From positions 38,205 to 102,204 of the forward strand of contig JACQFN010000005.1 of NCBI GenBank assembly GCA_016200045.1: a stretch of 64,000 nt of DNA. The letters run 5' to 3'. The notes beneath the pieces are model-generated. The model ran no database searches. It was given only the letters and a program-made list of their open reading frames with translations, and was not told the DNA's origin. Of this stretch, positions 1 to 64,000 are shown piece by piece. Position 1 is the stretch's first letter, and every line of letters starts with the position of its first letter. The DNA comes from Nitrososphaerota archaeon (GTDB lineage Archaea > Thermoproteota > Nitrososphaeria > Nitrososphaerales > Gagatemarchaeaceae). The position numbers and the translations under genes are program-made.

Positions 1-509
1 AGTACAAGCGTGACAAGATCTTCAAGCAGCTGTCCCTCACTCCGCTGACCAAGGCCGAGTGGCTCCTCTCCAAGATCATCTGGTACGTCCTGCTGACCGG
101 GGTCTCTTTCCTCATGATGAGCGCGGCAGGGATCTTCCTCTTCGGGGCTCACATCGGCTTCTCGCTCGGAATCCTCCCCTTCCTGGTGTTAGGGCCGTTC
201 ATGTTCGTCTCCCTGGGGATGCTGATCGGGACGATTTCGAACAGCCCCGAATCTGCCGCGGTCGTTGGGAACCTCATCACCTTCCCGATGATGTTCCTGT
301 CAGGGACCTTCTTCCCCGTTGCGTCGATGCCGGCATACCTGCAGGGCATCGCGCACCTGCTCCCGCTGTTCTACGTGATTGACGGACTGAACAACGTGAT
401 GATCTATGGGAACTACTCTCCCGCGCTTTTCGACCTGTCGGTGATGGTCGTCGTCGGGGTCGCGATTTTCGCCCTTGCCGTCAGATTCTTCAAGTGGAGG
501 GAAGACTGA
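1..509 (+). CDS. ABC-2 type transporter permease, 5'-truncated by window edge
   Basis: Frame 3 is open from nt 3 (YKRDKIFKQLSLTPLTKAEW...) into the listed 131-aa ORF. Multi-TM C-terminal half with FPMMFLSGTFFP...LLPLFYVIDGL, typical of ABC-2 permeases. Confidence 0.7.
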   Translation, partial: YKRDKIFKQLSLTPLTKAEWLLSKIIWYVLLTGVSFLMMSAAGIFLFGAHIGFSLGILPFLVLGPFMFVSLGMLIGTISNSPESAAVVGNLITFPMMFLSGTFFPVASMPAYLQGIAHLLPLFYVIDGLNNVMIYGNYSPALFDLSVMVVVGVAIFALAVRFFKWRED

Positions 510-536
510 AAGGCGGTTTCCCCTTATATCGCCGAG

Positions 537-818
537 GTGGAGATTCTCACGGGTTTGAAGAGGAGGGAGCCGGTCCTGATCTACATGGACATCCTCGCCG
601 CACTCTTCGAGGGTCCACGGGGACCGACGAGGCTGGCGCAGGCTTGCAACATCAACTACGGCAGGCTGGAGAACTACACCGGGCCTTTGCTGACAAAGGG
701 GCTTCTGAGGGTCGGGGGTGCAGAAGGTCAGGAGGCCCTTTCGATAACCGAGCAGGGGCGGGACCTGTACCTCGAGTGGCTCGAGGTGTGGAAGAAGCTC
801 CCCCTTGGGGTGACCTGA
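537..818 (+). CDS. small winged-helix DNA-binding protein
   Basis: 93 aa. ILAALFEGPRGPTRLAQACNINYGRLENYTGPLLTKGLL is a helix-turn-helix plus wing pattern. GTG start. Confidence 0.5.
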   Translation: MEILTGLKRREPVLIYMDILAALFEGPRGPTRLAQACNINYGRLENYTGPLLTKGLLRVGGAEGQEALSITEQGRDLYLEWLEVWKKLPLGVT

Positions 819-860
819 GGTCAGCACGGCTTTTATCCTCGGGGAGACTGGTCGGTCCCG

Positions 861-1214
861 TTGACTGAGGATTCCAAGAACGTGAGGGTGATTGAGGCAC
901 ACGCTGCCCTGGTGCGTCACATCGAAGCCGAAAGCAGGAGGATGCGCATCCTCTCGGGAGTGACGATCGTTGTCGCTCTCGTCCTGGGGCTGTCCTACGC
1001 ATACCAGCTCCTGCTACCGGCTCTCGGTACTACCTCCGTGACCGTCGAACTGACGAGCCCTGCCAACATGGCGCTGGAGGCCCTCCTGCTCGGCCTTACC
1101 CTCGTGTGGCTCTATGTGGGGGTCGCCGACTACCTGTTCTCCTCGAGGCTTGCCCTGTCGATCAAAGGCGCCCGCGCCGACGAGGTCAGGATAGGCGAGC
1201 GAATTGGCGAGTGA
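861..1214 (+). CDS. hypothetical membrane protein (2 TM)
   Basis: Two hydrophobic helices (ILSGVTIVVALVLGLSYAYQLLL; LEALLLGLTLVWLYVGVADYLF). No family recognised. Confidence 0.4.
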   Translation: MTEDSKNVRVIEAHAALVRHIEAESRRMRILSGVTIVVALVLGLSYAYQLLLPALGTTSVTVELTSPANMALEALLLGLTLVWLYVGVADYLFSSRLALSIKGARADEVRIGERIGE

Positions 1215-1216
1215 GA

Positions 1217-1966
1217 TCAGGACATGTACGCGAACGACTTCTTCGACAGTTCTGAGTTGAGTGTCTCGAAGCTCGTTATCGAGCCAACGTCGTGCCAGAT
1301 TCCTTCTGTGAAGAACGCTGCGACCTTCCCCCCGCTGGCCAAGAGCTCGGGGACGAAGTGAGTCATCAGGTCGGTCTTCCCTGGGCCGGCCGCGTTCACG
1401 ACCAGTTCCATCGCCTTTTGACCCAAGACCATGCACCCTGTCATCACGTCGAGTTCGAGCTTTGGCTTCTCTCTGACCCTCGAAACAAACCCGCCTCCCT
1501 CGACGTCGGCGATTCCGACAGGGAGGGTGTACCCCTTCGCAAGGACCAGCGTCGCGTCCGCTCCCTTTTCCCTGTGGGTCTTCAGCAGCGAGGTGATGTC
1601 AAGCTCGGACAGGACGTCCCCGTAGTAGACAAGAAGCTCGTCGCATTCGGAGACTGCCCCGCCTTTTAGCGCGCTTGCTACGGCGTTCATGCTCCCGGGC
1701 CTGTCCTTGGCGTCCTTGGAGTAGCTCAGGGTGACCCCGAACTTGGAGCCGTCCCCGAAGTACTCTCTGATGTCCCCGGACTTGTAGCCAGTGAGGAGCG
1801 AAATCTTCGTAATCCCGTGATGCGCGGCCATCTTGATGATGTAGGCCAGGAGCGGGAGCTTCTGGGGTCCGACCGGGATCATTGTCTTCTGGAAGAAGTC
1901 TGTGAGAGGCCTGAGCCGTTCGCCACGGCCGCCGCAAAGAATTGCAGCTTCTGTCCGTTGAGCCAC
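1217..1966 (-). CDS. sugar-phosphate nucleotidyltransferase (NTP_transferase family)
   Basis: N-terminal AAILCGGRGERLRPLT signature (G-x-G-x-R-L). About 250 aa Rossmann-like length. GTG start. Confidence 0.7.
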   Translation of the reverse strand: MAQRTEAAILCGGRGERLRPLTDFFQKTMIPVGPQKLPLLAYIIKMAAHHGITKISLLTGYKSGDIREYFGDGSKFGVTLSYSKDAKDRPGSMNAVASALKGGAVSECDELLVYYGDVLSELDITSLLKTHREKGADATLVLAKGYTLPVGIADVEGGGFVSRVREKPKLELDVMTGCMVLGQKAMELVVNAAGPGKTDLMTHFVPELLASGGKVAAFFTEGIWHDVGSITSFETLNSELSKKSFAYMS

Positions 1967-2012
1967 AGCGCGGGCAGAGCCTAAGTGTAATTAATCCTTG
2001 AGCATGGACCGG

Positions 2013-2975
2013 CTATCGGTTCCCTTCGAATCGCCTTAACAGGGGAGACTCGGCAGGCCTGACCTGAACCCTTCCGATTGAGCCCATCCTGTTCACGTCC
2101 AGATTGACGATTGCACCCAGTCCGACCTTCGAAAGCACCAGAAGTAGGTCTTTGGTCCTTTCCACTCTGTGAGACTCCGCGCCGACGACAACGTCCCCCG
2201 ACCTCAGACCTGCTCTGTCCGAAGGACCTCCCGGTACGACCTCGGCTATCAGGAACCCCGAGTCGGTGGAGATTCCGTACCTCCTCGCGACAGGCGGACT
2301 CAGGTCTATCCCTGAAATCCCGATCCAGGGCCTTGCGACCCTCCCGTGCTCCAAGATTTCGGATGCTATCCGCTTCACAGTGTTGATTGGGATCGCAAAA
2401 CCCATCCCCTGGGCGTAAGGAATCATCGCACTGTTGATTCCGATCACCTTTCCTTCAATGTCGGCAAGGGGCCCCCCGCTGTTCCCAGGGTTGACAGCCG
2501 CGTCTGTCTGCAGCAGGCCCTCGAAGATGAAGTCCGACCCGGGGAGAGGCCGCCCCATCGCGCTGAGGACCCCCATCGACACGGTCGGCCCTCCCGGAAG
2601 GCCAAGGGCGTTCCCGATGGCCAGCGCGAACTGTCCCACCTTCAGCGATTCGGAGTCGCCGAGTTCGGCGGCAGGGAGGTCGGTCGCCTCGACTTTTATG
2701 ACCGCTACGTCCGTCGCCTCGTCCGTCCCCACAACCTCCCCCACGTAGTTCCTGCCGTCCTTTAGACTGACGTGGACCTGCGAGGCGCTGTCGATGACGT
2801 GGTTGTTGGTGATTATCAGGCCCTCTTTTGAAAGTATGACCCCGGAGCCCTGTCCCTCAGACGGGACGAGGCCGAAGAAGCGCCTTTCGAGCCGAGTGCT
2901 GCTGATGCTGACCAGGCTTTCGCTTACCTTCTCCACCGACTCGGTCACCCTTCCTTCGAATCCCGAAAGGTCCAT
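2013..2975 (-). CDS. HtrA/DegP-type trypsin-like serine protease with PDZ domain
   Basis: Catalytic His (IITNNHVI), Asp (TDVAVIKV) and Ser (GNSGGPL) motifs, plus a C-terminal PDZ-like LRSGDVVV. Start moved to the internal ATG at 2975 to avoid overlap with the upstream gene. Confidence 0.8.
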   Translation of the reverse strand: MDLSGFEGRVTESVEKVSESLVSISSTRLERRFFGLVPSEGQGSGVILSKEGLIITNNHVIDSASQVHVSLKDGRNYVGEVVGTDEATDVAVIKVEATDLPAAELGDSESLKVGQFALAIGNALGLPGGPTVSMGVLSAMGRPLPGSDFIFEGLLQTDAAVNPGNSGGPLADIEGKVIGINSAMIPYAQGMGFAIPINTVKRIASEILEHGRVARPWIGISGIDLSPPVARRYGISTDSGFLIAEVVPGGPSDRAGLRSGDVVVGAESHRVERTKDLLLVLSKVGLGAIVNLDVNRMGSIGRVQVRPAESPLLRRFEGNR

Positions 2976-2982
2976 CCTTCCC

Positions 2983-3354
2983 CTATCCCTCCAGTCCCCA
3001 GCTCCTGATGCTCCCTGGGACAATCATGACAGAAACATCGGAGTCCCCGTTGCCGTCGGGCTCGGCATTCCCCCTCACTTCCACCCCCCTGACCCGCCAC
3101 GGCCTCGTCGAGACTATGTCGTCTACCACGAACGCCACTCTGCGATTCGCCGAAAGATTCCTGAACTTTAAAGAATGCTGAAGGTCCTTTCCTCCGAACC
3201 GGATGCTGCGACCGTCGAAGCTGTACACGACGGGGACGACGTGGGGCTGCCCCGCTGCCGAGGAGGTCGCCACCCGCCCCAGGAAATTGTCGGCGAGATA
3301 CTCGGCTTCCCTTTCGGAGAATGTCTTGCGCGCCGCGCTGTCTGTGGTTATCAT
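2983..3354 (-). CDS. pyridoxamine 5'-phosphate oxidase (PPOX) family FMN/F420-binding protein
   Basis: GRVATSSAAGQPHVVPVVYSFDG...FRNLSANRRVAFVVDD matches the split-barrel PPOX pattern. Confidence 0.65.
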   Translation of the reverse strand: MITTDSAARKTFSEREAEYLADNFLGRVATSSAAGQPHVVPVVYSFDGRSIRFGGKDLQHSLKFRNLSANRRVAFVVDDIVSTRPWRVRGVEVRGNAEPDGNGDSDVSVMIVPGSIRSWGLEG

Positions 3355-3419
3355 GCCGCCGCGAGATGCGATGTGCGGTCATCTTTTTATACATGGTAGT
3401 AAATTGCTACTGGTCAGGT

Positions 3420-3818
3420 ATGGGGAACCTAACCAAGTCAGCGCAGTTGGACCAGGAAACGCTTGATTCCTGCAAGGTGGTCCACGCCACGTGGAATGAG
3501 ATCACCAGGACCTGGACTCTCCCCACTGTACACGCCCTTGGGCTAAAGGAACCTGCGAGGTTCAACGAACTGAAGAGGAGGATAGAAGGAATCAGCGCAA
3601 CCTCGCTCGCCGAGCGGCTCACCCAGCTCGAAAAGTTCGGGGTCGTCCAGAGGAAGGTGTTCAAGGTGGTGGAAGAGGAGCGGGAGACCCCTAGGGTCGA
3701 GTATTCCCTTACGGTCAAGGGGCACGAGGTGTACAAGATTCTCTGTGACCTCGCCGGGTGGTCGGAGCGCTGGGTTGGGAAAGAGCCGAACAGCAGAGAG
3801 TTCTTAGTCTCGAAATAG
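3420..3818 (+). CDS. HxlR family transcriptional regulator
   Basis: WTLPTVHALGLKEPARFNELKRRIEGISATSLAERLTQLEKFGVV...VEYSLT is the HxlR wHTH signature. Start set to the ATG at 3420; the upstream ORF extension looks non-coding. Confidence 0.75.
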   Translation: MGNLTKSAQLDQETLDSCKVVHATWNEITRTWTLPTVHALGLKEPARFNELKRRIEGISATSLAERLTQLEKFGVVQRKVFKVVEEERETPRVEYSLTVKGHEVYKILCDLAGWSERWVGKEPNSREFLVSK

Positions 3819-3851
3819 GGAAAGTCAGATCGGGGCCTTGTCAGGCCTGCC

Positions 3852-4277
3852 TCAGTCTTTCTCTTCAGCCGTCCTTGACCCTCTGTAGAGGAGGAGTCCC
3901 AGCAAGACCCCGACGACGATCGGGACAATGACCACACCAGTGAGAGCGGTAGGCTGCCCAGCTATCGCTTCAAGATGGGAGGGCGGGTTGCTGGGGGCGA
4001 AATCCAGGCCTGAGACTTGATTTGACGGATTCGAAGGGCTGGTTGCCTGCGTCTGTGTACTCGTTTCGCTGAGGGTAGCGTTGTAGACACTCCCGGGAAC
4101 GGCCGAGGTCGACGACATGGTTGTTGTAGTAGTTGCAGACGAAGTGTCCGAGTTCAACCTGACGCTGGCCGGGGTGAAGCTCCCGAAGGTCCCGTATGAA
4201 AGACCGGAGTATCCGATGATCATTAGCCCGGCGACGAGTCCCGCCGAGATTCCCGTCAGGAAGCCTTTAGCGCGCAT
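3852..4277 (-). CDS. membrane-anchored Ser/Thr-rich protein, unknown function
   Basis: N-terminal TM helix, S/T-rich low-complexity middle, C-terminal TM helix (VVIVPIVVGVLLGLLLY). Confidence 0.4.
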   Translation of the reverse strand: MRAKGFLTGISAGLVAGLMIIGYSGLSYGTFGSFTPASVRLNSDTSSATTTTTMSSTSAVPGSVYNATLSETSTQTQATSPSNPSNQVSGLDFAPSNPPSHLEAIAGQPTALTGVVIVPIVVGVLLGLLLYRGSRTAEEKD

Positions 4278-4316
4278 GGTATGACATCACACATGATCGG
4301 TAGATAGTTCTAGTCT

Positions 4317-4757
4317 TCAGAACGGTTTTCTCCTCCAGACCCTCCACGCTTCATACCAGAACATGGCCGACGCACCGAATGTCCCTATCAGCGCGTAGAG
4401 GTCGAGAGACCCTCCCCTGTTGAGCAGGAAGTAGGCGACGGATATCGTAGTGAAGAAGGCGGCGTAGAACCCCAGCCTCGGAAGGGTCAGCCCCCTGAAG
4501 CTGATGAAGGCGTGCAAGATTCCGGTGTCAACTTTCTTGATGAGGACGTACCTCTCATACTGGTCCTTCTCCACGAGGCCGAGGTTCACTAGCTTGTCGA
4601 GGTGATGAAATGCCACGCTCGGGCTTGAAAAGCCCAGCTCTTTCTGGACCTCTCTGACCCCGGCAGCCCTCCCGTACCTAAGAAGGTGAAGGTAGACCTT
4701 CAGGGTCTTGCCGCGAAGCTCGTACTCGACCCTCTCGCGCCTGTCGGCCTCTTGCAA
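4317..4757 (-). CDS. membrane-linked winged-helix (ArsR-like) regulator
   Basis: LKVYLHLLRYGRAAGVREVQKELGFSSPSVAFHHLDKLVNLGLVEK, followed by two TM helices. Non-ATG (TTG) start. Confidence 0.55.
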   Translation of the reverse strand: MQEADRRERVEYELRGKTLKVYLHLLRYGRAAGVREVQKELGFSSPSVAFHHLDKLVNLGLVEKDQYERYVLIKKVDTGILHAFISFRGLTLPRLGFYAAFFTTISVAYFLLNRGGSLDLYALIGTFGASAMFWYEAWRVWRRKPF

Positions 4758-4862
4758 CCTTCTCGCGGGGCTCCTCAGGTGAGTTAAGGCCTTTGTTCGC
4801 GAATGGAGAACAGGGCGTTCGTCGGGATGGGATAAAGTCGCCCACCCACGATACCTCGGCCG

Positions 4863-6095
4863 ATGGACGGACTCGGGAAGGTCTCGGAAAGGAAGGTGTT
4901 GGGACTTATCGCCGCCACCGTCATCCTCGGAGGGATCGTCATCGGTGTCTCGGGCTTCGTCTTCGGGACCTTCGGGTCGTTCACCTCGTCAGAGCCAAGC
5001 ACAGGTGTTTCCCTGTACCCGTCACACTCTCCTTCCTTCGTGTTCGGATCAGACCAGCTCAACGGTTCCCCACCGGACACCTTCGTGGTCCGGACGGCCA
5101 TGACCATGACGTCCACCACGTTCAGCAATGGACCCGGAGGGGGCGGGAACGGGTCAGGTCCCTCCTCATCATTTTCAGGGGTCGGAGGCGGTGGAGGGGG
5201 CGGCTCCCTTGAGTTCTCGAGCAGCCTGACAGTCCAAAGTCCCCAGCCATCGCAGGTCGCCAGTGAAGTGGTCGCGCTCGCGTATTCGGTGGGAGGTTAT
5301 GTCGCATATCAGTCGACCGTAAAGGACTCCGCCTACGTCGTGGTCAGGGTTCCCGCGGCTTCCTACCAGAACGTGCTTTCTCAGATCAAGGGGATGGGGA
5401 ACGTAACGACACTGAGCTCCAACTCAAACGATGTCACTGTTCAGTACACGGACCTCAATGCGACGCTGAAGTCTCTCCAGGCGGAACAGTTTGCCTTGCT
5501 CAGGCTAGTGAACCAGTCTACGTCCATCAACAATACGCTCGCAATCGAATCACAGCTTCAGTCTGTGGACTCGCAAATCAACAGCGTGCAGAGTCAGATA
5601 CTCCAGACTCGGACGCTCATCCAGTACTCCACGTTCACGGTGACGGTCACGAAGGAACCTGAGAAGGTCCCACTCTCCGTGGCGCTAAGTGCTACCCCAA
5701 AGAGCGGCCCGAGTCCCCTGAGCGTGACCCTGAACGCGATTGTGAAGGGCGGGGTGCCGAACTACTACGTAGACTATAACTTCGGTGACGGCTCCGACTC
5801 GCAGGGCCAGGTCGTCGTCCACAGGTTCTCCGGCGCTGGAGACTACAACGTCACCGTGAGCGTGACCGACAGCAGCGGGGCGTCGGTGGTGTCTTCAGAG
5901 ATTGTCCACGTGTCGCAGTCAGGAGGAGGAGGTCTGGGAAGCTTCTTCGGGACCGTGTACGGGCTTTTCGTCAGCGTGGTGGAGGGAATCGTCGAGGTCG
6001 CGGCCGTCGTGATACCTATCGGACTCGTTGCACTAGCGGTGCTCTATCCGTTTCAGCGGCGCGCGAGAGCCAAGCAGCTCAAGCAGTCGCCGTAG
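4863..6095 (+). CDS. DUF4349-like domain plus PKD domain membrane protein
   Basis: N-terminal TM helix, Gly-rich linker, then a DUF4349-like core (YVVVRVPAASYQNVLSQIKGMGNV..., coiled NATLKSLQAEQFALLRL). PKD-like repeat (PLSVTLNA...DYNFGDGS...GDYNVTVSVTDSSG). C-terminal TM helix plus basic tail. Confidence 0.6.
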   Translation: MDGLGKVSERKVLGLIAATVILGGIVIGVSGFVFGTFGSFTSSEPSTGVSLYPSHSPSFVFGSDQLNGSPPDTFVVRTAMTMTSTTFSNGPGGGGNGSGPSSSFSGVGGGGGGGSLEFSSSLTVQSPQPSQVASEVVALAYSVGGYVAYQSTVKDSAYVVVRVPAASYQNVLSQIKGMGNVTTLSSNSNDVTVQYTDLNATLKSLQAEQFALLRLVNQSTSINNTLAIESQLQSVDSQINSVQSQILQTRTLIQYSTFTVTVTKEPEKVPLSVALSATPKSGPSPLSVTLNAIVKGGVPNYYVDYNFGDGSDSQGQVVVHRFSGAGDYNVTVSVTDSSGASVVSSEIVHVSQSGGGGLGSFFGTVYGLFVSVVEGIVEVAAVVIPIGLVALAVLYPFQRRARAKQLKQSP

Positions 6096-6315
6096 AGGCG
6101 CCCTTCTTCAGCTTCCGGTAGTGGATGTAGACGATTAGTGTACAACTGACCAGGACACCCACAACCGCGAGCATCGAGTGTGACAGTGTGTCCGCCGTCC
6201 CCGGAGGCACGTTGCTCAGCACGGACCCGGCCAGAGGGAGGCTCATTGCGGAGCCCCGGTTCCCGTGGTTTATGGAAGCGTTGCGGAACAAAGGAGTCTG
6301 CAATCGTCAGGCAAC

Positions 6316-6323
6316 GATATTAA
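6316..6323 (+). promoter_or_regulatory. TATA-like box (GATATTAA)
   Basis: Centre lies about 26 nt upstream of the GTG at 6346. Confidence 0.35.
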
Positions 6324-6345
6324 TCGGGACTCGCCTCGAACGCCT

Positions 6346-6783
6346 GTGCTTCTGACGAACCTTGAGATTCCCGACATAGTGAACAGATACAAGGTCGTAG
6401 CTGTCGTTGGAGCCTCCAAGAACCCTGAGAAGGACGCCCACACTGTCCCCGCGTACCTCGTCGCCCATGGCTTCACAGTGATCCCGGTCAACCCGACTGC
6501 GGACACGGTCCTGGGAATCAAGGCGTACCCCACGCTGTCGGCTCTCCCAGACGAGCTGGCGAAGATGATAGACATCGTGGACGTCTTCAGGCCGTCCGAG
6601 GAACTCGCCGATATCGCGAGCCAGACGGCGGAGATGAAGCGCAAGACGGGGAGGCCCTTCGTCTTCTGGGCTCAGCTTGGAATCAAGAGCGAGGCCGCCC
6701 GCGACATTCTGACGAGGGCAGCCGTGGGTTACGTGATGGACTACTGCATCAGAACTGCACATCAGGAGTACGGGAAGGCGTGA
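6346..6783 (+). CDS. CoA-binding domain protein (YccU/YneT-like)
   Basis: RYKVVAVVGASKNPEKDAHTVPAYLVAHGFTVIPVNP...IDIVDVFRP is the CoA_binding_2 pattern. The ORF is open from 6265. GTG 6346 was chosen because a TATA-like box lies 26 nt upstream. Confidence 0.65.
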   Translation: MLLTNLEIPDIVNRYKVVAVVGASKNPEKDAHTVPAYLVAHGFTVIPVNPTADTVLGIKAYPTLSALPDELAKMIDIVDVFRPSEELADIASQTAEMKRKTGRPFVFWAQLGIKSEAARDILTRAAVGYVMDYCIRTAHQEYGKA

Positions 6784-6785
6784 AG

Positions 6786-6956
6786 ATGAACGAGGAGTGG
6801 CACCTGGCGCACGTGATGCCCAGGGATGCGACTCGGAAGGAGAGGGTGATCTGGCACGGCCAACATGACAGAAAGTGCGGGTGCAGGCCAGTCCCGGACG
6901 CCCTGAGAAAGGAGGTCGACGGCCTCCGAAAGAAAACGAGAAGCGTATCTCAATAA
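6786..6956 (+). CDS. small (56 aa) His/Cys-containing protein, below the ORF-track cutoff
   Basis: ATG sits 2 nt after the upstream stop. MNEEWHLAHVMPRDATRKERVIWHGQHDRKCGCRPVPDALRKEV..., with strongly G/C-biased third positions. The WH..H..H...CGC pattern suggests metal binding. Confidence 0.45.
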   Translation: MNEEWHLAHVMPRDATRKERVIWHGQHDRKCGCRPVPDALRKEVDGLRKKTRSVSQ

Positions 6957-6981
6957 CCTGCGGGCCGGAGGGGGTGTTCGG

Positions 6982-7821
6982 ATGTTCGACCCCGCCTACG
7001 CGATGATAGCCTCGGTCATCTGGGCGTTCAGCCCCATCTACTACGGGACGTTAATGAAAAAGCTCGACTTCCTCGTATTGAACTGGTTCAGGACGTCAAT
7101 GGCTGCTGCCGCCCTCGCAGTCCCTGCTGCGTACTTCGGGTTCACTTGGGGAGTATCCTATGCTCTGCTCAGCGGGGTGACAACCCTAGCTCTTGGCGAT
7201 TCGCTCTTCCTCCTGGCCATCAAGGATGTGGGAGCTTCTGTTTCGGCCCCCGTCGTGTACACGTACATCGTTTTCATCCAGCTGACCGCAGGTGCGGTCG
7301 GGGACGTCGTCCCTGCCGCCAACTATCTTTCGGCGGTCATGGTCGTCTTCGGGGTCTTTGTCCTGTCAAGGGGCGGGGAGGGGAGGCCGAGGGCGAAGGG
7401 CGTCGCCTACGCGCTGGCGGCTGCGCTCGTGTGGACAGGGGGGCAGGATCTGATCAGCGTGGCCACAGGGACCGGGGCCAACGTCGTTACGATCGCGTTC
7501 GCGAGGAACTTCGCAGCTGCCCTGGCCCTTGGGGTAGCGGTCTTTGCCCTCAGGCGAGGGTCGTGGAGGCCGGTCGGAACTTCGAGAAGGGAGCTCGGCT
7601 TCTTTGTCTTCATCGGACTGAGCGACCTCGTCGTCGGCTCGCTGCTCTACGTATACTCCGTATCCCTCGTGCGGATTGCGCTCACGGTGATCCTGACGAG
7701 CCTTTCCCCGCTCCTCACCCAGGTCTTCTCGAAGGCGCTGGGGAAGGAATCACCTTCGATAAGAGACTTGGCGGGAGGGATACTGATCGTCACCGCAGTA
7801 ATCATCGCGGTCGTCGGTTGA
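6982..7821 (+). CDS. EamA/DMT superfamily transporter
   Basis: About 10 TM helices in two similar halves, 279 aa, typical EamA-like composition. Confidence 0.65.
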   Translation: MFDPAYAMIASVIWAFSPIYYGTLMKKLDFLVLNWFRTSMAAAALAVPAAYFGFTWGVSYALLSGVTTLALGDSLFLLAIKDVGASVSAPVVYTYIVFIQLTAGAVGDVVPAANYLSAVMVVFGVFVLSRGGEGRPRAKGVAYALAAALVWTGGQDLISVATGTGANVVTIAFARNFAAALALGVAVFALRRGSWRPVGTSRRELGFFVFIGLSDLVVGSLLYVYSVSLVRIALTVILTSLSPLLTQVFSKALGKESPSIRDLAGGILIVTAVIIAVVG

Positions 7822-7889
7822 ACTGAGGAGAGTCCTGTCCAGCTTCGTCCGCAGCCTCGTCACCAGCGAGGGGAGAAAGCCTGAACTAG

Positions 7890-8057
7890 ATGCCTTCGGA
7901 TTCGTCTATTGAAATGGCGACAGACCCTGTGTGCGGGATGACCGTCAATGAAAGTTCTGCGAAGTGGAAGGCGGACTTCAACGGCAAGACCTACTACTTC
8001 TGCTCGCAGGGTTGCTTCGGCAGGTTCACGGCGGAGCCCTCCAAGTTCGCCGATTGA
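7890..8057 (+). CDS. YHS/TRASH-domain small metal-binding protein (55 aa, below ORF-track cutoff)
   Basis: DPVCGMTVNESSAKWKADFNGKTYYFCSQGCFGRFTAEPSKF is a textbook YHS domain. Confidence 0.7.
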   Translation: MPSDSSIEMATDPVCGMTVNESSAKWKADFNGKTYYFCSQGCFGRFTAEPSKFAD

Positions 8058-8063
8058 AGCGCT

Positions 8064-9809
8064 TCACTTGATGCTTTCTGCCACGAACTTCTCGTTGTTC
8101 TCGGTCTTCAGGAAGACGGGGACGTTCCGCTGCTTGGTGGCTTTGAACGAAACGAACAGCCACTCCCCGGTCCCCAAGTCAGCGGAGCGCTCCAGGACTT
8201 CGTAAGGAAGGGCGAATGCGTCGGCGATGACCATCCTGTCGTACATGCGCGGGAGGGTGCTCACGAAATAGCTGTGGAGCTGCTGCAGGGCGTTAACGTT
8301 GAGCCTTGCGACCCGCTGGGTCGCCATCCAGCAGTGCAGCCGGTATTTTCTCCCCTGCCTGAGGAGCTGCTCGACAGCCCTGTTCGACTGAGTCGTGTAC
8401 TCCCTGTCGGTGTGCTCGTCCGGTATGTACTCCTGCGCTTCGTCGAGGACGACGAGGACCCTCTGTTTGTTCCCGACCTTCTTCTTCAGGTAGAGGAGCC
8501 TCCTGATCAGGCGGTCGGCGGTCATCCTGGCCTGCACGGGCTCGGGCATGTATAGGATGTTGAGCCGCGGCGCGGTCCCTCGGGCGAGCTGCTCGGCGAG
8601 CTTTTCGGGGCTAAGCCTGACCGGCCCTGACGGCCCCAGGTCCTTCGACTCCAGCATCTGGATTATCGTGTCAAGGTCTGACCTGAGGCCCGACCTTTCA
8701 TTCACTTTCGAGTTGATGTCCTTGAGGATGGTCGAGAGCTCCGCCCGTGATTCGTCGTCCATGTCCGTGAGCCTTGTGCTCTGCCTGTAACCCCTCTTTT
8801 CGTAGAGGGTCAGGGTCAGGGTTGTGAGCCCGACCTTTGCCGCCGTCCCCCCGGCTCTCCCGCTCTCAACGGTCCCCTGAAGCAGGGTCTGGATCCAGGC
8901 CAGGTCGATCCCCCCCGCCTCCACCAGAGAAATTCGTTCCACTCCCCTTGAGAAGACCTTGGCCAGTGAGGCCTCGATGGCCTTTCTGCTCACGGCTTCT
9001 TCGAGGCTCTCCGGTATCGCCTGCGAGCTGACAAACTCCTCTTCGCTGTCGATCATCTCCGTCGTGTACACCCTGGAACTGGCGCCAAGAAGGTCGAGGA
9101 GGTTGACCGAATATTCCCCCGCTATGTCGAAGACGACCACGGAAAGCGAGGGGTCGCGTGCCAGAGCCCTCCTGACCAGGGCGCTCGTCAGGTTGGACTT
9201 TCCCGACCCTGTGAACGCGAAGAAGCCGCTGTGGTAACGGATCAGATTATCCATGCTGATGGTGAAGGGGAGGTCGAACCCGGCCATGGTCCCGACCAGC
9301 TCCCCCCCTGCCTCGCACAGGAACTTCTCGACCGCGTCCTTGGAGAGGAGGTAGGCCTCGGACCCGGGGAGGGGGGCGTGAGGGGCCCTCGCGAACTCGA
9401 GCTTCGGGGACAGCGTCGCCACATATGATGTCGGAATGGCGGCCAGGTCGATCCAGGTCTCCTGGGACTTCCCCCAGCTTTCCTTGATCGTGTCCAGGTA
9501 CTCCCTCCTGAGGAGGGTCGGCATGGAGGAATCGACCCCCGAGAGCTGGTAGTGCGTAGGGGTCACCCCGACGACCTCGTAGATCGGGTACCTCGTCGTC
9601 CCTTCCACCGTCCTTTCTATCGCGACGAAGGCCGGGAAGTAGAGCCGGTCGAGGACCTTGTAGCTGAACCTCGCCTCCAAGATCGCCAGGGGGTTCGAAA
9701 CGGTCAGCTCCCTCCCGTCGCTCTTCGACGACCTGGTCGTTACGGTGTTCCGCTTCAGCCTCGCCTCGAATTCCCCATCCATGTCGTCGAAGTATGGGCT
9801 CACGCTCAA
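8064..9809 (-). CDS. herA: HerA-like (DUF87, FtsK/HerA class) ATPase
   Basis: Walker A FAFTGSGKSNLTS and Walker B VLVVLDEAQEYIP. N-terminal barrel-like domain (YPIYEVVGVTPTHYQL). 4-nt overlap with the upstream NurA-like gene. Confidence 0.75.
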   Translation of the reverse strand: MSVSPYFDDMDGEFEARLKRNTVTTRSSKSDGRELTVSNPLAILEARFSYKVLDRLYFPAFVAIERTVEGTTRYPIYEVVGVTPTHYQLSGVDSSMPTLLRREYLDTIKESWGKSQETWIDLAAIPTSYVATLSPKLEFARAPHAPLPGSEAYLLSKDAVEKFLCEAGGELVGTMAGFDLPFTISMDNLIRYHSGFFAFTGSGKSNLTSALVRRALARDPSLSVVVFDIAGEYSVNLLDLLGASSRVYTTEMIDSEEEFVSSQAIPESLEEAVSRKAIEASLAKVFSRGVERISLVEAGGIDLAWIQTLLQGTVESGRAGGTAAKVGLTTLTLTLYEKRGYRQSTRLTDMDDESRAELSTILKDINSKVNERSGLRSDLDTIIQMLESKDLGPSGPVRLSPEKLAEQLARGTAPRLNILYMPEPVQARMTADRLIRRLLYLKKKVGNKQRVLVVLDEAQEYIPDEHTDREYTTQSNRAVEQLLRQGRKYRLHCWMATQRVARLNVNALQQLHSYFVSTLPRMYDRMVIADAFALPYEVLERSADLGTGEWLFVSFKATKQRNVPVFLKTENNEKFVAESIK

Positions 9810-11557
9810 TTTGTCCTGGACCTCGAGTGCTCGGCGTCCGCCCTCTGCTCTCTATAAGTGGTGACGAGCCCGAAGATCCGCCGCCTCCTTGATACTCCTC
9901 CCACTCTGAGGTCCGCGATTCCGCGCAGGGAACTCCTGAGAAGCCTGACCTCCGCCTTTACCGCCTTGTCGGCGAGGAAAAGCAGTTGGTTGTAGCCGAA
10001 CGCTTCGAACACCTCCGGGTTGTCGTTCATGGAGAGTATGTGCAGGATCAGGTTGGACCGCCTACTCAGGCCGTCCCCCTCGAAGTAGGCGTCCACCTCG
10101 GTCGGGCCCGCGTTCTCTTCCACCTGCAGCTTCCTCGTGGACCCGGAGTCTGAGTCATAGTCGTAGAGCCTGTCGAAAAGGAACACCTGCGATCGGACCG
10201 CCTGGTCGTGCTTCGACGTCCTAAGCTGGAAGAAGGAACGCGCGAACAGCTTTTCCCTGGAGACGACCTTCCGCGCGCTCCTGAACCTCCCGCCGATGTG
10301 GACAACCGTAGAGAAAGAAGAGTCGTAGCTCAGGGTCCTCCACGGGGTCCTTATCGACGGGTTCTCCGAGCTCAGGATGGACAGGAACGCCCGGTCGTTC
10401 TTGAGCCGTGGGGGAGGCGACCCTGGCCTTACCGCTCCCTCGGACAATGCGAACGGCAGGACCGACCTCGAGATGTCAGTGGCCGTCGTGTCCTTGGCGA
10501 TTCCGATCAGGAGGACCCCCCTTTGCCGAGCCTTCTCGCAGAGCAGCTCGAGCTGGATCAGAGCGAGGGTGTTCACGTCGAGGATCGTCAGGTACTCCTC
10601 TGAGTTCAGGGCGAGCGGGTGGACCTCTGCTGCGAAGACGGCCCGGGAGTACTCCGAGGACAGCTGGGAGACTCTTTCCCAGTAGCCGGACACGCCCGAA
10701 GCGAGTTCGACTCCTTCCTCCTCCCCGCGCTCAAGGATGCTCCACCCTGACCTCCGTTCCCTTGCCCTGACCTTCCTGACGGCGGACCTTACCCTCGACT
10801 CTTCCACCGCGAGCTCTGCCGCGATCTTGGCGAAGGTCTTTCGGCCCGGCAGAAGCGCCTTGATCACCGCGGCAGGGAGGTAGAGGCTTCTTGTCGGGAC
10901 GGCCATGGAAGGGGCCCCCAGGTTGAGCGCGAGGAAGATGTCGACCATCGAGGGGTGGCTCCCTCCCCCCCACTTCGTGAGCCTGCTCTCCCCCCTCTTG
11001 ATTAGGTTCCTCGTGTCGCGGGAGAGGGTGGAAAAGGTTCCGGAGAGCGGGCGGTCCAGGAACACGACCTTTGCCTTCTCGCAGGCTCTAACCGCGAGGT
11101 ACATTTCGCCGAGGGTCATGAAACAATTCGGTATCCTCTCCATGGAGTGTTCCAGCTCGATGTCGACCTCAGGTTCCCCGTTGAACACGCTTCCGAGGTC
11201 TTCGGCCCACAACGGGACGGCCGCGGTGGCAGCGAGCCTGGACTCCCTCCGTGCGCCTTCGAGGTCGAAGCGGATGTGGTCGCCCACGGTGAAGTGACAG
11301 CTGTACGCGGTCGAATTCGCGTAAAACAACATCATCTGGAGGCGCTCGTCGAAGTCCATCGAGCCGTCTATACCCGTGGCTACGTGCTCCCCGACACCGA
11401 AAAGCAGCCTTGCTGAGTCTTCGGCCTCGCTCTCGTCTACCTGGACAGTCAGGGCGGCAAGGTCCCCTCTGTTGCGGAACGAATCGGCCCGGGTCTCGAA
11501 ACGGGATATGAGTTCACGGGTCTGTCTCGAAAGTTCCCCGGCAATGTCGGCGGACAT
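9806..11557 (-). CDS. nurA: NurA-domain nuclease-like protein, enlarged (583 aa)
   Basis: The ordered motifs GIDGSMDF, LIGIAKDTTATD, FFQLRTSK and GYNQLLFLADKAVK resemble the NurA catalytic motifs. Contains an extra central insertion. Confidence 0.55.
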   Translation of the reverse strand: MSADIAGELSRQTRELISRFETRADSFRNRGDLAALTVQVDESEAEDSARLLFGVGEHVATGIDGSMDFDERLQMMLFYANSTAYSCHFTVGDHIRFDLEGARRESRLAATAAVPLWAEDLGSVFNGEPEVDIELEHSMERIPNCFMTLGEMYLAVRACEKAKVVFLDRPLSGTFSTLSRDTRNLIKRGESRLTKWGGGSHPSMVDIFLALNLGAPSMAVPTRSLYLPAAVIKALLPGRKTFAKIAAELAVEESRVRSAVRKVRARERRSGWSILERGEEEGVELASGVSGYWERVSQLSSEYSRAVFAAEVHPLALNSEEYLTILDVNTLALIQLELLCEKARQRGVLLIGIAKDTTATDISRSVLPFALSEGAVRPGSPPPRLKNDRAFLSILSSENPSIRTPWRTLSYDSSFSTVVHIGGRFRSARKVVSREKLFARSFFQLRTSKHDQAVRSQVFLFDRLYDYDSDSGSTRKLQVEENAGPTEVDAYFEGDGLSRRSNLILHILSMNDNPEVFEAFGYNQLLFLADKAVKAEVRLLRSSLRGIADLRVGGVSRRRRIFGLVTTYREQRADAEHSRSRTN

Positions 11558-11734
11558 GCCTAGCTTCCTTCACTGCGATCGCGAAAGACTTTCGACCACA
11601 ACAGGGAGGGTGCCCCGTTTCATCGTCAAAAAGGGTCCGTTGGGTAGTCCTCACCGCGCGAGTGAGTTCGGCGAAAGTATTCATCGGGTGGCAATTCGCA
11701 CGAATTTGTTAAACCGCGCCCGAGCGCAGGGACG

Positions 11735-11744
11735 CCTTAAATGC
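11735..11744 (+). promoter_or_regulatory. TATA-like box (CCTTAAATGC)
   Basis: Centre lies about 27 nt upstream of the TTG start at 11767. Confidence 0.35.
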
Positions 11745-11766
11745 GAAAAACCGTCTGGCGGGTCAG

Positions 11767-12528
11767 TTGGAAAGCGTGGCTGTACTCCCGGAAGGCGGTC
11801 TTGATGCGGCCGGACGAATCATCGACGTAGCAGAAGGGAAAGGGGTCAGGTTGAGGCTCATCGGCGGCCTCGCCTTCAAGCTCTTGTGCCCCAGCGCCAA
11901 CTCGGAGAAGTTCCGAAGGGAAAACAAGGACATCGACCTGATGGGCAAGAGGGAGGACGTCAGGGCGATAGTGAAGATAATGGAAACGCTCGGTTACAAG
12001 CCGAGGGAGATTTTCAACAAGCTCAACATGGGCCAGCGGCTGATCTACTACGACATGCTGAACATGAGGAGGGTCGACCTCTTCCTAGACGAGTTCATAA
12101 TGTGCCACAAGTTCAACTTCAAGGAAAGCCTGCTGGCGGGGATGAGGACCCTCCCCATCACCCAGCTGGTGATGACCAAACTCCAAGTTGTAGAGATGAC
12201 AGACAAGGAGTTCCTAGACCTCGAGGCCGCATTCAACGATTTCGATGTTGCCAGCGGAGGAAAAGGAATCCGGGGAGACGAGATCTCTGAGCTCTGCGCG
12301 AAGGACTGGGGGATGTACACCACCTTCAGGAAGAGCCTCCATGCCCTGTGCGAGAGGATCGCAGCCACCGACGGAGAGGGTTCCCCCGGAGCGCAGCGGG
12401 TCCGCCTCCTGATCAGGATGATGGACGAAAGGCCGAAGACACTCGGTTGGAAGATGAGGGCCAGGGTGGGGGAGCGTACTCGATGGTACGAGCTCCCGGA
12501 CACCGATGGCGACGCTGTCTTCGGCTAG
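11767..12528 (+). CDS. uncharacterised nucleotidyltransferase-family protein
   Basis: LRLIGGLAFKLLCP...NKDIDLMGKREDVRAIVKIMETLGYKP resembles the G-G...D-x-D minimal NTase fold (PF14907-like). Confidence 0.45.
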   Translation: MESVAVLPEGGLDAAGRIIDVAEGKGVRLRLIGGLAFKLLCPSANSEKFRRENKDIDLMGKREDVRAIVKIMETLGYKPREIFNKLNMGQRLIYYDMLNMRRVDLFLDEFIMCHKFNFKESLLAGMRTLPITQLVMTKLQVVEMTDKEFLDLEAAFNDFDVASGGKGIRGDEISELCAKDWGMYTTFRKSLHALCERIAATDGEGSPGAQRVRLLIRMMDERPKTLGWKMRARVGERTRWYELPDTDGDAVFG

Positions 12529-12857
12529 GTCTTCCTGATCCGGATGACCGCCCCTCCTTCCCTTCCGACCGCATAGTAGACCTTCGGGTCTGAGACCCTC
12601 AATTTCCGTCCGACGGAGGTGAGCTTGGCGTTTGCTATCTGAGGCCTGTCGTCTTCGACAACCACGGAGATCGCCGTACCCTTCTTAGCCCCGATCCTCT
12701 TCGCCATCTCTGCGGTCAGGTAGACACCGTCGTCCCCGTCGTCGAATTCCAGGTCCACCCTCATTCCCCCGTAGCTCGTGGACCCCACGAACCCCTTTTC
12801 GGTGAACGAAGTCACGTCCACGACGAACACGAGTTCACCCCGCGGGGACAGGCTCAA
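12525..12857 (-). CDS. hypothetical protein (110 aa)
   Basis: Third gene of a tight three-gene minus-strand set. The beta-rich VYLTAEMAKRIGAKKGTAISVVVEDD is reminiscent of AbrB/VAT-N-like barrels. No firm family. Confidence 0.4.
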   Translation of the reverse strand: MSLSPRGELVFVVDVTSFTEKGFVGSTSYGGMRVDLEFDDGDDGVYLTAEMAKRIGAKKGTAISVVVEDDRPQIANAKLTSVGRKLRVSDPKVYYAVGREGGAVIRIRKT

Positions 12858-12867
12858 GCCGTCGCTC

Positions 12868-13152
12868 CTATTCTGCTATCTCCCCTTCTTCTTCGCCTAC
12901 CTCGATCTCTTCCTCGACTATCTGTTCTCCGTGCTCGCCCGACATGTCTCCAAGTGGGTACCAATGCCTCTTGCCGTCGAGGGAAGGCATTTCCACCTCG
13001 GCGAACCCAGCCAGTATCATTCCCGTCATCACTCCGTTCCCCTGCCCGTCCCCGGATCGGACCCTGCTTACCGAGACCCCATCGTCGCCGAAGATCGCCT
13101 CCCGGCTCGCCTTGACCTTTACCTTGAGTCCCTTGGAAGGTTTGAGGTCCAT
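12868..13152 (-). CDS. hypothetical protein with acidic C-terminus (94 aa)
   Basis: ORF with coding-like GC3 bias and an EEEIEVGEEEGEIAE tail. No family recognised. Confidence 0.35.
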   Translation of the reverse strand: MDLKPSKGLKVKVKASREAIFGDDGVSVSRVRSGDGQGNGVMTGMILAGFAEVEMPSLDGKRHWYPLGDMSGEHGEQIVEEEIEVGEEEGEIAE

Positions 13153-13179
13153 GTGCGGAAATAATCCGTCTGGAGTTAC

Positions 13180-13509
13180 TTAAACGCTGAGCGACTGGAT
13201 TTCCCGGAGCAACTTCCGCGTTTCCAGCGCGAGGTGGGAGAGCCCTATCGGCTCCTTGCTCTTGGCGATGAAGGAGGAGGCTATCAAGGCCACCCCTGGG
13301 ACTCCGGTTATCGGATCGGGGGTGGCAACCAAGGCGATTCCGACCTTCCTCATGGTTTCGCTCAGCGACTTCGGTCTCGCGACCCGCTCCAGGTGCAGGT
13401 TGACGTCATCGGTGCGCATGGCGTCCGCGACTGCAACCTTCTCGCTCACGACCCTGGAAACAGATTCCGCGGAAGCGGCAAGCACCTTCTTACCTTGCGG
13501 TGGCTGCAC
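13180..13509 (-). CDS. hypothetical protein (109 aa)
   Basis: First gene of the three-gene set. Has a hydrophobic hairpin-like segment VGIALVATPDPITGVPGVALIASSFI. Confidence 0.35.
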   Translation of the reverse strand: MQPPQGKKVLAASAESVSRVVSEKVAVADAMRTDDVNLHLERVARPKSLSETMRKVGIALVATPDPITGVPGVALIASSFIAKSKEPIGLSHLALETRKLLREIQSLSV

Positions 13510-13573
13510 GACGGGTCTTCCTTTCTGCGGGTCGCGTTAATCGCCAGTGTCAAAAGACCTTGGGCCATCGCTA

Positions 13574-13583
13574 AACTAAATAG
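13574..13583 (+). promoter_or_regulatory. TATA box (AACTAAATAG)
   Basis: Centre lies about 26 nt upstream of the GTG start at 13605. Confidence 0.4.
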
Positions 13584-13604
13584 CAATCCGTTTGGATTTG
13601 GCGC

Positions 13605-13907
13605 GTGCCTAGGATCCTGACCACGGAGGAGGTACACGAGCGGCTGAAAGGCCTTCCCGGATGGGCGGTCGAAGGGAGTTTCATCACCAAGACGATCGAG
13701 TTCCCCTCCTTCATGGAAGGCATCGAGTTCCTGAACAGGGTCGCAGAAGTGGCCGAGGGACAGGACCACCACCCTGACATCTCAGTCAGATACACGAAGG
13801 TTAAGCTTGCCGTCCAGACGCACTCGGAGGGAGGGATAACCGCGAGGGACTTCCGGCTCGCAGAGGCGATTGAGAGAAAGGCCTTGGCGCAGAAAAAAGG
13901 GGCCTGA
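13605..13907 (+). CDS. pterin-4-alpha-carbinolamine dehydratase (PCD/DCoH)
   Basis: GWAVEG..ITKTIEFPSFMEGIEFLNRVAEVAEGQDHHPDISVRYTKVKLAVQTHSEGGIT is the PCD signature (HHPD). Confidence 0.85.
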   Translation: MPRILTTEEVHERLKGLPGWAVEGSFITKTIEFPSFMEGIEFLNRVAEVAEGQDHHPDISVRYTKVKLAVQTHSEGGITARDFRLAEAIERKALAQKKGA

Positions 13908-13925
13908 GTCGTTACTCGGCGTCTC

Positions 13926-13969
13926 GTCGTGGAAAACTAATATACCACTAGAAGTTGTATACCCACGAC
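13926..13969. promoter_or_regulatory. perfect 7-bp inverted repeat GTCGTGG-N30-CCACGAC bracketing the thermosome TATA box
   Basis: Arms at 13926-13932 and 13963-13969. The right arm covers the predicted transcription start region. Confidence 0.35.
13935..13944 (+). promoter_or_regulatory. TATA box (AACTAATATA) of the thermosome gene
   Basis: About 37 nt upstream of the ATG at 13977, which implies a short (about 10 nt) leader. Confidence 0.4.
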
Positions 13970-13976
13970 ATACACG

Positions 13977-15650
13977 ATGTCGACAGTTATACCCGCAGTC
14001 ACGTCGTCCGGACAGCCCGTCCTCATCCTGAAGGAGGGGTCGAGCCAGAACAGAGGCAAGGAGGCCCAAAGGAACAACATCGCCGCCGCGAAGCTGATAT
14101 CCGAAATCGTCAGGACTTCGATAGGGCCTCGCGGGATGGACAAGATGCTTGTCGACTCGCTGGGAGATGTGACAATCACCAACGACGGCGCCACCATGCT
14201 GAAGGAGATTGACGTGCAACATCCGGCCGCGAAGATGCTGGTAGAGGTCTCGAAGACCACAGACAACGAGGTCGGAGACGGCACGACTTCGGCGGTCGTC
14301 CTGGCTGGAGCGCTCCTGGAGAAGGCCGAAGAGCTTCTCGACAAGGACGTGCACCCCACCGTGATCGTTGACGGCTACTCGAAGGCGTCCAGAAGGGCTA
14401 TCGAAGCGCTCGAGGACATCGCCGAGAAGGTCACGCCGGAGGACAGAGATTGGCTGGTCAAGGTCGCGAGGACGAGCATGCAGACCAAGCTGGTTTCAAG
14501 GGAGGCCGAGAACCTCGCCGAGCTCGTCGTGGATGCGACCCTCGCAGTCGCGGAGAAGGGGGGGAAGGGGTTCAAGGTCGACATTGACAACGTGAAGGTC
14601 GAAAAGAAGCCCGGGGGCTCGCTCAAGGACACGAAGCTGGTCCAGGGGATCGTCCTGGACAAGGAGGTCGTCCATTCTGGGATGCCGAAGCGAATCGAAA
14701 AAGCGAAGATCGCGCTCGTCAGCGCACCGTTCGAGATCGAGAAGACAGAGTTCGATGCGAAGCTCAACATCAACGACCCCTCGATGATGAAGCGTTTCCT
14801 CGACGAGGAGACCAAGATGCTGAAGTCGATGGTTGACAAGGTCTCGGAGATCGGAGGGACCGTTGTGGTCTGCCAGAAGGGGATGGACGACATCGCCCAG
14901 CACTACCTCGCGAAGGCCGGGATTCTAGCGGTCAGGAGGGCGAAGGAGAGCGACATGACGAAGCTCGCCAGGGCGACGGGGGCGAGGGTGGTGAACAACT
15001 TCGAAGACCTCTCAGCCTCGGACCTCGGGTACGCAGCGCTCGTAGAGGAAAGGAAGGTCGAGGAGGACAGATGGGTGTTCGTCGAAGGGTGCAAGAATCC
15101 GAAGGCGGTCACTTTGCTGATAAGAGGCGGGACGCAGCGGATAGTGGACGAGGGCGAGCGCTCGCTCCACGACGCCCTGATGGTGACTAAGGACGTAATC
15201 GAGAAGCCGGCAATCGTCGCGGGAGGCGGGGCCGCGGAGGCAGAGGCGGCCTACCAGGTCATGAAGTGGGCCGAGAAACTGTCGGGGCGCGAGCAGCTGG
15301 CCGCCCAGAAGTTCGCGGAGGCGCTGGAATCTATTCCAATCGCCCTCGCCGAGAACGCAGGGCTTGACCCGATTGACGCCCAGGTCGAGTTCAGGGCCAA
15401 GCACGCGGAGAGCGGTAGCGGCGGCAAGTGGTTCGGGATCGAGGCGGCGGACGGGAAGGTAAAGGACATGTACCAGCGCCAGGTCTTCGAGCCCTTAGCG
15501 GTAAAGCTGCAGGTGATCCGGTCTGCGACAGAGGCCGCGTCGATGATCCTGCGGATTGACGACGTGATAGCGGCAGGGAAATCGAAGGCGCCGGCAGGAC
15601 CGCCCGGAGGGGGAGGAATAGGCGGGGACGGCGGCGGAGACTTCGACTAG
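13977..15650 (+). CDS. ths: thermosome subunit (group II chaperonin)
   Basis: [62 protein letters not shown], plus a Gly-rich C-terminal tail. 557 aa. Confidence 0.95.
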
Positions 15651-15705
15651 CCCGACAGCTACACGCGAATCCATTAAGTAGAACTGTGCCCGTCGAGGTT
15701 CCGAA

Positions 15706-18471
15706 ATGGAAGGCCAGGTCAAGCTCCCGCTTCTGGACGACGTCCTGCCGGGGGGCCTGAGGTTCGGAGCGAATTACCTTGTAGAGTTCGAGCCGCAGTC
15801 TCTTTGGTACGAGGCGTCGTTCACCCTCTGCGCACAGGCCCTCCGGGAGGGGCAGAAGACGGACTACCACACGTTCACACGGCCTCCGGACGAGGTGAGG
15901 ACCGCCCTCTCGAAGCTGGGGATAGACGTGGAGCGGCTCGAGGAAGACGATACCTTCAGAATCTGGGACAGCTTCACCGTCCAGACGGGGATGGGCGAAG
16001 CCGCTCGGATAGGCAAGGCGACCCCGCGCGAGCGGGTAGACCTGCGGTCTGTCAAGATTGCTGACTGGGACAGAGGGGTGACGGCGGAAGTGGGCGGCGA
16101 AGTCCCTGACGTGGACAGGCGGAGACTGCACATCGACGACAACACGTCGATACTTCTCCAGTTCAACGACGAGAAGTCTGTGATAGAACACTTCCGGACT
16201 CTGACAGTCCCCTACGCCAGGAAGTTTGAGATGGCGGCGGTACACTCGATTCCAACTGGCATCTATTCCGAGGGGCTCTCGAGGCAGTTCGAGTCGTTCT
16301 GCGACGGGGTGATCGACCTCAGATCCCGCGAGGAAGGAGACAGCGTCGGCCATTTCATGAGACTGAGATTCGCCAGAGGTGCCGAGCACGACTCTCGATG
16401 GCGCCACATTGGGCTCCTTGGAAACGGGGAAGTGACCCGCACGGTAAGTCCGGCGAGCCCGGACCGACCCCTCTCATCGGACACGACAAGGAACCAGTAT
16501 TTCCCTTCGACGGGTACGCAGAGCGAAAGGAGGCTCGCGGCCATCATGTTCACCGACTTGGTGGGCTTCACTGCCCTCGCCCAGCGTGACGAAGACCTCG
16601 CAATGTCGGCCCTCGAAGGTCAGAGGAGGCTGGTGAGGCCTCTGCTCGCGAAGCACAGGGGTAGAGAGGTGAAGACCATCGGGGACGCCTTTCTAGTCGA
16701 ATTCGTCAGCGCGCTTGACGCCGTGAACTGCGCAATCGCGATTCAAGACGAGATGGCGGTGGAAAACGGGGGTCGGCCGGACAAGAGTAGGGTCATGATG
16801 AGGATTGGGATCCACCTGGGAGACGTGATACACTCAGGCACGGATGTGGCGGGGGACGCGGTCAACGTGGCATCGAGAATCGAGCCGCTCGCCCGTCCGG
16901 GTGGGATCTGTGTCACCGGTCAGGTGTACCAGAGCGTGGTGAACAAGGTCGGAAGGGGATTCAGGTCGCTCGGGTCCCCCTCCTTGAGGAACGTCGTCTC
17001 ACCCGTAGATGTGTTCGAGATCACCGCTTCGCATGAAGAGGGGGAGACACTCCCTCCGCCGGGCGGAGCTCCGGCCAGGAACAGGGTGGCCATACTTCCG
17101 TTCTCAAACATAAGCCCCGACCCGAAGGACGAGTTCTTCGCGGACGGCATGACCGAGGAACTGATCTCCTCAGTGTCGAGGACAGAGGGCCTAAGGGTGA
17201 TCGCAAGGACTTCAGTGATGAGGTACAAGGCCGAGGCAAAACCGGTGTCAGAGATTGGAAGAGAGCTCGGGGTAGGAAGCGTGCTGGAAGGTAGCGTGAG
17301 GAGGGCGGGGGACAAGATCAGGGTGACTGTCCAGCTCGTGGACGCTGTGACTGAAGAGCCGAAGTGGTCGGAAGACTACGACAGGGACCTGCGGGACATT
17401 TTCTCCATTCAGCAGGACATAAGCCAGAAGGTCGCTTCTGCCCTGAAGGTCCGCATCCTTCAGGCGGAGGACCAGCCGCGGGGGAAGGCCCAGACCTCGG
17501 ACCTGGAAGCGTACCAGTTCTACCTGAGGGGACGCCAGCTCTGGAGCAAGAGGACCGGGCCCGACCTGGCGAAGTCGGTGGACTTCTTCAAAGAAGCCGT
17601 CAGGATCGACCTTGGATACGGGAGGGCCTATTCCGGCTTGGCTGACGCGTACGCGACCCTGGCGCTCCTGGAAATCATGAAACCCGACGAGGCTTTCCCG
17701 AAGGCGAAGGCAGCGGTCCAGAAAGCTCTCGCCATCGACAACATGAGCTCGGAGGCTCACACTTCCCTCGGCCTGGTGAAGTTCCAGTACGACTGGGACT
17801 GGACCGGGGCGGAGGCGGAGTTCGTCAGAGCCATGGAGCTGAATCAGAACTACGCGCCGGCGCACCAGTTCTTCGCTGACTACCTGAAGGCGATGGGGCG
17901 GTTCGAGGAGGCCATTGGCGAAATGGAAAGGGCCAGGGAGCTCGACCCCCTTTCGCTTGCGATCAGCGCAGGGCTGGGGCACGTCCTCTACCTCTCGAGG
18001 CAGTACGACAGGGCGATCGAGCAGTACAGGAAGACCGTAGAGCTCGACCCGAACTTCATGCAGACCCACCTGTGGTTCGGGAGGCCCTACCTCGAGAAGG
18101 GGATGTACGGCGAGGCGATCTCTGAGCTCAAGACAGCTGTCGGCCTCTCAGGACAGAGCACCCTCGCGCTGGGGATGCTGGGCCACGGCCTGGCGTCGGC
18201 GGGACAAATGAAGGAGGCGAATGAGATACTCGGCAAGCTTTCGGATCGCGCGAAGGAGGCGTACGTCCCCTCATACTGGGTAGCTGCGGTCTACAACGGG
18301 ATGAAGGACAGGGACCGCACGATGGAGTGGCTGAAGAGAGCCTATGATGAGCGTTCGAGCTGGCTGGTCTGGGTCGGGGTCGAACCACGGTTCGACTGGC
18401 TGCGGGGGGACCCCGAGTTTGGGGCCATGCTCGGCTATATGAAGTTCCCTCCGACCGCGTTCAACCATTAA
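15706..18471 (+). CDS. multidomain signalling protein: degenerate KaiC/RecA-like domain, class III adenylate/guanylate cyclase, TolB-N-like module, TPR repeats
   Basis: N-terminus LLDDVLPGGLRFGANYLVEFEPQSLWYE is KaiC-like but lacks a GxxGxGKT P-loop. Cyclase motifs are IMFTDLVGFTAL, KTIGDAFLVEF, RIGIHLGDV and GDAVNVASRIE. Then ILPFSNISPDPKDEFFADGMTEELI, followed by multiple TPR units. Confidence 0.8.
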   Translation: MEGQVKLPLLDDVLPGGLRFGANYLVEFEPQSLWYEASFTLCAQALREGQKTDYHTFTRPPDEVRTALSKLGIDVERLEEDDTFRIWDSFTVQTGMGEAARIGKATPRERVDLRSVKIADWDRGVTAEVGGEVPDVDRRRLHIDDNTSILLQFNDEKSVIEHFRTLTVPYARKFEMAAVHSIPTGIYSEGLSRQFESFCDGVIDLRSREEGDSVGHFMRLRFARGAEHDSRWRHIGLLGNGEVTRTVSPASPDRPLSSDTTRNQYFPSTGTQSERRLAAIMFTDLVGFTALAQRDEDLAMSALEGQRRLVRPLLAKHRGREVKTIGDAFLVEFVSALDAVNCAIAIQDEMAVENGGRPDKSRVMMRIGIHLGDVIHSGTDVAGDAVNVASRIEPLARPGGICVTGQVYQSVVNKVGRGFRSLGSPSLRNVVSPVDVFEITASHEEGETLPPPGGAPARNRVAILPFSNISPDPKDEFFADGMTEELISSVSRTEGLRVIARTSVMRYKAEAKPVSEIGRELGVGSVLEGSVRRAGDKIRVTVQLVDAVTEEPKWSEDYDRDLRDIFSIQQDISQKVASALKVRILQAEDQPRGKAQTSDLEAYQFYLRGRQLWSKRTGPDLAKSVDFFKEAVRIDLGYGRAYSGLADAYATLALLEIMKPDEAFPKAKAAVQKALAIDNMSSEAHTSLGLVKFQYDWDWTGAEAEFVRAMELNQNYAPAHQFFADYLKAMGRFEEAIGEMERARELDPLSLAISAGLGHVLYLSRQYDRAIEQYRKTVELDPNFMQTHLWFGRPYLEKGMYGEAISELKTAVGLSGQSTLALGMLGHGLASAGQMKEANEILGKLSDRAKEAYVPSYWVAAVYNGMKDRDRTMEWLKRAYDERSSWLVWVGVEPRFDWLRGDPEFGAMLGYMKFPPTAFNH

Positions 18472-18499
18472 ATATCTTCGGCCGTTTGAACACCCGGTT

Positions 18500-19084
18500 T
18501 TGCAGGCGCACGAGCAAGGGGTGGCGGCGGAAAAGATTCTCGAAGTCGCCTCTAGGCTCTTCGCACAGAAGGGATATGCCAACGCCTCGATAAGGGACAT
18601 CTGCAAGGAGACGGGGACCACTGCCCCCGTGATCTACTACCATTTCGGCAGCAAGAAGGGCCTCTTCGACGCGGTCGCCCGGTCCAAGATATCCATGAGG
18701 GACTTCATAGTGAAGCTGACCAAGGAGGCTTCGGTCTCCGACCCGGAGGAAGGGCTCCGGGCATTCATCGGGACGTACCTCACCTCTTTCCCCGAGCATG
18801 CCTTCGACCCAGGACTGTACATGCGCGAGTCTGCGACCCTCGACAAGAAGAGCGCCCAGATAGTTAGCCACGACCTGGACAAGGTCAACGCGATAGCGAC
18901 GGGCCTCATCAAGCGCTGCGTGGACGCCAAGGCGTTCAGGAGGACTCAGGCGGGCCTCGCCGCCGACTGCCTCCTGGGGATGCTGAACAGGGCGATCTTC
19001 CAGGACATACACTTCTCGAAGGGGTCGGACAGGCCCTCTTACGGGGAGTTCGTCTCGGACTTCTTCTTCAGGGCTATGCGCTAG
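18500..19084 (+). CDS. TetR/AcrR family transcriptional regulator
   Basis: ASRLFAQKGYANASIRDICKETGTTAPVIYYHFGSKKGLF is the TetR HTH signature. Confidence 0.85.
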   Translation: MQAHEQGVAAEKILEVASRLFAQKGYANASIRDICKETGTTAPVIYYHFGSKKGLFDAVARSKISMRDFIVKLTKEASVSDPEEGLRAFIGTYLTSFPEHAFDPGLYMRESATLDKKSAQIVSHDLDKVNAIATGLIKRCVDAKAFRRTQAGLAADCLLGMLNRAIFQDIHFSKGSDRPSYGEFVSDFFFRAMR

Positions 19085-19482
19085 CCGATCTCGGCGACGA
19101 CCTTCTCGGGGAGTATCTCGAGCGTTACCCTGTCCATCTTCCAGTACCTTTCGCGTGCCGACTTCCGCCCCTGCTCCTCCCCTCGGTACCTGATGGCGAG
19201 GGATTCGATGTCCTTCTTCGGGTCCCGCTCGGTCGCGACCCTCGCCTTCCCCAGGATCATGACGTAGGAGTAACCGTCGTCTACCAAAAGGGACACCCTC
19301 GGGTCTCTCTTGATGTTCCTGAACTTCACCCTGTCGGTCGTCGTGTTCACGACGAGCTTGCCGTCGTCGTACATGTACCAGATAGGGGTCACGTGGGGTG
19401 AGCCGTCCTTCTTGAGCGTGGCTATCTTGCCGAAGAGCGGCGCCTTCAGGAACTCCTGAACCTTTTCGTCCAGGGGAGCCAA
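19081..19482 (-). CDS. PPOX-class (probably F420-dependent) oxidoreductase
   Basis: LFGKIATLKKDGSPHVTPIWYMYDDGKLVVNTTTDRVKFRNIKRDPRVSLLVDD. Confidence 0.7.
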   Translation of the reverse strand: MAPLDEKVQEFLKAPLFGKIATLKKDGSPHVTPIWYMYDDGKLVVNTTTDRVKFRNIKRDPRVSLLVDDGYSYVMILGKARVATERDPKKDIESLAIRYRGEEQGRKSARERYWKMDRVTLEILPEKVVAEIG

Positions 19483-19492
19483 CCGCCCCTCC

Positions 19493-21151
19493 TTACCTCA
19501 GCTTCTTGGCGTACTGGGCGAGCATCTTCCTGTAGACGCTGCGCGGTGGGAACCCGATGCTGCAGAGGTACGTCGAGAACTTGTACCTCTTCGAATCGTC
19601 CACGATCTTCTTCTCCATCCCGCGGATCTCCTGGCCCATCACGGCGTAGTTCGTTGCGTACCCGGGGAAGATCCCTTCGTGCGCGGGGAAGAGCTGGAAG
19701 TAAACGCTGCTCCTGGGCACCCCGGTCCGCCTGTTCGCCCAGTCGACGAACTCGAGAAGCCCCTGCTTCCCAGTGTTGATTCTAACGTCCCCAATCACCC
19801 TGAGGAACCTGACCACGCGCCACCTCCTCGTCATGAACTCGAGCTCCAGGTTGACCTGCTTCAGGCCCCCGTACTTTTCCATCAGAGCAACGTAATCCTT
19901 CTCCGCCTTGGTGCGGGCCCCTCTCCTCTCAAGCTCCTTCAGCGCCTCGAAGACCTCTATCTCCCTGTTGAACGAAAGCCCCTCGGTTATCGGGCCGGCG
20001 ACCGGGGTCCCCGGAAGCAGCTGCAAGGTCGGGACCTTCCCAACGAATCCCACCACGCTGTTGGAGTGATGGACGCAGTGCCCGTACTCTTCGTGGATTA
20101 GTAGGTTCAGGAGCCCGGGGACCGATTTGTCGGGGTCCCTCTTCGGGTCGGTCGTCTGGAAGAAGACCTGGAACGGCTTCTTGGTGTAGGTGTCGAAGAA
20201 CTGCGCGGCCCCTGTCGGAATGGTCCCGGTGAGGTATCCCGGCGTCTCTATGACCGTCGTCTTGTACTTCGGGTTGATCCCGTGGACCCTCTCGTTGACG
20301 AACCTCTGGACGACCTTCCTGAGCCCCTGTGTCGTAGCAATCAGCTTCTTCGGATCCAGCGCGTACCTCGCGTTGATGGCCTTCTCAACTTCCTCCGGGA
20401 CCGGCTTGCACCCCAGGTTCTTCGCGAGCCGGGCCGTCACGTGCTTGAACCTCGGGAGCTCTTCGTCCAGCCATTCGACTGCGTTCCTCTCGAGTTCCGC
20501 GGGCGTCTCGTGGTAGTCGAAACCTTTCTTCAGCGCGACCGGGTAGAACTTCTCCCTGCCGAGTTCGAAGCCCTGCTTCTTGAAGACCTTCTCGACGTTG
20601 GGGAACTCCCCCTTGCCGAACCCCTCGAGCTCGAACATCTTCACGTACTTCTCGGCCTGCGCCTTCACGGCGTCGGCTCCCCTCCTTACGCCCTGGTTCT
20701 TCGTCTGTCCCCTGACGGTGCCGAGTATCTCCACGACCCCTCCTAGACGGTAGAGGGTGAGGGCTTTGACTCCGGTCGGGACCCGCCTCCCCGAAAAGCG
20801 CTTCCTGCTCGCCGCGAGGGCCTTCTCCGAATGGCGGAGGAGCGATAGCATGTGCTCGTCGTTCAGCCCCTCCTTCACCAGGTGGACGAAAATCGAGCCT
20901 ATGATGTCGTCCAGCACAGGCTGGGGCTCCTCGTAGAGCAGCGATGCCTCCAGTGAATCGAGCACTTTCCTCTGGGTCTCCGACCTCGCCTTCTTCCTAA
21001 GGGCCCTGAGCTTCCTGAGGGCGGCCTTCGTGTTGGCTTCCGAGGGGATGAAGAGCTTCCCCGCGTGGTCGTTGAAGCCTACCAGGTACGCGGTCGAAGG
21101 GCTGATCTCCTTCACCGTGTGGAGGATCTCGGCGTCCAGCGAGGTGGCCAC
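19493..21151 (-). CDS. DUF885-like putative metallopeptidase-fold protein
   Basis: LIHEEYGHCVHH...ITEGLSFNRE...RFLRVIGDVRINTGKQGLLEFVDW...FPGYATNYAVMGQEI follows the DUF885 motif order. The listed ORF runs to 21373, but that extension crosses a tRNA-like element. GTG 21151 was chosen because a TATA box lies about 28 nt upstream. Confidence 0.55.
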   Translation of the reverse strand: MATSLDAEILHTVKEISPSTAYLVGFNDHAGKLFIPSEANTKAALRKLRALRKKARSETQRKVLDSLEASLLYEEPQPVLDDIIGSIFVHLVKEGLNDEHMLSLLRHSEKALAASRKRFSGRRVPTGVKALTLYRLGGVVEILGTVRGQTKNQGVRRGADAVKAQAEKYVKMFELEGFGKGEFPNVEKVFKKQGFELGREKFYPVALKKGFDYHETPAELERNAVEWLDEELPRFKHVTARLAKNLGCKPVPEEVEKAINARYALDPKKLIATTQGLRKVVQRFVNERVHGINPKYKTTVIETPGYLTGTIPTGAAQFFDTYTKKPFQVFFQTTDPKRDPDKSVPGLLNLLIHEEYGHCVHHSNSVVGFVGKVPTLQLLPGTPVAGPITEGLSFNREIEVFEALKELERRGARTKAEKDYVALMEKYGGLKQVNLELEFMTRRWRVVRFLRVIGDVRINTGKQGLLEFVDWANRRTGVPRSSVYFQLFPAHEGIFPGYATNYAVMGQEIRGMEKKIVDDSKRYKFSTYLCSIGFPPRSVYRKMLAQYAKKLR

Positions 21152-21176
21152 GACGTCACGGCGCCTCCGACGGGCG

Positions 21177-21187
21177 TTATTTAGTTT
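21177..21187 (-). promoter_or_regulatory. TATA box (AAACTAAATAA on the minus strand)
   Basis: About 28 nt upstream of the proposed GTG 21151. Same core as the boxes at 13574 and 13935. Confidence 0.35.
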
Positions 21188-21363
21188 ACAACCCTCCCTG
21201 GCGACAATGGTTAAGTCGTACTTGAGGCAAATCAGCGAAAAGTCCGGTTCGCCTATGTGGCGGAGAACCAAAATCAGGCACTTGTGGGAGTTCAGCTGGA
21301 TCTGACCTGGCAGTTTTGGTCGTGTTGGAGTGACAAAAATCAGAATTCGGAACGTTGAGAAAC

Positions 21364-21390
21364 CCGGGTTCAAATCCCGGCGACCTCACC
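21364..21390 (+). other. orphan tRNA 3' fragment (T-arm plus 3' acceptor strand)
   Basis: CCGGG-TTCAAAT-CCCGG forms a perfect T-arm with the canonical TTCAAAT loop, followed by CGACCTC-A-CC. No complementary 5' acceptor strand (G[AG]GGT[CT]G), D-arm or anticodon arm was found within 250 nt upstream. Confidence 0.45.
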
Positions 21391-21467
21391 TCACGCAAGG
21401 GCCGGAACCTCTCGTCCCGCAACGTATGTAAGGTCAGGTTTCGTCAATCTTACGAGAACTGGGCATC

Positions 21468-22205
21468 ATGTTTCAGTCAGCGTTGGCGGCATCAATTCTT
21501 TTGGTGGCCACGATTTGCTTCTCATCTTTCCATACATGGCCTTATGGATTTCCTATGCTGGATTTGGTTTGGAAGTGGTATTATGGCATCATGAAGTTCT
21601 GGCCTGAGTCGGTAGAAGATTCCAAATCACAGGTGATTCCTCCCAGTCGCTCAAAGGTAGGAAGGGTTGCCCGGCTTTCAACTGCTGCAATGGCTCGCTG
21701 GTTTTTGCCAATGCTGCTGGGTTTCGACGGAATTCTGAAATCGCCCCAGATATTCTATGCACCTTTTCTAACGTTCCCCACCTTCCATGATGAATACCTG
21801 CAGAGTATCGGGGCGATTGCTCTTCTAATGGCTTCATTGATCATGCTATGGGCTTCCTCATTCCTTGCCAGGTACGTTTATGGCATGTCCCCGGACCAAA
21901 GACCACTGATAAGGTCGGGTCCATACAGATACGTGAGGCATCCAGTCTACCTGTCGTTCACGCTATTTGGGATCGGAACCTTTCTCTTGAGTCTCAACTT
22001 CCTGATGTTAATCACATTTTCATACATGGTGTTCATGGCGCATACGTATCTCTCCGAAGAGGAAAGGGAGTTACCGCAAAAGTACGGGATGGAATACGAG
22101 GAATACAAGAAGTCGACCGGCGGGTTGCTTCCCAAGATCTGGTGTCTCAACGGTGCCTCATCAAATAGGCACACACGAAAGCTCTTTCTTACGGGTCGCC
22201 TGTAG
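21468..22205 (+). CDS. isoprenylcysteine carboxyl / phospholipid methyltransferase family membrane protein
   Basis: RSGPYRYVRHPVYLSFTLFGIGTFLL...EEERELPQKYGMEYEEYKK is the ICMT/PEMT signature. Lies in the AT-richer region. Confidence 0.7.
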   Translation: MFQSALAASILLVATICFSSFHTWPYGFPMLDLVWKWYYGIMKFWPESVEDSKSQVIPPSRSKVGRVARLSTAAMARWFLPMLLGFDGILKSPQIFYAPFLTFPTFHDEYLQSIGAIALLMASLIMLWASSFLARYVYGMSPDQRPLIRSGPYRYVRHPVYLSFTLFGIGTFLLSLNFLMLITFSYMVFMAHTYLSEEERELPQKYGMEYEEYKKSTGGLLPKIWCLNGASSNRHTRKLFLTGRL

Positions 22206-22219
22206 ATTGAGCCAGGGGA

Positions 22220-23251
22220 ATGAATACCAGCAAGGACCCAGCCAAGGAACTCGGACAAACCGGCGATGGTTTTTGGCTTGAGCGCATGTACACCTACCTG
22301 AGATTACCCTTCTGGGCGGGAGTGCTCGCGACGGTAAGCCTTGTGGGTGTGACCACCGTAGGAGCATACTTCGCAGAGGGAGTGTTGGGCGACAGTTTTT
22401 CAGCACTTATCTTTCTGACACTCCCTCCGACTCTAGCCTCTGCGATACTGATTCAATTCGCTGTGCGATACATGGTCCGCAAGACGGAACAGCTAAGGTC
22501 CTATTCCCGACGGTTCCTTGAAGATAACCAGAAAGAGGCCTTTCACGCATCATTCCGCTTCAAGTATTATCTGCTGGCCTGGGCAATCCTTGGACTTATC
22601 ATCAACCCGCCATTTGTCGCGACGGGATTCCCGGTCAACTACTCCTTTTCTCAGAGGATTCTCTTGACGTTGCCCTACCAACTCGTCATCTTATTCGTAG
22701 CTACATTCCTCTGGACGTGGCTTAGCTCAATGTACAACATCTACCGAATCGGCAAGCTTCCAATGAAATTGAGACCATTCACAGAAGACCAGACGCTTGG
22801 ACTGCGACCATTCGGCATGGCGTCGCTGGGCTTTACCGTCATTTACGTTGGAGTTCTGGCCTTTGCAATACTCCCATTGGTCGTCACGGGTCTACTACCT
22901 GAGTTGTCCGCCGTCATAGCCTCAGGCATGTTCTCGCTCGCACCCATCCTTTTCGCGCTGCCCCTCCTCCCCCTCCACTCGAAGCTCATCGCAGCAAAAC
23001 GGGAGCTCTCTGACATGATAGGACCGCGATACACCCGCGCCTTCGAGCGGTTCAGTGTTCAGAGTGACCGATTTGATGAAGGGCTTTCGGCGGAACTGGC
23101 CTCAATTGATACGATTCGCCGTGACATTCACCAGATGCACACATGGCCCCTGGACACAGGGATTCTTGTTCGGCTTACAGCCGTCGTCCTTTCAGTGATA
23201 GCAATCTTAGTAGCAAAAGGCGTGTCCTCAGTCTTTCCGGCGCTCAAGTAG
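22220..23251 (+). CDS. polytopic membrane protein, unknown function
   Basis: 343 aa with at least 6 hydrophobic helices. No family recognised. AT-richer composition. Confidence 0.45.
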   Translation: MNTSKDPAKELGQTGDGFWLERMYTYLRLPFWAGVLATVSLVGVTTVGAYFAEGVLGDSFSALIFLTLPPTLASAILIQFAVRYMVRKTEQLRSYSRRFLEDNQKEAFHASFRFKYYLLAWAILGLIINPPFVATGFPVNYSFSQRILLTLPYQLVILFVATFLWTWLSSMYNIYRIGKLPMKLRPFTEDQTLGLRPFGMASLGFTVIYVGVLAFAILPLVVTGLLPELSAVIASGMFSLAPILFALPLLPLHSKLIAAKRELSDMIGPRYTRAFERFSVQSDRFDEGLSAELASIDTIRRDIHQMHTWPLDTGILVRLTAVVLSVIAILVAKGVSSVFPALK

Positions 23252-23381
23252 CGCAGAAACCGACGCTTCATACACAGCGGCATGATAGCTACTATGACCA
23301 TGAACGCAAGGGTTCGAGTCAGACCGCATGGATTGGGTCAAGTATAAGTCACCTTCCTCCCAACGCACCTGACGCGGAACG

Positions 23382-24128
23382 TTGACCCTGAGCGAAGATC
23401 CTGAGAACACAGAGATGAAGATGATTAGGAATCACGCCAGTTTGACTGGAAAGGACATACTGGAAGTTGGGTGTGGAAACGGCAGACTGACATTTCAATA
23501 TGCGGCCTCCACACGAAGCGTTGTGGCTCTGGACGCATCTAACAAAGCCATTGCTGAAGCTAGGAAGAACACCCCCGGGGCATTGAAGGGGAAACTAAGC
23601 TTTCGTGTCGGAAGAGGGGAAAGTCTAGCCTTTCCAAATGAGTCTTTCGACCTGGTTTTCTTCTCATGGTCACTCTGCTGCGCCGACATTCCCGCCATGG
23701 GCAAGGCGCTGGATGAGGCTTGGAGGGTCTTGAGGCCCCAGGGAGTGCTTGTCAACATCCAGTCTTCCCTCCATCAGCCATTTCACAAGGGCATGATTTC
23801 GTACCTGATGGAGCGGAATTCCGGACCCTACATCAAAGATGAAGGTGACAGACAGGCCCGGTTGGCCCTGCGTCATGCGTCTGTAGTCGACAGGAAGTTC
23901 GGCTTCGCCGCGGAAAGGGAGTTCCCCGTCTTCAGTTACTACGATACCGTCGGTGAAGCTCTGAAGGATGTAGTAACACAGAACGGGTACGACCCCAAAG
24001 ATTTGAGCAAGGAGACGAAGAAGAGAATCCTCGAAATTCTGACTTCGATGAAGAGAAAAACGGGGGTCAAGATTGAAGAGAATGCCGTCTTGACTGTTCT
24101 CAAGAAATCAAGACCTGAACCGGCTTAG
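23382..24128 (+). CDS. class I SAM-dependent methyltransferase
   Basis: ILEVGCGNGRLT (motif I), VVALDAS, FDLVFFSWSL, LRPQGVLV. The start could instead be the ATG at 23415. Confidence 0.75.
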   Translation: MTLSEDPENTEMKMIRNHASLTGKDILEVGCGNGRLTFQYAASTRSVVALDASNKAIAEARKNTPGALKGKLSFRVGRGESLAFPNESFDLVFFSWSLCCADIPAMGKALDEAWRVLRPQGVLVNIQSSLHQPFHKGMISYLMERNSGPYIKDEGDRQARLALRHASVVDRKFGFAAEREFPVFSYYDTVGEALKDVVTQNGYDPKDLSKETKKRILEILTSMKRKTGVKIEENAVLTVLKKSRPEPA

Positions 24129-24193
24129 AGAAGGTCGCTGGTAGCTAGTGCACCGGAACCTATCGGAAGAGTGCCCACTAGCTCCCTGTCCTT

Positions 24194-24664
24194 CTATCGC
24201 AGTGTTTTCCATCCGATTAGCAGCAGCGCGACCAAGACCGGGGTCACCAGGAACCAACCCGGAAGCACGAAAAGAATCGCGAAAGCCACGATGGAAGGGG
24301 CCAATATTGCCCCGAGCACTCCCCCTTTCTTGAGTGACTTTCGCAACCAATGGCCCGTTACCACCTCCGCACCGGCGGCCACCAGGAAGGTGATGCCGAA
24401 AACTAGAGCTCCGCTAAAGCCCCAAAGTTGCCCAATCGGGTTGCTCCCGATGAAATCTCCGTAGGTTGGTCTCCCGAACAGCGATCCTACCGAGGAACCA
24501 AAGTACAGGTTGTACGCCAGGCCAGGACCAATACTAAGCAGGGTGCCGAATCCAACGATGTAGGATAACCATGACGCGGCACGAATGGCGGACTCGGGCT
24601 TCATCGATGTCGATTCTCTTCTTGCAGGCAGGAACTCGAAAGTCGGATTTAGCTCGTGCAGCAC
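24194..24664 (-). CDS. membrane protein, unknown function
   Basis: 156 aa with 4 hydrophobic helices. No family recognised. Confidence 0.4.
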   Translation of the reverse strand: MLHELNPTFEFLPARRESTSMKPESAIRAASWLSYIVGFGTLLSIGPGLAYNLYFGSSVGSLFGRPTYGDFIGSNPIGQLWGFSGALVFGITFLVAAGAEVVTGHWLRKSLKKGGVLGAILAPSIVAFAILFVLPGWFLVTPVLVALLLIGWKTLR

Positions 24665-24818
24665 CGATATCGGTTCTGTTTCTTCTCCGGGCAGAACGAG
24701 ACGGCAGCTTAATCGGGCGGCCAGTCATCTTAGGAAACTCTGACTTGGATCTCCGACGTACATGCAGTTCGGACGCAACAGGGTGCCTTTGTAATCCTAC
24801 GCCAGGTTAGGCCATTAT

Positions 24819-26294
24819 TTAGTTAGCGACGTCCAGGGGCTTGAACTTCTCGACGGTCTCCCGCAGCTCTTGTCCGAGGCGCTTCTTCCATGCCTCGAAC
24901 CCTGCCGGGGTCTCGGGGTAGGCCAGGTTGATGTCGACCAGAGAGGCGCTCTTCGCTACTGTGTACCTCAGCCCCCGCGCAAGGGAAAGCTGACTCAGGA
25001 CCCGGAACCAGAGGCCGGGGTTCATCAGACGCGCCCTGTTGAACTGCGGGTGCTTCCGCTCGGTGATCGCAGTGACATCCTCCTCGGAGAGGAAGTGCTT
25101 CATGCCGTAGTTGATCTGCTCGTTCGTGACAGTCTGCAGGTACCTTCGCAGTACCTCGAAGCTCGCCATTGGATACCCGTGGGTGTTCATGTACTCCACG
25201 TTGTACCGCCAGAGCGAGCCTTCTCCCGCGTCCCCTGCCTCGACCGCCTCGGCGACGACCTTCCCGAGAATGGTACCCCCGTAGATCGACGGGCTGATCC
25301 CCCCTGCATCGATCGGGCGCGGCATCCACGCCGAGTCCCCCACCACCGCGAACCCGTTGGCGACCATGCAGTCGTTGTGCCTCCTGACCGGGACCTGCCA
25401 GTTCCACTTCGTGTTCCCCGAGTCGCTGTCAGCATGGGGCTGCTCCGCCTTCTTGATCACAGGGTTGTCTGCCACGTACTTGTCGATCAGGCTCTGGAGG
25501 TTGTCGTTCATCTTGAACCTCCTGTTCCTCCGGTCGAGCCCGGACTTCGAAATGCCGAGACCGATGTTGACCTTCTTCTTTCCCTTCGGGAACACCCATG
25601 CGTACCCGGCTGGCGCGATGAACTGGTCCAGGTGAATGATGCAGTAGTCGGGGTCGAAGTACTCCCTCGAGTCCATCGCGGGTTCGAAGTCCATGATGTA
25701 CCGCCCGGTCCCGACCACGTCGTCCGGGTCGATCTCTTTTTCGATCATCGACGGGATGGGCAGAAACCTCCGCAGGACCGACGAGGAGCCGGTCGCGTCT
25801 ATCACTATCTTGGCTGTGTAGCTGAAGCCGGACCCGTCGGACTTCCTCCCGGAGACCCCGGTGATGTACCCTCCTTCCGAAGTCAGCTTCTCCGCAGTGG
25901 CGCGGAAGAGGAACTCGGTCCCGAACTTCCTCGCGTCGTCCACCTGGCGCCTTGGGGCCAGCTTCCGGTTGAACAGGTATCCCTCTCCCTCGAAGAGGAC
26001 CTTCGTCTTCCTGTCCGGGGAGTAGACGTACACCCCCTTCACCGGGTGCTCCAGCTCCGGAGGGCCGTACCTTATCCCGATGTGCTCCGCGAGGTAGTCG
26101 AGGCTCCGCTTGCTCGTCGCGTCCCCGCAGGTCCAGCCGTTGTGGGTCTTCTTCCCCGGCTCGCTCTCATGGTTCCTGTCGACGACGAGGACCCGGGCCT
26201 TCCCCTTCGAATTGTAACCGATCGACGCGGCCGTGATCAGACCGGCCATCCCCCCTCCGGCGATGACTACGTCGTAGTCAGGGTTCCTCATCAT
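24819..26294 (-). CDS. FAD-dependent oxidoreductase, geranylgeranyl-reductase family (long form)
   Basis: YDVVIAGGGMAGLITAASI dinucleotide-binding motif, internal VIDATGSSS, and GFAVVGDSAWMPRPIDAGGISPS. Confidence 0.7.
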   Translation of the reverse strand: MMRNPDYDVVIAGGGMAGLITAASIGYNSKGKARVLVVDRNHESEPGKKTHNGWTCGDATSKRSLDYLAEHIGIRYGPPELEHPVKGVYVYSPDRKTKVLFEGEGYLFNRKLAPRRQVDDARKFGTEFLFRATAEKLTSEGGYITGVSGRKSDGSGFSYTAKIVIDATGSSSVLRRFLPIPSMIEKEIDPDDVVGTGRYIMDFEPAMDSREYFDPDYCIIHLDQFIAPAGYAWVFPKGKKKVNIGLGISKSGLDRRNRRFKMNDNLQSLIDKYVADNPVIKKAEQPHADSDSGNTKWNWQVPVRRHNDCMVANGFAVVGDSAWMPRPIDAGGISPSIYGGTILGKVVAEAVEAGDAGEGSLWRYNVEYMNTHGYPMASFEVLRRYLQTVTNEQINYGMKHFLSEEDVTAITERKHPQFNRARLMNPGLWFRVLSQLSLARGLRYTVAKSASLVDINLAYPETPAGFEAWKKRLGQELRETVEKFKPLDVAN

Positions 26295-26347
26295 TAGTTC
26301 TGAACGCTACTAAAATCCTATATAAGAGCTTTGCCGCAGGGGCCTCG

Positions 26348-27046
26348 TTGGACAGGAGGAGGCTGGTGGAGGAGCTCGGGCGGATGGGCCTGACGAGCTA
26401 CGAGGCGAAGTGCTATGTCGCGCTCGCGGCGCTCGGCCCCTCGGACCCCAGGACCGTGGCGAGGGAAGCCCGGATCCCGAACCCCAGCTCGTACGAGGCC
26501 CTGAGGAGTCTGGCGGCCATGGGTTGGGCGGACCTGGTGGTGAAGAAGCCGGCGACCTACCGCGCGAAGAAGCCGAAGACGGTGAAGGCGGCCGTCGAGT
26601 CGAGGCTGGAGGAGACCTTCGACTCCCTGGAGAAGCTGTACAGCCCGGAGGCGGCCGAGGAGACCGAGCTGGTCTACACAATCAGGGGGAGGGAGAAGGT
26701 GCTGGGGAAGATCTACGAGATGCTCAGGGGGGCGAGGAGGAGCGTGGTCCTGGCAGCCCCTACAATGGGGCTGGAGGACGCTGGGCTCCTTGAGCTGCTG
26801 CACGGAGCGGTGGAGAGGGGGGTGAAAGTCAGGGCGATCGGGGACGACGGCGCGACCGGGATACTCCCCCCCGGTGCGGAGTCACGGACCTCGAGCCTGG
26901 TCGCGGTAGACCTGCTGGTGGACGACAAGACCGCGATGATTTCGCTCCCGGACTACTCTGCCTGCGGGTGGATAGACAGTCCTGCGGTAGCCGAGCACTT
27001 CAAGCAGTTCCTTGAGCTCATGTGGAACACGTCGTCTGAAGCCTGA
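26348..27046 (+). CDS. trmB: TrmB family transcriptional regulator
   Basis: LGRMGLTSYEAKCYVALAALGPSDPRTVAREARIPNPSSYEALRSLAAMGW is the TrmB wHTH, followed by a C-terminal TrmB-like domain. Confidence 0.8.
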   Translation: MDRRRLVEELGRMGLTSYEAKCYVALAALGPSDPRTVAREARIPNPSSYEALRSLAAMGWADLVVKKPATYRAKKPKTVKAAVESRLEETFDSLEKLYSPEAAEETELVYTIRGREKVLGKIYEMLRGARRSVVLAAPTMGLEDAGLLELLHGAVERGVKVRAIGDDGATGILPPGAESRTSSLVAVDLLVDDKTAMISLPDYSACGWIDSPAVAEHFKQFLELMWNTSSEA

Positions 27047-27097
27047 AGATGACAGAAAGGAGGAGGCCGCCCGGCTTTCGCCGAACAGCCTGTGCTT

Positions 27098-27739
27098 CTA
27101 CTCGCTTGTGAAGATGGACTGGCTCGAAGTGTTCGGGACTTCGGGGAGCGATTCGCTCATCCTCTTCTCGGCGATGGCTGCGGCTTCCGAGAGGATCTTG
27201 TTCGCCTCTTCGCTGTTCTCGGCCTGGTAGAAGGTCGCGCCCGTTATCTGGCCGACGTCCCCCATTATCGAGGTCAGTTGTGCGCCGATCTCTCCCAGTG
27301 CGCCCTGCGCATCAGGCATCGCTTCGCCAAGAGTCGTCCTGACGTTCCTAATCACCCCGATTGCCGGGGCGAGCGTAGCCGCGAAGTCCCCGATGTCGGT
27401 GACCGTCTGTAGGCGAGTCGTGATCTGCTCTAGGGCGATCTTCGACTGCATGACGATCTTCTGCATCTTTCGGACTTCGGCGAGCTCGTTGGAGTACGCC
27501 TTGGATGTCTCCTGGTCGTGAGCCTGTACGGCGGCCACCGTCTTCTTGAAGATGGAGCTTTCGCGCTGCTTCAGCCTGTTCATGGCCTGGTCCAGACGGT
27601 TGACCTCCCCAGTGAGCTGCTGGGTGGCCTTCTGGATTTGCGGCCTCATAGGCTGGGGACCGCGAATGGTTTCGCGGGTCCTCTTCCCGAAGCTCTCTTT
27701 CTCCTGAGCCTTCCATCCCTTTTCGAACTTGGTGCTCAA
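27098..27739 (-). CDS. ESCRT-III / Snf7 (CdvB)-like protein
   Basis: 213 aa, all-helical. Basic N-terminal half and acidic C-terminal half. IQKATQQLTGEVNRLDQAMNRLKQRESSIFKKTVAAVQAHDQETSKAYSNELAEVRKMQKIV...ALEQITTRLQTV... follows the Snf7 heptad pattern. Confidence 0.5.
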   Translation of the reverse strand: MSTKFEKGWKAQEKESFGKRTRETIRGPQPMRPQIQKATQQLTGEVNRLDQAMNRLKQRESSIFKKTVAAVQAHDQETSKAYSNELAEVRKMQKIVMQSKIALEQITTRLQTVTDIGDFAATLAPAIGVIRNVRTTLGEAMPDAQGALGEIGAQLTSIMGDVGQITGATFYQAENSEEANKILSEAAAIAEKRMSESLPEVPNTSSQSIFTSE

Positions 27740-27846
27740 CGTGATATCCGACGATGATATCGGCCGAAGCGAACATACCCGACGCTGACAAGAACACTTG
27801 ATGTGCTGGTGAAAGATGCTTCACAATCGCCCGTCCGCAGAAGGCC

Positions 27847-28236
27847 CTATTCGAGCTTCATTCTCTTTGCGAGTTTGACAATCAGGAAGATGACGAAGGC
27901 CACTATGGCGAAGGTCAGGACGGCATTGAGGAAGTCACCGACCCCGAAGGTCTGTCCTGCGAACAGCACCTCTAGCATGGTCAGGTCGGTCCCCGGGCCC
28001 AGCGCGATGCCGATGACGGGGAGGATGAGGTCTTTCACCAGTGCCTGGACAAGCGCGCCGAGGTACAGGCCGAGGATGAAGGCGACCGCGAGTCCCAAGA
28101 CCTTGTACTGGGAGAGGAATGCCTTGAACTCTGCCACCATTCCTTTCGGTGGTTTTGCCGGCGGCGCGGGAGGGGCGGGGGTGAGAAGCTCTCTAATCTT
28201 TCGTAGTTCGGCCAACATCTCGTCGTCGGCTGACAC
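27847..28236 (-). CDS. mscL: large-conductance mechanosensitive channel
   Basis: FKAFLSQYKVLGLAVAFILGLYLGALVQALVKDLILPVIG...FLNAVLTFAIVAFVIFLIVK. GTG start. Confidence 0.8.
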   Translation of the reverse strand: MSADDEMLAELRKIRELLTPAPPAPPAKPPKGMVAEFKAFLSQYKVLGLAVAFILGLYLGALVQALVKDLILPVIGIALGPGTDLTMLEVLFAGQTFGVGDFLNAVLTFAIVAFVIFLIVKLAKRMKLE

Positions 28237-28353
28237 AGCGACTGTTGCCGTCTATCCGACTTAAGACTTCATGGCCGTTCCCTCGAGGCGACTTCATCAG
28301 CCCCAAACGCCCCAATTCCAGCCTATATTGACAATCCGAGTTCGAAATGACCT

Positions 28354-29472
28354 CTAACGGTCAAATTCTACAGGCCACAGATTTTCAGACCAATAGATGA
28401 CTGGGATGTCGGCGACGTGCGCGTTCCTGAGTATGTGAGGGAGGACCCTCAGGTTCTTCAGGCTCGGCGTAGAAATCTTCAGCCTATAGGGCCTCGGCGA
28501 CCCGTCGCTCACGATGTGGTAGCTCATGTCCCCCCTCGCAGCCTCCGTCCGGGAGAAGACCTCCCCCGCGGGGACCCTGGGCTGAGGGCCGAGCTTCAGG
28601 CGGACCGGGCCCTGCGGTATCTGCTTTAACGCCTGCCTGATTATCTTCACCGACTCCCTCATCTCGAGGAAGGCGACGTAGGCGCGGGACCAGGAGTCCC
28701 CCGCGTCGAGGGTGGAGACCGAGAAGTCGAGTTCCGGGTATGCGCAGTACGGCTCGTCCTTCCTCAGGTCGTGCTTGACTCCTGAAGCTCTAAGGACCGT
28801 TCCCGTGGCCCCCAGGCGTATGGCGTCCTCCTTCGTAAGGACCCCTACACCTTCTGTCCGCTGGAGGAATATCGGGTTCCTCAGGAAGATCTTGTCGTAT
28901 TCGTCGAGGCGCTTTTCGAACCAGTCGCAGGTCTTCAGCCCCTTCTCCACCGCGAATGAGGGCATGTCGTTCCTCACCCCTCCGGGGATGATGTAGGCGA
29001 AGGTCACCCTCGCCCCCCCGATCCTTTCGGCGAAGTCGATCCAGTAGTCCCTGTCCCCCATCATCCACTCGATGATGGTCGAGTGGCCCACGAATATCCC
29101 GAGTATCCCCAGGAAGTACATGTGGGAGATTATCCGGTTCGCCTCGGACATTATCGTGCGGAGGTACTGAGCCCTGGGCGGGATTGCGCTGTTCATCAGT
29201 TCGTCGACCCCGAGCGCGTACGGTAGCAGGATGTTGGAGCTGTCTAGGATGACGGGGCGCTCAAGGTGCGGGACGTTCTGGATGTAGTTGCGGTATTCCC
29301 CCATCTTCTCCTCACCGCGGTGGACATAGCCAGGGTCGGGCTCGGAGCGGACGAGGTAGTCTCCGTCGAGCCAGAGCTTGATGCGGAAGTGGCCTGCCCC
29401 CGGGTGCTGCGGGCCGAGGGACACCGCCATCACCCTGTCTGCGTCTGGCACGAACTCGGACTCGGTGGTCAT
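28354..29472 (-). CDS. nuoD: NADH-quinone oxidoreductase subunit D (49-kDa subunit)
   Basis: SLGPQHPGAGHFRIKLWLDGDYLV...PGYVHRGEEKMGE. Start set to ATG 29472, immediately after the nuoC stop. The longer ORF prefix is S/T/R-rich junk. Confidence 0.9.
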   Translation of the reverse strand: MTTESEFVPDADRVMAVSLGPQHPGAGHFRIKLWLDGDYLVRSEPDPGYVHRGEEKMGEYRNYIQNVPHLERPVILDSSNILLPYALGVDELMNSAIPPRAQYLRTIMSEANRIISHMYFLGILGIFVGHSTIIEWMMGDRDYWIDFAERIGGARVTFAYIIPGGVRNDMPSFAVEKGLKTCDWFEKRLDEYDKIFLRNPIFLQRTEGVGVLTKEDAIRLGATGTVLRASGVKHDLRKDEPYCAYPELDFSVSTLDAGDSWSRAYVAFLEMRESVKIIRQALKQIPQGPVRLKLGPQPRVPAGEVFSRTEAARGDMSYHIVSDGSPRPYRLKISTPSLKNLRVLPHILRNAHVADIPVIYWSENLWPVEFDR

Positions 29473-29473
29473 C

Positions 29474-30025
29474 TCATCGCCCCGGGGAGACGTAGTCCTT
29501 GCGGAGCGGGGGGATGTCGTTCCAGTCCTCGGGGAGGAAGAGGTGAGACTGGTTCGGGTGACCCTGGAAGTTGATCCCGAACATTTCGTGGGTCTCCCGC
29601 TCGTTGTAGTCGGCCGCGAGCCAGACGTCGATGAGCGTTGGAGCGACCGGGTCGTCTCGCGGGATCCGTTCCGCCATCGCAAGGATGAAGTCTTCGAGCC
29701 CTGGCTTCGAGGCGGAGCCGACGAAGTAGATTATCTCGAACTCGTTCTTCCCGATCCAGTCGACGGCGCTGACCGTGTCCAGATGGTCGAACCCGAGTTC
29801 GTCCCTGACGAAGGTCCCGAGGTCCTTGACCTTCGAGGAAGGGGCGGTGACCTTGAGGCGACGCTCGCGCATGTAGTCGACCTTGACTTCCGGGAACTTC
29901 GAGGCGATCTTCGCTGCCAGCTCCTTTGCGCGGACCGGCTCAGCCTTCGGCGCGGGTGTGGCCGGTGGGGAGGCGGGAGGATTAGGCTGCGGCGCCGCTG
30001 CGGCCGGCTGCTTGGTCCCGCTCAT
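29474..30025 (-). CDS. nuoC: NADH-quinone oxidoreductase subunit C (30-kDa subunit)
   Basis: FDHLDTVSAVDW...EFEIIYFVGS...ERETHEMFGINFQGHPN. Its ATG overlaps the stop of the upstream DCC gene (ATGA). Confidence 0.85.
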   Translation of the reverse strand: MSGTKQPAAAAPQPNPPASPPATPAPKAEPVRAKELAAKIASKFPEVKVDYMRERRLKVTAPSSKVKDLGTFVRDELGFDHLDTVSAVDWIGKNEFEIIYFVGSASKPGLEDFILAMAERIPRDDPVAPTLIDVWLAADYNERETHEMFGINFQGHPNQSHLFLPEDWNDIPPLRKDYVSPGR

Positions 30026-30435
30026 GTAGACGACCACGCCGCGTACATCCCGGAAGGTTCCGCGCCTTTGGCGTCGCCAAGCCCGCAGGAATATCCGTGC
30101 AGCCGGGAGGCGATGCCGTAGGTCCAGCGCGCCAGGGCCATCCCGAAGGGGGCGCTCCTGAAGAGTGCCGCCGGGACGCGGCCCGCGGGAAGAAGTGAAA
30201 GGAGGTCAACCATCGCGTCTCCCCCGCTGGAGACCCTCCCGTCTGCCCCGACCATGTGCGAGCAAGAGAACCGGATGGAGGGAGGGATTCCGTCGAGCAG
30301 CCCCTGTAGTGCCGCGTCGGCTAGGGGGACGAACTCGACCCTGTGAGATGCGTCGAAGAACTCCACGGCCCGTTTCAGCCTGGTGCAGATTCCGCAGTCG
30401 GAGTCGTAGAGAAAGAGAGGCTTCCTTGGGTCCAT
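30022..30435 (-). CDS. DCC-family (DUF393) thiol-disulfide oxidoreductase
   Basis: LFLYDSDCGICTRLKRAVEFFD is the DxxCxxC motif of the DCC1-like family. The gene is embedded between nuoB and nuoC. Confidence 0.65.
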   Translation of the reverse strand: MDPRKPLFLYDSDCGICTRLKRAVEFFDASHRVEFVPLADAALQGLLDGIPPSIRFSCSHMVGADGRVSSGGDAMVDLLSLLPAGRVPAALFRSAPFGMALARWTYGIASRLHGYSCGLGDAKGAEPSGMYAAWSST

Positions 30436-30441
30436 CGGAAT

Positions 30442-32097
30442 TCAAACCCCGCTGAGGCTCGGCGATCTTCGGATCTTTTCCTGGAGGAGGACTATCCCCT
30501 GGAGGAGGGCCTCGGCGCGCGGTGGGCAGCCGGGTACGTAGACGTCGACAGGGATCACGTCGTCGATCCCTCTCAGGACGTTGTAGGAGTCGAAGTAGAG
30601 GCCGCCGGTGATCGCGCAGGCGCCCATTGCAATTACATATTTTGGTTCGGCCATCTGGTCGTAGATCAGTTTCAGCCTCGGGGCTAGCTTGCGGGTGACG
30701 GTCCCCATGACTATGAGGAGGTCGCACTGGCGGAGGGAACCGAAGGCCTCGAGGGCGCCGAACCTTTCGAAGTCGAAACGGGCTCCTGCCGCTGCCCCGA
30801 CTTCAACAGAACAGTTGTGGACGACGGCGTTGGAGACCAGGTAGGTGTTGTCAGATGTTTCGAGGTTCATAACGTTCCCGGAGTAGTCGACCGCTGCAAT
30901 CTCCCTTATCGGTACGGCTATGTAGTCGGGCATGACTTTGAAGTCCGAAATCTTCCCTTCGGATTCCATCACCGAAACGTCGTACGCATCATGGGTGCGC
31001 ACCGTCCTCCCCAGTGTCTTCGAGACCCCTCCTTTGCGTCCTTCTTTGATGTGTGCGAACTGTCCCAGCCTGGCGTACGCGAGCTGAAGCTGAAGGGCGA
31101 GCACCTTCGACGTCGTGACGGCCCTTTGGTGAACCGGGCCCCTGAGGTCGATCGCCTTGTTGCCATCGCCTTCCAGATATCCCCTGATGAACGCCTTCAA
31201 GATCTCCAGGTCCTTGTGATAGAGTATGAAGTCGGGGATACGCTTCCCCTCTGCGAGGTGGCCGCACCACTCCCTCATGGCCCTCGCGAGAATGCTCGAG
31301 GAGAACCTCACCACCAGGGACGTCTCCCTTTCCCTGACGTGCGGGTGGTAGCCGAGTGACTCAATTGTCGATTTGACCCGGCCGGCCAAGGCGTCCTCGT
31401 CGTGACCTAAGGCGAAAGAGACATCGTGGTTCTCCGTGGACCAGCCCTTGGCAGTGTAGAGTCCCAGCATCCACGCAGTCTCGCCGTTGACCGGAAACTG
31501 TACCGGCGGGTTTTCCCCTCGTCCTCTGACGATGTTCAGTCCTCGGGCCTTCGCAAAGGGTTTGAGGTCCAACGCCGTCACGTCAATCGACCCTTTCACT
31601 CGCGGTAACAGCAGGCAGTCGTGCCTACCGGACGGGTACGTGAATCGCCCGTTGACCTTGACCGGGGGCGACTCGGTCAAGTCCCCTGCCTCCTTCCAGA
31701 GTGTCGCGCCTGAATACGATCCCTTGCCGCCGCTCATCCTTCGCTCAACCGTCAGGATAGGGTGTTCGGGCGTCACCGAAAATGGGAGCATCCCCCTTCC
31801 TTTGATCCGTATCAGCTGGCCACTGAACTCCCGGTCGAAGGTCTGCGTCACGTTGACCAGGCCGCCAGCCCCTGTAACCTCGTCCCCGATTCTGTAGTCG
31901 GCGATAGGCTTGTTGTCCCCAGGGATTACCGTGTCCGGTGGGACGCAACACGCCGTCTCCAGGTGGACAGGCCAGAGCGAGTAGAGCCGCCCCCAGTTGG
32001 CGAGGTAGCGGAGCGGGTCCCCGATGGCGTACTGGAGGATGTCGTCGACTTTGCCTACAAGGACCTGGAAGGCTCCGGTCTTCTGGACGGCTACCAC
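30442..32097 (-). CDS. nuoB: NADH-quinone oxidoreductase subunit B (PSST / 20-kDa) interrupted by an intein
   Basis: The exteins give SLWPVHLETAC|CSVEVGAA..., MGACAITGG and VPGCPPR, which are the four Cys ligands of cluster N2. The 551-aa precursor becomes 173 aa after removal of the insert. Confidence 0.9.
   Translation of the reverse strand: MVAVQKTGAFQVLVGKVDDILQYAIGDPLRYLANWGRLYSLWPVHLETACCVPPDTVIPGDNKPIADYRIGDEVTGAGGLVNVTQTFDREFSGQLIRIKGRGMLPFSVTPEHPILTVERRMSGGKGSYSGATLWKEAGDLTESPPVKVNGRFTYPSGRHDCLLLPRVKGSIDVTALDLKPFAKARGLNIVRGRGENPPVQFPVNGETAWMLGLYTAKGWSTENHDVSFALGHDEDALAGRVKSTIESLGYHPHVRERETSLVVRFSSSILARAMREWCGHLAEGKRIPDFILYHKDLEILKAFIRGYLEGDGNKAIDLRGPVHQRAVTTSKVLALQLQLAYARLGQFAHIKEGRKGGVSKTLGRTVRTHDAYDVSVMESEGKISDFKVMPDYIAVPIREIAAVDYSGNVMNLETSDNTYLVSNAVVHNCSVEVGAAAGARFDFERFGALEAFGSLRQCDLLIVMGTVTRKLAPRLKLIYDQMAEPKYVIAMGACAITGGLYFDSYNVLRGIDDVIPVDVYVPGCPPRAEALLQGIVLLQEKIRRSPSLSGV
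30814..31947 (-). mobile_element. intein (378 aa) with LAGLIDADG homing-endonuclease domain inside nuoB
   Basis: Starts CVPPDTVIPGD (block A Cys1). Has TPEHPIL (block B TxxH) and the DOD motifs WMLGLYTAKGWS and FIRGYLEGDGNK. Ends NVMNLETSDNTYLVSNAVVHN, followed by the +1 Cys. Confidence 0.85.
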
Positions 32098-32459
32098 AGC
32101 TCCCGCCTACCTGCGAGGGAGAGGGCGAACCCCATCGGGATGAAGAGCATTCCCATGAAAATCGTGAGCATCCAGTCGGAGGAGAGGCCGAGGCCGAGGG
32201 GCTGGTAGGCCGCTGCCCAGGCGTAGAGGAACATCGCAAGGACGTCGAAGACTATGAACATCAGGAGATATGCGTAGTACTGCATCATGTAGTGCATCTT
32301 GCCCGCCCCGACAGGGACCTGGCCGCACTCGAAGGGGGCGTTCTTTACCGGGTTCGGCCTGTTGGGACCGAAGAGCTTCGGGAGCAGGACGACCGGGAGG
32401 GTGAACACCACCCCGACGAGGCCCATCACGAAGACCGAGCCGATGTCCCCGAAGAGCAT
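32091..32459 (-). CDS. nuoA: NADH-quinone oxidoreductase subunit A
   Basis: Three TM helices and NAPFECGQVPVG. Start set to ATG 32459, with a TATA box 28 nt upstream. The ORF prefix up to 32624 is not NuoA-like. Confidence 0.85.
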   Translation of the reverse strand: MLFGDIGSVFVMGLVGVVFTLPVVLLPKLFGPNRPNPVKNAPFECGQVPVGAGKMHYMMQYYAYLLMFIVFDVLAMFLYAWAAAYQPLGLGLSSDWMLTIFMGMLFIPMGFALSLAGRRELW

Positions 32460-32483
32460 TACATGCTTCGCGAGCACTTTATG

Positions 32484-32491
32484 ATATTTAA
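32484..32491 (-). promoter_or_regulatory. TATA box (TTAAATAT on the minus strand) of the nuoA-D operon
   Basis: Centre lies about 28 nt upstream of the nuoA ATG, consistent with a leaderless transcript. Confidence 0.45.
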
Positions 32492-32645
32492 GATTGGCGA
32501 CGATGTAAGGAGGAGTCTGAAGAGATGAGGCCTGTCCTTCGTTACAGGCGGGAGGGGAAATTGCCTGCGGAAGGACTTCGCTGGGGACTTCGACGGTGAC
32601 GGCTACTTCTGTCTCTGTCTGCACCTCGGGAACCTGGCGGTTCGG

Positions 32646-32801
32646 ATGAAGGTCTACGAGCCCATCCAGCAGGTCTGGGTGACCGTCGGGTCGCTGAATT
32701 GGGAGAACGGCTCGTTCGTAGTTTACGACCTTATCGTGGACAGCCTGACTGCGAACGGCTACATTGTGAACTGGGTACTCGTGGACGTCAAGATCGGGTA
32801 G
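32646..32801 (+). CDS. possible small ORF (51 aa), below the track cutoff
   Basis: MKVYEPIQQVWVTVGSLNWENGSFVVYDLIVDSLTANGYIVNWVLVDVKIG. Third positions are strongly G/C-biased. No family recognised. Confidence 0.3.
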   Translation: MKVYEPIQQVWVTVGSLNWENGSFVVYDLIVDSLTANGYIVNWVLVDVKIG

Positions 32802-32837
32802 CGGAAAGAAGGAATTCTGCCTCGGGCTGCCTGTGAC

Positions 32838-33263
32838 CTAGTCTATTCCGTGAACATCCTCGGACTCGTCCTTGAGGAAGCTCTGCAGGAGCTTGTTCTC
32901 TCTGAAGAAGTCCCGAATCGAGAGGACCCCGAAGAGCGTCCCGTCGTCGTTCTCCACGACCAGATGGCGGATGCCGTTCTCCATCATCAGCCTTACGGCT
33001 TTCGAAGGACGGTCCGACCGTTTTATGCTGACTAGCTTCTTGGTGGAGATCCCTTCCAGGGGGGCGCTGAGCTGCGTCCCCTTCGCGACGGCCCTGACCA
33101 CGTCCCTCTCGGAGATCACCGCCTCCGCTTTGACCGGACTGACCGACGACGCGACTACTAGGAGCCCGATCTTCTCCCTCAGGAAGACCTCGGCCGCCTG
33201 CTTGATTGTCGCGCTCGGGCTGATCGTCACCGGAGTCCTCCTGACTAGGGCTTCCACTCTCAC
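32838..33263 (-). CDS. CBS-domain pair protein
   Basis: Two CBS units (TPVTISPSATIKQAAEVFLREKIGLLVV; VSIKRSDRPSKAVRLMMENGIRHLVV). Its GTG start overlaps the citrate synthase stop (GTGA). Confidence 0.7.
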   Translation of the reverse strand: MRVEALVRRTPVTISPSATIKQAAEVFLREKIGLLVVASSVSPVKAEAVISERDVVRAVAKGTQLSAPLEGISTKKLVSIKRSDRPSKAVRLMMENGIRHLVVENDDGTLFGVLSIRDFFRENKLLQSFLKDESEDVHGID

Positions 33264-34480
33264 GGCTTTCTGACCTCCCGGACCCGCTTTTCTGCCGGGA
33301 CGTAATCCTCGCGCGCCGGCCCGACGTACTCGGCCCGCGGCCTGATGATGCGGTTGTCTGAGTACTGTTCCAGTATGTGCGCCAGCCATCCGGGAGCCCT
33401 CCCGACGGCGAAGAACGGGGTGAAGAGGTAGCTAGGGATACCGACGTGGTTCAGCGCCATCCCCGAGTAAAGGTCGACGTTGGGATAGAGGTTCTTCTCC
33501 TTCTTCATTATGGCCTCCACCTTCACCAGGATCTGGAAGGCCTGCTTTTCCTTCTCCGTCCTGACGAACTTCTTCGCCATGTCCTTCAGTATCTGCGCCC
33601 TGGGGTCCATCGTCTTGTACACCCTGTGGCCGAACCCAGTTATCTTCTGCTTGTGGGCGAGCTTCTCGTCGATGTAGGTCTCGACGTTCTCCGGGGTCCC
33701 TATTTCATGGGTCATTTCGACGACCTTCTCGTTGGCCCCTCCGTGGAGCGGGCCCTTCAGGGCGCCGACCGCCCCGGTGACGGCTGAGTAGGTGTCGGAG
33801 AGCGTAGAGGCGATGACGCGGGCCGTGAAGGTCGAGGCGTTTAGCTCGTGGTCTGCGTGGAGAATCAGGAGGACGTCCATCAGCCTGGCCTCCCGCTCCT
33901 CGGGGACTTCTCCCGTGACCATGTTCAGGAAGCTCGAAGCGAACGAGAGGTCGTCCTTCGGCGGGAGGATGTCCTGGTCGTGCTTGTGCCTGTGGATTGC
34001 GGCGACGATGCTCCCGACCTTGGACGCGATCGACATCGCTTTTTCCTGCTGGGAGAGCATCGGGTCGTCGTAGATGCCGAGGGCGGCCACGCCGACTCGG
34101 AGGGCGTCCATCGCGTCGCAGTTCCTGGGGAGGGTCGTGATGATCGAAATCACCCCCTTCGGGATGGTCCTCCTCGCGGCTAATTCGGAGGAGAACGATC
34201 GGAGCTCGGGTCCGGTTGGGAGGTGGCCGTTCAGAAGGAGGAAGGTGGTCTCCTCGTAGGACGAGTGGGCGGCCAGGTCGACGATGTCGTATCCCCGGTA
34301 GAGGAGACGGCCCTCCTGGCCGTCTATGAAACAGATTGAGCTCTGGCCTGCGACCACGTCCTCGAGTCCCTTCGCCTGAGTGGTCAGCCGGTGGATCACG
34401 GTGTCCATCGACTCGCCGTATTTCGCAATCCCCTGCAGTCGGGAGTGGGTGTCGTCGGAGACCTTCACGACCTTGGACAT
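33260..34480 (-). CDS. gltA: citrate synthase
   Basis: GLEDVVAGQSSICFIDGQEGRLLYRGYDI...LILHADHELNAST...LKGPLHGGANE...GFGHRVYKTMDPRA. The alternative start ATG 34408 would remove a 24-aa N-terminal extension. Confidence 0.9.
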   Translation of the reverse strand: MSKVVKVSDDTHSRLQGIAKYGESMDTVIHRLTTQAKGLEDVVAGQSSICFIDGQEGRLLYRGYDIVDLAAHSSYEETTFLLLNGHLPTGPELRSFSSELAARRTIPKGVISIITTLPRNCDAMDALRVGVAALGIYDDPMLSQQEKAMSIASKVGSIVAAIHRHKHDQDILPPKDDLSFASSFLNMVTGEVPEEREARLMDVLLILHADHELNASTFTARVIASTLSDTYSAVTGAVGALKGPLHGGANEKVVEMTHEIGTPENVETYIDEKLAHKQKITGFGHRVYKTMDPRAQILKDMAKKFVRTEKEKQAFQILVKVEAIMKKEKNLYPNVDLYSGMALNHVGIPSYLFTPFFAVGRAPGWLAHILEQYSDNRIIRPRAEYVGPAREDYVPAEKRVREVRKP

Positions 34481-34599
34481 GGTATACTTGGTTTACTCGG
34501 TAAACCAGGAGGTATTTCAGGATTTTTGGAGGCCTGGCCCTCCTCTCATGCATCGACAACTAGAAAAGCGGCAAATGAGGGTCGGGCCTGGGTTCCTCG

Positions 34600-35610
34600 A
34601 TGAAAATAGCGGTGGTCGGGACGGGTGTCGCAGGGGCGTATCTGATGAACCGATTGACCTCCGAGCACCAGGTCGAAGCGTTTGAGATGCGGTCGGAGAA
34701 GAACTGGTACACGGTCTGCGCCTGGGGGACGAGCCAGCCGTTCATCAGAGACCTGGTGAAGAAGGCCGGGTTCGAGTTCGACGACTACGTCCTCCACAAG
34801 GGGAAGAAGATGCTGGTGGACCTCGGGGACGAGATGCTGGAGATACCGCTGAAGGGGCTGGTGACCTACGACAAGCACAGGTTGACACACGACATGATCA
34901 AGGACAAGAAAGTGCATTGGGGGAGTCAGGTCAAGGAGGCCAACGGAGACCTCCGAGACTTCGACATGGTGGTTGACGCGACTGGTCTCCACAGGTCGCT
35001 CCTCCCGGCGCTGAAAGAAGACATCGTGATCCCGTCGCTCGAATACCAGGTGAAGTCCAAGGAGCTCCCCTACGACGATTTCATCATCAAGCCGTACCCT
35101 CATGTCACCGGATACTGGTGGTATTTCCCCCTCGGGGACGGGACGGCCCACGTCGGAGCCGGGGACCTCAGGGGGTCTTACAGGGGGGAATTGGACGCGT
35201 TCGTGAAGAAGTACAACTGCGAGGTGGTCAGGAGGATGGGGAGGCCCGTGAGGGTGACCCCCCCAAAGCACTGCGAGCCTTTCTTCGACGGCAAGGTCGT
35301 CGGGGTAGGAGAGTCGATAGGGACGGTCTACCCCATGCTGGGTGAGGGGATAATCCCGAGCATGCAGTGCGTCAACCTGCTGGTGGAGAACCTCGGCGAC
35401 CGGGAGGAGTATAGGAGGGAGGTGCTGGAGCACTTCGAGGTCTACTCGAAGGTCTACGATTTCGTGAAGTCGAAGATCGAGGGGAGGTTCAGGTTGTGGA
35501 GGATGCTCCCCACCCTCCTCGGGATCTACTGGTACATGCACAGCAACACCGAGAGGTACGGGCTCGAGACGAGGCTTTCCGACTTCTACAAGATCGTGAC
35601 GAGGCTCTAG
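34600..35610 (+). CDS. FAD/NAD(P)-binding oxidoreductase (short geranylgeranyl-reductase-like)
   Basis: MKIAVVGTGVAGAYLMNRL dinucleotide-binding fold, VVDATGLHRS, and GVGESIGTVYPMLGEGI. Confidence 0.6.
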   Translation: MKIAVVGTGVAGAYLMNRLTSEHQVEAFEMRSEKNWYTVCAWGTSQPFIRDLVKKAGFEFDDYVLHKGKKMLVDLGDEMLEIPLKGLVTYDKHRLTHDMIKDKKVHWGSQVKEANGDLRDFDMVVDATGLHRSLLPALKEDIVIPSLEYQVKSKELPYDDFIIKPYPHVTGYWWYFPLGDGTAHVGAGDLRGSYRGELDAFVKKYNCEVVRRMGRPVRVTPPKHCEPFFDGKVVGVGESIGTVYPMLGEGIIPSMQCVNLLVENLGDREEYRREVLEHFEVYSKVYDFVKSKIEGRFRLWRMLPTLLGIYWYMHSNTERYGLETRLSDFYKIVTRL

Positions 35611-36063
35611 ATGAGCTCCGAAGACGTCAGGACGCACACCGCCGTCCACGTCTTGAAGGGGGCGGTCCAGTCGGTCCTCGGCGCCAACTGGACTGCGTCG
35701 ACAAATGTGTCGGGGAGTCACGGAAGGCTCACGGTACAGTTCGACAGGAAGCCGACCGACGAAGAGCTCGCCAGGGTGGAGGAGGCTGCGAACCGGAAGG
35801 TCTCCGAAGGGGCTGAGGTGCTTGAGTTCGAGATGGAGAGACAGGAGGCCGAGGGCCACTTCGGGAAACAGATCTACGACCTCTTCCCAGTCCCCGAGAC
35901 GGTGACCAGGTTGAAGCTAGTTAGGATCCCTGACTGGAACATCAACTGCTGCGTCGAGGCCCACCTCGACAGTACGTCGGAGGTCGGGAGGATCAGGCTG
36001 GGTAAGCCGAGGTTCAGGAACTCCAGGAAAGAGCTGGAGCTGGAGTTCGAGCTTACGGACTGA
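35611..36063 (+). CDS. alaX: AlaX-S type alanyl-tRNA editing protein (tRNA_SAD domain)
   Basis: HTAVHVLKGAVQSVLG (HxxxH) and CCVEAHLDSTSEVG (CxxxH) zinc motifs. 150 aa. The ATG abuts the upstream stop. Confidence 0.65.
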   Translation: MSSEDVRTHTAVHVLKGAVQSVLGANWTASTNVSGSHGRLTVQFDRKPTDEELARVEEAANRKVSEGAEVLEFEMERQEAEGHFGKQIYDLFPVPETVTRLKLVRIPDWNINCCVEAHLDSTSEVGRIRLGKPRFRNSRKELELEFELTD

Positions 36064-36106
36064 AGAGCCCTAAGAGGTAATATCCCCCCTCTTCGCGGCC
36101 CTTCGT

Positions 36107-36216
36107 GGGCCCGTAGCGCAGATCAAAGCACGAGCGAAGTACGGACAGCGCGGCAGCCCCCTAAGCTGTAGAGAGCACGCTCGCAGAAGCCGAGGGTTCG
36201 AATCCCTCCGGGCCCG
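36107..36216 (+). tRNA. atypical tRNA, Arg(CCU)-like, 110 nt with about 35 extra nucleotides (putative non-canonical introns)
   Basis: Acceptor GGGCCCG/CGGGCCC plus discriminator G. T-arm GAGGG-TTCGAAT-CCCTC. Anticodon arm GCAGC-CCCCTAA-GCTGT. Extra sequence sits in the D-loop region (about 22 nt) and the variable region (about 17 nt). No encoded CCA. Confidence 0.6.
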
Positions 36217-36669
36217 CTCACCTCTGAGACCAGGTCGAAGCCCTTGGCCCAAATTCATGCTATTCGGCAAGAAATTCAAGAAGACTAGAGGTTTACGTTG
36301 GCAATATTGTCACAATGGATGGCTATTACGAGAGCGAGTCATGTTACCGCGATTTCGATTTCACATTCACAGTGGGCGACCTGGACCAGATCCGGCCGGA
36401 ATCAGGGGACAGGGGAAGCCGTGGTCGGAAGACTACAAGATCACCCTCCTCATTTCCGCGGACTGCAAGGGATGGCGGGTGGTCTTCGGTCAGGTAACCG
36501 TTACGGGAGTTCTCAAGGATGGCCCCAAGAAGGGATATTCGACTACTGGATCGGTTCAGGAATAGATCTGACGGAAGTTGTGCGCAGGCATGCGCGAAGA
36601 CCAAGGGCCTGCGTGATTCATTTTGATGGGGCGCTCGCTGAGCCTGGCGTCAGACAGAAAAGAGGGAGG

Positions 36670-37131
36670 TCAGCCGGTAGGAAGAACTACCAGTTGACCC
36701 GTCATCGTCGGTAGATGGTACGCGCAGTAGAACCTGAAGACTCCTGCCTGACTCGCCGTGAACGTTATGTCGCGGTGCTCGCCCTGAGCCAAGTCGACGG
36801 AAATGCCATAGGCTGTTAGAACGAAGTTGTGGTGCTCTGGTTCGTCCTCGGTATTGTAGAAGTGTATGGTCACCGTGTCCCCCTGATTGACGACGATGGT
36901 GCTGGGAGAGAACTGGTCATGGGATATGCCGACCTCTGAATCGTTGAACTCGGCCGTGTTCGAAAAGAGGACGAACTCCTTGGTCTCGGTCGCGGGTTTG
37001 TAGGCTATCGCGTTAGGGCTCCCGAAGATCGACGGGCTCGCCAGGGACCCGGCCGCGAAGGCAAGTATCGCGACCACTATCACCGCGCTTGCAAGAATTG
37101 GCGCTACGCCTGCGTGTTTTCCAAGCCGCAT
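36670..37131 (-). CDS. membrane-anchored cupredoxin (type 1 blue copper protein)
   Basis: N-terminal TM/signal anchor. STIVVNQGDTVTIHFYN, His ligand in EHHNFVL, and C-x2-H-x3-M in FYCAYHLPTM. Confidence 0.7.
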   Translation of the reverse strand: MRLGKHAGVAPILASAVIVVAILAFAAGSLASPSIFGSPNAIAYKPATETKEFVLFSNTAEFNDSEVGISHDQFSPSTIVVNQGDTVTIHFYNTEDEPEHHNFVLTAYGISVDLAQGEHRDITFTASQAGVFRFYCAYHLPTMTGQLVVLPTG

Positions 37132-37289
37132 GGCCGCCCATACGAGTCATGCGGACTTCACTTCTTCCCCTAACCTGTTAGGCTGGCCGAAAACGACGGC
37201 AGCGCAGGCGCTGTTTCCTCATTCAGCCCCCCGGGAAAGGTGTTCAAGAACGCTGTATTATCTCCCGTGGGACGGGAGCCACCTCGTAA

Positions 37290-38105
37290 ATGCAAAGCAA
37301 AGCAGCGGCGGTTGCGGCGTTGGTCATTCTGGCGACCATCGGTTTGTCGGGATACACCTACACTGTCTACCTGCCGAGCCTATCTCAGGCGTCCAACGGC
37401 TCCTCGAATTCCATGATAGCGGGTCCTGGAACGGGGACCGTCGCGGTCTACCTCACGGACAACCCGCACAGCAACTCGAGCCTGAAGTATCTGCTGGTCA
37501 ACATCAGCGACCTTGTGCTGAAGTACGAAGGGAACCTGACGTCGAACCAGACGAGCACCTCAAGCACAGCCACCAACACCACGTCTTCGACGACCAACAG
37601 CACCGTGACCACGATCACGAACTCAACGATAACCTCATCCGGTACGAGCGCGCCGGCCAACCAGTGCGTGGTCTCCGTGGCTTCGGGGACCAACATCAAC
37701 CTCACCAGCCTGGCAGGGAATGCAATCCTTCTAGGACAGACGACGTGCCCGTCCGGGAACGTCACGGGAATCATCTTCAACATCACGGGAGCGAAGGCGT
37801 TCTTCCTCGACGGCAATTCTAAGGTCCTCAAGGTCGTTGCAGACGGAAAGCTGATGATCCCGGTGCACTTCCAGGTCTTCCCCAACGGGACGTCGACCCT
37901 GACAGTGGACATTCAGCCCAACGACATCCACGTCAGCCAAGGGATCGCGAGCATCCTTTCTCCGGTGATTCATGTGCAGGTCGTGAGCAGCCACGGAAAC
38001 ACGACCTCCTCTACGAGTTCCGTTACGACCCTGACTTCGGCGACGTCAACATCGACCAATAGTACTTCCACAACGTCTTCCGACAGCAGTTCGACCACTA
38101 CCTGA
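37290..38105 (+). CDS. secreted Ser/Thr-rich protein with DUF4382-like domain
   Basis: Signal anchor. VAVYLTDNPH...LLVNISDLVL...NLTSLAGNAILLGQTTCPSGNVTGIIFNI...LKVVADGKLMIPV...LTVDIQPNDI follows the DUF4382 pattern. Many N-x-S/T sequons. Confidence 0.45.
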   Translation: MQSKAAAVAALVILATIGLSGYTYTVYLPSLSQASNGSSNSMIAGPGTGTVAVYLTDNPHSNSSLKYLLVNISDLVLKYEGNLTSNQTSTSSTATNTTSSTTNSTVTTITNSTITSSGTSAPANQCVVSVASGTNINLTSLAGNAILLGQTTCPSGNVTGIIFNITGAKAFFLDGNSKVLKVVADGKLMIPVHFQVFPNGTSTLTVDIQPNDIHVSQGIASILSPVIHVQVVSSHGNTTSSTSSVTTLTSATSTSTNSTSTTSSDSSSTTT

Positions 38106-38143
38106 CAAGTGGAGGGTCATTCGACCCTTCACCCTCGATTTTG

Positions 38144-39646
38144 TCAGAATCCGGCCGGTATCCCGTCTCCTCTCATGTCGCAGACCGCCTTCCTGTAATG
38201 GTCTGCGACCGCAACCGCGTGGCAGACCCCGGTCCGCCCAGGGAAGGGGAGGTTCCTCACTTCGTAGAGACTTGAGTCGACAGCGTCGTACCCCCGTTCT
38301 GCGATCACCGTCCTCCCTCCGCTCCACAGGAACCTCTGGTGCTCCACCGCCTGCTCGAGCGGCATCCCGTAGTCGACAAGGTTCGTGATGAAGAGGGTGT
38401 GCTGCATCGGTCGATACTCCCCCCCGCTCGCCCCGATCCCGACGAAGGGCCGATCGTCCTTGGACAGTATGACCGAAGAGAGCGTGTGGAGGGGCCTCTT
38501 CCGGGGCTCTGCTTTGTTGGGCCCGCTCAGACTGAAGCCCGCCCCCCTGTTGTTGAGCATGAGCCCGGCCTCTGGGACGAAGACCCTTGAGCCGAAGTGA
38601 TGGAAGAGGCTCTGAATCCCGGACACGATGTTTCCTACCGCGTCGGCTACGGAGAACGCCGTGGTATCTCCTCCGCTGAGGCTTGCGGGAACGCCGGAAG
38701 CCCGATTCGATGATTCCATGAACTCTTTGACGTCGACGGGGCCGAATCTGGGATCCCCGAGAAGCTCGTCTCTCCGGCCGTAGGCCAGCTCCGCGGCCTT
38801 CATTGTGCGAGTGATCCTCTCTTGCGAGAGGGGACCAGCGCCTTCCAGCCCGGCCTCTGCCAGCTGCTTGAGCATTAGGAGGCTGGTGACGCCCATGCTG
38901 TTCGGCGGCACTTCGTGGACCTTCGTCCCTCGGTAGTCGAAGGTGACCGGCTCCACCCATTCCGGCGTAAAATCGAAATCGTCGAGCTCCGCCCTGACTC
39001 CTCCAGCCTGGAGGGCAGAGCAGATTCTTTCCGCGGGCCATCCTTTGTAGAAAGCATCAGGCCCTCCTTCGGAGACTTCAGAGAGCACCCTTCCCAAGGC
39101 CTCCTGCCTTATCCACTCCCCCGGCATGGGGGGAGTACCTCTCGGCGCGAAGACACGCTTCGCCGAATCCGACAGAGATTCGAAGCTGGACGAGGTCGAC
39201 CTGCAGAGAGCCTCTCCGGCTGGGAAACCGTGAGTAGCGTATCCGGTCGCCGGGCGGGCCAGGTCCTTGAAGGGCATCGACCCGAGTTTCTGGTGCATCG
39301 ACCAGACCCCGGCGATGAACCCCGGGACCGTGCATGTTAGAGGGCCATAGGTCGGGACACCGTTCCCTTTCGCGCTGATCGATTCGACGCCTATGCCGGA
39401 AGGGGCCCAGCCGCTCGAGTTCAGGCAGTGAACTCTGCCTGTCTTCGCCTCGTACAGCATCCCGAAAAAGTCCCCTCCTATGCCTCCAGCTGGATGGAAG
39501 GTCACCGCGAGGGAGAGGCTGGTGGCGACGGCGGCGTCGAATGCGTTCCCCCCCTCCCGCATGGCTTCGTAGCCTGCAAGGGAGGCGAGGGGCTGCTCGC
39601 TGGCAACGGCCGCGTTTTCGCAGATAAGGGTCCTGACGAGGCCCAA
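38144..39646 (-). CDS. ggt: gamma-glutamyltransferase family protein
   Basis: GGNAFDAAVATSLSLAVTFHPAGGIGGDFF, and nucleophile region GGDTTAFSVADAVGNIVSGIQSL. TTG start. Confidence 0.85.
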   Translation of the reverse strand: MGLVRTLICENAAVASEQPLASLAGYEAMREGGNAFDAAVATSLSLAVTFHPAGGIGGDFFGMLYEAKTGRVHCLNSSGWAPSGIGVESISAKGNGVPTYGPLTCTVPGFIAGVWSMHQKLGSMPFKDLARPATGYATHGFPAGEALCRSTSSSFESLSDSAKRVFAPRGTPPMPGEWIRQEALGRVLSEVSEGGPDAFYKGWPAERICSALQAGGVRAELDDFDFTPEWVEPVTFDYRGTKVHEVPPNSMGVTSLLMLKQLAEAGLEGAGPLSQERITRTMKAAELAYGRRDELLGDPRFGPVDVKEFMESSNRASGVPASLSGGDTTAFSVADAVGNIVSGIQSLFHHFGSRVFVPEAGLMLNNRGAGFSLSGPNKAEPRKRPLHTLSSVILSKDDRPFVGIGASGGEYRPMQHTLFITNLVDYGMPLEQAVEHQRFLWSGGRTVIAERGYDAVDSSLYEVRNLPFPGRTGVCHAVAVADHYRKAVCDMRGDGIPAGF

Positions 39647-39789
39647 GGAGTGGTGCGGCCCGTCTCAGGATTATTAAGAATCCCGAAGGTTGTGCGCCGG
39701 CCGTTCGTCTCATCGAGAACATTCTTATACGGGGAACGGCACTTTCAGCCCAGGTTTGGTGGAATCTCACGAGCCAGTCTGACCTTGAC

Positions 39790-40437
39790 ATGGTCCTGGG
39801 CACGGTGGAGAACCCGATACGCAGGAGGATAATCGCGAAGCTAAGCCAGGAGCCTAACTACCAGCTTCAGCTGTCTAAGGAGCTAGGCCTCAGCCAGCAG
39901 CTTGTCGCAAAGCACCTGGTGACCATGGAGGGTGCGGGGCTCGTCGGGAGCGTCCTCGAAGACAGCCCGAGGGGGCCTCAGAGGAGGGAGTACGTGCTGA
40001 AGAGGAGCGTGTCCGTTACGATTGACCTAACACCGAACCTGTTCAGGGCGAGGATGTTCTCCTTCGGTGCTACGCCTGGGACCCACGAGAAGAATGACAG
40101 AGCGCGGGCCGTCGCTCAGATGAACGAGGCGATGAGGTTCCAGGACGAGTCGTCAAGGGTCGGGCCTCTGGCCGAGGTCGTCGCCGAGGTCGACAGAAAG
40201 CTGAAGCAGATGGAGGAGGAGCGGGCGGTCCTGCTGTACCTTAGGAACCTGGCCCTGCGGGAGGCGGTGAGGGCGAGCTCTTCGTTGGAGCGCGCGGACA
40301 GGCGGAAGATACTGAGGCACCTGATGAGGGAGCAGGGAGAGGGCATCGACGACATGTCTGCGTCCCTGGGAATCCGCCAGAGCGCCGTCGGGGAAATTCT
40401 CGAAGAGATCGAAAGGGAATTCGTTTCAGCGGATTAA
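39790..40437 (+). CDS. ArsR-like winged-helix regulator with coiled-coil C-terminal region
   Basis: NPIRRRIIAKLSQEPNYQLQLSKELGLSQQLVAKHLVTMEGAGLV. Confidence 0.6.
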   Translation: MVLGTVENPIRRRIIAKLSQEPNYQLQLSKELGLSQQLVAKHLVTMEGAGLVGSVLEDSPRGPQRREYVLKRSVSVTIDLTPNLFRARMFSFGATPGTHEKNDRARAVAQMNEAMRFQDESSRVGPLAEVVAEVDRKLKQMEEERAVLLYLRNLALREAVRASSSLERADRRKILRHLMREQGEGIDDMSASLGIRQSAVGEILEEIEREFVSAD

Positions 40438-40462
40438 AAAAAGTGAGAGGAGGGGTACTCCT

Positions 40463-40639
40463 CTACATTCCCAGATTGGGAAAACTTGCCTGAGGAACTC
40501 CGAGCTGGGTTTGAAGGGTCCTGATTCGGGTCGCGTATTCTCTCATCCTGACGTTGTCGTTTTGGACTTTCGCGATTCGGTATCCCTTCCAAGCCTTCCT
40601 GAGGGCTCCCCAGATCTGTCCTTTTTGATAGTTGGCCAT
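40463..40639 (-). CDS. small basic hypothetical protein (58 aa from the internal ATG)
   Basis: MANYQKGQIWGALRKAWKGYRIAKVQNDNVRMREYATRIRTLQTQLG. No family recognised. Confidence 0.3.
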   Translation of the reverse strand: MANYQKGQIWGALRKAWKGYRIAKVQNDNVRMREYATRIRTLQTQLGVPQASFPNLGM

Positions 40640-40738
40640 TTTTGGTTTGACCTTGACTCGTGAAAGGAGCCGTCTGGTATTTTGCGGAAGGGGTCTAAGT
40701 GAGTTCACCCAGTTATCAAGGTGCCCTACCCAGTCGTC

Positions 40739-41614
40739 CTAGACCAGCGACCTCAGCAGGAGCCACACGTTGCCCGGGTGCTCGGTCATTCGCCTTCTGG
40801 AGTACGCGAGCCACCTGTCTCCGTACGGCAGGTACTCTGACACCCTGTACCCAGACTTCACGAGCTCCTCCTTGAGTTCGTTGCGGATCCCCTTCAGCAT
40901 CTCGAACTCAAAGTCGACGTGCTTGGAGTCGGCGAGCCTCCTCGCCTCCTCGACGAGCCTCGAATCGTGTGTCCCTATCGCGAAGCCCTCCCCTCTGTCG
41001 AAGAGCATGGCCATGAGCATCCGGAAGTTCTCGGCGACCTCTTTCCTGGAGCCGTAGACTACTTCGCGGCTCTCGCGGTAGGCCCCCTTGACCAGGCGGA
41101 CCCTTCCCCCCGCGTCGAGCAGAGTTTTCAGGTCGGCCTCGCTCCTCCTCATGTAGGCCTGGAGCGCCACCCCGAGGGTGCGATGCCGTTTGAGGGCGTC
41201 GAGGTAGACCCTCACAGTGTCCTCTTCGACGCGGGAGTTTTCCATGTCAATCCAAAGCTGCTGCCCGAGCCTCTCGGCGTTGTCTGCGACCCTGTTCAGT
41301 CGACGGACCGCGCCCTCCTCGTCGGCGACGAGCCCGAACTGAGTGAGCTTGACTGAGGCGAAGCCCTTCAGATTCCGGTCGTACATCCCCTGTTGCAGCC
41401 GCAGGTACTCCTCCACCTGCATGTCCGCCGCTGCAGGGTCCGTTATTTCCTCCCCCAGGAAGTTGATGACCGCTCCCATCCCCCTTTCGTTGGCGAGCCT
41501 CGCGTCGAGAAGCGCAGACTCGAGGTCTGCCCCGGATATCCAGCGTTTCGCGACCCTCAGGATCAACGATTCCTTGAGTCCCAAGGCTGGCTTGCGGCCC
41601 GCTTCAGACAACAT
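40739..41614 (-). CDS. proline dehydrogenase family protein
   Basis: INFLGEEITD...LWIDMENSR...GVALQAYMRRSEADL...RLVKGAY...FAIGTHDSR...FEMLKGI. Confidence 0.85.
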   Translation of the reverse strand: MLSEAGRKPALGLKESLILRVAKRWISGADLESALLDARLANERGMGAVINFLGEEITDPAAADMQVEEYLRLQQGMYDRNLKGFASVKLTQFGLVADEEGAVRRLNRVADNAERLGQQLWIDMENSRVEEDTVRVYLDALKRHRTLGVALQAYMRRSEADLKTLLDAGGRVRLVKGAYRESREVVYGSRKEVAENFRMLMAMLFDRGEGFAIGTHDSRLVEEARRLADSKHVDFEFEMLKGIRNELKEELVKSGYRVSEYLPYGDRWLAYSRRRMTEHPGNVWLLLRSLV

Positions 41615-41620
41615 ATTAAC
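41613..41620 (+). promoter_or_regulatory. TATA-like box (ATATTAAC) for the Xaa-Pro peptidase gene
   Basis: About 26 nt upstream of TTG 41643. Overlaps the start codon of the divergent proline dehydrogenase gene. Confidence 0.35.
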
Positions 41621-41636
41621 AGTCCCCTAGGCCACT

Positions 41637-41646
41637 GAGATATTGG
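41637..41646 (-). promoter_or_regulatory. weak TATA-like box (CCAATATCTC on the minus strand) for the proline dehydrogenase gene
   Basis: About 27 nt upstream of ATG 41614. Overlaps the start codon of the divergent peptidase gene. Confidence 0.3.
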
Positions 41647-42743
41647 CAACTGGAGCGGCCTACTCGAGCCGGCTGAAGAGGCTGAGGCAGAGCCTAGAAT
41701 CTTCCAAGCTCGACGGAATGGTCATCGTCCCGGGCCCCAACATGCGGTACTTCAGCGGGGTCAACTCCCTCCTGCTGGAGAGGCCGTTCTTCCTTCTTGT
41801 GCCGGTTGACGGGGGACCTCACCTGGTGGCGCCCGCGCTGGAGGCGGGCCCTTACAGGCACAGCCCGCTGAAGGCGGAGATTCACGGCTGGACCGACTCG
41901 CAGGGGTGGCGGGAAGCCGTCGCGAGCGGGGTCAGGGGCGTGGCGGTCGCGGGAAGATGGGGGGTCGAGGCGAAGGTGCCTTTCCTCTTCTTCAGCAAGA
42001 TTCAGGCCTTGACTCGGGCCAGGTTCGAGGACGCGGAGCCCGTCCTCCAGGGGCTGAGGGAACTGAAGGACGAGGGGGAGGTCGAGCTTCTGAAGTCGTC
42101 GGGAAGAATCCTAGGAAAGGCGTTCGAGAAGTTTCCCGATTTCATGAAGGAGGGAGTGACGGAATCTGAGCTCGCCAGGCTCGCCAGCGACGAGGTCTAT
42201 TCAGGCGGTGCGACCAAGGTCGACGACCTCCTGGTCCAATCGGGAGAGAGGGCGGCAGACCCGCACTCCCTGCCGTCAGGGAAGAAGGTCAGGAGGGGGG
42301 AGAGCATCATATTCGACATCGGCTCGACCTTTGATGGGTACTACGCGGACGTGACCCGGACCTTTTGCATCGGGAAGTCCTTGGATGTCGAGAAGGTGTA
42401 CTCGAAGGTGCTCGAAGCGGAGGAGAAGGGGATAGCCGCTGCTTCTGACGGGACGCAAGTGGGAGAGGTGGACGGAGCAGCGAGGGGGACCCTCGAAAGG
42501 GCAGGACTGGGGAGGTTCTTCATCCACAGGACCGGGCACGGGCTCGGCCTCGAAGTTCACGAGGCACCCTACATCGTGGAGGGTGGAAGGGAAAGGCTCA
42601 GGGAGAGCATGTGCTTTACGGTCGAGCCCGGGGTGTATCAGAGCGGGAAGCTCGGAGTCCGGATAGAGGACGACGTCCTGATCGTAGATGGAAAAGGAGT
42701 GGAGATAACGAGGACGCCGAAAGAGTACGGCTGGTGGGCCTAG
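41643..42743 (+). CDS. pepQ: M24 family Xaa-Pro dipeptidase / aminopeptidase P
   Basis: FDIGSTFDGYYADVTRTF, HRTGHGLGLEVHEAPYI, and FTVEPGVY...GVRIEDDVLI. Confidence 0.85.
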   Translation: MATGAAYSSRLKRLRQSLESSKLDGMVIVPGPNMRYFSGVNSLLLERPFFLLVPVDGGPHLVAPALEAGPYRHSPLKAEIHGWTDSQGWREAVASGVRGVAVAGRWGVEAKVPFLFFSKIQALTRARFEDAEPVLQGLRELKDEGEVELLKSSGRILGKAFEKFPDFMKEGVTESELARLASDEVYSGGATKVDDLLVQSGERAADPHSLPSGKKVRRGESIIFDIGSTFDGYYADVTRTFCIGKSLDVEKVYSKVLEAEEKGIAAASDGTQVGEVDGAARGTLERAGLGRFFIHRTGHGLGLEVHEAPYIVEGGRERLRESMCFTVEPGVYQSGKLGVRIEDDVLIVDGKGVEITRTPKEYGWWA

Positions 42744-42820
42744 GCCACCGACGCCCGTCTGCCCGTCGGAATAGTTCATACCGGGAACGGCTTTAAGAAC
42801 GGGCAGCCCCTGACTGCCTC

Positions 42821-44509
42821 TTGAAGAATTCGGAGGTCGCCGAGCTCCTCGACAGGCTGGGAGACCTCGTCGAGGCAAACGGGGAGGACAGGTTCAAGGT
42901 AATCGCATACCATCGCGCGGCCACAAGCGTCAGGAATCTGGAAGAGGACGTCGAAATGTTGTGGAGGGAAGGGAAACTGGAGGAGATCAAGTACGTGGGC
43001 TCGGGGATAGCCAAGAAGATCGACGAGTTTCTGCAGACGGGGAAGCTCGGGCTGAAGGAGAGGCTGGAGAACGAGGTCCCTCCCGGCGTCCCCACCCTGA
43101 TGAAGGTGCAGGGGGTGGGGCCCAGGACTGCCTACAGGCTGTCGCACGAGCTGGGGATCAATACCGTGGACGGCCTGAAGGAAGCCCTGGAGAAGGGGAG
43201 GCTCGACGGGGAGTTCGGGCCGACGGTCCGCGAGTCCTTTCTCACCGGGATACGCAAGCTCGGGATGTTCGAGAAGAGGATGCTCCTCCCGGAGGCCGAA
43301 GGCGTCTTCCAGGCCCTGGCCGCATACTTCGAGGCGCTGGGAATCAGGATCGGGATGGCCGGGAGCCTGAGGCGGGGGAAGAGCACGGTCGGGGACCTTG
43401 ACATCCTCTCAACGGACGGGAGGGTGATCGACGCAGTCGCGAATTGCCCGGGGGTGGCCCAGGTCACCGAGCGGGGGCCCAGAAGGGCCAGCGTGAAACT
43501 GGAGAGCGGGGTCCAGGTCGACGTCAGGCTGTTCGCTGAAGACGAATATGGCGCCGCGCTCGTGTACTTCACCGGGTCGAAGGACCACAACATAGAGCTG
43601 AGGAGCATCGCAGTCGCGAAGGGGTGGAAGCTGAACGAGTACGGGCTTTTCGCGAAATCGGGAAAGAGGATGGCCGGAACTACCGAGGAGGAGCTCTACG
43701 ACAAGCTCGGGCTGAAGTACGTTCCCCCAGAGCTCAGGGAGAACAAGGGAGAGATAAGGGCGGCGAGAAAAGGGAAGCTACCTAACCTAGTTCGGCTGGA
43801 CGATCTGAAAGGGGACCTTCAGATGCACACGACCTGGAGCGACGGGGGCGCCGAACTCGACGACATGGCGAAGGGGGCGAAGGCGAAAGGGTACGATTAC
43901 ATCGCGGTCACCGACCACTCGGTCTCTGTGAGGGTGGCAAACGGGCTCACCGAGGAGAGGTTCAGGAGGCAGTGGAAGGAGATAGACCGCCTGAACGACG
44001 AACTCTCCCCGTTCAGGGTGCTCAAGGCAGTGGAGGTCGAGATCAAGACCGACGGTGACGTCGACTTCGACCGAAGGTTCCTGGACGAGTTCGACGTAGT
44101 CGGTGCGTCTCTTCATCAGAGCTTCAGGCAGGACGGCACCAGACTCACCGAGAGGGCGGTGAGAGCGCTGTCCCACCCCTCGGTCGACTTCCTCTGCCAC
44201 CCCACGAACAGGCTCATCGGGAGGAGGGAAGGGAACCCGATCGACCTGAAGAAGGTCATCCTGACTGCAAGGGAAAACGGGAAGATGCTGGAGGTCGACG
44301 GTCAGCCCGAGCGTCTGGACCTCGACGAGAATTGGGCGAGGAGGGTGATGGAGGAGGGGGTCCCCGTGGTAATAGACTCCGACGCCCACTCCGTGGACGG
44401 GCTCGACAACATCACATATGGGGTGCTAGTGGCGAGGAGGGGGTGGCTGCGGGCCAAGGACGTGATGAATACCAGGAGTCTCCGGGCCCTCCTCAACCAG
44501 GTCTCATGA
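42821..44509 (+). CDS. polX: family X DNA polymerase with C-terminal PHP domain
   Basis: N-terminal HhH (IAYHRAATSVRNL), NTase motif GSLRRGKSTVGDLDIL, and PHP DLQMHTTWSDG...IAVTDHS. Confidence 0.9.
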   Translation: MKNSEVAELLDRLGDLVEANGEDRFKVIAYHRAATSVRNLEEDVEMLWREGKLEEIKYVGSGIAKKIDEFLQTGKLGLKERLENEVPPGVPTLMKVQGVGPRTAYRLSHELGINTVDGLKEALEKGRLDGEFGPTVRESFLTGIRKLGMFEKRMLLPEAEGVFQALAAYFEALGIRIGMAGSLRRGKSTVGDLDILSTDGRVIDAVANCPGVAQVTERGPRRASVKLESGVQVDVRLFAEDEYGAALVYFTGSKDHNIELRSIAVAKGWKLNEYGLFAKSGKRMAGTTEEELYDKLGLKYVPPELRENKGEIRAARKGKLPNLVRLDDLKGDLQMHTTWSDGGAELDDMAKGAKAKGYDYIAVTDHSVSVRVANGLTEERFRRQWKEIDRLNDELSPFRVLKAVEVEIKTDGDVDFDRRFLDEFDVVGASLHQSFRQDGTRLTERAVRALSHPSVDFLCHPTNRLIGRREGNPIDLKKVILTARENGKMLEVDGQPERLDLDENWARRVMEEGVPVVIDSDAHSVDGLDNITYGVLVARRGWLRAKDVMNTRSLRALLNQVS

Positions 44510-44553
44510 GTGGACTCCAACGGTTAAATCGCGTGGAGCGACGAGCAGAATTC

Positions 44554-44655
44554 GCGGGGGTACTCAAGCCAGGTCAACGAGGTGGGACTTAAGCGCCAAA
44601 CGACCTGGAGATCCCATCCCTTAGGGGTTCGTGGGTTCGAATCCCACCCCCCGCA
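44554..44655 (+). tRNA. tRNA-Leu(UAA) with a canonical 17-nt intron (44594-44610) after position 37
   Basis: Acceptor GCGGGGG/CCCCCGC plus A73. 3-bp D-stem with a long D-loop. Anticodon stem TGGGA/TCCCA with loop CT-TAA-G[intron]A. Long variable arm. T-arm GTGGG-TTCGAAT-CCCAC. Confidence 0.85.
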
Positions 44656-44790
44656 CATCTTGCCGAGTTCAAGGCGGCTGCGTAATTGTTGATTTCCGAC
44701 CTCGATTGTTGCCAGAGGTCTCGGCGACCGCAGGTTATTGCTTCCTTCGGCGAACTGGTGACTTTCGCGGACGGCTGGAAGAGACATCGG

Positions 44791-45279
44791 TCACCTCTGC
44801 GGTTCTGGGCTCCTGGGACGAACGACCTTGAGCTGGTAATAGCCCCTCAGGACCGCCCATACTATACCGCTACCGTATCCTATGCCTCCGAAAACCCAAG
44901 ACCAAGGCGAGGACAGGCCAAAGCTCACCAGGAACGTAGACCCATATGATGTTGGGATCAGGAATGACGAAATACCGAGCAGGGTTCTTACCCAACCCAC
45001 CCTTCTCAACTTTTCGCCGAGGGGGAGGGCTGCGAGGTACATGGTCTGAAGAATCACGTAGGAGAAGAACAGCATGATCATCGTCGTGAAGAGCATGAGG
45101 GCTGCAGACACAGCCAGGAGCCACTCTGTTGTACCCATGAGTCCTGCCGCTAAACTCTGTTTGACTATGGAGACGTTCAGGGAAAGGTTGATCATTGTAG
45201 CACCGAGGAGGAAGCTGGTAATGATCGTCGCCCTGAAGTTCGCGGCGTCTACATCTATCCTAGGTTGGTCACCCGACAT
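44791..45279 (-). CDS. membrane protein, unknown function
   Basis: 162 aa with 4-5 hydrophobic helices. Lower GC than the flanks. Confidence 0.4.
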   Translation of the reverse strand: MSGDQPRIDVDAANFRATIITSFLLGATMINLSLNVSIVKQSLAAGLMGTTEWLLAVSAALMLFTTMIMLFFSYVILQTMYLAALPLGEKLRRVGWVRTLLGISSFLIPTSYGSTFLVSFGLSSPWSWVFGGIGYGSGIVWAVLRGYYQLKVVRPRSPEPQR

Positions 45280-45487
45280 GTCTCACTACAGTTCCTCAGA
45301 GTGTCGTATTATAACCTGATTTCGCCGTTGTCAGCAATTCTGTCCCGTTCCTGCATGTTGCAGGTGGTGTTATTGATTGAGTTGTTAGGACTCCTGCCGA
45401 CATTCAGAGACAAAGCGCCAGTACCGCACTTCCACGAGCCATGCTCACACAGTCCTTAAGTAAGTTCGAGAGGGCTGCGAGAATACA

Positions 45488-46138
45488 TTGAGCCTCACCG
45501 CACTCCCGGTAGGCATCAGGGACCTGTCGCCCGGCCTTTGGATTTGGCGCGCAAGGCACCCGTTTTGGACGGCAGGAGACGACTGGCAGCCAGTGGTCAC
45601 TTCGACCTTCGTCGAGTCCGGGGGCGAGCGGCTGGTGGTGGACCCTCTCGCTCCTACTCTGGATAACATTGGTCTGTGGGAAAGGCTCGACCAGCATCCT
45701 CCAACTGCGGCGGTGGTTACGATGCCGGACCACGTCCGTGACGTCGACCTGTTCGTGCGGCGCTACGGCGCTCGGCCTTTCGGCCCGATGTTGTTTTTCC
45801 CTGACGACCTCCCGAAGAGCAAACTGGAGCCGATCGTCGCGGACAGCAAGCTCCCGGGCGGCTCAATCGCCCTTTACGACGGGCGGGGGCGCCTTGAGAC
45901 CCCGATGTGGCTCCCCGAGCATCGCGTGATCGTGTTCGGGGATGCCCTTACAGAGAGGGGTGGAGAACTTCGAGTCTGGGACTGCAGAGCAGGGCATGAA
46001 AAGCGTGAACTGCCTGCTCTGAAAGCAATGCTCGAGCTCCCCTTCGAGAGAGTGATCATATCCCACTGTGACACCGAACCAGTGCAAACTCGCGCAGACT
46101 TCGAGAAGGCGTTGGAAAGGCCCCCCTGGAAGGGTTAG
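45488..46138 (+). CDS. hypothetical protein, possibly degenerate metallo-beta-lactamase fold
   Basis: RLVVDPLAP...VVTMPDHVRDVDLF...VIVFGDAL...VIISHCD loosely follows the MBL strand/motif order. Weak call. Confidence 0.3.
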   Translation: MSLTALPVGIRDLSPGLWIWRARHPFWTAGDDWQPVVTSTFVESGGERLVVDPLAPTLDNIGLWERLDQHPPTAAVVTMPDHVRDVDLFVRRYGARPFGPMLFFPDDLPKSKLEPIVADSKLPGGSIALYDGRGRLETPMWLPEHRVIVFGDALTERGGELRVWDCRAGHEKRELPALKAMLELPFERVIISHCDTEPVQTRADFEKALERPPWKG

Positions 46139-46466
46139 GCTTCTTCCATAACAAGAGGGAGGAGTCAAGGACTTCGTCCTCCGCTCTTCGGCTCATCTCC
46201 GTACTGGGGGACCGGACTCCTGAAGTCTCCTGTCGTGGACGAAGTCCTCCGCTGTGTGACTGTGGTCTTCAGGTCAGGGGGTTCTTCAAAGGAGCCGGAC
46301 TGGAGCGTCCGATGTTCCACTTTCCTGGCCTGGAAGATCTGCAAGTCGGATTCCCCGTCACCAGCTTGTAGTCCTAGGCTCCCCAAGCGCTCTTCTGAGG
46401 GTCGATATGACCCACTTCTGACAGGTGATGTTCCCCGACGAGTCCCTCCAGTCCAGGGGAACTTGG

Positions 46467-46883
46467 TTACCGTCCGAAGTAGACGAGGGTTTTCGACATG
46501 CCCATCCCTTTTAGAGTCGTGTACCGGCTATAACCATCCTTCAACATCAGGTCATCGCCCCTGACGACCATTGGCCAGATGACTGCGTCGTACTGCAGTA
46601 TCCCGCGACGCAATTGTCTGCTGCGTTCTTGGAGTCTGTGGACGAATGCTCGATTGCTCATCAATGAAACGTCGACTTTGACGTCGGAGGTCCTGACCGT
46701 CCGAAGGGACCATTCGAGTTTGGAGAGTCCGAGTAGCCATGGGTCTCTCGTAGGGTCGATACCGTCGTGTTCGGCGTCCCTCTCCCACTCGTGGCGGATG
46801 TTCTGGTTGATGAGTTTACGAATCTCTGTCGGTTCGTTGATCACCCAATAGGTGACGCCCTCGACCCTTCTGAGTGTCGGCAA
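46467..46883 (-). CDS. ParB/sulfiredoxin-like nuclease-domain protein
   Basis: VIWPMVVRGDDLMLKDGYSRYTTLKGMGMSKTLVYFG resembles the ParB N-terminal domain core (P-x-V...DG-x-x-R). Confidence 0.45.
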   Translation of the reverse strand: MPTLRRVEGVTYWVINEPTEIRKLINQNIRHEWERDAEHDGIDPTRDPWLLGLSKLEWSLRTVRTSDVKVDVSLMSNRAFVHRLQERSRQLRRGILQYDAVIWPMVVRGDDLMLKDGYSRYTTLKGMGMSKTLVYFGR

Positions 46884-46971
46884 ACGCCACCCGGTAGGGT
46901 TTTCGGCACAATAAGTGGTGTGGCTGGCGCGGCTCGCCCTCTGGAGACTCGCAACTTCGACAGTTCTTGCT

Positions 46972-47751
46972 TTAGAACCTGATTTCTCGTACTAGCTTCC
47001 AGAAGCCGGGGTCTTTGGGATCGTCCGGGTTGAAGGTCTGGATCGTTTCCTTCCGGGCCCATTCGACGAGTCTCTTCGAAGCGGCGACGACCGCACCCCT
47101 TTCCCTCTTGCCCCCCGAAAGACCTGACGAGGTCAGGAAGTCACGCTCGAAGTGCCGCGGGCGAATCTTAGACATTGAGATGACGTGCTGATACATGTTC
47201 TTGTCAGAATCCAAGTCGATTTCGTTGAGCGCAGCAACCAGTATTGCGGCGTTCTTGCCGACTATGTATCCGTCCTGGTAGAACTCGGGTACTTCGTCCG
47301 TGGTTCTCTTGTTTAGCATCTTGCCCATGTATTCCACCATGGTCACGTACGAGTACTTGATCACCGCCAGCTTTCTTCGTTCGTTCCAACGCCTTGCCTT
47401 GGCTTTGCTGATGACTCTTTCGAAGTCAGATTTGCGTCCGTACAGGAGCCGAGCTTTCCGGAGCTGTTTCCTGCGCCACAGGAATTGTTCGTCGTCGACG
47501 CCTATGTAGTGGCGCCTGAATGAATCATCGTCGGCTAGCCAACCACTCACGACCCTCCCTCGAAACACGCCGAACAGGTTCCCAATCGAATTCGACGGGT
47601 TCTTCCCCTTCCTGACGACTATTGCGTCATAATCGCTGTGCTTGCGGCCCGTCCCCTCGGCCATGCTGCCATCGACAATCATGAACCGGACTTCCTCGGG
47701 TTTGAGCTTCGTCAGGTCGAACAAGTATTCGACTAGCGAGTTCTCTTGCAT
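46972..47751 (-). CDS. Pol-beta-fold nucleotidyltransferase with helical C-terminal domain (KNTase-like architecture)
   Basis: FMIVDGSMAEGTGRKHSDYDAIVV is the G-S-x(n)-D-x-D minimal NTase motif. About 170 aa helical C-terminus. Confidence 0.6.
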   Translation of the reverse strand: MQENSLVEYLFDLTKLKPEEVRFMIVDGSMAEGTGRKHSDYDAIVVRKGKNPSNSIGNLFGVFRGRVVSGWLADDDSFRRHYIGVDDEQFLWRRKQLRKARLLYGRKSDFERVISKAKARRWNERRKLAVIKYSYVTMVEYMGKMLNKRTTDEVPEFYQDGYIVGKNAAILVAALNEIDLDSDKNMYQHVISMSKIRPRHFERDFLTSSGLSGGKRERGAVVAASKRLVEWARKETIQTFNPDDPKDPGFWKLVREIRF

Positions 47752-47866
47752 GATTGTCAGCCCCCCACGATCTCAACTAATAGTTTTCAGGAGCTACAAA
47801 GTGCGGTTTCGAAAACTCGTGCGTCACCGAATGGTTCTTTGAATACTGAATGCAGTCAACAAGGGC

Positions 47867-48460
47867 GTGGGCATGAGACCCGTGAAAATTGTGGAGAGAG
47901 GGTACGACAGGCATCTCTTCGTCCTTGCGAGGGAGGCTCGCAACAAGAGTGGGCACAAGCCCCCGCCTGGCGGCCTCGGGTCCAAGTATCTGACGAAATT
48001 GAAGCTCATCCTGCCAGTCGGAAAGTACAGGGTGTGGAATCTTCTTACCACCGCCGGAGGCATTTCTTCCTGGCTTGCGCACGAATGCAGGGGCGACCCC
48101 GTTCCGGGCAGACCGTTCGGAATGACCTGGCGCGATGGAAGTTCGGAAGAGGCCATGGTCGTCTACATGGGAGAGAAGCACTCTTCGTTCCGGTTCCGCT
48201 GGCGGGGAGGGGCCGAGGTCAGGTTCTATCTTCACGGAAGGCTGACGACACTGACGCTCGAAGTGGAGTACCCCAAGACGCGCTCCGGGGAGGCCAGGCT
48301 CGTTTCCGAGCTCCCATTTTGGACGTTCGCGCTTGCGAATCTGAAGTCTGTTGCCCTCGGCGGGCCGGATCTGCGCAACGACCTTCCAGGCCGCATCTCA
48401 AAGGCGGGTTTCATAGACCGGTTCCAGGGCACTAAAGTGACCTCAGCCTCCGTGGCCTAA
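47867..48460 (+). CDS. SRPBCC / AHSA1-like family protein
   Basis: ILPVGKYRVWNLLTTAGGISSWL...FRFRW...FYLHGRLTTLTLEVEY. The true start is probably downstream of the listed GTG. Confidence 0.5.
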   Translation: MGMRPVKIVERGYDRHLFVLAREARNKSGHKPPPGGLGSKYLTKLKLILPVGKYRVWNLLTTAGGISSWLAHECRGDPVPGRPFGMTWRDGSSEEAMVVYMGEKHSSFRFRWRGGAEVRFYLHGRLTTLTLEVEYPKTRSGEARLVSELPFWTFALANLKSVALGGPDLRNDLPGRISKAGFIDRFQGTKVTSASVA

Positions 48461-48632
48461 GGGAGGCGACTGTTCGAAGGGGACCAAACAAAGGCAGAGT
48501 CCATCCGGGCAGTGAAGGAAGCACGCTAAGAAATTAGTCGTGTGTCATCAAACCGGGATGCCAGACTCGCCACCATGCTTTTGGATTCAAGGGACTGCGG
48601 ACCGGAAGCGTCTCAATCCGCTTTCCTGCGGA

Positions 48633-48884
48633 CTAGGCGTCACAGAGCCGTTTCGTTTTCACGCTCTGACCGTCGAGCCAGAGGTCTGAGACGGCCCCGT
48701 TCTCGTCCATGGAGGCTTCGAAGTCGCTGAGGAAAGACCTCTTGTCCGACGAGCAGTATATCCGCACCGTGCCGGTGGACAGGTTCCCCCTGATCCTGCT
48801 CTGAAGGCTCGAGACCTTGAGCCTGGCCGGGAGGAGCCTCTGAATCTCGCAGGTCAGCTTTTGGTCGGCAGGGGTCTTTCTCAT
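48633..48884 (-). CDS. hypothetical protein (83 aa) translationally coupled to nirK
   Basis: Its ATG shares one nucleotide with the nirK TAA stop (TAATG). No family recognised. Confidence 0.4.
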   Translation of the reverse strand: MRKTPADQKLTCEIQRLLPARLKVSSLQSRIRGNLSTGTVRIYCSSDKRSFLSDFEASMDENGAVSDLWLDGQSVKTKRLCDA

Positions 48885-50233
48885 TAGTGCATCGCCACTA
48901 CGTACACGGTGCCCTCCATCCATGGATGGTACTCGCAATAATAGTGATAGGTCCCGGGCTGAGTGAAGGTATAGGTGAACGATTCGCCCGAGTCAAGGTT
49001 GTGAGAATCGAAGCTGCCATCTCTTGCCGTCACGGTGTGGGGCGCCGAATCTTGGTTCGCCCAGGTGATCGTGCTGTTCATACCAATAACGACAGTAATC
49101 GTAGTCGGGGAGTAGCCGGCGGAGCTCTGATTCAGCACCGCCCCGTCAGGGATGTTGACTGTCACCCCTGCCTGCTGCTGGCCCGTCGTCGTGGTCGTGG
49201 TGCCGCCCTGTCCGCCGACCTGGAACACGCCTATGGCGCCCCTTGAAGCGTAGGCGAAGGCGTGCGTCACGAACGGGTTCTTTCCGCCAGGGTCCCTGAA
49301 GTACATGTCGACGATCGCCCCGTTAGAGGGCGCGAGGTTGACTGTCTGGAGTCCTCTCTGTACGTTTGCCGGGTTCCCATCCACATAGACCGTGTCCATG
49401 ATCGTGCCTATGACGTGGAAGGCTTCCCATAGTGACGGACCAACGTTGAGAAGATATAGTCTCACGAGTTGATTTGGCAGCACCAGCAACGGGCTCTTCA
49501 TGTACTGAATCGCCTGCCCGTTGAAAACGACGTAATCGGGGTTGGCAGAGAGCATTTTGGTGTAGTTGCCTACCTCGGTACCGTTGGAACCGGCGGACAT
49601 GTAGAACTCGCTCTCGACCAGGACGAAGCTACCCCCAGGCGCGGGAGGGAGAGGGGTCGAAGGCAGCACTATGATTGCTCCATACATCCCGTTGCTGATG
49701 TGTTGGAGGACCGGCGGAGTCCCGCAGTGATACATGAACACCCCCGGGTAGTTGGCGACGAAGGTGAACGTCTTGTTACCCCCAGGAGCGACGGTGGAAT
49801 AAGCCGTCGCCCAGTCTATTTCGGCCGCGTGGAAGTCCATCGAATGCCCCATGGTCGAGTTGTTGATCAGGGTGAACACGACGGTATCCCCTTGGTTGAC
49901 GAAGATGGCTGGGCCCGGGACGGTCCCGTTGAACGTCCAAGCCTGGTAGATGACGCCCTCCGCGACCTCGAGATCCCTCTGATAGGTGTAGAGAGTGATG
50001 TGCCTGGTCGTCGGTGTGACTGTGACGCCCCCCGTCAGGCCGCCAGCGAGGAGCGAGTCGACGGAATCCTTGAGCGTGTTCATCTGTCCTTTGATGCTGC
50101 TCAACTGATTGTTAAGAGAGTCTGACTGGCCGACGACAGTGATCATCATCCCCGCAACGATGACGATCAGAACCACAACGGCCGCTTCCGCAGTCGTCAT
50201 TCCCCTCCGCCGGGATAATCGAACCGGTCGCAT
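48884..50233 (-). CDS. nirK: copper-containing nitrite reductase (NirK-type two-domain multicopper protein) with C-terminal tethered cupredoxin domain
   Basis: GHSMDFHAAE (T1/T2 His), FMYHCGTPPVLQHISNGMYGAIIV (H-C...H...M), AFHVIGTIMDTVYVDG. A Thr-rich linker is followed by a cupredoxin with APHTVTA and YYCEYHPWM. Start ATG 50233 (TATA-like box upstream) or 50200. The 150-aa ORF prefix was rejected. Confidence 0.8.
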   Translation of the reverse strand: MRPVRLSRRRGMTTAEAAVVVLIVIVAGMMITVVGQSDSLNNQLSSIKGQMNTLKDSVDSLLAGGLTGGVTVTPTTRHITLYTYQRDLEVAEGVIYQAWTFNGTVPGPAIFVNQGDTVVFTLINNSTMGHSMDFHAAEIDWATAYSTVAPGGNKTFTFVANYPGVFMYHCGTPPVLQHISNGMYGAIIVLPSTPLPPAPGGSFVLVESEFYMSAGSNGTEVGNYTKMLSANPDYVVFNGQAIQYMKSPLLVLPNQLVRLYLLNVGPSLWEAFHVIGTIMDTVYVDGNPANVQRGLQTVNLAPSNGAIVDMYFRDPGGKNPFVTHAFAYASRGAIGVFQVGGQGGTTTTTTGQQQAGVTVNIPDGAVLNQSSAGYSPTTITVVIGMNSTITWANQDSAPHTVTARDGSFDSHNLDSGESFTYTFTQPGTYHYYCEYHPWMEGTVYVVAMH

Positions 50234-50286
50234 TCCTTGGATGTGTGGAGCTTTAGAGAATATCAACCCGTGTGTGCACTTGAACA

Positions 50287-50294
50287 CTTTTAAC
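50287..50294 (+). promoter_or_regulatory. TATA-like box (CTTTTAAC)
   Basis: About 27 nt upstream of TTG 50318. Confidence 0.35.
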
Positions 50295-50317
50295 TGCAAA
50301 TGACGGTGTGAGAGCAC

Positions 50318-50905
50318 TTGCCCCGGACGAACATCTCGATATCCGACGAAACTGCAGACAAGCTTTCTGAGGAGGCGATGAAACGTAACAAGACACTCTA
50401 CGCTTTCGCTAACGAGTCGATAGAGGCTGTGGTTTCGGTCTGCAGGCTTTCGGGGGAGCCGGCCGAGATTCCCCCCGCCTGGAAGATGGGTAGGATGCTG
50501 AAGGACCTGGACGCCGTCCCGCTCCCGGGAGACCTGTTGGAGAAGCTGATCAAGAAGCTGTTCGCACACGACAGGGAATGGCTCCTCAGCACGTGGGAAG
50601 GAGAGGGGGACAGAATCGGCAAGTACCTGCAGATGGGCTACCAGGACATGAGCCAGCTTTCGGAGGCAGTAGTGGAGTTCCAAGGACTCCTGCCGATGAA
50701 GCGGGTGGAAGTCCGTAGCATTGACTCGCCCGAAGCGAAGGGGAAGATGTCGGTCAGGGCCGTTGGGGCGGGTTTGTCAGCTGAATCCACTGCGTGCGCA
50801 GAACACTTCATGAGAGGCATAATCGCTTCATACTCCTGGACCGTGAAGCAAAGTCGGATCTCGGAAGGAATGATTGAGTTCGAGATAGCGCGATCTGCCC
50901 GTTGA
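50318..50905 (+). CDS. putative regulator: ribbon-helix-helix N-terminus plus V4R-like C-terminal domain
   Basis: NISISDETADKLSEEAMKRNKTLYAFANESIEAVV is a CopG/RHH-like pattern. The C-terminus ACAEHFMRGIIASYSWTVKQSRISEGMIEFEI resembles V4R small-molecule-binding domains. Divergent from nirK. Confidence 0.4.
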   Translation: MPRTNISISDETADKLSEEAMKRNKTLYAFANESIEAVVSVCRLSGEPAEIPPAWKMGRMLKDLDAVPLPGDLLEKLIKKLFAHDREWLLSTWEGEGDRIGKYLQMGYQDMSQLSEAVVEFQGLLPMKRVEVRSIDSPEAKGKMSVRAVGAGLSAESTACAEHFMRGIIASYSWTVKQSRISEGMIEFEIARSAR

Positions 50906-50967
50906 AGACCGCGCCAAAGGATTCGGTCTCTTCAATGGGCCCCGAAATGGTTGAGGGTAGGCTGGTG

Positions 50968-51582
50968 TCAGGGCCTGTCCTCTGAAGCCATCAAATAGCC
51001 ACTGAACGCCGTCCCCCAGAACAACGAGGGGTAGACGATGAGCCTCTCCAGTCCGCCTGGACCGATGCCAAGGGCAGAACCCCATGTGACCCCCGACTGG
51101 GGGATGTACAGAACTAGAGCCGCCAGGGTCATTACGCCGAGGACTACTGAAAAATACGAAAGAGGACGACGCTGCCACTTGGCCATCAGGATAGCCGCGA
51201 GTCCGATGGAGAGGAAGGTGACGAACGAAAAAATGGAGTGGAGCGAGTACGGGCTTCCCTCCGGGAAGAACCCGATTCCCAATTGGCCGATGCCTGCCGC
51301 GACGATCGTCACTGTCCCCGGTTTCCACCTGAACGCCCTTTGGACGTAGTACCCGCTCGCGAGCACCAGCACGCCTAGGACGATTATCGACGGGTTGAAG
51401 ATCGTCGCTGAATTCGGGAAGACCTTCCCCAGGTCGCTGATGTAGTTGCTGGAAACGCTGTATTCGGGGCTCACCGCTTCTGCCATTATCAGAAGGATTC
51501 CGAATTCAACCGCACCGATGAAGAGGCAGACCCCTGACTTTGCGGCGTTGGACGGCGCCACGGCAATCAGGGCTCCTGCCAC
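50968..51582 (-). CDS. DUF998-like membrane protein
   Basis: 6 TM helices, with SPEYSVSSNYISDLG near the N-terminus as in DUF998. Confidence 0.45.
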   Translation of the reverse strand: MAGALIAVAPSNAAKSGVCLFIGAVEFGILLIMAEAVSPEYSVSSNYISDLGKVFPNSATIFNPSIIVLGVLVLASGYYVQRAFRWKPGTVTIVAAGIGQLGIGFFPEGSPYSLHSIFSFVTFLSIGLAAILMAKWQRRPLSYFSVVLGVMTLAALVLYIPQSGVTWGSALGIGPGGLERLIVYPSLFWGTAFSGYLMASEDRP

Positions 51583-51624
51583 GATAAAAGCATGGAAGAC
51601 GGTGCGTGGCGAAGCGCCCCGTTC

Positions 51625-52245
51625 CTAGTCGTGTGTCTTCGTTGCCGGGTTCTTCGTTTTGGGAAGAATCATCAGTCCTTCTGCAGGGTCCCCGATTGGC
51701 GTATAGTCGCCTCTTGAGTACATGAGCCCGACGACCGCGGAGGTCACCGCATCCAGTTCGTCCCCAGAATAACCCCCCTTCTTTCTCTGTATGACGACCC
51801 CGTATCGTCTCAACGCTCCCTCCAGCCTTGAGAGCCCGGCTTTTTTCCTGGGCATTCCCAAGATGTCCTGGACCGCCCCTGGGAAGCTCTCGATCACCTC
51901 CAGGCCCTCCTTCTCCATCGCAGACCTGAGATGGATCCCCCTGGCCGTGAGCATCCTCATGGGGCCCAAGGAAATCGGGAAGAACCTGATTCGCATCCGG
52001 AGCAGCTCTCTGTCGCACTCCCTGAAGTGGGGGGGCCCTCTGATGTCGAGGCTCGTGCGTCCTTTCGGGAGGAAGAGCGGGGCGTCGACGCTCACGACCT
52101 CCGGATGCGATGCGATTGTTCTATCAAGAATCTCCTCGTCAGAGTGCAGAACGCAAGCCGTGCTTCTCATGTCGCCGTCCATCACGCTGAACCCGGTGTC
52201 CCTCTTGGGGCTTCCCGCAAGGTCGATGCCGACTATTATGATCAA
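51625..52245 (-). CDS. DUF429-like (RNase H-fold) protein
   Basis: MIIIVGIDLAGSPKRDTGFSVMDG...VVSVDAPLFLPKG. Confidence 0.45.
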   Translation of the reverse strand: MIIIVGIDLAGSPKRDTGFSVMDGDMRSTACVLHSDEEILDRTIASHPEVVSVDAPLFLPKGRTSLDIRGPPHFRECDRELLRMRIRFFPISLGPMRMLTARGIHLRSAMEKEGLEVIESFPGAVQDILGMPRKKAGLSRLEGALRRYGVVIQRKKGGYSGDELDAVTSAVVGLMYSRGDYTPIGDPAEGLMILPKTKNPATKTHD

Positions 52246-52308
52246 GCTTGGGGGGGGACCCGGACCCAGATATGAGACCTTTTATCGACGCCGACGCTGC
52301 CCTGATGC

Positions 52309-53499
52309 ATGGACCTGCTGGAGGAGGCGCGTTCGATCGAGCCGGAGATAATCAAGACGCGGCGAGCCGTGCATCAGAACCCGGAGCTCGCATATCACGA
52401 AGAGGCGACCGCGAGAATGGTCGCGAAGAGGCTTGAATCGCTCGGGATAGAGGTCAAGACCGGGGTCGGCGGCACCGGGGTCCTCGGGACGCTGAAGGGA
52501 GCCAAGAAAGGCAAGGTCGTGGCCCTGAGGGCGGACATGGACGGCCTTCCGGTGAAAGAGATGGCGGACGTAGATTTCCGGTCCAAGGTGGACGGGGTCA
52601 TGCATGCGTGCGGGCATGACACTCACGTGGCGATGCTGCTCGGAGCGGCGAGAATCCTGTCGAAGCACAGGGACCAGCTGCACGGGACGGTGAAGTTCCT
52701 GTTCCAGCCCGCCGAGGAACACGGAGGGAGAGGTGGTGCGAAACCAATGATCGAGGACGGGGCGATGATCAACCCGAAGGTCGACTATGTTTTCGGATTG
52801 CACATCGACAGCGACAACAAGTCCGGGGAGTTCGGGTTGAGGGGCGGAGCCATAGCGGCCGCGCCCGACCGGTTTGTGGTGAAGGTAATCGGCAAGGGAG
52901 GCCACGGGTCGGCCCCGCACCAGACGGTGGACCCGGTCTACATAGCTGCTCAGCTGATACTTGCGCTCCAGGGCGTTTCAGGCAGGATGATCGACCCGGT
53001 CCAGCCGTTCGTGATTTCTATCGGAGCTGTGCACTCGGGGACCAAGGAGAACATAATCCCGGACGAAGCTGTCTTGGAGGGGACGATACGGACCCTAGAC
53101 GAAGCGACCAGGAGGAGGGCGAAAGTCAAGGTAGAGGAGGTTTCGAAAGGGGTGGCCCAAGCCTTCGGCGCGAAGGCTGAGGTGGAGTTCGAGAAGGACG
53201 CGTACCCGGTGACCGTGAATGACGAGGAGGCGACGGACCGGGCCGTGAGGGTCCTCAGGCGGATCCAAGGGACCAAGGTCAAGATACAGAAGCCGATTCT
53301 TGGGGGCGAGGACTTCTCCAGGTTCCTCCAGAAGGCCCCGGGGACGTTCTATTTCCTAGGAACGAACAATCCCAGCAAAGGATGCGTGTACCCGAACCAC
53401 AGCTCGAAGTTCAAGGTGGACGAGGACGTCCTGAAGATAGGCACGGCCTCCCTGGCCATGCTCGCGATGGAATTCTCGAACCCCAAAGGCCCGGCTTAG
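52309..53499 (+). CDS. M20 family amidohydrolase (N-acyl-amino acid amidohydrolase type)
   Basis: RRAVHQNPELAYHEEATA...ALRADMDGLPVKE...MHACGHDTH...FQPAEE. Confidence 0.85.
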   Translation: MDLLEEARSIEPEIIKTRRAVHQNPELAYHEEATARMVAKRLESLGIEVKTGVGGTGVLGTLKGAKKGKVVALRADMDGLPVKEMADVDFRSKVDGVMHACGHDTHVAMLLGAARILSKHRDQLHGTVKFLFQPAEEHGGRGGAKPMIEDGAMINPKVDYVFGLHIDSDNKSGEFGLRGGAIAAAPDRFVVKVIGKGGHGSAPHQTVDPVYIAAQLILALQGVSGRMIDPVQPFVISIGAVHSGTKENIIPDEAVLEGTIRTLDEATRRRAKVKVEEVSKGVAQAFGAKAEVEFEKDAYPVTVNDEEATDRAVRVLRRIQGTKVKIQKPILGGEDFSRFLQKAPGTFYFLGTNNPSKGCVYPNHSSKFKVDEDVLKIGTASLAMLAMEFSNPKGPA

Positions 53500-54411
53500 G
53501 TGGTCAGGCTGTACGCGACGAAGGTATCAGACAGAGTCTATCTTCTGGACACGTTCGCCGTGGGGCAGGAGGAGACGGTCGCCGCATATCTGATCAAGGG
53601 TCAGAAGCCTGCCCTGGTGGACTGCGGCTACGCTTCCTCGCACCAGAGCGTCCTCCTGGGTCTGTCCGAGGTGGGGGTCAAGCCCTCAGACGTTCGGTAC
53701 CTCATACCCACGCACGTCCACCTTGACCATGCAGGGGCCGCCGGACACCTGCTGCGGGAGATGCCGAACGCAGAGGTCATAGCTCACGAGAGGGGGGTAC
53801 CGCACCTTGTGGACCCGTCGCGCCTCATCGAGAGCGCAACGAGGGTGTTCGGGGAGGCGATAATGGCCCTTTACGGGAGGCCTATCCCGATCCCTCCCGA
53901 CCGGGTGACGGCCGTCGGAGAGGAGTCCAGCCTCGACCTGGGGGACGGCATTTCGGCAAGCCTGGTTCACACGCCCGGGCACGCACCTCACCAAATCTCC
54001 GCGATGATCGAAGGAACGGGCGCCCTCCTGACAGCCGACGCGGTCGGGATCACGTATCCCAACCTGAAGACCCTGATACCCACTACTCCTCCGCCCAGTT
54101 TCGACCCTGCACTGCTCGCCTCTTCGGTCGACAGTCTGCGGCGGATGTCTCCCAAGCAGCTGCTCGTCCCTCACTACGGGGTCAAGAACGACCCTGACCA
54201 GGTCTTCGCCGACACCAATAGGAAGGTGCCGGAGTGGGTGGAAACGGTTCGCTCGATGATAAAGAGGGGGATGGTCCTGGATGATATCTCGGAGAAGATG
54301 TCGGAGAAAGTCGCTGCCGAGTCGGGAACATCCGACCTGCCGATCTATGCGAAGGTCTCCGTGCGAGCCTCGGTGATGGGGATAATCCACTACCTGAGCA
54401 AGAACCCTTGA
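53500..54411 (+). CDS. MBL-fold metallo-hydrolase
   Basis: LIPTHVHLDHAGAAGHLL (HxHxDH) and a later HTPGHAPH. The GTG start abuts the upstream stop. Confidence 0.8.
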   Translation: MVRLYATKVSDRVYLLDTFAVGQEETVAAYLIKGQKPALVDCGYASSHQSVLLGLSEVGVKPSDVRYLIPTHVHLDHAGAAGHLLREMPNAEVIAHERGVPHLVDPSRLIESATRVFGEAIMALYGRPIPIPPDRVTAVGEESSLDLGDGISASLVHTPGHAPHQISAMIEGTGALLTADAVGITYPNLKTLIPTTPPPSFDPALLASSVDSLRRMSPKQLLVPHYGVKNDPDQVFADTNRKVPEWVETVRSMIKRGMVLDDISEKMSEKVAAESGTSDLPIYAKVSVRASVMGIIHYLSKNP

Positions 54412-54436
54412 ATATGAAGAGGTCCGGAAAGAGGGC

Positions 54437-55264
54437 GTGCCGCTGGTATTCGCGTGCATAGCGCCCCACGGGGGTGAGTTGGTTCCATCGCTCGCCGGGA
54501 AGGAGCTGAGGCGGTTCGGCCCGACCAGAAAGGGGATGCGCGTGCTTGCCTCGCAGATCAGAAAGGAAAGGCCCGAGACCATAGTGCTCGCGACCCCCCA
54601 CAACCTCAGGATGCCCAAAAACATAGGGGTCGTGATCTCGGAGAACAGCTCGGGTAAGGTTACGGACGGCCGGAAGGAGGTGAGCTTGAAGGCGAAGTGC
54701 GACCTCGTTCTAGGAGGGAAGATAATCGAAGAGTCGGAGAAGTTGGGCCTCCCCGTTGTGGGTGCGAACTTCGGGGCGCTCGAGGGGCCGCTTTCTGACT
54801 TGGCGATGGACTGGGGCACCCTGATACCCCTCTGGTTCCTGAAGAAAGAGGCGGGCCTGAAGAGCAAGCTCTTGATAGTCACCCCTGCCAGGGGAATCCC
54901 GCTCAGACAGAACTTCGAATTCGGGAGGGTTGTCGGGAGGCTCGCCGAGAGAGGAAGGAAGAAAGTTGCCTTTGTGGCGAGCTCTGACCAGGCGCACGCT
55001 CATCGGAAGGACGGTCCATACGGATTCGACCGCAGGGCGAAAGATTACGACGAAATGGTGCTTGACGCCGTAAGGAGAGACAGGCTGGCAAGCATCATGT
55101 CGACGAAACCCGGCCTCGTCGAAGGAGCCAAGCCCGACAGCCTTTGGCAGATGACGATGCTTGCGGGATTGCTGAAGGAAGCTCCTCTGAAAGGGACTCT
55201 GGTCTCCTATCAGGTTCCGACATACTTCGGGATGCTTTGCGCGAGCTACCGACGCTCGAGCTGA
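54437..55264 (+). CDS. class III extradiol dioxygenase subunit B (LigB)-like family protein
   Basis: FACIAPHGGELVP...IVLATPHN...FVASSDQAHAH follows the LigB/DODA-like His pattern. Confidence 0.5.
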   Translation: MPLVFACIAPHGGELVPSLAGKELRRFGPTRKGMRVLASQIRKERPETIVLATPHNLRMPKNIGVVISENSSGKVTDGRKEVSLKAKCDLVLGGKIIEESEKLGLPVVGANFGALEGPLSDLAMDWGTLIPLWFLKKEAGLKSKLLIVTPARGIPLRQNFEFGRVVGRLAERGRKKVAFVASSDQAHAHRKDGPYGFDRRAKDYDEMVLDAVRRDRLASIMSTKPGLVEGAKPDSLWQMTMLAGLLKEAPLKGTLVSYQVPTYFGMLCASYRRSS

Positions 55265-55282
55265 TGCCGCGAACCTACGGGG

Positions 55283-55984
55283 CTATCTGACGAGCGGCAT
55301 GAGCTGGTCGAGGCTCTCAATCCTGTCGCAGTCCGCGTCCTTCCTTACCCCGTCCCTGTCGAGGAGGATCCCTCTGATCCCGGCGTTCCTTGCGCCGACA
55401 ACATCGGCCTCGTAAAGATCGCCCACGTGGACCGTTTCCTCTGACTTCCCTCCCGTCTTGGAGAGCGCAATCCTGAATATTTCGGGGTTGGGCTTCGCGA
55501 TGCCCACCACGCCGGACACCACGATGTGTTCGATGTAATGGTTAAGGCCTACGGATTCGATCACACTGGCGGCGTCGGGGGGAGCGTTCGAGACGAGCCC
55601 GAGCGTGAACCCTGCCTCGTTCAGGGACCTCAGAAGCGGCTCCGCGTCTGGATAGAGCACGGAGGGGATCTCCTTCTCGAGCAGGGGCCATCTCGCCCTG
55701 GCCAGCCGGGACACAGTCTCCGCCTCTTCGGGCGGCTCCTTCGGAAAAATCCTCATGAACACCTTGGCGTCGAGTTCCTTGAACGCTTCGTTCGCCTCTT
55801 CCTCCCCCAGGTTCTTCGACCCATAGGTTGCCAGCCACCAAGGATCGGCTCGAACGTACGCGGAATGGATGGCGTCCAGTCCGACCCTCCTTCCGGTATC
55901 CGCCAGCACCCGCTGGAACACCCTATCTCTGCGCATGACGAGAAGTGTCCCTCCGAGGTCGAACAGGACCGTCTTGACGGCCAA
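55283..55984 (-). CDS. HAD superfamily hydrolase
   Basis: VLFDLGGTLL (motif I), LVSNAP (motif II), and HVGDLYEADVVGARNAGIRGILLD (motifs III/IV). Confidence 0.8.
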   Translation of the reverse strand: MAVKTVLFDLGGTLLVMRRDRVFQRVLADTGRRVGLDAIHSAYVRADPWWLATYGSKNLGEEEANEAFKELDAKVFMRIFPKEPPEEAETVSRLARARWPLLEKEIPSVLYPDAEPLLRSLNEAGFTLGLVSNAPPDAASVIESVGLNHYIEHIVVSGVVGIAKPNPEIFRIALSKTGGKSEETVHVGDLYEADVVGARNAGIRGILLDRDGVRKDADCDRIESLDQLMPLVR

Positions 55985-56040
55985 CTGAGAGGATGGGTCC
56001 CGGGTTGGCTAAATTCTTTCGGATGCCCCGGGCAGGCGAA

Positions 56041-56466
56041 TCAACCGTTGAAGTGAGGTATGAACGGCGTGACGAGCATGCTGAACAGAAGAAGGGAGAG
56101 GACCGTCAGGGTGATGTAGACGTACGGCCGGTCGCGTTCGGCAGCGAACAGGAGGGCCGAGAGGGCCACTCTGGCCACTGGAGTAGCCAGAAGTATCAGG
56201 GTCCCGGCGTCGATGACCGAGTAGGGATTGAGTGAAGAGAGCCCGGCGGCCAAGGCGGTCAGGCTAGGGTCGAACCCGCCGTGAGGGGCCGAAGGATAGT
56301 AGGTCAGGAGGCTTCCGCTGTCTAGGCTTCCGAACCTGAGAAGGAGGAGCAGAGTCCCCAGCGCGATCACGGCAGCCGAAAGGAGGACGCCGAAGCGAAG
56401 TACCGCGCTGACCGCGTCGCTCATCCTCCGCGGGTCGGCAGTGTTCAGTTCTGCAGCCTCACCCAA
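56041..56466 (-). CDS. DUF1634-like membrane protein
   Basis: Small 4-TM protein overlapping the end of the upstream TauE/SafE gene, which is the usual partner arrangement. Confidence 0.5.
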   Translation of the reverse strand: MGEAAELNTADPRRMSDAVSAVLRFGVLLSAAVIALGTLLLLLRFGSLDSGSLLTYYPSAPHGGFDPSLTALAAGLSSLNPYSVIDAGTLILLATPVARVALSALLFAAERDRPYVYITLTVLSLLLFSMLVTPFIPHFNG

Positions 56467-57292
56467 GGGCCCTCAACACCATTTCGATAGCCCCAACGGC
56501 AAGGACGACCGCGAACACCTTCCTGACGGTCGGGTTTCTTGCCCTTGGGAGCACCCGCGCCCCCGCCGCTGCTCCCGCCAGGATCCCGAGCGCGACCGGG
56601 GCGACTATCAGGGGGTCTACGTCCCCGCGAATGAAGTAGATTCCGGCGCTCGCCGCGGCGGTCACCCCGATCATGAAGTTAGAAGTGGTCGTGGAGACCT
56701 TCATCGGAATCTTCATCGCCAGGTCCATTGCGAGGACCTTGAACGTCCCGCTCCCGATTCCGAGAAGGCCAGAGAACAACCCGGCGACCACCATCCCGAC
56801 GAGGCCGGTCCCGGGCCGGGTCGCATTGTATGTGACGGTCGAGCCGTCGGCCTCGACGTACGAACCCTTCAGCTCGAGTCTGGCCGCCAGTCCATGGAGC
56901 ACCGGGTTGGAGGGGATGTCCTCTCCCACCTTACGGATCAATGGAATGAGCGAGACCAGAAGCACGCCGGCAAAGACGAGGCCTAGAAGCGCGGAATCGG
57001 AGTAGACGGCCACTGCGGCACCGACAATCGCCCCCGCCGTGGTCCCGAGCTCCAGGAACATGCCGATTCGGAGGTTGGTGATCCTGTCGCGGACATAGGT
57101 GGCAGCGGCTCCGCTCGATGTGGCAATGATGGATACGATGCTTGCGCCTATGGCGAAGTGGATGTCGACTCCGAAGAAGATCGTAAGAATTGGGATTATG
57201 ACTATCCCCCCTCCGATGCCCACTATCGAGCCCAGGAAGCCGGCAACAATCGAAACGAGGAACATAACCGTGAGGAACTCGAAAACGAGCAA
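56459..57292 (-). CDS. TauE/SafE (DUF81) family anion exporter
   Basis: 277 aa, 7-8 TM helices, Gly-rich repeats (GSIVGIGGGIVIIPIL; GLLGIGSGTF). Confidence 0.75.
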   Translation of the reverse strand: MLVFEFLTVMFLVSIVAGFLGSIVGIGGGIVIIPILTIFFGVDIHFAIGASIVSIIATSSGAAATYVRDRITNLRIGMFLELGTTAGAIVGAAVAVYSDSALLGLVFAGVLLVSLIPLIRKVGEDIPSNPVLHGLAARLELKGSYVEADGSTVTYNATRPGTGLVGMVVAGLFSGLLGIGSGTFKVLAMDLAMKIPMKVSTTTSNFMIGVTAAASAGIYFIRGDVDPLIVAPVALGILAGAAAGARVLPRARNPTVRKVFAVVLAVGAIEMVLRALG

Positions 57293-57354
57293 CTGCAGAA
57301 GCGCGGGCTCCGCTGGTTACTTAGAGGTTTTCGAGATGCACGGACGAAGATGGC

Positions 57355-58617
57355 CTATGGCGTGGCTTCGAGGTCGGCGACTATCCTTTCGTGGCTCTGT
57401 TGTATCGATTCGACCCCGGTGTTGAGGATCACGCAAGGGACCTTCCAGTTCTTGAACATGGCCCAGAAGAACCTGGCCTGCCTCGCTCCGTCGAGCTCCA
57501 GGAGGTACGGGTTGTACCACGGTTCGTTCGAGATGGTCCCCCATTTCTCCTTTGGCCCTGCTCCCGGCAGGACCATGTACTCTCCTTTGTCCAGGATCTC
57601 GATGGCCTGCGAAGGCCCGAGCTTCACTTCCGCCGGGCTCTTGTCATCCCTCCTCAGCAGCACCACTAGGTTGATCGGGACCTCGTCCACGACCTTTTCC
57701 TTCCCGAGTATCTCGTCCCTCTTGACAAGGACCCTGGAGTTCCCGAAGGAGTAGTAGCACCACCCCATCCCTTCGTCGAAGACGCATCGCTCGTTGGTGA
57801 GAGAGCAGAGGTCTTCGCCGAGCGGATACTCGCAGTCCGCCTTCCGGGTCGTCACGTTCTCGTTCTTGGACCTGTCGAAGACTTCCCTGAGCCACCCCTG
57901 CTCCTTCTGGGACTCAGACCGCATGTACAGCGAGCGCTCAGGCTGGCGCGCTATGAGCCTCCCCTTCGGGTTCTCGGGAATGGGCTCCGGGAAGCTCACG
58001 TAGGCCCAGTCGTCCCCGCAGATCTTGCCGTCTGGGTTCAGGAATATCTTGAACGAGTGCGTCGTCTTCCCTGTCCCGGTCGGCGCGATGATTACGACAC
58101 CCTTCCCCTTGTACAAGGCCGTGGCGCCGTGAATCGAGAGAGTGTTGAACCGCTTCTCGAGAATAGCCGCGGCCATCCCGAGAGCCCACGACTTGCACTG
58201 CCCGTAGTATTCGGTGTTGACGAAGAGGGCGGTGTTCAGGGAAGGGGAGTAGTAGGCGGCTGGTTCAAGCCCTTCGACCCCGTTCGCGGCAAAGATCTGG
58301 GCATGGGGGAGTACCCCCTCGGCCGCCGGCCACCAGTTGTTCGACCAGAAATCGGCTTGGTGGACACTGTTGGTTATCAGCTCAATGACGACGCCGTTCA
58401 GGTTCGCCTTCAGAGAATGCCCTCCGCCGGCGTCCAGGACCTCCCTGGCCCTCGCGAGCAGCATCGTGAACTCATCCGGGGGGGTGTTCTTGTTCCCTTT
58501 GACCCGGGCCCTGGACTGCGTCACATAGTTGTCGAATTGTAGGTTCTTCAACAGGGCGTTGGGCGAGTCGTTTTCGGTCGGCTTAAAACCGTTGACGCCC
58601 GTCGAGGAGTTATCCAA
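57355..58617 (-). CDS. divergent, short PEP carboxykinase (ATP)-like P-loop protein
   Basis: EYYGQCKSW (compare Y-x-G-E-x-K-K), IIAPTGTGKTTHS (kinase-1a), ICGDDWAYV (compare IGDDEHGW), ILNTGV (compare LVNTGW). The start is uncertain: TTG 58617 was chosen because the ORF prefix overlaps the divergent gene and is junk-like. Confidence 0.45.
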   Translation of the reverse strand: MDNSSTGVNGFKPTENDSPNALLKNLQFDNYVTQSRARVKGNKNTPPDEFTMLLARAREVLDAGGGHSLKANLNGVVIELITNSVHQADFWSNNWWPAAEGVLPHAQIFAANGVEGLEPAAYYSPSLNTALFVNTEYYGQCKSWALGMAAAILEKRFNTLSIHGATALYKGKGVVIIAPTGTGKTTHSFKIFLNPDGKICGDDWAYVSFPEPIPENPKGRLIARQPERSLYMRSESQKEQGWLREVFDRSKNENVTTRKADCEYPLGEDLCSLTNERCVFDEGMGWCYYSFGNSRVLVKRDEILGKEKVVDEVPINLVVLLRRDDKSPAEVKLGPSQAIEILDKGEYMVLPGAGPKEKWGTISNEPWYNPYLLELDGARQARFFWAMFKNWKVPCVILNTGVESIQQSHERIVADLEATP

Positions 58618-58687
58618 CTGACGAACTGAGGGATTAGAATCAGGCCATCGGCGAAGGTTCTTAACGAAAGATGCCTGGGACCATCGC

Positions 58688-59749
58688 GTGAGCCTTGCGC
58701 CGCGTGGCGGTAGTCGCCCAGCATTGTGGGTGAAGTTCCTCCTTCTTGCCTTCGGGCTCATCCCCTCGCTGCTGTGGTCGGTCCCCGGACCGGTGCAGTC
58801 GGCAACGAATTTCGTACTGAATTCCCCCGCAGCCGGCAGCGTCCTGTCGGCCGGATGCAGCACGGTCACGATAACTTGGACGGGCGGGAACAGCACGTGG
58901 CTGGTCAACCTCACCCTGTACAGCCAGAGCCCCTTCGTGGTTGTCGCAGCCATAGCAGCGGGGATCCCGAACAGCGGCTCGTTCACCTGGACCGTTCCGT
59001 CGAACATTGCGCCTGCCGTCAACAACTACGGAGTGTACATAGAAGAAGTCAATCAGGCGACTTGGACCTACGGGCCGCTCTTCACGATAACCGCGCCCAC
59101 CTGCTGCACCACAGTATTCGGCCCCACCACCATTGCCACCACCGGTACCCTGACCCTCCCCTTCACCCAGACGAGCACGGGTTCGGCGAATACCACTGTT
59201 CAGGTCACGAATGCGACGACGGTGACGACGTTCACACCTACCGTCCATAATTCTACTTTGACCACTACCCAGAATTACACCCACACGGCCACTGTCACCA
59301 TGACCTACACGAACACCAGCGTCATCTTCACTTCGGGGATGGTCGACCACACGACGATTACCGGTACGACGACCGTGACATACGCCAATACTTCCGCTAC
59401 GACCCAGACACTGACCACAGCCGTTTCAGGGAATGGCACCTACACGTTCACGTCGGTCGTCGTGGCAAACTCGACCGGCACGTATCCGGTCACTGTCACC
59501 TCCACGGGGACGAGCACGCTGACTTCATCAAGCACGGCCATTTCTACCGTGTCTCTTACGACCACCTGCAGCGCCACGTTGGTTTCTACGTCAAACACTG
59601 CCGCGACCAGCTCCAGCAGCACGAGCGGAGGAGGTATTCCAGAATTCCCGGTTCAGGCAGTCGGGGTGGGACTTACGACCGTGGCAGTCGTCGTAACTTA
59701 CCTCGCCCTAAGGGCGAAGGCCCGTTCGAAGCTACTCTTCCGACCCTGA
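58688..59749 (+). CDS. Thr-rich surface protein with Kre9/KNH-like N-domain and PEF-CTERM sorting signal
   Basis: Signal peptide (probable start GTG 58730: MKFLLLAFGL...). FVLNSPAAGSVLSAG..VTITWTGG...GSFTWTVPSNIAP..NYGVYIEE. A Thr-rich region with many N-x-S/T sequons. C-terminus GGIPEFP plus TM helix plus RAKARSK. Confidence 0.65.
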   Translation: MSLAPRGGSRPALWVKFLLLAFGLIPSLLWSVPGPVQSATNFVLNSPAAGSVLSAGCSTVTITWTGGNSTWLVNLTLYSQSPFVVVAAIAAGIPNSGSFTWTVPSNIAPAVNNYGVYIEEVNQATWTYGPLFTITAPTCCTTVFGPTTIATTGTLTLPFTQTSTGSANTTVQVTNATTVTTFTPTVHNSTLTTTQNYTHTATVTMTYTNTSVIFTSGMVDHTTITGTTTVTYANTSATTQTLTTAVSGNGTYTFTSVVVANSTGTYPVTVTSTGTSTLTSSSTAISTVSLTTTCSATLVSTSNTAATSSSSTSGGGIPEFPVQAVGVGLTTVAVVVTYLALRAKARSKLLFRP

Positions 59750-59789
59750 GTGCAGTCCGATAAACAGACCGCGGTCTGACGAGATTCCT

Positions 59790-60054
59790 ATGCCCCTCAA
59801 ACAGAGCAAGGGACAGGGGCTCGTTCCCCAAGTGGGTGGGCGGCTCGATGTCGATGATACCCACCTGCTCCAGCGGACCCAATCTTCTGGATGCGTCACG
59901 CGAACATCGACAGGCTATGGTGGAAGTGGTACAAGAGCCCGGCTGGTGCGGGGAAAACCCGAGCCTGTCAGGGTCGGCTGCGATCATGGACCCGTGGGCC
60001 TACGCGGAACCGGCCACGAGAGACATCATCGCTCTGGGCTATGACTATCCGTAG
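59790..60054 (+). pseudogene. tyrosinase (type 3 copper) C-terminal remnant, frameshifted and lacking the CuA half
   Basis: Frame 2 reads (stop)YPPAPADPIFWMRHANIDRLWWKWYKS, the CuB third-His / DRLW motif. It then continues in frame 1 as ENPSLSGSAAIMDPWAYAEPATRDIIALGYDYP(stop). No upstream CuA-encoding sequence is present. Confidence 0.55.
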
Positions 60055-60137
60055 GATTGGCTTGGCTACCACTGGCGACAGAATCACTTCGACAGATTCC
60101 TTAAACCGGTGGGCCCTGCCGAACTTGTCGGCCTAGA

Positions 60138-61697
60138 ATGCAGCCCGCACCCGTCAAAGGCGTCGCTCCGACGCAGGCATCGGAGGCGGGTCTTTGGGAG
60201 CCCGTCAAGTTTCAGTTCCAACACCTGCCGATCCACGTCGCCCTTCTTCGCACCGGGAAGATCCTGGCATTCGGAGGCACGGGCAACGACGAAAAGGCCG
60301 CGGCCCCCCACCCGGCAGAGCTCTTCGACCCGAAGTCCGGGGAAGTCCGGACGATCGACCAGAAATTGGAAGCCGACCTGTTCTGCGCAGGCCACTCCTT
60401 CCTCGCCGACGGCAGGCTCCTCGTCGCCGGTGGAACTAACAAGTACGACGGCGGCCTTTTCGGTTACCCGTTCCCTCCGTTCACAGGCACCGAGCAGTCA
60501 TACCTGTTCGACCCGGCAACGGAGCTCTGGACGAGGGCGGAGGACATGGCCAACGGGCGTTGGTACCCTACTCTGGTAACCCTCGGCGACGGGAGGGTCC
60601 TGACCACGGCAGGCCTGACCAAAGGCTTTCCGTGGGTCTTTCTGCGCGAAGTCGAGGTCTATTCGGTCGGTCACGGATGGCACCGTCTTCCGGGAGCGGA
60701 CAGATGGCTCCCGCTCTACCCCCGTCTCCACCTCCTCCCCAGCGGTGACGTCTTCTACTCAGGGTCCTACAACACTCACTATACCTTCCCGTTTGACCTG
60801 AGGGGTTTCCCGACGGCCACGCTGAACGTCGGCACCGGTGAGTGGCACGATATCGGCCTCCCCAACAAGTCTGAGAGGGAAGAGGGGACCTGCGTGCTCC
60901 TGCCGCTCGTCCCGCCGGACTACAGGGCGAAGGTGCTGCTTGCAGGCGGGGGCGACACCGGAGGGAAGGTACCCATCCCCGACTCCGAGGTCATCGACCT
61001 TTCAGTCCCGAGCCCCAAATGGCGGCAGGTCGACCCGATGAAGAATCCCCGGTACTACGCGTATCCGGTGATCCTCCCCGACAAGAATATCCTGGTGATC
61101 GGGGGCCGCGAGGGGGAGAAGGGCATGGCGGGGATGGACCTCCCCAAGGGCGTCGAGTACGGTATGGGGGGTTCCACTTCTGCCGTGGTCCCCCACGACT
61201 CCATGGCCGTCAACGACCCCGAACTCTTCGACCCCAAGATGGAGAAGTGGACGACTATGGCGACCATGAAACTCGACAGGCTATACCACTCAAACGCACT
61301 CCTCCTCCCTGACGGGAGGGTGATGACCTGCGGGAGCAACCCTGCGCGAAGGGTCAACGAGTTGAGAATCGAGATCTACCATCTCCCTTACATGTTAAAG
61401 GGTCCCCGGCCACGGATACTGTCAGTCGGGGGGAAGGCGTCGTATGGGGGGACGTTCGAAATCGAGACGCCGGATGCGGAAAGCATCCAGGAGGTGGCTC
61501 TGATCCGTTCCGCCGCCACCACACACTGCGTCAACACCGACCAGAGATACGTCGGCCTTACCTTCAGCGTCAGGAACCCGACGGCCCTCTCTGCTGCACT
61601 ACCGGGCAACAGGAACCTGGCTCCCCCGGGATTCTACATGGTGTTCGCGGTCCGCGAAGGAATCCCGTCGGAGGCCGCTTGGGTGAACCTAAGCTGA
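60138..61697 (+). CDS. galactose oxidase / glyoxal oxidase-like protein (kelch-type propeller plus DUF1929 C-terminal domain)
   Basis: Repeated GR(L/V)L..GG blades (DGRLLVAGG, DGRVLTTAG, KVLLAGGG, NILVIGGR, DGRVMTCGSNP). C-terminus IEIYHLPYM..PRPRI...ALIRSAATTHCVNTDQRYVGL...APPGFYMVFAV. Confidence 0.75.
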   Translation: MQPAPVKGVAPTQASEAGLWEPVKFQFQHLPIHVALLRTGKILAFGGTGNDEKAAAPHPAELFDPKSGEVRTIDQKLEADLFCAGHSFLADGRLLVAGGTNKYDGGLFGYPFPPFTGTEQSYLFDPATELWTRAEDMANGRWYPTLVTLGDGRVLTTAGLTKGFPWVFLREVEVYSVGHGWHRLPGADRWLPLYPRLHLLPSGDVFYSGSYNTHYTFPFDLRGFPTATLNVGTGEWHDIGLPNKSEREEGTCVLLPLVPPDYRAKVLLAGGGDTGGKVPIPDSEVIDLSVPSPKWRQVDPMKNPRYYAYPVILPDKNILVIGGREGEKGMAGMDLPKGVEYGMGGSTSAVVPHDSMAVNDPELFDPKMEKWTTMATMKLDRLYHSNALLLPDGRVMTCGSNPARRVNELRIEIYHLPYMLKGPRPRILSVGGKASYGGTFEIETPDAESIQEVALIRSAATTHCVNTDQRYVGLTFSVRNPTALSAALPGNRNLAPPGFYMVFAVREGIPSEAAWVNLS

Positions 61698-61710
61698 GGC
61701 CCATCGTAAA

Positions 61711-62157
61711 ATGTGTTCTGCTACAGGGAGCTTCCAAATGTTCTTATGGAGTGGCGGCAAAAGAGGAATCTTGGGGCATCGGACTCCGGTGGCAACCAGA
61801 CTCGAGTGGGTCGAGGCCAGGGCCCGAAACTATGAGAGACTGAAAGAATTCTACGGCAAGACCCTAGGACTGCCTTTGAATTTCGAAGAGGAACGAAAGG
61901 ACTTCATTCAGTTCAAGGTTGGCCCATCGAAGACATACCTCGCGATCCTGGACACAAAGAAGACGGGGATGACAAGGGCTGACGGGTTCGTTCCTACCTT
62001 CGAGGTCTCGGACCTGAAGAAATTCATCAGGGGGATGAAGAGGAAAGGGGTGAAGGTCGGGGAGCACATCGCCGAAGGCGACCACGTCAGGCTGGTCGAC
62101 TTCTATGACCCGAACGGAAACCTGCTGCAGGCCTTCCAATGGAAGAGGAAACCCTGA
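61711..62157 (+). CDS. VOC (glyoxalase/bleomycin-resistance) family protein
   Basis: LKEFYGKTLGLPL...FIQFKVG...LVDFYDPNGNLLQAF. The start is possibly downstream. Confidence 0.6.
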   Translation: MCSATGSFQMFLWSGGKRGILGHRTPVATRLEWVEARARNYERLKEFYGKTLGLPLNFEEERKDFIQFKVGPSKTYLAILDTKKTGMTRADGFVPTFEVSDLKKFIRGMKRKGVKVGEHIAEGDHVRLVDFYDPNGNLLQAFQWKRKP

Positions 62158-62200
62158 TAGCGCCCCCAAGATGAGAGTGGCCACGGCTAAAAATGCTCGG

Positions 62201-62704
62201 CTATTCGCCTACTAGCTTGAGACCGTATTTGGCCTTGAGCGCTGGAACCCATTCGTCGCTGAAGCTCAGTCCGTACTTTCGACGAAGCTCGGCACGCTTC
62301 TCCGCATCAGGGGATCCACCTATGCTGGGAATCGCAGCAAGCTCTTCGAAGTAGTGCACAAATCCCCCAGGCGTTATGATTTCTATCAGCCGTGCCTCCT
62401 TCGGCCCCGGGTTCCAGAAAGTATGCCGGACGCCTCGGGGTTTGAAGACCCAGGTACCAGGCCCGGCAGCGACTTCATGATCACCGACCCTCACTCCAAC
62501 CATGCCTTCGACGACGTAGGAGATTTCGTCTTCGCTTGTGTGAGTGTGAGGCCTGACGAGCCTTCCGGGATCGATGGGATGCTCGACCACTGCGAGTGAT
62601 CCGCCCGTGTCTTCAGGCAGGACCTTGTAGAGTACACCCAGACCTCCCAGTGAAAGCGACCTGCCTTCCGCCGGCGGAATCACGAGATGAGCGTCGTTGA
62701 TCAT
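62201..62704 (-). CDS. cupin domain protein
   Basis: RPHTHTSEDEISYVVEGMVGVRVGD...GTWVFKPRGVRHTFWN is the two-motif cupin signature. Confidence 0.75.
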   Translation of the reverse strand: MINDAHLVIPPAEGRSLSLGGLGVLYKVLPEDTGGSLAVVEHPIDPGRLVRPHTHTSEDEISYVVEGMVGVRVGDHEVAAGPGTWVFKPRGVRHTFWNPGPKEARLIEIITPGGFVHYFEELAAIPSIGGSPDAEKRAELRRKYGLSFSDEWVPALKAKYGLKLVGE

Positions 62705-62787
62705 GTTAATCGACGGAGCCCCTTCAGCATTAGGACTTGTGCGAGGGCGGTCGGGAGCCCCTCGGTGAGCCGCGTCCTCTCAAGTGC

Positions 62788-63957
62788 TCACTTCCCCCTT
62801 GGCTTGCTTCCCGCTATGACCACGGATTCCGCTCCGAAGGTCTTCGTAAGCCGCTTGGTGTTTTCCGACGGACTTGAAGCAAAGTAGTCCAGGCGCTTGA
62901 TAACCTTTGCGTCGCCGAACCCTGCTTCCTTGATGGACTTCATGTACTCGCTTTCGACCGCCGCTCCTCCTATGCAGTCGGCCCACAGTTGTGGAATCAA
63001 GCCACATACCTTCTGGACGTTGCTCTGCACGACTATGTCGGATATCTGAATCTTCCCGCCAGGTCTGAGCACCCTGTAAATCTCGCGGAAAGCTTTAGCC
63101 TTGTCCGGGACCAAGTTGAGAACCCCGTTGCTCGTCACGACGTCGACGCTGGCATCGTCAAGCGGGATTTCAGTGGCGTCCCCCTTCAATATCTTGACGT
63201 TCTTCGCTCCCATCTTCTCGATGTTCGCCCTCGCCTTCTCAATCATGGCATCGGTAATGTCAAGTCCGAAGACCTTTCCCTTAGGCCCTGTCCTGAGGGA
63301 CGAGAACAGCACGTCGGTGCCGGACCCTGAGCCGATGTCGAGGACGGTGTCGCCTGCCTTGATGGCGTCAGCGGCGTGAGGATAGCCGACCCCGGCAAAA
63401 GACTCGAGCGCAGTTTCAGGTATCTTCTCTATCTCCTTGGAATAGCCCACGAACTTGAGCGCCTCCCTCCCCAGCGGGAAGTGGTATCCTTTTCGCGGGT
63501 CGTTAGCGACCTGGGTGTAGAGTCCCTTGACTGCCTTGGTGATCACCTCGTTCATCTCGCTTTGAGATTCCTCCTTGGATGAGCCGACGTGAGAAGCCTT
63601 CGCCTCCTCGACGCTCATCTTGGACTTTGAGGTCTTCGCCGAGTACCTCCACCCGACCGCGCCGAATGGAAACTCCCTGCGCTCGAGGAGACCCCCTGTG
63701 GAGAGGATCTTCATCCTGCCTTCCACGTCATAGTCGGAGATTCCGAAGACCTCGGACAACTCCTTGGGAAAGATCGTCGCGCCCTGATGCCGCTCGAAGT
63801 ACTCCAGAATGTCGACAGGGACCCTCCTTTCCAGCGTGACGCCAGCTGTCTTCTCGAGGGCACTCTGGTGCTCGCCTGATTCGAAGGTATTAGAGACCGC
63901 CACCCCCTTCCCTGTTCGCCTGTTGATGTACTTCAGAGTGAGGAAGCTTACGTCCAT
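62788..63957 (-). CDS. ArsM-like class I SAM methyltransferase with N-terminal winged-helix domain
   Basis: YTQVANDPRKGYHFPLGRE...VLDIGSGSGTDV...VFGLDITDAMIEKAR...VVTSNGVLNLVPDK...LRPGGKIQISD...LWADCIGGA parallels arsenite methyltransferases, but GVGYP and SNGV replace the Cys-containing GCGNP and SNCV. Confidence 0.65.
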   Translation of the reverse strand: MDVSFLTLKYINRRTGKGVAVSNTFESGEHQSALEKTAGVTLERRVPVDILEYFERHQGATIFPKELSEVFGISDYDVEGRMKILSTGGLLERREFPFGAVGWRYSAKTSKSKMSVEEAKASHVGSSKEESQSEMNEVITKAVKGLYTQVANDPRKGYHFPLGREALKFVGYSKEIEKIPETALESFAGVGYPHAADAIKAGDTVLDIGSGSGTDVLFSSLRTGPKGKVFGLDITDAMIEKARANIEKMGAKNVKILKGDATEIPLDDASVDVVTSNGVLNLVPDKAKAFREIYRVLRPGGKIQISDIVVQSNVQKVCGLIPQLWADCIGGAAVESEYMKSIKEAGFGDAKVIKRLDYFASSPSENTKRLTKTFGAESVVIAGSKPRGK

Positions 63958-64000
63958 CTCCGCTTTCTCGTGTTCGAATAGCGACCGCGTCTTGTCTGAC

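Follow-up and report, generated by a model that had tools for sequence, protein, structure and literature searches.

The nuoB gene in the 64-kb window, the whole stretch of DNA from a soil-type archaeon analysed here, encodes a core complex I subunit that a predicted intein splits precisely between two ligands of N2, the terminal Fe-S cluster. We put the probability at roughly 0.88 that this insert is a class 1 intein with a LAGLIDADG endonuclease between the N2 cysteines, that its family spreads by homing, and that the window copy is splicing-competent and endonuclease-dead. Inteins are best known from proteins of replication, repair and nucleotide metabolism, and NuoB adds a host protein and an insertion site that are both new for this familiar class of mobile element.

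A 378-residue insert separates the tandem cluster N2 cysteines of NuoB

A sequence-only reading of this DNA had described a 551-residue nuoB product with an insert between the tandem N2 cysteines, and this was borne out to the base. The translated open reading frame matches the sequences quoted in that reading letter for letter, and by codon position the insert is exactly residues 51–428. The gene is divided as follows.

30442–32097, minus strand: nuoB precursor open reading frame, 551 aa plus stop, GTG start, 7-nt overlap with the end of nuoA
31948–32097, minus strand: N-extein, residues 1–50, ending ...HLETAC; Cys50 is the first tandem N2 cysteine (Nqo6 Cys45 position)
30814–31947, minus strand: intein, residues 51–428, 378 aa, the commonest length in the NuoB intein family
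30811–30819, minus strand: C-terminal splice junction, His427-Asn428/Cys429; Cys429 is the +1 nucleophile and the second tandem N2 cysteine (Nqo6 Cys46 position)
30442–30813, minus strand: C-extein, residues 429–551 plus stop, holding Cys494 and Cys524

Cys51 is encoded by TGC (31945–31947), Asn428 by AAC (30814–30816) and Cys429 by TGT (30811–30813). The other motifs that had been named, TPEH, two dodecapeptides, VVHN followed by Cys, GACAITGG and GCPP, were all found in the nuoB product. Membership of the host in the NuoB/PSST/Nqo6 family is indicated by its Oxidored_q6 domain, its CC...GAC...GCPP cysteines and its nuo operon setting (PF01058, E = 3e-26; NF005012, 187 bits, cut-off 116).

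Solved NuoB, PSST and NdhK chains cover residues 19–52 and 429–547 of the precursor, with the numbering of the chains running on across the gap. When the insert was removed in silico, the 173-aa product gave a single ungapped alignment through ETACCSVE to solved NuoB/PSST chains, and the E-value against solved NuoB chains went from 1e-40 to 1.6e-48. Excision rebuilds the CC motif, as had been proposed, and the predicted spliced junction peptide is LYSLWPVHLETACCSVEVGAAAGAR. Alignment of the exteins to intein-free homologues likewise revealed a clean 378-aa insertion, and natural intein-free alleles with identical exteins exist. In alignment numbering, the four ligand cysteines of the spliced product, C50, C429, C494 and C524, fall at Nqo6 positions 45, 46, 111 and 140. 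The −1 and +1 residues of the intein map to Cys45 and Cys46 of Thermus thermophilus Nqo6 (2fug_6), in agreement with the earlier claim that both are N2 ligand positions; these two Nqo6 cysteines are N2 ligands. Cys494 (30616–30618) lies in the GAC motif, the empty site of a second, 'b', intein that is known from relatives, and Cys524 (30526–30528) lies within GCPP.

Four further genes surround nuoB.

32091–32624, minus strand: nuoA (PF00507)
30022–30435, minus strand: DCC1-like thiol-disulfide oxidoreductase, between nuoB and nuoC (PF04134, E = 3.6e-12)
29474–30037, minus strand: nuoC (PF00329/PF00346, a basis shared with nuoD across the block 28354–30037)
28354–~29562, minus strand: nuoD (PF00329/PF00346, shared with nuoC across the same block)

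The nuoA-nuoB-nuoC-nuoD synteny is kept in relatives, and the 7-nt overlap of nuoA and nuoB is also present in relatives L002, L004, L005 and L007. No further NuoB or intein was found within the window.

The insert has the fold and splicing residues of a class 1 intein

The following parts can be assigned within the insert.

31567–31947, minus strand: Hint N-terminal lobe, intein residues 1–127, beta strands (AF2 secondary structure, fold matches); holds Cys1 and the block B TPEH
31762–31773, minus strand: block B, T109-P-E-H112 (TxxH), Thr and His invariant in 102/102 relatives
31042–31548, minus strand: LAGLIDADG homing-endonuclease domain, intein residues 134–302 (PF14528, E = 6e-8; PI-PkoII profile match, E = 2.8e-10; I-DmoI fold matches)
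31441–31473, minus strand: first LAGLIDADG motif, WMLGLYTAKGW, with Lys217 (AAG, 31447–31449) at the catalytic acid position
31159–31191, minus strand: second LAGLIDADG motif, FIRGYLEGDGN, with Asp311 (GAT, 31165–31167) kept and aligned with PI-SceI Asp326
30814–31029, minus strand: Hint C-terminal lobe, intein residues 307–378, blocks F/G ...VMNLETSDNTYLVSNAVVHN (AF2 model, alignment of relatives)

The top Foldseek matches of an AF2 model of the insert (pLDDT 89.9, pTM 0.89) were all intein-endonucleases. TliVMA was the best (7qsu; E = 2.4e-18, TMq 0.70), and the others were PhoVMA, PI-SceI, PI-PkoII and PI-PfuI; the endonuclease core also matched I-DmoI. Across the solved inteins E-values ran from 2.4e-18 to 6e-10 and TMq reached 0.71, as for a Hint fold. 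Residue conservation was counted over 102 relatives, and Cys50, Cys51, Thr109, His112, His427, Asn428 and Cys429 were each conserved in all 102; these supply the Cys1, block B TxxH, C-terminal His-Asn and Cys +1 of a class 1 intein. In a manual alignment to the block F consensus, Asn411, which is invariant in the family, falls where the usual residue is presumably Asp, and the conserved Asp416 nearby could stand in for it.

In the profile searches that the earlier reading had named as a check, PF14528 was matched, and no Hint or intein-splicing profile was matched in Pfam or NCBIfam; the matter was settled by the fold matches. The Pfam hits were confined to LAGLIDADG_3 and Oxidored_q6, even at E ≤ 10 on the isolated insert; the curated Hint/intein profiles (PF14890, PF07591 and the TIGR intein termini) had no match on the window protein, and the only NCBIfam hits were models of whole intein-bearing proteins (RpoA'', IF-2, Tes, GyrA), far below their cut-offs. 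Other members of this intein family do match PF14890, so the miss looks like a sensitivity gap. No collinear non-splicing insert occurs in close relatives, whose nuoB either holds this intein or is cleanly empty at the site. The exteins and the intein are both under purifying selection, with dN/dS values of 0.14–0.27 for the Hint part, 0.09–0.25 for the endonuclease part and 0.07–0.18 for the exteins. By architecture, fold and residue conservation we infer that the insert is a full-length class 1 Hint and LAGLIDADG intein, as had been claimed, whose splicing is predicted.

The endonuclease of the window copy appears to be disabled

Although the endonuclease fold and both motifs are there in the window copy, its first catalytic acid is replaced. 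The first dodecapeptide is WMLGLYTAKGWS, with Lys where relatives show the catalytic Glu: Glu217 is found in 96 of the 102 relatives, and Lys217 of the window copy aligns with PI-SceI Asp218. Asp311 is found in 100 of the 102. The substitution, which had gone unnoticed in the sequence-only reading, contradicts its description of the homing-endonuclease motifs as intact. Judged from these residues, the DNA-cutting domain of the window copy appears to be disabled, and the protein is probably a LAGLIDADG endonuclease by descent and not by activity; some activity, residual or nicking, might survive one acid-to-Lys change. The proposal of still-active mobility finds support in the relatives and not in the window copy. 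At these two sites, 7 of the 102 proteins carry a substitution, to K, G or Q at position 217 or to G at position 311, and identity to the window copy among the other K217 carriers is only 69–72%. The substitutions seem to recur, having arisen repeatedly and independently, with the splicing residues invariant.

The same reading had proposed a recent arrival, and this was not supported: GC3 is 0.77 in the intein and 0.79 in the exteins, and the NuoB intein family is about 36% diverged. Recent horizontal arrival was rejected on the match in composition between intein and host.

The mutated catalytic residue, together with the lack of a Hint-specific profile match, would also fit a non-splicing or decayed insert, with the window nuoB a pseudogene or non-functional paralogue and complex I served by another copy; only 64 kb of the genome is in view. 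Against this, the frame is open over 551 codons and the intein is of modal family length, the splicing residues are all intact and invariant, exteins and intein are under purifying selection, and nuoB occupies its conserved nuoA-B-C-D operon position with no other NuoB in the window. We regard decay as very improbable, and a pseudogene was rejected on the intact splicing residues and purifying selection.

One filled and empty pair of nuoB alleles carries a likely signature of homing

At least 119 protein clusters, defined at 90% identity, carry the same NuoB intein, and those clusters with a source name come from Nitrososphaerales/Thaumarchaeota. A single-sequence search of genome contigs returned one partial relative, from a Thaumarchaeota groundwater MAG (L001). 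As the window and most relatives are metagenome assemblies, we considered whether an intein-like open reading frame had been misplaced inside nuoB by chimeric assembly. The identical in-frame architecture at the identical codon in all of these clusters, which derive from independent NCBI, JGI, ENA and Logan assemblies with some contigs longer than 1 Mb, makes such an artefact scarcely credible, and it was rejected; intein and extein divergences are also correlated (r = 0.43, Mantel p = 0.001).

Eighteen of the clusters additionally carry the unrelated 'b' intein, immediately ahead of the third N2 cysteine (GA|C). It has only the endonuclease core in common with the 'a' intein at C|C (E about 1e-11), and an origin of 'b' by duplication was rejected on this basis.

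Intein-free nuoB alleles exist whose exteins are 98–100% identical to those of filled alleles, and at least 35 changes between filled and empty states were counted on the extein tree. The homing signature comes from one informative allele pair, intein-bearing L002 and intein-free L003, which are 98.6% identical over 1207 bp with 17 differences. Thirteen of these, all synonymous, lie within a 77-nt tract (nt 123–199) around the insertion at nt 150 (P = 5e-13). This tract is a co-conversion-like signature of homing in one pair from metagenome assemblies, and in a comparison of eight junction sequences the direction of conversion was readable as gain or loss. Five other pairs (L005/L006, L007/L008, L005/L008, L007/L006 and L010/L009) encode near-identical proteins and are 87–91% identical in DNA, too diverged for the tract test. 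Two DNA-pattern scans of metagenomes detected no further alleles in the L002/L003 background; any alleles that they returned were only about 82% identical. The sporadic distribution, the empty sites and the one co-conversion-like tract point to homing in the family and not in the window copy.

The whole 378-aa intein can be aligned from one end to the other with stretches inside 4079 representative proteins, among them SufB, thioredoxin, dCMP deaminase and GNAT hosts; a SufB/D protein (P0243) hosts one of the closest non-NuoB relatives. In this wider family C...HN|C boundaries are found at about 91% of sites (115/124), and CxxC sites are strongly enriched (41/124 observed against about 4 expected). 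Hundreds of NuoB-intein sequences are already public, one of them (P0015) auto-annotated by JGI as 'intein/homing endonuclease'. As the sequence-only reading had suspected, we found no paper describing NuoB as an intein host in the literature searched.

Proposed splicing and homing pathway

With its tandem cysteines 378 residues apart in the chain, the 551-aa precursor would be unable to build the N2 site. The splicing steps that we propose are established intein chemistry. Cys51 (intein Cys1) would carry out an N-to-S acyl shift at the Cys50-Cys51 bond, aided by Thr109 and His112 of block B, and the thioester would be transferred to Cys429. Cyclisation of Asn428, aided by His427, would then release the intein, and an S-to-N shift would leave a normal Cys50-Cys429 peptide bond. 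The predicted product is the 173-aa NuoB with ...ETACCSVE..., which could acquire N2 and associate with NuoC and NuoD.

Elsewhere in the family, the excised intein would serve as a homing endonuclease that cuts intein-free nuoB at the CC-coding site, and recombination repair would copy the intein in. Homing of this kind would account for the co-conversion tract and for hosts that are nearly identical and yet differ in whether they carry the intein. Because its first catalytic acid is Lys217, the window copy is most likely an endonuclease-dead, splicing-competent and vertically inherited resident, at a late stage of the homing cycle.

Comparison with known inteins and a possible redox switch

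The best structural matches of the NuoB intein are VMA/Pol-type LAGLIDADG inteins (TliVMA 7qsu/7qss, PhoVMA 7qst, PI-SceI 1vde, PI-PkoII 2cw7 and PI-PfuI 1dq3). As in these, the Hint domain is interrupted by a two-motif LAGLIDADG endonuclease, the chemistry is that of Cys1, TxxH and HN|Cys+1, and the catalytic acids of the family align with PI-SceI Asp218 and Asp326. Sequence identity to the solved inteins is only 11–16%, however, and where their hosts are ATPases or polymerases, the host here is a respiratory Fe-S subunit. The NuoB intein also differs in having Asn in block F, where Asp would be expected, and the window copy in having Lys at the first catalytic acid.

The Mycobacterium tuberculosis SufB intein similarly occupies a protein of the Fe-S machinery whose activity depends on splicing. 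SufB is a cluster-assembly scaffold, whereas the NuoB intein splits the cluster-ligand motif of a final respiratory enzyme, with ligand cysteines at −1 and +1. The MoaA intein also resides in an Fe-S enzyme with an N-extein cysteine near the catalytic Cys1, and it is a precedent for disulfide-controlled splicing. Its partner cysteine is reportedly at −3 in the N-extein. The review PMC10663303, which credits Callahan et al. 2011 with the experimental demonstration of a disulfide trap between an N-extein Cys and Cys1 of the Pyrococcus abyssi intein, says of the partner only that it is in the N-extein. In NuoB the partner would instead be at −1 or +1, and the trap is putative, drawn from the cysteine arrangement. 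Haloarchaeal MCM (PMC10643990) resembles NuoB in having several independent intein sites at conserved motifs, with occupancy varying among relatives; in NuoB, C|C (site a) and GA|C (site b) correspond to these. Unlike MCM, NuoB is not a replication protein, and its two sites are both at ligand cysteines of one Fe-S cluster.

These comparisons bear on whether the intein might have been domesticated as a conditional-splicing switch that gates complex I maturation on redox or Fe-S availability, with the endonuclease dispensable. A disulfide among Cys50, Cys51 and Cys429, for example, or a metal on those thiols, could hold the precursor until conditions become reducing. Such a switch would be in keeping with the three cysteines at the active site (−1, 1 and +1), with the trap that the review PMC10663303 documents for MoaA, with the recurrent endonuclease-site substitutions beside invariant splicing residues, with the CxxC sites of the related family and with the thiol-disulfide oxidoreductase gene directly downstream of nuoB in the window. 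The patchy presence of the intein speaks against this, as many intein-free alleles are carried by near-identical hosts that evidently thrive without it. The catalytic acids are moreover kept in about 94% of copies, and the endonuclease domain is under purifying selection, which is what a selfish homing element would show. In relatives L002, L004, L009 and L010 no DCC1-like gene lies between nuoB and nuoC, and any link between this gene and the intein is speculative. We consider a domesticated switch unlikely.

Equally unlikely is a broader version in which complex I maturation is gated by splicing at the N2 ligands in widespread soil and groundwater Thaumarchaeota, the −1/1/+1 triad (in some strains joined by the second intein at the third ligand) responds to thiol redox or to Fe-S or metal, and the intein lineage is specialised for CxxC/CC metal and redox motifs. 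The reading that we prefer remains a homing family with a splicing-competent, endonuclease-dead copy in the window.

Implications

With an intein at the N2 ligands, respiration in these archaea is predicted to depend on protein splicing, and two splicing events would be needed where the second intein occurs. Nitrososphaerales populations whose nuoB, in backgrounds that hardly differ, is filled once, filled twice or empty provide a natural system in which to study homing in uncultured soil archaea. The splice-junction cysteine triad offers a concrete, cheap handle on redox- or metal-conditional splicing, and the family is a possible source of new Cys-junction inteins for protein engineering. 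If confirmed, the CxxC enrichment would be a new rule for where inteins settle. Were the lineage indeed specialised for such motifs, an unrecognised targeting rule would be at work, and cofactor loading would be splicing-dependent across many proteins.

An intein interrupts the N2 ligand motif of NuoB

The nuoB gene lies with nuoA on one side and nuoC-nuoD on the other. The ORF, motifs and insert coordinates proposed in the sequence-only reading proved exact, with the insert corresponding to residues 51-428, and codon mapping placed its boundary residues as follows:

30442..32097, minus strand: nuoB precursor ORF, 551 aa, containing every quoted sequence feature
30814-31947, minus strand: intein, residues 51-428
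31945-31947, minus strand: Cys51 (TGC)
30814-30816, minus strand: Asn428 (AAC)
30811-30813, minus strand: Cys429 (TGT)

Pfam models matched the precursor at residues 429-536 (Oxidored_q6, E=3e-26) and 300-360 (LAGLIDADG_3), and the NCBIfam NuoB model scored 187 bits (cut-off 116). Approximately 45 solved NuoB/PSST/NdhK chains aligned to residues 19-52 and then from 429 onward, with chain numbering unbroken over the gap. When residues 51-428 were removed in silico, the best E-value moved from 1e-40 to 1.6e-48 and the 173-aa product gave one ungapped alignment through ...HLETACCSVEVG...; this continuity across the junction confirms the earlier proposal that excision rebuilds the CC motif. Spliced residues 28-166 aligned to chain residues 23-160 of Thermus thermophilus Nqo6 (2fug_6), such that the junction cysteines map to Nqo6 45 and 46, Cys494 to 111 and Cys524 to 140. 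We take these four positions to be the N2 ligands of the Sazanov-lab structures.

No Hint, intein-splicing or intein-terminus model in Pfam or NCBIfam matched the precursor, or the isolated insert at E<=10. The weak NCBIfam matches were to models of complete proteins that carry an intein (RpoA'', IF-2, Tes and GyrA), and the insert's sole PDB sequence match was PI-PkoII. As the profiles gave no match, fold and catalytic residues were examined directly. An alignment of 73 sequences gave a confident AF2 model of the insert with its Cys+1 (mean pLDDT 89.9, pTM 0.89), in which beta-rich N- and C-lobes flank an alpha/beta core. Its best PDB structural matches were all intein-endonucleases, namely TliVMA (E=2.4e-18, TMq 0.70), PhoVMA, PI-SceI, PI-PkoII and PI-PfuI, with I-DmoI and I-Tsp061I matching the endonuclease core. 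Aligning 102 relatives that have a single intein showed Cys50, Cys51, Thr109, His112, His427, Asn428 and Cys429 kept in 102/102. The profile search proposed as a refutation in the sequence-only reading was nominally negative, while intein identity was upheld by fold and catalytic residues: the insert is a bona fide class-1 intein and the absent HMM match is a sensitivity gap. Several related inteins in other hosts do match PF14890. The sole non-canonical feature noticed is in block F, where Asn411, invariant in the family, occupies a position at which the consensus residue is presumably Asp.

Distribution and gene context

At least 119 precursor relatives (90%-identity clusters; 64-78% identity, 548-555 aa) were found in NCBI, JGI, ENA and Logan assemblies, some on contigs >1 Mb. 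This recurrence across assemblies rules out an assembly artefact, and reading the insert as an artefact is very unlikely. Relatives with names are all MAGs of Nitrososphaerales, Nitrososphaerota or Thaumarchaeota, and the closest genome match is a groundwater Thaumarchaeota MAG of 60% GC. The order nuoA-nuoB(intein)-nuoC-nuoD is kept in relatives, with citrate synthase upstream in loci reaching that far. Two relatives' loci, L005 and L009, also encode a free-standing LAGLIDADG_3 protein immediately downstream of nuoD and on the other strand; it has no homologue in the window by tblastn and is unrelated to the NuoB intein HMM.

L005:7661-8845, minus strand: free-standing LAGLIDADG_3 protein, 394 aa, helix-rich N-terminal region
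L009:4647-5522, minus strand: free-standing LAGLIDADG_3 protein

The nuo cluster of the window is nuoA-B-(DCC1)-C-D only. Since ORFs other than nuoH-N follow nuoD (window 24822-28354), the membrane-arm genes must lie elsewhere. The annotated nuoA, at 177 aa versus 122-123 aa in most relatives, probably starts at an internal codon, judging from its domain match. Elsewhere in the window is an ORF of unusual signalling architecture, in which local HMMs detected no intein.

32091-32624, minus strand: nuoA ORF, 177 aa as annotated; Oxidored_q4 match starts at residue 78
27101-27820: ORF without Pfam match, downstream of nuoD
24822-26306: geranylgeranyl-reductase-like flavoprotein, downstream of nuoD
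15682-18468, plus strand: 929-aa ORF with KaiC-like ATPase N-terminus, adenylate/guanylate cyclase catalytic domain and C-terminal TPR repeats

Some relatives carry a second intein at the third N2 ligand

Eighteen of the 120 listed NuoB proteins (743-964 aa in total) carry a second insert, b, at MGA|C(A/S)ITGG, directly before the third N2 ligand cysteine. It is ~409 aa long with canonical LAGLIDADG motifs, or a 192-aa mini-intein in the relative P0113, and its ends are those of a canonical intein (C[x]RGD...NGQLVHN). Carriers include the proteins P0008, P0009, P0011, P0015, P0042 and P0101 and the locus L005:3001-5889, and within the 120 listed proteins b is always paired with the first intein, a. 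As a and b have only the LAGLIDADG core in common (E about 1e-11), they are separate lineages that entered one gene at two ligands of one cluster. The window has an empty b site:

30616-30618, minus strand: Cys494, empty b site

The intein is probably mobile in the family

Searching with the spliced extein recovered many intein-free NuoB proteins (173-177 aa) that are 83-93% identical to the window exteins. Some filled alleles have exteins 98-100% identical to those of empty ones. An extein tree built by neighbour-joining from 230 sequences implies at least 35 gains or losses of the a intein, versus a shuffled mean of 77; for the b intein it gives 16 changes for 17 carriers, no different from random. 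Both counts are rough, since this short tree is poorly resolved.

A single filled/empty pair, the one that is also close in DNA sequence, carries a co-conversion-like signal. The intein-free locus L003 (ENA) and intein-bearing locus L002 (JGI) share 98.6% identity across 1207 bp. Of their 17 differences, 13 fall in nuoB nt 123-199, on either side of the insertion point at nt 150, and these 13 are all synonymous (binomial probability 5e-13); outside this 77-nt tract the contigs are 99.6% identical. LAGLIDADG targets are typically 14-40 bp, a length that the tract exceeds. It has the textbook look of flanking exon sequence co-converted in uncultured archaea, either in homing or in reversal by an empty allele, which accounts for it better than would selection for a resistant site alone. 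In four further pairwise comparisons the synonymous sites had diverged too far to show a tract, and two metagenome scans yielded no more alleles in the L002/L003 background.

Approximate dN/dS ratios, with dS near saturation, were 0.14-0.27 for Hint, 0.09-0.25 for the endonuclease and 0.07-0.18 for the exteins; both intein domains are under purifying selection. This selection, with the splicing residues kept in 102/102, makes it very unlikely that the window nuoB is a pseudogene. Intein distances correlate with extein distances (r=0.43, Mantel p=0.001), protein-level divergence is ~2.4 times greater in the intein, and intein dS exceeds extein dS in every pair where estimable. This pattern fits mostly vertical descent with some exchange.

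The window copy has probably lost its endonuclease activity

The sequence-only reading had described both dodecapeptides as intact, which suggested an element that is recent or still active. Neither point was supported for the window copy: the acid closing the first LAGLIDADG motif, Glu in 96/102 proteins, is Lys217 (AAG) in the window, a single transition from GAG. In an endonuclease-domain profile, position 217 aligned with PI-SceI Asp218 (LLGLWIGDG) and the Glu of PI-PkoII YVSEG, and Asp311 with PI-SceI Asp326. Mutagenesis of PI-SceI has identified Asp218 and Asp326 as metal-binding catalytic residues. The intein also matches its host in composition (GC 0.594, GC3 0.767, versus 0.626 and 0.792 in the exteins and a window GC of 0.596), and its splicing residues are all intact. 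Given Lys217 and this composition, the window copy is probably long-resident, splicing-competent and endonuclease-dead, rather than recent or currently mobile. Identity between the window and the other Lys217 carriers is just 69-72%, and in further relatives position 217 is Gly or Gln, or position 311 is Gly. Endonuclease knock-outs therefore recur independently, as predicted by the homing-cycle model.

Related inteins and redox gating

Searched against 1.84 billion representative proteins, the insert by itself gave 4079 matches, 243 of them <1e-30; in most, the full 1-378 of the intein aligns internally within the matched protein, whatever that protein's length. Among the hosts are SufB/D, thioredoxin, dCMP deaminase and a GNAT. 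C...HN then Cys boundaries are present at 115/124 sites. The family (CVPPDT...NAVVHN|C) occupies >120 different host sites (representative proteins P0241-P0389). At 41 of 124 sites the insertion is at C-x-x-|C, versus ~4 expected from a Cys frequency of 2.9%; examples are WCGP|C in thioredoxin and numerous CPxC motifs resembling zinc ribbons. The annotation Nitrososphaerales is attached to at least one of the hosts, a thioredoxin. The family may preferentially target cysteine motifs with metal or redox activity.

Standard class-1 splicing of the precursor is most likely, and N2 ligation would be impossible until splicing joined Cys50 to Cys429. The sequence-only reading had raised the possibility of redox- or metal-conditional splicing. 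Such a switch is in principle plausible and has a direct precedent in Pab MoaA, where a disulfide trap forms between the N-extein Cys and Cys1 (PMC10663303), and the enrichment of the family at CxxC sites speaks for it, as does a thiol-disulfide oxidoreductase gene directly after nuoB, which lies in a local GC peak of ~0.70:

30022-30435, minus strand: DCC1-like thiol-disulfide oxidoreductase, 137 aa, DCGIC motif, between nuoB and nuoC (PF04134, E=3.6e-12)

However, this gene is absent from the nuoB-nuoC position in the relatives' loci L002, L004, L009 and L010, and its place beside a NuoB needing three reduced cysteines to mature may be coincidence. The patchy distribution and conserved endonuclease are also more in keeping with a selfish element than with a domesticated switch, and we regard conditional gating as unlikely.

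In structure and mechanism this is an ordinary LAGLIDADG intein like PI-SceI, VMA and PI-PkoII, with nothing new demonstrated in mechanism. What is new is the host and site, a core complex I subunit with N2 ligand cysteines at -1 and +1, and the second intein at the third N2 ligand in some strains. Full-text searching of ~8.3 million open papers turned up no intein in NuoB or complex I, and the main text of the survey by Novikova et al. 2016 mentions neither NADH nor Thaumarchaeota. The sequences are public and mostly annotated as plain NuoB, one JGI entry being auto-annotated 'intein/homing endonuclease'. NuoB is a clean, somewhat surprising host for an intein, offering a naturally polymorphic population and a redox hypothesis that can be tested.
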